44,591 bases of DNA from a virus. The stretch lies in the IMG/VR virus record IMGVR_UViG_3300001528_000183, positions 1 to 44,591 of that record; one strand, given 5' to 3'. Of the stretch, positions 1-44,591 are shown piece after piece. Position 1 is the stretch's first letter. Every line of letters begins with the position of its first letter. The notes beneath the pieces are model-generated. The model was not told the origin of the DNA and searched no databases. It was given only the letters and a program-made list of their open reading frames with translations. A program made the translations under genes and the position numbers.

Positions 1-8697: not shown

Positions 8698-9774
8698 ATG
8701 AGGTACGGAAACGATAAAACCGAGAATGAAATAATCGAATCAGTTATAAGCTTTGAAGCGCTATACGAGTCGATGATGAAATGTAAAAAGGGCGTGTTGT
8801 GGAAAAATCAGCCCGCCCACTATTACCTCAACGGCATAGAAGAAACGATAAAGCTATCAGATCAGCTAAGAAACGGAACCTATAAACCGAGAAAGACAAG
8901 AAAAGTTAAAATCACCTATCCAAAACCAAGAGAAGCAGTGGCGAATGCTTTTCGGGACAGGGTGTATCAACGAAGCTTAAACGACAACGTACTATATCCG
9001 GCAATGACAAGATCATTCATTGACGATAACATGGCGTGCCAAAAAGGACGCGGACCAGATGTGGCAATGGACCGTCTGGATGAGTTCCTGCGTCAGATGT
9101 TTCAGAAATATGGGCTAAATTTCTGGATTTTACAAGGTGATGTCCACGGATATTATCCCAACATGTCACACAGCAAGACAGAAAGCCGATTTCATAGAAA
9201 GGTAACAAAGCCAATCTATGAAATGACAACTAATGTTTTACGTGGGCAGTATGAGGGAAGTACCGGATATAATCCAGGATCGCAGATGGTACAAATTGCA
9301 GGAGTTTCGTACTTGGATCCGTTTGATCACTATATGAAAGAACAGCTGCACGTAACGCAATACGAACGATATATGGATGATTTTGTGGACATGAATGCAA
9401 GCAGAGAAGCACTGGAAGACCATCTGAAGAAAATCAAGTGCTATATGGATGCAGAAGAATGCGAGCTGCATCCGAAAAAGACAAGGATCTATCACGTAAC
9501 AGAAGGAATTACATTCCTGGGCTTTAAGCACAGGTTGACGGAAACTGGAAAGGTTATCCGTACAATTGATCCGGATAACGTGAAACATGAGCGCCTAAAG
9601 CTAAGAAGGCAGGTAGCACTTGTAGCCAAAGGAGAAATGAAGAAATCTGAAGTTGAAAACGGGTACAAATGTTGGAAAGCACACGTTAAGAGAGGTAATA
9701 GCACGAAAGTCCTAGAAAGGACCGACAAATATTTGAAGAGTCTATGGAAGGAGTATGGATTGTATGAGATTTAA
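8698..9774 (+). CDS. DGR reverse transcriptase
   Basis: YMDDF (YxDD) catalytic motif and an NPGSQ motif typical of DGR RTs. The track ORF opens at 8626, but the ATG at 8698 follows AGGAAAAAG and leaves 8527..8697 as the TR-RT spacer. Confidence 0.85.
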   Translation: MRYGNDKTENEIIESVISFEALYESMMKCKKGVLWKNQPAHYYLNGIEETIKLSDQLRNGTYKPRKTRKVKITYPKPREAVANAFRDRVYQRSLNDNVLYPAMTRSFIDDNMACQKGRGPDVAMDRLDEFLRQMFQKYGLNFWILQGDVHGYYPNMSHSKTESRFHRKVTKPIYEMTTNVLRGQYEGSTGYNPGSQMVQIAGVSYLDPFDHYMKEQLHVTQYERYMDDFVDMNASREALEDHLKKIKCYMDAEECELHPKKTRIYHVTEGITFLGFKHRLTETGKVIRTIDPDNVKHERLKLRRQVALVAKGEMKKSEVENGYKCWKAHVKRGNSTKVLERTDKYLKSLWKEYGLYEI

Positions 9775-9922
9775 GAGAACAGAAGATGTAGTAGAAGCAA
9801 GAAAAAAAGACCAGATGGAAGCTGATTACTGCAAGATGAAGGCGGACCTTGACTATCTTGCAATGATGGGCGATGTTGACCTGGACGAGAGCGAAGAGGA
9901 AGGAGATAAAGACGATGAGTGA
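9764..9922 (+). CDS. Small acidic hypothetical protein (52 aa, below the ORF-track cutoff)
   Basis: ATG at 9764 has GGAAGGAG 9 nt upstream. It overlaps the RT stop and the XkdX-like start. Sequence MRFKRTEDVVEARKKDQMEADYCKMKADLDYLAMMGDVDLDESEEEGDKDDE. Confidence 0.4.
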   Translation: MRFKRTEDVVEARKKDQMEADYCKMKADLDYLAMMGDVDLDESEEEGDKDDE

Positions 9923-10100
9923 GAAGTACTGGACAGTAAAAAAGTATTATGACGAGGGCTTTTGGAACAAGACAAGAGTAAGAAATGCAGTAAAGAAAGG
10001 CTGGATCACAGAGGAAGAGTGCCAGAAGATCTTTAGCGGAGAGCAGGAAGGCGAAGATAACAGCGATGGACATGCTGAGAGTACTGGAGACGCAAACTGA
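9915..10100 (+). CDS. XkdX-family phage protein
   Basis: MSEKYWTVKKYYDEGFWNKTRVRNAVKKGWITEEECQKIF matches the XkdX signature. The track ORF opens at 9873; the ATG at 9915 is the likely start. Confidence 0.7.
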   Translation: MSEKYWTVKKYYDEGFWNKTRVRNAVKKGWITEEECQKIFSGEQEGEDNSDGHAESTGDAN

Positions 10101-10233
10101 GATCATAAAAAGGCAGAGTGATGTAATCAATGAGCTATTTAAGGTACTGGCACAACAGGAGGCCGCAGGAGATCTGGAGCAGATCACCGAGGAAGCAGAC
10201 CTAATAGCAAAAATGAAACATCAAATCAAATAA
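10066..10233 (+). CDS. Small coiled-coil hypothetical protein (55 aa)
   Basis: Read by eye: MDMLRVLETQTEIIKRQSDVINELFKVLAQQEAAGDLEQITEEADLIAKMKHQIK. It fills the gap before the holin gene. Confidence 0.35.
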   Translation: MDMLRVLETQTEIIKRQSDVINELFKVLAQQEAAGDLEQITEEADLIAKMKHQIK

Positions 10234-10260
10234 AAAATTAAAGCAAGAAAGGAACGGTAA

Positions 10261-10710
10261 ATGAAAATATTGGATACATACAATGCACTTGTAGGCGCTG
10301 TAATTGCAGTGCTTACATACATTTTCGGGGAACACTGGATGCTGTTTGCACTGTTCCTGGCGTTTAACGTAGCGGATTGGCTTACAGGTTGGGCAAAGTC
10401 CCGCCTTGCGCACAAGGAAAGTTCTTCAGCGGGTTGGAAAGGCGTGCTGAAGAAACTGGGATACTGGATGATGATTGCAGTTTCGTTCGGCGCGTCAGCA
10501 GTATTTATCGAGATCGGATCCACACTCGGCATCAATCTTCAGATCACAGTGCTGCTCGGATGGTTCGTACTTGCATCCCTGATCGTGAACGAGTTGCGAT
10601 CAATCCTGGAGAACTTCGTGGAGATGGGATATGATGTGCCAAAAATCCTAGTAAAAGGGCTAGAAGTCGCGGACAAGGCGATCAACCAGAGCCAAGAGGA
10701 CGAGGAGTAA
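10261..10710 (+). CDS. Holin (phage_holin_4 type)
   Basis: 149 aa with several hydrophobic helices. NVADWLTGWAKSRL...GWKGVLKKLGYW is a typical holin-4 motif. It lies directly upstream of the endolysin gene. Confidence 0.8.
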   Translation: MKILDTYNALVGAVIAVLTYIFGEHWMLFALFLAFNVADWLTGWAKSRLAHKESSSAGWKGVLKKLGYWMMIAVSFGASAVFIEIGSTLGINLQITVLLGWFVLASLIVNELRSILENFVEMGYDVPKILVKGLEVADKAINQSQEDEE

Positions 10711-10771
10711 AATAATGCTTGGGAAGGCGTAAGCCTTCCCATTTTTAACGCGAAAAGCAAGAGGACAAGAA

Positions 10772-12004
10772 ATGAACGAAAATGATTTAGTTAAGATTGC
10801 AAGAGTTATCTACGCTGAAGGTGGAGTTTTCTCTGGACGCAATTCTGCTGCATTACTGGCGATTGCACAGTGCATCCATGATCTTTTGCCAAACTACAAA
10901 GATCTTGATACATGTCTGCAATCTGCATTTACAGCGGCTACAGATGCATACGATGCTGCTTGCCTTACAGCAGCACGAGAGGTATTTGTGAACGGCAAAA
11001 GGAGATTTGCAAACGCAAAAATCCTGCAATTCCGCAGTTTCACAAAGTACTCGAACGGAAGCGGAGAACCGGACGAGAAGAAACTTGCAGATCTGTATGA
11101 AAACTATGATTACCTGGGAAAAGACTCCATTTCCAATGAATGGGGACATTTCTATTTCGGGTCTTTTGAAAAGGAGGAAAAAAGCATGGGATTTAAACTG
11201 TTAGTTATGGCAGGACACGGGAAAAACACAGATGGCACTTACGATCCAGGCGCTTGCGGATGCGGACAGCAGGAAGCAACGCTAACAAAAGAGCTGCGAG
11301 ATCTGATCAAAGCTGCCGCTGATCAGGCAGGCGTATCGTGTGATGTCGCGCCGGACCGCAACCACTATAGCTTTTTTAAGCATGGCGGAAAGTACGATGT
11401 GAGCAAGTATAATTATGTTTTAGAGATCCATTTTAACGCCAGCGTTACACCAGATCAGACAGGCGATGGAAAGATGAAAGGCAGCATGATGTATATCAGC
11501 CAGTCCGAGACAGGTCACAGCGTTGAGGATAAAATCCTTAGCAACCTATACGCGCTGGGCAGCTGCAAAGCCTGGGACGGTGTAGTGGTAGCACAGAGAC
11601 AGTGGCCGAATGGACTACTTGTCCAAGAAACTTGTCGAGGACAAGGCGTGAGTCATGCAGTCCTTGAAACTTGCTTTGTGACAGACAAGGACGATATGAA
11701 CTGGTACCAAGCAAAGAAGGAGAAGATTGCAGCGGCCATCATCGCAGGAATCCAAGAAGGATTCCATTTGAATTATGCATCACCGGCACTTACACCATAT
11801 ATGGTAAAAGTGGACGTATCCACCATTCCGGATCACTGCTTAAATATCAGAAAAGAACCAGGCATCAACGCACCGATCAGCGGCCAGATCAAGGAAACAA
11901 TGTCATTAACCATCGTGGCAGAAGCAAACGCCCCAGGAGCGTCAAAGTGGGGTAAGTTAAAGTCAGGGGCTGGCTGGATCAGTTTGGACTACACAAAAAA
12001 GTAA
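10772..12004 (+). CDS. Multidomain endolysin: N-terminal SleB/CwlJ-like region (weak), N-acetylmuramoyl-L-alanine amidase, C-terminal SH3b
   Basis: 410 aa. LVMAGHGKNTDGTYDPGA...LEIHFNAS is Amidase_3-like. The C-terminal LNIRKEPG...KWGKLKSGAGWISLDY is SH3b-like. Confidence 0.8.
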   Translation: MNENDLVKIARVIYAEGGVFSGRNSAALLAIAQCIHDLLPNYKDLDTCLQSAFTAATDAYDAACLTAAREVFVNGKRRFANAKILQFRSFTKYSNGSGEPDEKKLADLYENYDYLGKDSISNEWGHFYFGSFEKEEKSMGFKLLVMAGHGKNTDGTYDPGACGCGQQEATLTKELRDLIKAAADQAGVSCDVAPDRNHYSFFKHGGKYDVSKYNYVLEIHFNASVTPDQTGDGKMKGSMMYISQSETGHSVEDKILSNLYALGSCKAWDGVVVAQRQWPNGLLVQETCRGQGVSHAVLETCFVTDKDDMNWYQAKKEKIAAAIIAGIQEGFHLNYASPALTPYMVKVDVSTIPDHCLNIRKEPGINAPISGQIKETMSLTIVAEANAPGASKWGKLKSGAGWISLDYTKK

Positions 12005-12020
12005 ATAGAAAAAATATTTT

Positions 12021-12058
12021 AAGGCATCGAGCGTAACAACTCGGTGCCTTTCTCTTTT
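12021..12058 (+). terminator. Intrinsic terminator after the lysis cassette
   Basis: Stem aaggcatcgag/ctcggtgcctt (one G-U pair) followed by tctctttt. Confidence 0.7.
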
Positions 12059-12082
12059 GCCTAAAATGTTAAGTTGTTATTG

Positions 12083-12130
12083 GTTGTACTAACTCGACAG
12101 TACCTAAAGGTAGTGTACAGTTAGTACAAC
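12083..12130. other. Candidate attP core for the serine integrase (48-bp imperfect palindrome)
   Basis: Outer arms gttgtactaact/agttagtacaac and inner arms tacct/aggta share one centre at AA 12106..12107. The site lies directly 3' of the integrase gene. Confidence 0.5.
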
Positions 12131-12131
12131 T

Positions 12132-13511
12132 CTATGCAAAAAAAATACCAACGATCTCTTTTGCTTTGTTTATGCGGATTTCTTTGATCACAGATCTCCA
12201 TAACGTGCGCTTGTCTTCAGCCGATAAGCCGTCATACATAGCTTTAAAATCAGACTGTAACAGACGCTCAGCGGCAGAAAAGTCCGGAGCAGCTTCCAAG
12301 ATCGGATCCGGAAGCTGGTTCAATGCAGCAGTGTAGATCTCGTAGTCCTTCTTGTAATCTTCTAAGTCAATCAAATCATTTACATATAATTCCTTTAACT
12401 TCTTTAATTTATTTTTCAATGCAGCCTTTTCATTACTTCCAAGCTTACGTTGCTGTTCAGCCGCTTTAAGGTTCCATTCAAGCTTGCAGCGTTCAATTTC
12501 TTCCTGCAAGTGATCAAATAACCACGCTTCTATAACATCTTCCCGAAAAGAGCTGTTATTGCTACAAGTATCGCGCTGATGATGCTGAGGGCATCTATAG
12601 TAGTGGTGAACTTTTGCCTGGTATCCAGAGAGTTTATGGCCACACTCATCACATACCAAGAGAGAAGAAAAAATATATACTTTTCCGGTTGGATAAAATT
12701 TGACATTCTTTGAAGTTAAGACTTGCACACGTTCAAACTGCTCTTTGCTTATGATCGCAGGGCAAAAGTTCTCATTTCGCCTACCCCTGCGATCATATAC
12801 GCCAGTATAAAGACGCTGGGATAGTAGGCGGCGAAATGTGGCACCGCACCAGTTCACTCCATAAGTTTCTCGAATATATCTAATTGTGCCGCGTAGAGTA
12901 ACAGTACTTTCATAGCGATCAAAGGCAGCCTGCACGATAGCAGCTTCATCCGGAACAATCTCAAATTTCTTTTCGGCATTTAGTTTATACCCATATGGGC
13001 AGTGGCCGGAAATTGAGCTGCCGTGGGCAATCTTGCTATCAAAAACTACAGAAATACGTTCACCACAAATATCAGCTTCATTTTGTGCAATGGAGAGCTT
13101 TACGTTGATGTATAAACGGCCATTTGCTGTGCTGGTATCATAATCCTCGTCAATGGTTTTCCAACCACAATTATGCTGCTCTAAAATTTCGATCACCTTG
13201 TAATAGTCGGCTACGGATCGGAACCAACGATCCAGGCGGCAGAAAAGCAACAGATCTACTTCATCACGCTTCACGGCCTCCAGCATCTTTAAAAATTCAG
13301 TACGCTTATGAATGTTCTTCCTTGCTGTTTTTGCAGCATCAATATAGATGCCGACAATCGCCCAACCTTTTTCACGGGCGAACGCTTCAAGACGTTCCTG
13401 CTGGGCCTCGAGTGATAATCCTTTAATTTTCTGTTCTTCGCCGGATACGCGAATGTACAAAGCAACACGGCAGACAGAGTTTTCATTTTTAGAAAAAGCC
13501 TTTTTTACCAT
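12132..13511 (-). CDS. Large serine recombinase (integrase)
   Basis: 459 aa. Resolvase catalytic region VALYIRVSGEEQ, a recombinase domain, a zinc ribbon (CDECGHKL...YYRCPQH) and a C-terminal coiled coil. Confidence 0.85.
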   Translation of the reverse strand: MVKKAFSKNENSVCRVALYIRVSGEEQKIKGLSLEAQQERLEAFAREKGWAIVGIYIDAAKTARKNIHKRTEFLKMLEAVKRDEVDLLLFCRLDRWFRSVADYYKVIEILEQHNCGWKTIDEDYDTSTANGRLYINVKLSIAQNEADICGERISVVFDSKIAHGSSISGHCPYGYKLNAEKKFEIVPDEAAIVQAAFDRYESTVTLRGTIRYIRETYGVNWCGATFRRLLSQRLYTGVYDRRGRRNENFCPAIISKEQFERVQVLTSKNVKFYPTGKVYIFSSLLVCDECGHKLSGYQAKVHHYYRCPQHHQRDTCSNNSSFREDVIEAWLFDHLQEEIERCKLEWNLKAAEQQRKLGSNEKAALKNKLKKLKELYVNDLIDLEDYKKDYEIYTAALNQLPDPILEAAPDFSAAERLLQSDFKAMYDGLSAEDKRTLWRSVIKEIRINKAKEIVGIFFA

Positions 13512-13661
13512 AATTTTCCTTTCTTTTTCAATCTGCCTATGCTATAATCAAAAGGCAGACGATATGTTGTATCTGGTATGATTAACACGTTGCATATCCT
13601 GGCAGTGTCCCCACGCTGCCAGGATTTTCTTATCTTACAAAATACAAGGTAATTTAGATAT

Positions 13662-15044
13662 TTACATAGCATTTTCGGCTTTCAAAATATCTAAGGTTGC
13701 ATTATATTCGCGAGCAACCGGAATACGTGTAAACACAACTGTGTTATTAAAATTTTCTTTAACAGTCTTCTCAATTTCATCAAGAGACACGCGGAAGAAC
13801 TCTTTCTTTAAGTTTACACGATTTACGCTCTGCTTTTCAAATTTATGATGCAAAGCGGTTTCGAGCGCCGGAGCATCCTCGGAGAAGATCATGGCATGAA
13901 CATCGAACTCAAACGGGACGGATGCACTGCCAAGCTCTTTAATACGATCCATTGGTTCAAGTCTTCTGGTCATACCGATCTTATACACACCTTCACCAAA
14001 AGAACCAATATTAGAAATCACATAGACATATCCAGCACGGGCATTTGCTTCGCGTTCCAGAACTGTTTCTTTTTCTTTCTCAAGATCCTGCTTCTTTTCT
14101 TCAAGCTGCTGAATCTTATCAGCATAGATCTTCTTTTCAACTTCGCTTTCTGTTGATTGCAGATATCCCATCAATTTCTTAATCTCATTGCTACATTGAG
14201 TCTGATCCTTTTCAAGCTTCTGTTTCTGGCGTTCGATCTCTTTTCTTGCACGTTCATCCTCAAGCAGCTGCTCTTTAATTTCACGCTGCTGCTGGCGTTC
14301 CTCTTCACGCTTTAACTCGTATGTATACACCAGATTCAATTCTTCAAGCTTCGCCTTTAGGAAAGCTTCAGAAAGCGCTACGTTGTCTGCTGCAAAAAGC
14401 TTATTCAAAGTTTCAAAAGAACCAAGAATCTTTTTTCTGCAAGCTTCCATACTCTTTACAGATAAGCCAAGCAAAATATTGTCGCACTCGCAATTGAAGC
14501 AACGAATGATCTGCTTAATATTATCTTGGGCGCGCTTCTTTGAATCTTGAGATGTAGAGACAACAAACTTTCCAGATCGAATGTTTTCCTTTTCCTGCAT
14601 TTTTAAAAGGGAAAGTTTAGAGCGGCATTCTTCAGAAGAAATACCATCATAATCTGAATAGCGATACTGATCAACATAAGTGTTTGCCAGACTTTCAGTT
14701 CCTTGCTGACGTAACTGGGCAAGCTCCTGACGTTTTTTAGTAATTTCAGAATCATAAGCGGATTTGTTATTGCGAAAATCAGCTTGAAGCTTTTCAAGTT
14801 CGGATTGCTGGTTTTGCTTTGCACGATTAAGATCGTCTTCAAGCTGCTGAATAGAAGCGTCTAACGTATCATACTTGCCATATTTCTCAGCACGGGCTTT
14901 CTCAAACTTTCGCCGCGAATGAATCTGCACAAACAGCAAGATCACACCGACAATAGCGGGGATAACGAATGGCCATGCTGCAATTAGCAAGCAAATGAAC
15001 CAAGTCTGTAAATACCATTTTTCTTTCATAGTAAAAACCTCCAT
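13662..15044 (-). CDS. Membrane-anchored coiled-coil protein with C-terminal T5orf172/GIY-YIG-like domain (DUF4041-type architecture)
   Basis: 460 aa. N-terminal TM segment WFICLLIAAWPFVIPAIVGVILLFV, long charged coiled coils, and a C-terminal GYVYVISNIGSFGEGVYKIGMTRRLEPMDRIKELG motif. Confidence 0.65.
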   Translation of the reverse strand: MEVFTMKEKWYLQTWFICLLIAAWPFVIPAIVGVILLFVQIHSRRKFEKARAEKYGKYDTLDASIQQLEDDLNRAKQNQQSELEKLQADFRNNKSAYDSEITKKRQELAQLRQQGTESLANTYVDQYRYSDYDGISSEECRSKLSLLKMQEKENIRSGKFVVSTSQDSKKRAQDNIKQIIRCFNCECDNILLGLSVKSMEACRKKILGSFETLNKLFAADNVALSEAFLKAKLEELNLVYTYELKREEERQQQREIKEQLLEDERARKEIERQKQKLEKDQTQCSNEIKKLMGYLQSTESEVEKKIYADKIQQLEEKKQDLEKEKETVLEREANARAGYVYVISNIGSFGEGVYKIGMTRRLEPMDRIKELGSASVPFEFDVHAMIFSEDAPALETALHHKFEKQSVNRVNLKKEFFRVSLDEIEKTVKENFNNTVVFTRIPVAREYNATLDILKAENAM

Positions 15045-15303
15045 AACTAAAATCCAGTATTTTTAAAATAATTTCTTAATTGATCGAACAATTACCAATA
15101 ATTACCAGTATTATCTAGGCGATTTGTAATGTAATATAGACAATGCACCCAGCTATGAAAGGGCAGGGTGGTTGATATGATTATTAAAAAATACGTTTAC
15201 TATAAACATACAAATGTATATGCACTATATTACAGATTGAATAATACCCTGTATTACAACAGGAATTTTAAAGGTAAATGTAAACTTATAATTTTCAATT
15301 AAG

Positions 15304-15337
15304 AAAAAAGGCTGGGTGCATTACCCAGCCCCCAGCC
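15304..15337 (-). terminator. Intrinsic terminator, copy 1 of a 34-nt repeat
   Basis: Minus strand reads ggctgggt-aatgc-acccagcc then tttttt. Identical to 15859..15892. The TAA stop of ORF 15321..15785 lies in the loop. Confidence 0.7.
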
Positions 15338-15785
15338 CAGAATCTTCGTTTTCTACTAGGTACTGGCTTTCAAGTTCATCCGGTGTACGTGGATGCTCGC
15401 TTTCTGATATTGAAGAAAGTCGGCTGTTGAAATGCTTTAGTAGATACCTTCTGATATCAACTGGCAACTCGAAGTAAGCTTTAATAGCATCAATCTCTTG
15501 CAGTGTCGCACCATGTTGTTTGCAAAATTCATTTAAGTTAAAAAATTCTGACTCAACATACATGGGCTCTGTGCCATTTAAAATCCAATCTTCATTTACA
15601 GAAAATTCCTTACATATCAATTTAATAAGAGAAAGTTTCTGTTCTGGTTTAGCTAATGCATTTAATTCGATGTTCTTTATAACGTCACGACTGACACCTA
15701 ATCGTTCGCCAAAAGCTGTTTGCGATAACTTCAAATGATTTTTTCTCAAATCACGTATTCTTTCATACACTTCCATACCACTCAC
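15321..15785 (-). CDS. XRE-family HTH regulator, distal paralog
   Basis: 154 aa. N-terminal HTH (LSQTAFGERLGVSRDVIKNIE), WILNGTEPM, and a C-terminal AYFELPVDIRRYLLKHF...EHPRTPDELESQY shared with the neighbouring gene. Confidence 0.75.
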   Translation of the reverse strand: MSGMEVYERIRDLRKNHLKLSQTAFGERLGVSRDVIKNIELNALAKPEQKLSLIKLICKEFSVNEDWILNGTEPMYVESEFFNLNEFCKQHGATLQEIDAIKAYFELPVDIRRYLLKHFNSRLSSISESEHPRTPDELESQYLVENEDSGLGAG

Positions 15786-15807
15786 CCCCTTTCGTATTAC
15801 TAAAAAT

Positions 15808-15836
15808 AGTATATTACTTTACAATGTGCGCGTCAA
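15808..15836 (-). promoter_or_regulatory. Sigma-A-type promoter for the distal repressor paralog
   Basis: Minus strand has TTGACG, a 17-nt spacer, then TATACT. Confidence 0.5.
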
Positions 15837-15858
15837 CCCAAAATTGAAAACATCAAAC

Positions 15859-15892
15859 AAAAAAGGCTGGGTGCATTACCCAGCCCCCAGCC
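15859..15892 (-). terminator. Intrinsic terminator, copy 2 of the 34-nt repeat
   Basis: Identical 34 nt to 15304..15337. Starts a few nt downstream of the stop of ORF 15897..16322. Confidence 0.7.
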
Positions 15893-15896
15893 GATC

Positions 15897-16322
15897 TCAG
15901 CCAACATCTTCAATTTTGTATTGACTTTCGAGTTCTTCTGGCGTTTTTGGATGTTCGTTATCATCCTTTAATAGTTCCGCCTTGAAGTGCTCAAGGAGCA
16001 TCTTCCGAATCTTCGGGTCTAATGCGAAGTATGCCTTCGCAACTCTTAATTCAAGGTCAGATGCGCCGCGCTCTTTGGCGTACTCGTCAAGGCTAAAAGT
16101 TTCTTGAGCTTTTCGCATTGGCTCTTCTCCAGTTCGCAACCATTCTTCACGAATACCGTAGACAGAACAGATTAACTTTATGGTCTGATCTGCAACGGTT
16201 GAACTTTGTTGTTCCATATAACTCACACCAGATTGAGTAACGCCCAAGTCTTCTGCAAATTGTTTCTGGCTCTTCTTTTCAATCTCTTTTCTAAAATATT
16301 TAATGCGCTCATTGATAGTCAT
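15897..16322 (-). CDS. XRE-family HTH repressor (CI-like), next to the switch region
   Basis: 141 aa. HTH (SQKQFAEDLGVTQSGVSYME), divergent from the early operon, with an operator-bearing promoter upstream. Confidence 0.75.
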   Translation of the reverse strand: MTINERIKYFRKEIEKKSQKQFAEDLGVTQSGVSYMEQQSSTVADQTIKLICSVYGIREEWLRTGEEPMRKAQETFSLDEYAKERGASDLELRVAKAYFALDPKIRKMLLEHFKAELLKDDNEHPKTPEELESQYKIEDVG

Positions 16323-16348
16323 TGATTTCTCACCCCCTTTCTATTCAA

Positions 16349-16377
16349 ATAATACCAGTGACTTGTATAAAAGTCAA
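16349..16377 (-). promoter_or_regulatory. Leftward promoter for the repressor gene
   Basis: Minus strand has TTGACT (16377..16372), a 17-nt spacer, then TATTAT (16354..16349). Operator O1 (16352..16368) lies inside it. Confidence 0.55.
16352..16368. promoter_or_regulatory. Operator O1, 17-bp palindrome ATACCAGTGACTTGTAT
   Basis: Half-sites ATACMAGT. Related sites at 16405..16421, 16436..16452 and 16457..16473. Confidence 0.6.
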
Positions 16378-16397
16378 TAGAAATATCAATAAAGTGG

Positions 16398-16426
16398 TTG
16401 ACAAATACAAGTGACTGGTATATTAT
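16398..16426 (+). promoter_or_regulatory. Rightward early promoter
   Basis: TTGACA (16398..16403), a 17-nt spacer, then TATTAT (16421..16426). Operator O2 fills the spacer. Confidence 0.6.
16405..16421. promoter_or_regulatory. Operator O2, 17-bp palindrome ATACAAGTGACTGGTAT
   Basis: Reverse complement of O1 except for the central base. Weaker O3 at 16436..16452 and O4 at 16457..16473 lie downstream. Confidence 0.6.
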
Positions 16427-16495
16427 AGAGGTGAAATACAAGTGACTTCTCAAAATAAACAAATCACTTGTAAATAAAGCAAGGAGGAAACCAAT

Positions 16496-16675
16496 ATGAC
16501 CGAAGACAAATCAATTGTAAGCTTACTGTTATCAGCAAACAGCAAGAAAGAAGTAGAAGATGTGATGGACTTCACAAAGACATTAACAACAGACCAAGCC
16601 AAGGAGTTTGAAACGTTATTGCGTGGTGTAAAGATCGGATTAGATCTGGCAACAGGAGGAATTAAGACAGCATAA
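16496..16675 (+). CDS. First early gene, small hypothetical protein (59 aa, below the ORF-track cutoff)
   Basis: AAGGAGG at 16481..16487, ATG at 16496, TAA at 16673. Sequence MTEDKSIVSLLLSANSKKEVEDVMDFTKTLTTDQAKEFETLLRGVKIGLDLATGGIKTA. Confidence 0.55.
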   Translation: MTEDKSIVSLLLSANSKKEVEDVMDFTKTLTTDQAKEFETLLRGVKIGLDLATGGIKTA

Positions 16676-16687
16676 AGGAGAACAGAT

Positions 16688-17164
16688 ATGACATTGGCTC
16701 AGAAGTTTTTGCAGGCTACAGAGACGCTTGACCGTCTCTGTAAGTACGCAGACGCAGGTATCGACATTGCGATCAATGCAGGGGCATCGCCAGAGGAAAA
16801 CGAATTTGCAGTTTTTCCAGCGTCCTGCGCAATCAAATTAAACGTAGACAGAGATATAGCAGCAGAGGCAAAGGTGCAGATCCAGGAAGAAATTGTGGAA
16901 TATGCGAAGAATGCGGTAGAAGCAGAAAAGATTAAGGATATGAACAAGAATCTGATAAGCATCGGAAGAATTATGGGGCATGTTGTAGTGCTTCGCGAGC
17001 TGGGATATCAGGTAGATGTAATCCATTACACGCATGGAGACTGGCGAGTGCCATGTGAAATCCGGATCAACGGAAAAGAAATCTATCACATTAACAGCAA
17101 AGATTTTCCAAAGGCTCCGGATCCGCAAAAGCGAAAGAAGAGAAGAAAGCAAATCAGCCAATGA
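16688..17164 (+). CDS. Hypothetical early protein
   Basis: 158 aa, RBS AAAGGAG, basic C-terminal tail. No family recognised. Confidence 0.6.
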   Translation: MTLAQKFLQATETLDRLCKYADAGIDIAINAGASPEENEFAVFPASCAIKLNVDRDIAAEAKVQIQEEIVEYAKNAVEAEKIKDMNKNLISIGRIMGHVVVLRELGYQVDVIHYTHGDWRVPCEIRINGKEIYHINSKDFPKAPDPQKRKKRRKQISQ

Positions 17165-17185
17165 CAAAAGAGAGGAGGCAGAGAC

Positions 17186-18136
17186 ATGGCAACAGAATTA
17201 AAGTATGAGCTTGATAAGCTCGAAGAGGTACAGACACGATACCAGCAGATGATGGATAAGTACCGTGAACACGTTAGAGCGGATCTGTTCTTGGCAGAGG
17301 ATGAAGAAAACTACAAGAAGCTTTCTGAGGAGCTGCACGAGCAGCTGACCAAAATCAGAACGCTTGCAAGCGAGAAAACAAGCTACGATCAGTGGTTAGA
17401 CGATCAGAAGGAAGAGGCAGAGGATGAGTTTGTGCCAACAGAAGATGCGCAAGCTGAACAGGCAGAAATAAGTCAGGACAATAATAGCACAGTGGGGCTG
17501 GAATTTGTTTCGCGCCGCTTGATTTTACGCTGCGAAGGCTTAGCAGATCTGTGCAAGGAAAGACAGTGGTACACGAAAGGAACGGCTGAGCAATACGCGA
17601 AGCTGCTCCAGATCGAAGATAAGGAGAATGCAACGCTGAAAGATGCGGTTGAAGCGGCACAAGATATCCATGAGCATAGCAGCAGAGGAACGCTGGAAGA
17701 AATCATGGAAGCAGTGCTGCGTAATCTAAAAGCGTATTATATCGAGGAAACCGAAGCACCAGAGAGGTGGCCACCCGTAGCAGAACATATAAGAGAAAAT
17801 ACACCAGAGCTTGCATCACAAACAGCTGCGCTGGCAAAGATCCGCACGGAACTAGAAGGAATCAACACAAAAGAATCCATTATGATTTGTGGACTGGAAG
17901 GTATGTTTTTACATGTAATCAAGAATGCACCAGATTTGCAGAAAGCAGTAATTGAATCAGAAAGAACGGCAGTTGATTGTCTATGCTGCCTGGTACAAGC
18001 ACTTTCGCAGGAGCCTTCCAAGTTTCCAGAAGATATAACACCGTGGGGAAAATTGGCAATTCCGGATCTTTCACGAAAGTCAGTTGAGGAGATTGTAAGA
18101 AGCTATTATAGCGTACCAGAAAAGAGCTTGAGTTAG
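17186..18136 (+). CDS. Hypothetical early protein (acidic, helical)
   Basis: 316 aa, RBS GAGGAGG. No family recognised. Confidence 0.6.
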   Translation: MATELKYELDKLEEVQTRYQQMMDKYREHVRADLFLAEDEENYKKLSEELHEQLTKIRTLASEKTSYDQWLDDQKEEAEDEFVPTEDAQAEQAEISQDNNSTVGLEFVSRRLILRCEGLADLCKERQWYTKGTAEQYAKLLQIEDKENATLKDAVEAAQDIHEHSSRGTLEEIMEAVLRNLKAYYIEETEAPERWPPVAEHIRENTPELASQTAALAKIRTELEGINTKESIMICGLEGMFLHVIKNAPDLQKAVIESERTAVDCLCCLVQALSQEPSKFPEDITPWGKLAIPDLSRKSVEEIVRSYYSVPEKSLS

Positions 18137-18155
18137 GCGATCAGGAGGTGACAAC

Positions 18156-18338
18156 ATGGAAGTACATGGGACTTTTGATGCCCAGCGATTTTGGGAGGTT
18201 ATGGCAAACCTGGCATTGAAGAGAGAAGGAATCAACGTCACCGCGAAAGCAAAAAGATTGCCTGATGCGGCGGATCCAGGTCGCAAGATCTGCGTAAGCC
18301 AGACAGAACAGTTACCGGAGCAGAAGAAAGCGGTTTGA
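18156..18338 (+). CDS. Hypothetical protein
   Basis: 60 aa, RBS AGGAGGTG. Confidence 0.5.
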   Translation: MEVHGTFDAQRFWEVMANLALKREGINVTAKAKRLPDAADPGRKICVSQTEQLPEQKKAV

Positions 18339-18384
18339 TTATACCAGATAAAACATATCGGATCAGTTCAATAAAGGAGATATA

Positions 18385-18555
18385 ATGCAAGACTTTTTTG
18401 AAATAATGATAGCAGCAAGACTCTTTGGCTGGGGTATCCGAAAGGAAGACAAAGAACGAGTCCAAAAAGAGCTGAGAACAGCATCAGAAGCCAAAGTGGA
18501 GCGAATTTGTCAGCTCCTGGGCAAGTATGAAGGCGGGAGACTGGATGAGCAATGA
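18385..18555 (+). CDS. Small hypothetical protein (56 aa, below the ORF-track cutoff)
   Basis: AAAGGAG at 18372..18378, ATG at 18385, ATGA overlap with the next gene. Confidence 0.45.
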   Translation: MQDFFEIMIAARLFGWGIRKEDKERVQKELRTASEAKVERICQLLGKYEGGRLDEQ

Positions 18556-18872
18556 ATGATGAAATTTGTTTACAGTGCGGTAAAAGATTTGTTGCATTGT
18601 CGGTTAATCAAAGATACTGTTGCAAGGCTTGCGGGCAACGATACAGAGCAACGCACAAAGGGTACATACATTATCCATCAATAGTTTTTGATTGCGCCCA
18701 GTGCGGAAGGCATGTTGTAACAGAGGAAGGAAGCCGAGATATGCGGACGAGATTTTGCTGCGAAACATGCGAAAAGAAGTTTTGGCGGCATCCGCATTGG
18801 GAGAATCCAAGTAGCAGAATCAATTTCAGAAGCGTAAAAGAATACTTAGCTTATGAAAAGAGGACAACATGA
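18552..18872 (+). CDS. Zinc-ribbon protein (four CxxC pairs)
   Basis: 106 aa containing CLQCG, CCKACG, CAQCG and CCETCE. Confidence 0.6.
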   Translation: MNDEICLQCGKRFVALSVNQRYCCKACGQRYRATHKGYIHYPSIVFDCAQCGRHVVTEEGSRDMRTRFCCETCEKKFWRHPHWENPSSRINFRSVKEYLAYEKRTT

Positions 18873-19087
18873 AGAAAAGAAAGCCGTGTTTTGTATGGAT
18901 GGAAATTACAAAAGATAAATATGAGCTTCCGATACATATCGCGGACTCGGCAAAAGAGCTTGCAGAGCTTACCGGAGCAAAAAATGCAACAACGATACTA
19001 TCGGCTATATATCATGCAAATAAGCGCGGTGGCAGATGCAAATACATAAGAGTACCAATCACAGACGAAACACAGGAAGGAGAATGA
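18869..19087 (+). CDS. Hypothetical protein
   Basis: 72 aa, ATGA overlap with the upstream gene. Confidence 0.5.
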   Translation: MKKRKPCFVWMEITKDKYELPIHIADSAKELAELTGAKNATTILSAIYHANKRGGRCKYIRVPITDETQEGE

Positions 19088-19088
19088 A

Positions 19089-19388
19089 ATGATTGTAGTA
19101 AATAAGCAAAGAACATCATTGATCAACATGGATCATATCTCGTGTGTCTATATGGGGGTCGATGGCTCTCTCAAGGCGAACTACGCAGCAGGAGATGGAT
19201 GCCAGATTGCAAGATACAATACCCCAGCAGAGGGAGAGATGGCATTGGCTATGCTGATCGAATCAATCGGAAAGACGGAAGTCTTTTATTGTCCGAGTGA
19301 CGAGGCGGTGCGTGCACGTATCACTGCCAGCGGTCAGAAGTACCATCATGTAACCGGAAAGAAAACGAAAGGACATGGTGGATCGTAA
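19089..19388 (+). CDS. Hypothetical protein
   Basis: 99 aa, RBS GGAAGGAG. Confidence 0.5.
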   Translation: MIVVNKQRTSLINMDHISCVYMGVDGSLKANYAAGDGCQIARYNTPAEGEMALAMLIESIGKTEVFYCPSDEAVRARITASGQKYHHVTGKKTKGHGGS

Positions 19389-20050
19389 TGGACTACAAAA
19401 ACGAGATTGTAAAAATTATCACGTCCATGTCAGGCCGTTACTCCAGCTATGATATATTTTCTGATTGGATTAAGTGCGCGTCGTTATCAATCGTCAATTC
19501 AACTACACTGTTCACGGGGAAACTGTGGAAGGACAGAGAAAAGGCATACATGGATATAATCAGTAAGTATTCCCGAGATGAAGCGCAGCACTTCCCAGAA
19601 CTGTTCGCATTATTGAAATTGGCATTGCAGGAAGAAATGACAGATGTTCTCGGTTGGGTGTATATGGAAGCTGGTATGGGAAACAAAACGACAGGCCAGT
19701 TTTTCACACCGTTCACAGTGTCGTATGCAATGGCGCAGCTGACAGTTCCAAAAGATATCGATCCTGAGAAGGTGTATCGCTTTGCAGAACCAAGTACCGG
19801 CGGTGGAGGCATGATTATAGCAGCTGCCAAGGTACTGCAAGACAGAGGTATCAATTATCGGCGCTGCATGGATGTAGTGGCACAGGATTTGGACTGGAAA
19901 GCCGTGTATATGTCGTATCTGCAATTTAGTTTGCTTGGTATCAAAGCAACCGTAGTGCAGGGCGATTCGCTTGCAGAGCCGTACACTGGCAGAGGATATC
20001 CGCCAGAGCGTGTATTGTATACCCCGGCGAGAAAGGGGATGCTACTCTGA
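19388..20050 (+). CDS. N6-adenine DNA methyltransferase-like protein lacking a canonical catalytic motif IV
   Basis: 220 aa. GQFFTP (motif X) and FAEPSTGGGGM (motif I, SAM binding) are present. After QGDSL the expected NPPF/Y position reads GYPPE, and the ORF ends 12 aa later. Confidence 0.55.
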   Translation: MDYKNEIVKIITSMSGRYSSYDIFSDWIKCASLSIVNSTTLFTGKLWKDREKAYMDIISKYSRDEAQHFPELFALLKLALQEEMTDVLGWVYMEAGMGNKTTGQFFTPFTVSYAMAQLTVPKDIDPEKVYRFAEPSTGGGGMIIAAAKVLQDRGINYRRCMDVVAQDLDWKAVYMSYLQFSLLGIKATVVQGDSLAEPYTGRGYPPERVLYTPARKGMLL

Positions 20051-20853
20051 TGGAAGAAAAGATTGAGAAATTTATCGACTTTCTCCGGCAGGAAGAACGA
20101 TCAGAAAATACAATAGATACTTATGTACATAGCATCAAAAAGTATTTTGAGCTGTTCAACGAGATCACAAAGAAAAACATGATCGAATACAAAAAGTATA
20201 TGATAAGCAGCTACGCACCGAAAACGGCATCAAATCGGTGCATAGCAATGAACCAGTTCTGCAAATTCGTTGGAAAAACGGACTGCATGGTAAAAACAAT
20301 CAAAATTCAAAAGACATTATGCGTAGAGAATGTTCCTACGCTGGATGAATACAACAAGTTACTGAGTGTGCTTTTGGAAAATGGAGATGAAAGAAATTAC
20401 TGGTTAATCAAATACCTTGCAAAGACAGGAGCGCGAGTATCTGAGGTTATTCAGTTCGAGAAGAAACATCTTGAAAAGGGAGAAGTAGAGATTTGGACGA
20501 AAGGAAAAATACGAAAGATCTATATTCCCCAAAATCTCATTGAGGAAAGCAGAGAATACTTTTCAAGGGATCCAGAACAGAAATATCTGTTTCCAAACAA
20601 GGATGGAAAGCAATCATCAACGAGGGGAATTGCATCACGAATTCATAAAATGGAAAAATATGGATTCAGACCCGAAATGTTACATCCACATGCATTCCGA
20701 CACTTATACGCGATAGAATTTCTCAAGCGGAATGGTGACATTGCATTGCTGTCAAGCTTGATGGGGCATGAAAGCATAGACACAACAGCGATTTATTTGC
20801 GGCGATCGGCAGAGGAACAAAAGAGATCGCTTAATGAGGCCATGAACTGGTAG
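20050..20853 (+). CDS. Tyrosine recombinase (Xer/integrase family) 1
   Basis: 267 aa. TGARVSE (Arg), HAFRHLYA (HxxR), GHESIDTTAIYL (His, Tyr). TGATG overlap with the upstream gene. Confidence 0.8.
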   Translation: MEEKIEKFIDFLRQEERSENTIDTYVHSIKKYFELFNEITKKNMIEYKKYMISSYAPKTASNRCIAMNQFCKFVGKTDCMVKTIKIQKTLCVENVPTLDEYNKLLSVLLENGDERNYWLIKYLAKTGARVSEVIQFEKKHLEKGEVEIWTKGKIRKIYIPQNLIEESREYFSRDPEQKYLFPNKDGKQSSTRGIASRIHKMEKYGFRPEMLHPHAFRHLYAIEFLKRNGDIALLSSLMGHESIDTTAIYLRRSAEEQKRSLNEAMNW

Positions 20854-20878
20854 AGGTGAAAGGAGGCAACCATAAGCA

Positions 20879-21958
20879 ATGGAAGTAAAGGATGAGCGTG
20901 ATTCACTCGTAAATGAATTGTGCGTAAAACTTGCTCCAAGATATGGCAATATGCAAGAGTTAAAGAATGCGCTGTACATGATCTTAAATCCATACGAGAT
21001 CACCAGCAGAAGCACAGAAGTAGCGGTGGTTGATGAAGATCAGAATGAGGCACTGTTAAGACGCTTCCTGGTAGCAAAGAAAGTTTCTGGAAGAACTGAA
21101 AGAACATTAGAGCAGTATGAATCATCTATAAAACGCACACTTGAAATGATAGGAAAAACAGCAACAGAAATCCAAGTTGTAGATATCCGAATGTATATTG
21201 CTATTCGGATGAGCAGAGATAAAGTAGCAAATGCAACAATTACGAATGAGATTCGGTATTTAAAAAGTTTTTTCATGTGGATGCAGCAGGAAGAGATTGT
21301 AACACGAAATCCGATGTTGAAAATTGAAAAAATCAAAGAGCCAAAAACACGAAAAGAAGCATTAACGGATATGGAAGTGGAAAAGCTTAGAGGAGCAGTC
21401 CGTGATGAGAGAGAACAAGCGATTCTTGAAGTTTTGCTATCAACGGGATGTCGTGTAGCTGAACTTGTCCAAATTCTTAAATCTGATATTCAAGGTGAAC
21501 GGATTCTGATATATGGAAAGGGACGAAAAGAACGATTCGTGTATTTGAATGCGAAAGCGATGCTGGCTATTGAAAATTACTTAAAGCAGAGGAAAGATAA
21601 TAATCCATATCTTTTCCCGAAAAGCTATAATGTTGCCGATAAAGAACATAAAGCACAACATGCATCTCCGAAAGAAAAGCATATATGGTGGATATCGCCT
21701 GAGTTTGTGAAACCAGATGGAAGCATGAATAAAGGAACCGCGGAGAATATCATGCGTAGGCTTGCAGTTCGCGCGGGTGTGAAAAAGGCAAATCCGCACA
21801 AGCTGCGCCGAACATGCGCGACAATGGCACTCAGAAGAGGGATGCCGATCGAGCAGGTGTCGAAGATGTTGGGGCATGAAGAATTAACTACAACGCAGAT
21901 CTATCTCGATCTGTCAGAAGATGAGTTGGCACAGGCTCACAAGAAATATGTCATTTAG
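20879..21958 (+). CDS. Tyrosine recombinase (Xer/integrase family) 2
   Basis: 359 aa. STGCRVAEL, HKLRRTCAT, GHEELTTTQIYL, plus a SAM-like N-terminal domain. Confidence 0.8.
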   Translation: MEVKDERDSLVNELCVKLAPRYGNMQELKNALYMILNPYEITSRSTEVAVVDEDQNEALLRRFLVAKKVSGRTERTLEQYESSIKRTLEMIGKTATEIQVVDIRMYIAIRMSRDKVANATITNEIRYLKSFFMWMQQEEIVTRNPMLKIEKIKEPKTRKEALTDMEVEKLRGAVRDEREQAILEVLLSTGCRVAELVQILKSDIQGERILIYGKGRKERFVYLNAKAMLAIENYLKQRKDNNPYLFPKSYNVADKEHKAQHASPKEKHIWWISPEFVKPDGSMNKGTAENIMRRLAVRAGVKKANPHKLRRTCATMALRRGMPIEQVSKMLGHEELTTTQIYLDLSEDELAQAHKKYVI

Positions 21959-21976
21959 AAAGAGGTGAAAAGAAAT

Positions 21977-22429
21977 ATGGTTACTACCAGAGAAATCATA
22001 GAACGCTTACAGAGTTATGAGCGCACACATGGAGTTTGCGTTGTAAGCAGTATTAGCAGAGTACAGAGCGATAATCCAGCAGAAATTGACTTTACTTTTC
22101 ATGTGGCTCCACCCAAAGTAGAGAATCGCCTGACAGTAGATACACTGGTCACAGGAAAGTATCTGGAGACGTTGAAATGTCGTATCATTTCTGATGCAGT
22201 AACGATGAATGAAGCGGCAAAACAGAGTTTGCTCTATACCAATTATCTCCATAAAGGAAAGCTAACTGCACATATAGAAATTGCAGAGGAAATTGGATAC
22301 AAACTAAAGGCAGACATTCAGCAGTACGATAAGGTATACATAGTCAGAAAAATTACAATTAACGATATTCCGTTATACGAGGGCAAAGCAGAAAAGTATA
22401 TGCCAGAGCAAAAGGCAGAGGAAGAATAG
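21977..22429 (+). CDS. Hypothetical protein
   Basis: The track ORF opens at GTG 21965. The ATG at 21977 is better spaced from AAAGAGG. Confidence 0.5.
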   Translation: MVTTREIIERLQSYERTHGVCVVSSISRVQSDNPAEIDFTFHVAPPKVENRLTVDTLVTGKYLETLKCRIISDAVTMNEAAKQSLLYTNYLHKGKLTAHIEIAEEIGYKLKADIQQYDKVYIVRKITINDIPLYEGKAEKYMPEQKAEEE

Positions 22430-22444
22430 AGAAAGGAAGAGAGC

Positions 22445-23272
22445 ATGGAAAGATGGAAGCCACAGGCAGGTGATCACGTATACCATGTATGCGAGTTCAG
22501 ATTGGATTCCTACGAAATGAGGAAGAAAGATATAGAAGGATTCAAGTGCTGGGGATACGAGGTTGTAGAGTCCGTGATAGTGGATAAGTATACCTGGCGA
22601 TCTAAGGCAGGATCCGCAACAATCGGATGGGCAAGCGAGCTGATCCGCCGCGATGTCGGAAAGATCACAGACGCTAACAGGATGTTCTATTGGAAAGAAA
22701 ATGATTTTGGAACAGTTGCATTTCGCACGCTGGCTGAAGCTATTCAGCAGGCGGAAGGGCGCATAAAATTAGCGTGTGCAGCATTGCACGAAACGAGAAT
22801 TGAAGACCAGCCGATGTATCGAAATTGGCTACATTGGGAAAAGGACACATTTGAAACCGATATAGTATCAAAAGATAATAAGGAAGAAGCAACAAAAACG
22901 GAAAAAATAAAGCAGCCACTATCAGAGCAAAAGCCTAAGCAAAAACGGCCAGCCCAAAGAAAAGCAGTATTGAGCGAAGAACTGTATATACAGTGGAGAG
23001 ATGGAAGGATTTCGGCAGCTGCTGGAGCTGAGAAGCTAGGTGTTACGGATATGACTTTCTTGAAGTATGGAAAAGAGATGTTAGAACAGCGAGGAGAAAC
23101 CAGAAAAGAGATCTCACGTCCACTTCCGGAGAATTTTGAAAAGATGTATCAGAAATGGAAAGAAGGCGATATTTCAATGGCAAATGCAGCAAGAGCTTGC
23201 GGCATGTCATATTCTTCATTTCAGTTCCAGGCACGGAAACGAAAGCGAAAAGCAAAGCCTCAAGAGGCATAG
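22445..23272 (+). CDS. Hypothetical DNA-binding protein with two C-terminal resolvase-type HTH repeats
   Basis: 275 aa. WRDGRISAAAGAEKLGVTDMTFLKY and WKEGDISMANAARACGMSYSSFQF are tandem HTH-like repeats. Confidence 0.5.
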   Translation: MERWKPQAGDHVYHVCEFRLDSYEMRKKDIEGFKCWGYEVVESVIVDKYTWRSKAGSATIGWASELIRRDVGKITDANRMFYWKENDFGTVAFRTLAEAIQQAEGRIKLACAALHETRIEDQPMYRNWLHWEKDTFETDIVSKDNKEEATKTEKIKQPLSEQKPKQKRPAQRKAVLSEELYIQWRDGRISAAAGAEKLGVTDMTFLKYGKEMLEQRGETRKEISRPLPENFEKMYQKWKEGDISMANAARACGMSYSSFQFQARKRKRKAKPQEA

Positions 23273-23389
23273 AAAAACCGCCGATCGGTAACGATCAGCG
23301 GCAGTAAAAAGAAGCCTTTCCCAGAGACACCTATAGTATTCTATTTGAAAGAATAAGTCAATAGAAAAGTAGGAGGAAAGGAAGAAAAA

Positions 23390-23818
23390 ATGAACAAGAG
23401 ACAGAAAAAGAAGCTATACAAGAAGCTGCATGGCCACAATCCGCCTAAGCGCCAACCAAAGGAGGCAAGACCGAAAGAATTAAAGCAGGAAATGCCGGGA
23501 CAAGAAACCAAAGAAACAGAAGGCCTGATGAAAGCAGTAGATTATATGTGTCAGACGGCAACCAAAGCAATAGGAACTGCGTTTCATGCAATTTCAAAGT
23601 TCTTTGGGCAGCTTGGTGCCTCATTTTGCGTGGCAAGCACCGGAATGGAAGAGATCGCAAAAAGCTACTACAACGCAAATGAGCTGATCGAGCAGCCGGA
23701 TCCTGCAAGCATGGCAGTGACAACAGCAAAAGCGCTGACTGCACAGCGCGCCGCAGGAAAAAGAAAGAAAAGAATCACAACCACAACAGGGAGGAAAAGA
23801 AGAAATGGAAGAAATTAA
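23390..23818 (+). CDS. Hypothetical basic protein
   Basis: 142 aa with Lys/Arg-rich termini. RBS AGGAGGAAAGG. Confidence 0.5.
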   Translation: MNKRQKKKLYKKLHGHNPPKRQPKEARPKELKQEMPGQETKETEGLMKAVDYMCQTATKAIGTAFHAISKFFGQLGASFCVASTGMEEIAKSYYNANELIEQPDPASMAVTTAKALTAQRAAGKRKKRITTTTGRKRRNGRN

Positions 23819-24434
23819 AAATTATATCATTAGCCATGAAAACACATACAAGATGCCAATGGAAGAGTTGCAGGCAATGATCAGAAGCGGAGAAGCTGCC
23901 AAGCAGCTGCACACACATGACAAGATCGTACTCACATTCGATGGAAGAGAAGAACTGCACGAAGTTATCGCCATTGATGCAGAAAATCTTGTTGATAAGT
24001 CCTTGAAGCACAGCATTACATTACAGCCTGTCCGCCTGATCGGAGAGCCAAAGCCATTTGATGAGGATGGAAAGAATCTTTGGAGTACGAGCAGCATTCG
24101 CAAGTACCTCAACAGCGATGAGTTCATTGCGCGATATGCAGAGGATATGAAGAGATATACAGCGCTGGTTGAAAAGGAAACAGAAGGAGACGTACCAACT
24201 GTAGATAGATTTTTCTTGTTGTCGTTGGATGAAGTCGAAGGAGGTTATCCGGCATTTCAGACAGAGAAAGATCGTATCAAAGTTGACCTGGAAGGCGAGA
24301 CAGACTGGCACTTTTTGCGCAGTGCGAGTCGCGGCTATGCGTGCTATACGTGGTGCGTCTACGCGAGCGGCCATGTCCACGGCAGCAACGCGATCTACGC
24401 GATTCGCTTCGCCCCAGCTTGTGTAATCGCATAA
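23805..24434 (+). CDS. DGR target 2: stand-alone ligand-binding protein with C-terminal variable region
   Basis: 209 aa. The last ~110 nt copy TR 8417..8526, and all 12 differences are at TR adenines. It shares the W/Y..S.IR.YLNSD and D.FFL.SL.E motifs and the RFAPACVI terminus with the C-terminal half of target 1. Confidence 0.85.
   Translation: MEEIKNYIISHENTYKMPMEELQAMIRSGEAAKQLHTHDKIVLTFDGREELHEVIAIDAENLVDKSLKHSITLQPVRLIGEPKPFDEDGKNLWSTSSIRKYLNSDEFIARYAEDMKRYTALVEKETEGDVPTVDRFFLLSLDEVEGGYPAFQTEKDRIKVDLEGETDWHFLRSASRGYACYTWCVYASGHVHGSNAIYAIRFAPACVIA
24314..24423 (+). repeat. DGR variable region 2 (VR2)
   Basis: 104-nt core versus TR 8417..8520 shows 12 mismatches, all at TR adenines (8431, 8439, 8448, 8458, 8463, 8475, 8481, 8484, 8485, 8488, 8499, 8506). 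It shares the 3' boundary cttgtgtaat with VR1. Confidence 0.9.
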
Positions 24435-24446
24435 TTATGGCAATAT

Positions 24447-24468
24447 CAACCGCACACTTGCGGTTGAA
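24447..24468 (+). promoter_or_regulatory. Hairpin downstream of VR2 (9-bp stem tcaaccgca/tgcggttga, loop cact)
   Basis: Perfect inverted repeat about 19 nt after VR2 homology ends. Its apex gcaCACTtgc matches gcaCACCtgc after VR1. Confidence 0.75.
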
Positions 24469-24787
24469 TGAAACTATAAACTTAGAACAACTAGAAGGGA
24501 ACGAGAAAAGCCCTTGCATGTGTTGATGGCACAAGATGCAAGGGCTTTCTGCAAGCAAAAGGTTCGATCACGAACCAAATACATTATAGCATGGTCCAAA
24601 AAGGAGTGCAAGTACAACGAGATAGAAAGTCTAAAAAGATGGCGGAAGTATCCGCTTAACGGGCTTGTATTGGGTATTAACATTCCTACGATAGAAAGAA
24701 AATACGGTGTTATAGTGTGCGAGTGACTGAATGCCAGGTGGCAGCAGCTGCCTTCCGTTACCTTCTCAGGGAAAGGGAGGATAGCTA

Positions 24788-44591: not shown

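Follow-up and report, generated by a model that had tools for sequence, protein, structure and literature searches.

We found that a second variable repeat (VR2), carried at the end of an early-region gene, is very probably a genuine and currently used target of the single DGR of this phage. The window, meaning the whole stretch of DNA that was analyzed (44,591 nucleotides), is circular, its bases 1-75 being repeated as bases 44517-44591. It holds three copies only of the repeat, namely VR1 in the tail-fibre tip gene (T1, Target 1), the TR, and VR2 in a small stand-alone gene (T2, Target 2). The features discussed below are presented in Table 1. Earlier work on related gut phages reported such a layout, and the mechanism is not a new one.

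Table 1. Coordinates of the two targets, of the DGR cassette and of the associated signals within the window.
Feature	Coordinates	Strand	Remarks
Tail-fibre N-terminal protein, 205 aa	5998..6615		PHROG tail-fibre match; precedes T1
T1, DUF6273 tail-fibre tip protein, 418 aa	6631..7887	+	adjoins the cassette; Pfam E 4.8e-16
VR1 with IMH-like end	7741..7872	+	extra codon in the (AAC)4 block, two non-adenine changes
Hairpin 3' of VR1	7894..7919	+	CCAGGGGCGCA-CACC-TGCGCCCCTGG
Avd accessory protein, 142 aa	7953..8381	+	PHROG 3206 'Avd protein of DGR', E 2.3e-5
TR with IMH*-like end	8403..8526	+	8417..8520 is the part common to VR2
DGR reverse transcriptase (RT), 382 aa	8626..9774	+	Pfam RVT_1, E 3e-11
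p142, very basic 142-aa protein	23390..23818	+	upstream of T2 and overlapping it
T2, stand-alone DUF6273 protein, 209 aa	23805..24434	+	final gene of the rightward early block
VR2, variable repeat within T2	24314..24417	+	codons 170-205; adenine-only mismatches to TR
IMH-like 3' end of VR2	24405..24428	+	CGCTTCGCCCCAG-C-TTGTGTAATC; same as the VR1 end through CTTGTGTAAT
Perfect 9-bp hairpin 3' of VR2	24446..24467	+	TCAACCGCA-CACT-TGCGGTTGA; predicted cruciform-type target-recognition element
Long GC-rich inverted repeat in the 353-nt T2-Rep gap	24510..24545	.	by sequence inspection

VR2 (24314..24417) aligned without gaps to the TR (8417..8520) with 12 mismatches, and TR adenines underlie 12 of the 12, which reproduces exactly the positions listed by the first-pass annotation. 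With 28 adenines among the 104 TR bases, the chance of all 12 mismatches falling on adenines is about 1.8e-8. The homology runs on to 24423 in VR2 and 8526 in the TR, where VR1 and VR2 both read CTTGTGTAAT and the TR reads ATTGTGCCAC, as had also been pointed out. The distance from TR to VR2, given earlier as 16.4 kb, was measured at 15,897 nt (15.9 kb) start to start, or 28.6 kb the opposite way round the circle. The copy that departs from the present TR is VR1 and not VR2, by one extra codon and two non-adenine changes.

We then compared the 3' ends of the repeats. The GC-rich, IMH-like stretch CGCTTCGCCCCAG-C-TTGTGTAAT is common to VR1 and VR2, whereas the TR has an A in place of the C and then diverges; this difference between C (VR) and A (TR) was kept in every VR/TR pair examined, over 6 lineages. 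The hairpin 3' of VR2 has a DNA fold energy of -10.5 kcal/mol, and an equivalent hairpin was observed 18-32 nt past TTGT at every VR and at no TR (6 lineages). The stem sequences differ between lineages, with one compensatory pair between the contigs L033 and L038. Both VR1 and VR2 bear DGR target signals. In the Bordetella phage BPP-1, the role of the 3' hairpins in target recognition has been demonstrated, and IMH plus hairpin are sufficient for retargeting the DGR (PMC3240598). By analogy with BPP-1, the IMH-like end and the hairpin would have the same function here.

The cassette itself contains one RT, with a YMDD and a GSQ motif (the spacing of the canonical [ILV]GxxxSQ is inexact), and no second RT was found in the window. 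The exact Avd sequence was present in 87 assembly-index blocks, from which 23 contigs were examined; among the matches listed, Avd was placed between T1 and TR/RT in 10 places out of 10. T1 was 417 aa long in 10/10 relatives, and 11 related contigs carried an almost identical TR with (AAC)4. In the VR1 of 8 relatives, 94/224 adenine cells were changed versus 5/608 non-adenine cells. Two polymorphisms of the TR reappear in VR1: the one at 8438 (GGT) in every carrier contig with VR1 examined, and the one at 8498 (ATT) in both such contigs.

Cross-sample variation of VR2 was of the same extent as that of VR1. Among 38 T2 homologues at least 90% identical, at least four residue types were observed only at 12 positions (175, 178, 181, 184, 186, 190, 192-195, 198 and 200), which are exactly the TR AAY/TAC codons. 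At the DNA level, four distinct VR2 sequences showed changes in 38/112 adenine cells versus 4/304 non-adenine cells. The few non-adenine differences in the VR2 of relatives are at 8438, where T is a known TR polymorphism, and at 8457, where the change was seen in no TR. Outside the VR (codons 1-170), dN/dS was 0.04-0.05 at a dS of 0.47-0.72: the T2 scaffold is under strong purifying selection. The close homologues form three 90%-identity clusters (14, 31 and 55 member sequences) and a 68%-identity cluster has 206; the T2 ORF was intact in the clusters examined (14 to 206 members).

Lineages with no more than 39-41% identity also have the arrangement T1-Avd-TR-RT plus a distant small T2, and in each of them VR2 departs from its own TR at adenines only. 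In MT835491, the T1-Avd-TR-RT group occupies 38.7-41.8 kb while T2 lies at 54.2 kb, and 13/13 VR2 mismatches are at TR adenines; in MAG C.9_6 (L033 compared to L038), TR and VR2 likewise differ at adenines only. From these comparisons, VR2 has co-evolved with divergent TRs in other lineages. TR and VR2 were paired for the window, MT835491 and the MAG contig pairs L031/L034, L032/L035 and L033/L038. Exact look-ups of the repressor, p142 and the 79-aa head-tail protein of the window returned no record, so TR and VR2 were left unpaired for most relatives. A 49%-identical T2 homologue came from a Roseburia sp. MAG. No match was obtained in IMG/VR scans with protein patterns or with an A-to-N degenerate TR pattern, and INPHARED blastn returned no close relative; the scan of a single metagenome gave two short contigs only, and tblastn with T2 three unannotated faecal contigs only.

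It had been proposed that one TR/RT services two loci in trans. We retain this proposal because only one RT and one TR are present in the window, because VR2 differs from the TR at adenines only, because cross-sample variation is confined to codons that bear TR adenines, and because VR2 has co-evolved with divergent TRs. As established in BPP-1, the TR is transcribed and Avd/RT then makes a cDNA with random bases opposite adenines. In a DGR of this type, the diffusible cDNA replaces DNA that ends in an IMH followed by a cruciform-forming hairpin, and distance is irrelevant. In the present phage, the TR transcript would be copied in the same manner by Avd/RT into an adenine-randomised cDNA and, since VR1 and VR2 both carry target signals, this cDNA would rewrite both of them independently. 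We thus infer retrohoming into VR2 of the present genome, which would re-randomise about 16 codons of the putative binding surface of T2 and give access to roughly 10^15-10^16 possible proteins. Made from the early gene block, T2 would be a free, non-fibre variable ligand binder with a specificity independent of that of T1. The idea that similar VR1 and VR2 residues address the same ligand was rejected in the two genomes where both repeats are readable, VR1 and VR2 of the same genome having no shared variable residues.

Two other origins of the VR2 sequence were weighed. VR2 could be a fossil, i.e., a paralogue of the tail-fibre tip in decay, which has ceased to be rewritten or to function. 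Its remote location and small size would fit, as would the 1-nt frameshift within the VR of L032 and the T2 homologue of MT835477, an 84.7-kb contig in which the TR is absent. However, the current TR is matched better by VR2 than by VR1, hypervariability is limited to adenine-coded positions over dozens of samples, dN/dS is about 0.05, the clusters examined retain an intact ORF, and VR2 has co-evolved with divergent TRs; the cross-sample variation refutes a fossil, the case that the first-pass annotation had named as refuting its own reading, and we regard it as extremely improbable. T1 and T2 could also have exchanged sequence through ordinary recombination or gene conversion, or the assembly could be chimeric, either of which would make VR2 resemble the TR without retrohoming. 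VR1, TR and VR2 are indeed repeats 85-90% identical, able to break or confuse assemblies, and several related contigs terminate at VR/TR repeats. Yet the mismatches are adenine-specific in comparison with the TR and not with VR1, no variable residue is common to VR1 and VR2 of one genome, and the unique sequence flanking VR2 recurs in independent assemblies from ENA, Logan, NCBI and JGI. We give this explanation hardly any weight, and retrohoming from the TR remains the preferred reading.

The ORF of T2 was confirmed as first described, and no signal peptide was found in the protein. The start is preceded by a GGGAGG Shine-Dalgarno sequence 9 nt upstream; no T2 promoter was identified. T2 matched Pfam PF19789 (DUF6273) over residues 85-206 (E 6.5e-9; 36.3 bits versus a gathering cut-off of 23.5) and, weakly, phrog_9958 (E 2.5e-4). 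Its resemblance to the C-terminal half of T1, which had been noticed by eye in the first-pass annotation, was recovered both by BLASTP (33% identity, E 7e-14) and by hhalign, where T2 residues 90-209 matched T1 236-416 with a probability of 99.5% over the lectin part only. BLASTP matches between the N-terminal regions of T2 and T1 were non-significant (E>1). A Mtd-like tail-fibre tip has an N-terminal region for fibre attachment and is encoded within the tail module, features that were found for T1 and not for T2. T2 is a shortened paralogue that corresponds to the lectin-like C-terminal part of T1, in line with the free binding module lacking a tail-attachment N-terminus that had been suggested.

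A first AF2 model of T2, built from 25 close sequences, gave a VR pLDDT of 70.5 and an empty PDB fold search. With a deeper alignment, pLDDT reached 94.4 and pTM 0.90. As modelled, T2 is one complete DUF6273 (C-type-lectin-like) module, with no counterpart of the longer N-terminal part of T1. Foldseek matched it to the IgA peptidase 9qa6 (E 2.5e-5), which is the one protein with a DUF6273 domain whose structure has been solved. It also gave matches at E<=0.001 to 31 viral proteins, most of them annotated as DUF6273 and some as tail-fibre or receptor-binding proteins. No significant Foldseek match was obtained with Mtd and other solved DGR variable proteins, and no match in a PDB sequence-profile search. 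PADLOC returned no match for T2, p142 or the 275-aa and 154-aa neighbours.

The surroundings of T2 agree with the early, replication and partition-like genes reported by the first-pass annotation: Rep, VRR_NUC, ParA and ParB lie downstream, and an N6-methyltransferase (3.8 kb away) and two tyrosine recombinases upstream. T2 overlaps the preceding ORF by 14 nt, and p142 is probably translationally coupled to it; conservation of p142 does not extend past the close clades and the 68% clade, and no conserved T2 partner gene was found beyond the close clades. The inverted repeat downstream of T2 was not flagged by a simple terminator scan of the + strand and probably marks where the early transcription unit ends. 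The terminase large subunit gene (30611) lies 6.2 kb away from T2, and the tail-fibre genes (5998..7887) about 26 kb away going round the circle. In each of four divergent lineages, genes like T2 are located amid genes of the early region, of replication or for methylases, and a C5 methylase adjoins the homologue of MT835477.

We infer from this context an early expression of T2 as a free, non-fibre binder. Because the neighbouring methylase and recombination genes suggest it, T2 may act outside the virion in phage-host conflict, by binding a factor of the host or of a competing phage, a tentative reading that we hold at slightly less than even confidence. A narrower version, in which T2 is an early cytoplasmic 'programmable binder' that neutralises or senses variable host or rival-phage factors such as defence proteins, seems unlikely to us. 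If it were true, T2 would represent a DGR-driven counter-defence or exclusion module, and its conserved location next to genes for methylase, recombination and replication in four divergent lineages would be explained by its function. The DUF6273 relatives with a readable context are extracellular, being signal-peptide surface proteins or tail tips, which argues against an intracellular role.

There is an extracellular alternative, possible but in our view rather doubtful, in which T2 is a virion-associated or lysis-released auxiliary adhesin acting as an independently tuned receptor or mucus binder. The small DUF6273-only targets of phages nd4 and nd12 were interpreted as Mtd-like receptor binders, and receptor binding was proposed by the Toutatisvirus authors. 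Against an adhesin, T2 is the last gene of a tightly packed early block at 16.5-24.4 kb, remote from terminase and tail-fibre genes, a placement that recurs in four divergent lineages; it is devoid of a signal peptide, and its homology to T1 is limited to the lectin part, with no demonstrated counterpart of the rest of T1, N-terminal part included.

The first-pass annotation had presented a second distal target as unusual, which overstated its rarity. Non-adjacent prophage targets were catalogued in 2017, many phage-associated DGRs pairing an adjacent target with a non-adjacent one no more than 50 kb away (Wu et al., 2018; PMC5758913). Small distal DUF6273 targets are on record for Shimadzu, Toutatisvirus, Lelie and CP11. 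Four further gut prophage species are reported to have a second distal VR in a study of induced human-gut prophages, in which the DGR-bearing prophages infect mostly Bacteroidota (Nature 2025; PMC12629997). PMC12629997 and PMC5758913 give no function or structure for the second target.

A close described layout is that of the Faecalibacterium phage Toutatis (FP_Toutatis, Toutatisvirus), like the present phage a temperate myovirus of gut Clostridia with an Avd-TR-RT cassette at the tail/lysis end. Its second VR is at the C-terminus of gp24, a stand-alone DUF6273 protein of ~215 aa whose early-region gene lies 17.5 kb away from the TR and precedes the genes for a replication initiator and an endonuclease; gp24 is a core gene, in 98.8% of genomes. 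T2 has the same type of features: ~200-215 aa, stand-alone, C-terminal VR, >10 kb from the RT, early and conserved in its group. In contrast, tblastn did not link T2 to gp24 (no match at 1e-4), and hhalign covered only the 36-residue VR stretch (probability 91%). The first target also differs, a Hoc-like/Ig-domain 'tentaclin' downstream of the RT in Toutatis and a tail-fibre tip upstream of Avd here, and ParA/ParB and two tyrosine recombinases are carried by the present phage, unlike Toutatis. Each of the Faecalibacterium phages Lelie and CP11 has one large and one small DUF6273 target ('small DGR target proteins'), and in CP11 both VRs vary between genomes in an adenine-linked manner. The Roseburia intestinalis phage Shimadzu is, as here, a myovirus of Lachnospiraceae with one RT/TR for two VRs, VR1 in a tail gene and VR2 in orf43/44; reads showed diversification of both of its VRs in vitro (2% of reads) and in mice. 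BPP-1 (mtd-avd-TR-brt) shares the adenine-specific TR-to-VR transfer, Avd and RT, IMH versus IMH*, a GC-rich hairpin 3' of the VR, and a VR at the C-terminus of a lectin-like fold. By contrast, BPP-1 has a single, adjacent tail-fibre target and a Mtd fold where that of T2 is DUF6273, and the hairpins of the present lineages differ from that of BPP-1 in lying 18-32 nt past the IMH-like end with CACY or 8-nt loops.

To these descriptions our analysis adds the C/A discriminator of the IMH, the hairpins at both VRs and the gain or loss of one codon at (AAC)4. Phage DGRs are usually presented as a means of tail-fibre retargeting. A second diversified lectin-like protein across divergent phages of gut Clostridia suggests that hypermutation is invested in a second interaction, and distal small targets have been flagged in at least four papers without a function being given. 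The T2 family is well suited to testing this, since human-gut data contain it in abundance and offer natural variants by the hundred, and T2 is a compact single module of 209 aa with a confident model, a constrained scaffold and clear cis signals.

Finally, the extra codon of VR1 was considered as a sign of a dead VR1. This was rejected, VR1 being hypervariable in relatives. In the L031/L034 MAG pair, the extra codon is in VR2 instead, and the TR there has (AAC)4 like all other TRs examined. The difference corresponds to one codon gained or lost at the (AAC)4 tract.

The ungapped alignment of VR2, the variable repeat of T2 (24314..24417), with the template repeat (TR, 8417..8520) contained 12 mismatches, and 12/12 fell on TR adenines, confirming position by position those called in the first-pass annotation (P ~1.8e-8 by chance, for 28 A among the 104 bases of this TR copy). 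The repeat homology extends to 24423/8526, VR1 (in T1) and VR2 reading CTTGTGTAAT and the TR ATTGTGCCAC. Only three repeat copies and one reverse transcriptase were present in the window, and the TR–VR2 distance, previously given as 16.4 kb, was corrected to 15,897 nt (start to start). In addition, we observed a point overlooked at first reading: VR2 is a perfect adenine-only match to the TR, whereas VR1 (7741..7872) is an imperfect one: its (AAC)4 block is longer by one codon (GGC AGC AAT TAC GGC), and it departs from the TR at two non-adenines (G8429>A, T8507>G). Since bases 1-75 and 44517-44591 form an exact 75-nt terminal repeat, the contig is circular, giving a genome of 44,516 bp. The circular junction falls within the tape-measure gene, which also contains internal 54-96-nt repeats (44385..44494).

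Coordinates of the DGR cassette, its two targets and the hairpins following the variable repeats
Feature	Position	Length	Description
T1	6631..7887	418 aa	DUF6273; comes after a 205-aa tail-fibre N-terminal protein
Avd	7953..8381		PHROG 3206
TR	8403..8526		Between Avd and RT
RT	8626..9774		RVT_1, YMDD
T2	23805..24434	209 aa	DUF6273, 36.3 bits (cut-off 23.5)
Hairpin 3' of VR1	7894..7919
Hairpin 3' of VR2	24446..24467

The first-pass annotation had named, as the sign of a fossil VR2, a lack of adenine-linked variation there while VR1 varies. The protein search returned 35 T2 homologues, nearly all of ~209 aa and every one stand-alone, whose 90%-identity clusters comprised 14, 31, 55 and 206 member sequences. 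Among 38 T2 members with at least 90% identity to the window protein, four or more residue types were found only at positions 175, 178, 181, 184, 186, 190, 192-195, 198 and 200, which coincide exactly with TR codons AAY or TAC. At the DNA level, four distinct VR2 sequences differed from the TR in 38/112 adenine cells and 4/304 other cells, and eight VR1 sequences in 94/224 and 5/608, respectively. Two non-adenine sites, 8438 (GGC/GGT) and 8498 (ATC/ATT), were polymorphic in the TR itself; each variant reappeared in the VR1 of carrier contigs with a readable VR1, and the 8438 GGT form also occurred in several VR2s read without a paired TR. Purifying selection on T2 was strong outside the VR (dN/dS 0.04-0.05, dS 0.47-0.72). 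This selection, together with variation confined to adenine codons, refutes the fossil reading, and these sequence patterns indicate that VR2 is an active second DGR target. In the T2 gene of the 68%-identity clade (contig L032, ~900..940; MAG H07676), we observed a 1-nt frameshifting insertion in the (AAC)4-derived block, which may reflect either a genuine pseudogene or an error in the consensus of a mixed VR population.

The architecture was conserved in close relatives, which kept the order N6-methyltransferase, two tyrosine recombinases, 271-aa gene, p142 (a very basic 142-aa protein), T2, Rep, VRR_NUC, ParA, ParB and terminase. MT835491.1 (human faeces; proteins 41-54% identical) has T1, Avd, TR and RT together at 38.7-41.8 kb, with T2 at 54.2 kb, close to HTH and SSB genes. 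The TR of this contig is a different one, and the VR2 of the contig departs from it at 13 sites, 13/13 of them adenines. The adenine-only relation was also found in a third lineage, MAG C.9_6 (T2 on contig L033; T1, TR and RT on L038). MT835477.1 (4166..7119) encodes a 45%-identical T2 homologue between RecT, a nucleoid-associated protein, a C5 methylase and SSB, and retains the end resembling the IMH (the signal at the VR 3' end) and the hairpin; no TR was found across this 84.7-kb contig, and the only RT-like match, at 48.9 kb, was weak. The adjoining C5 DNA methylase contains an intein (Hint domains). Because T2 adjoins early-type genes in MT835491 and MT835477 as well, its early-region placement is a recurrent property and not an accident of this genome. 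The initial description of a small stand-alone protein among early genes also holds. The MAG bins (Acetatifactor sp., Roseburia sp.) suggest hosts among the Lachnospiraceae.

Overall, the single RT, the adenine-only VR2 differences, the adenine-codon variation and the co-evolved divergent TRs support the initial interpretation that one TR/RT serves two loci. In many phage-associated DGRs, a target next to the cassette is accompanied by a non-adjacent one within 50 kb (Wu et al., 2018; PMC5758913). Roseburia phage Shimadzu carries its VR2 in an ORF of unknown function, and this repeat was diversified both in culture and in mice. In Toutatisvirus, a DUF6273 gene without a known function belongs to the core set and lies 17,480 nt from the TR; in FP_Toutatis this gene is gp24 (215 aa), located among the early genes and upstream of the replication initiator. 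Lelie and CP11 carry "large and small" DUF6273 targets, and a 2025 study (PMC12629997) records, for four species of gut prophage, distal second VRs located close to methyltransferases. Roux et al. (2021) state that remote targets of this kind were beyond the reach of their survey. Distal small DUF6273 targets are thus already described in related phages, and T2 adds another member.

In all VR1 and VR2 examined (6 lineages), a GC-rich end was followed by C-TTGT, in place of A-TTGT in the TR, and by a perfect 7-11-bp hairpin 18-32 nt further on. Stem sequences varied among lineages, those of L033 and L038 being one compensatory pair apart, and this downstream element was absent at the TRs examined. 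These VR ends agree with BPP-1, in which an IMH and a hairpin/cruciform are required and were enough to direct the DGR to a foreign gene (PMC3240598). Since VR2 carries both signals, one cassette would be able to serve a site 16 kb away. A small hairpin (CTGATAC-ATA-GTATCAG, 8544..8560), 18 nt past the TR end and kept in all close relatives, may belong to the spacer of the DGR RNA that serves in priming.

The (AAC)4 block was present in 13/13 TRs seen. Opposite this block, the window VR1 has five codons, and the Acetatifactor MAG presents the mirror case, with five in VR2 (L031) and four in VR1 and TR (L034); three- and five-codon VR2 variants recurred among the protein clusters. As the extra codons differ from their neighbours and do not repeat them, the simplest reading would be that cDNA synthesis slips on the repetitive template.

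The AF2 model of T2 (50-sequence alignment) reached pLDDT 94.4 and pTM 0.90. Among solved structures, the one relative retrieved by Foldseek was the Thomasclavelia ramosa IgA peptidase 9qa6 (E 2.5e-5), whose N-terminal domain is a DUF6273 of unknown role. Foldseek also matched 31 viral models at E<=0.001, mainly DUF6273, some of which carry tail-collar fibre or receptor-binding annotations. Canonical C-type lectins appeared in this search only at E>1, so the CLec assignment rests on published analyses. The profile search yielded 3,171 representatives, and the region ~17 to 208 recurs as a module of giant proteins, several with signal peptides. The T1 alignment covers the lectin part only (T2 90-209, T1 236-416), in agreement with the proposed lack of a tail-attachment N-terminus; T2 is thus predicted to be a minimal free module, with no demonstrated counterpart of the T1 N-terminal part. 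Within a genome, VR1 and VR2 had no variable residues in common (window and MAG contig pair). Genes follow one another closely along the + strand between 16496 and 24434, where T2 overlaps p142 by 14 nt and has a strong Shine-Dalgarno; between T2 and Rep lie 353 nt that contain a long inverted repeat, and no T2 promoter was assigned in the window sequence.

Concerning neighbouring loci, a 460-aa SNIPE/T5orf172 protein (13662..15044, - strand; anti-phage defence family PD-Lambda-1, PADLOC E 1.6e-116) looks like a prophage-borne defence gene because it sits between a serine integrase (12132..13511) and repressors. The slot after the lysin (window ~12.1-13.5 kb) is a cargo hotspot beside the DGR, as likewise reported for Toutatisvirus: related contigs L021 (14451..20429) and L025 (12482..15077) carry DUF6431, a Csm6/CARF protein, Cas1, Cas2 and a 961-aa RT-AEP/TOTE fusion there, and L022, L024 and L006 a 1226-1394-aa protein. 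The phage also encodes two adjacent XerC/D-like tyrosine recombinases (20050..21958), and a Rep initiator, VRR_NUC and ParA/ParB (24788..28525); maintenance as a plasmid may be possible for it alongside integration. A more distant relative, L011, is integrated beside ABC-transporter genes, without T2. Finally, two 37-nt terminator-like hairpin repeats, 97% identical (AAAAAAGGCTGGGTGCATTACCCAGCC; 15301..15337 and 15856..15892), flank a 154-aa HTH repressor gene.
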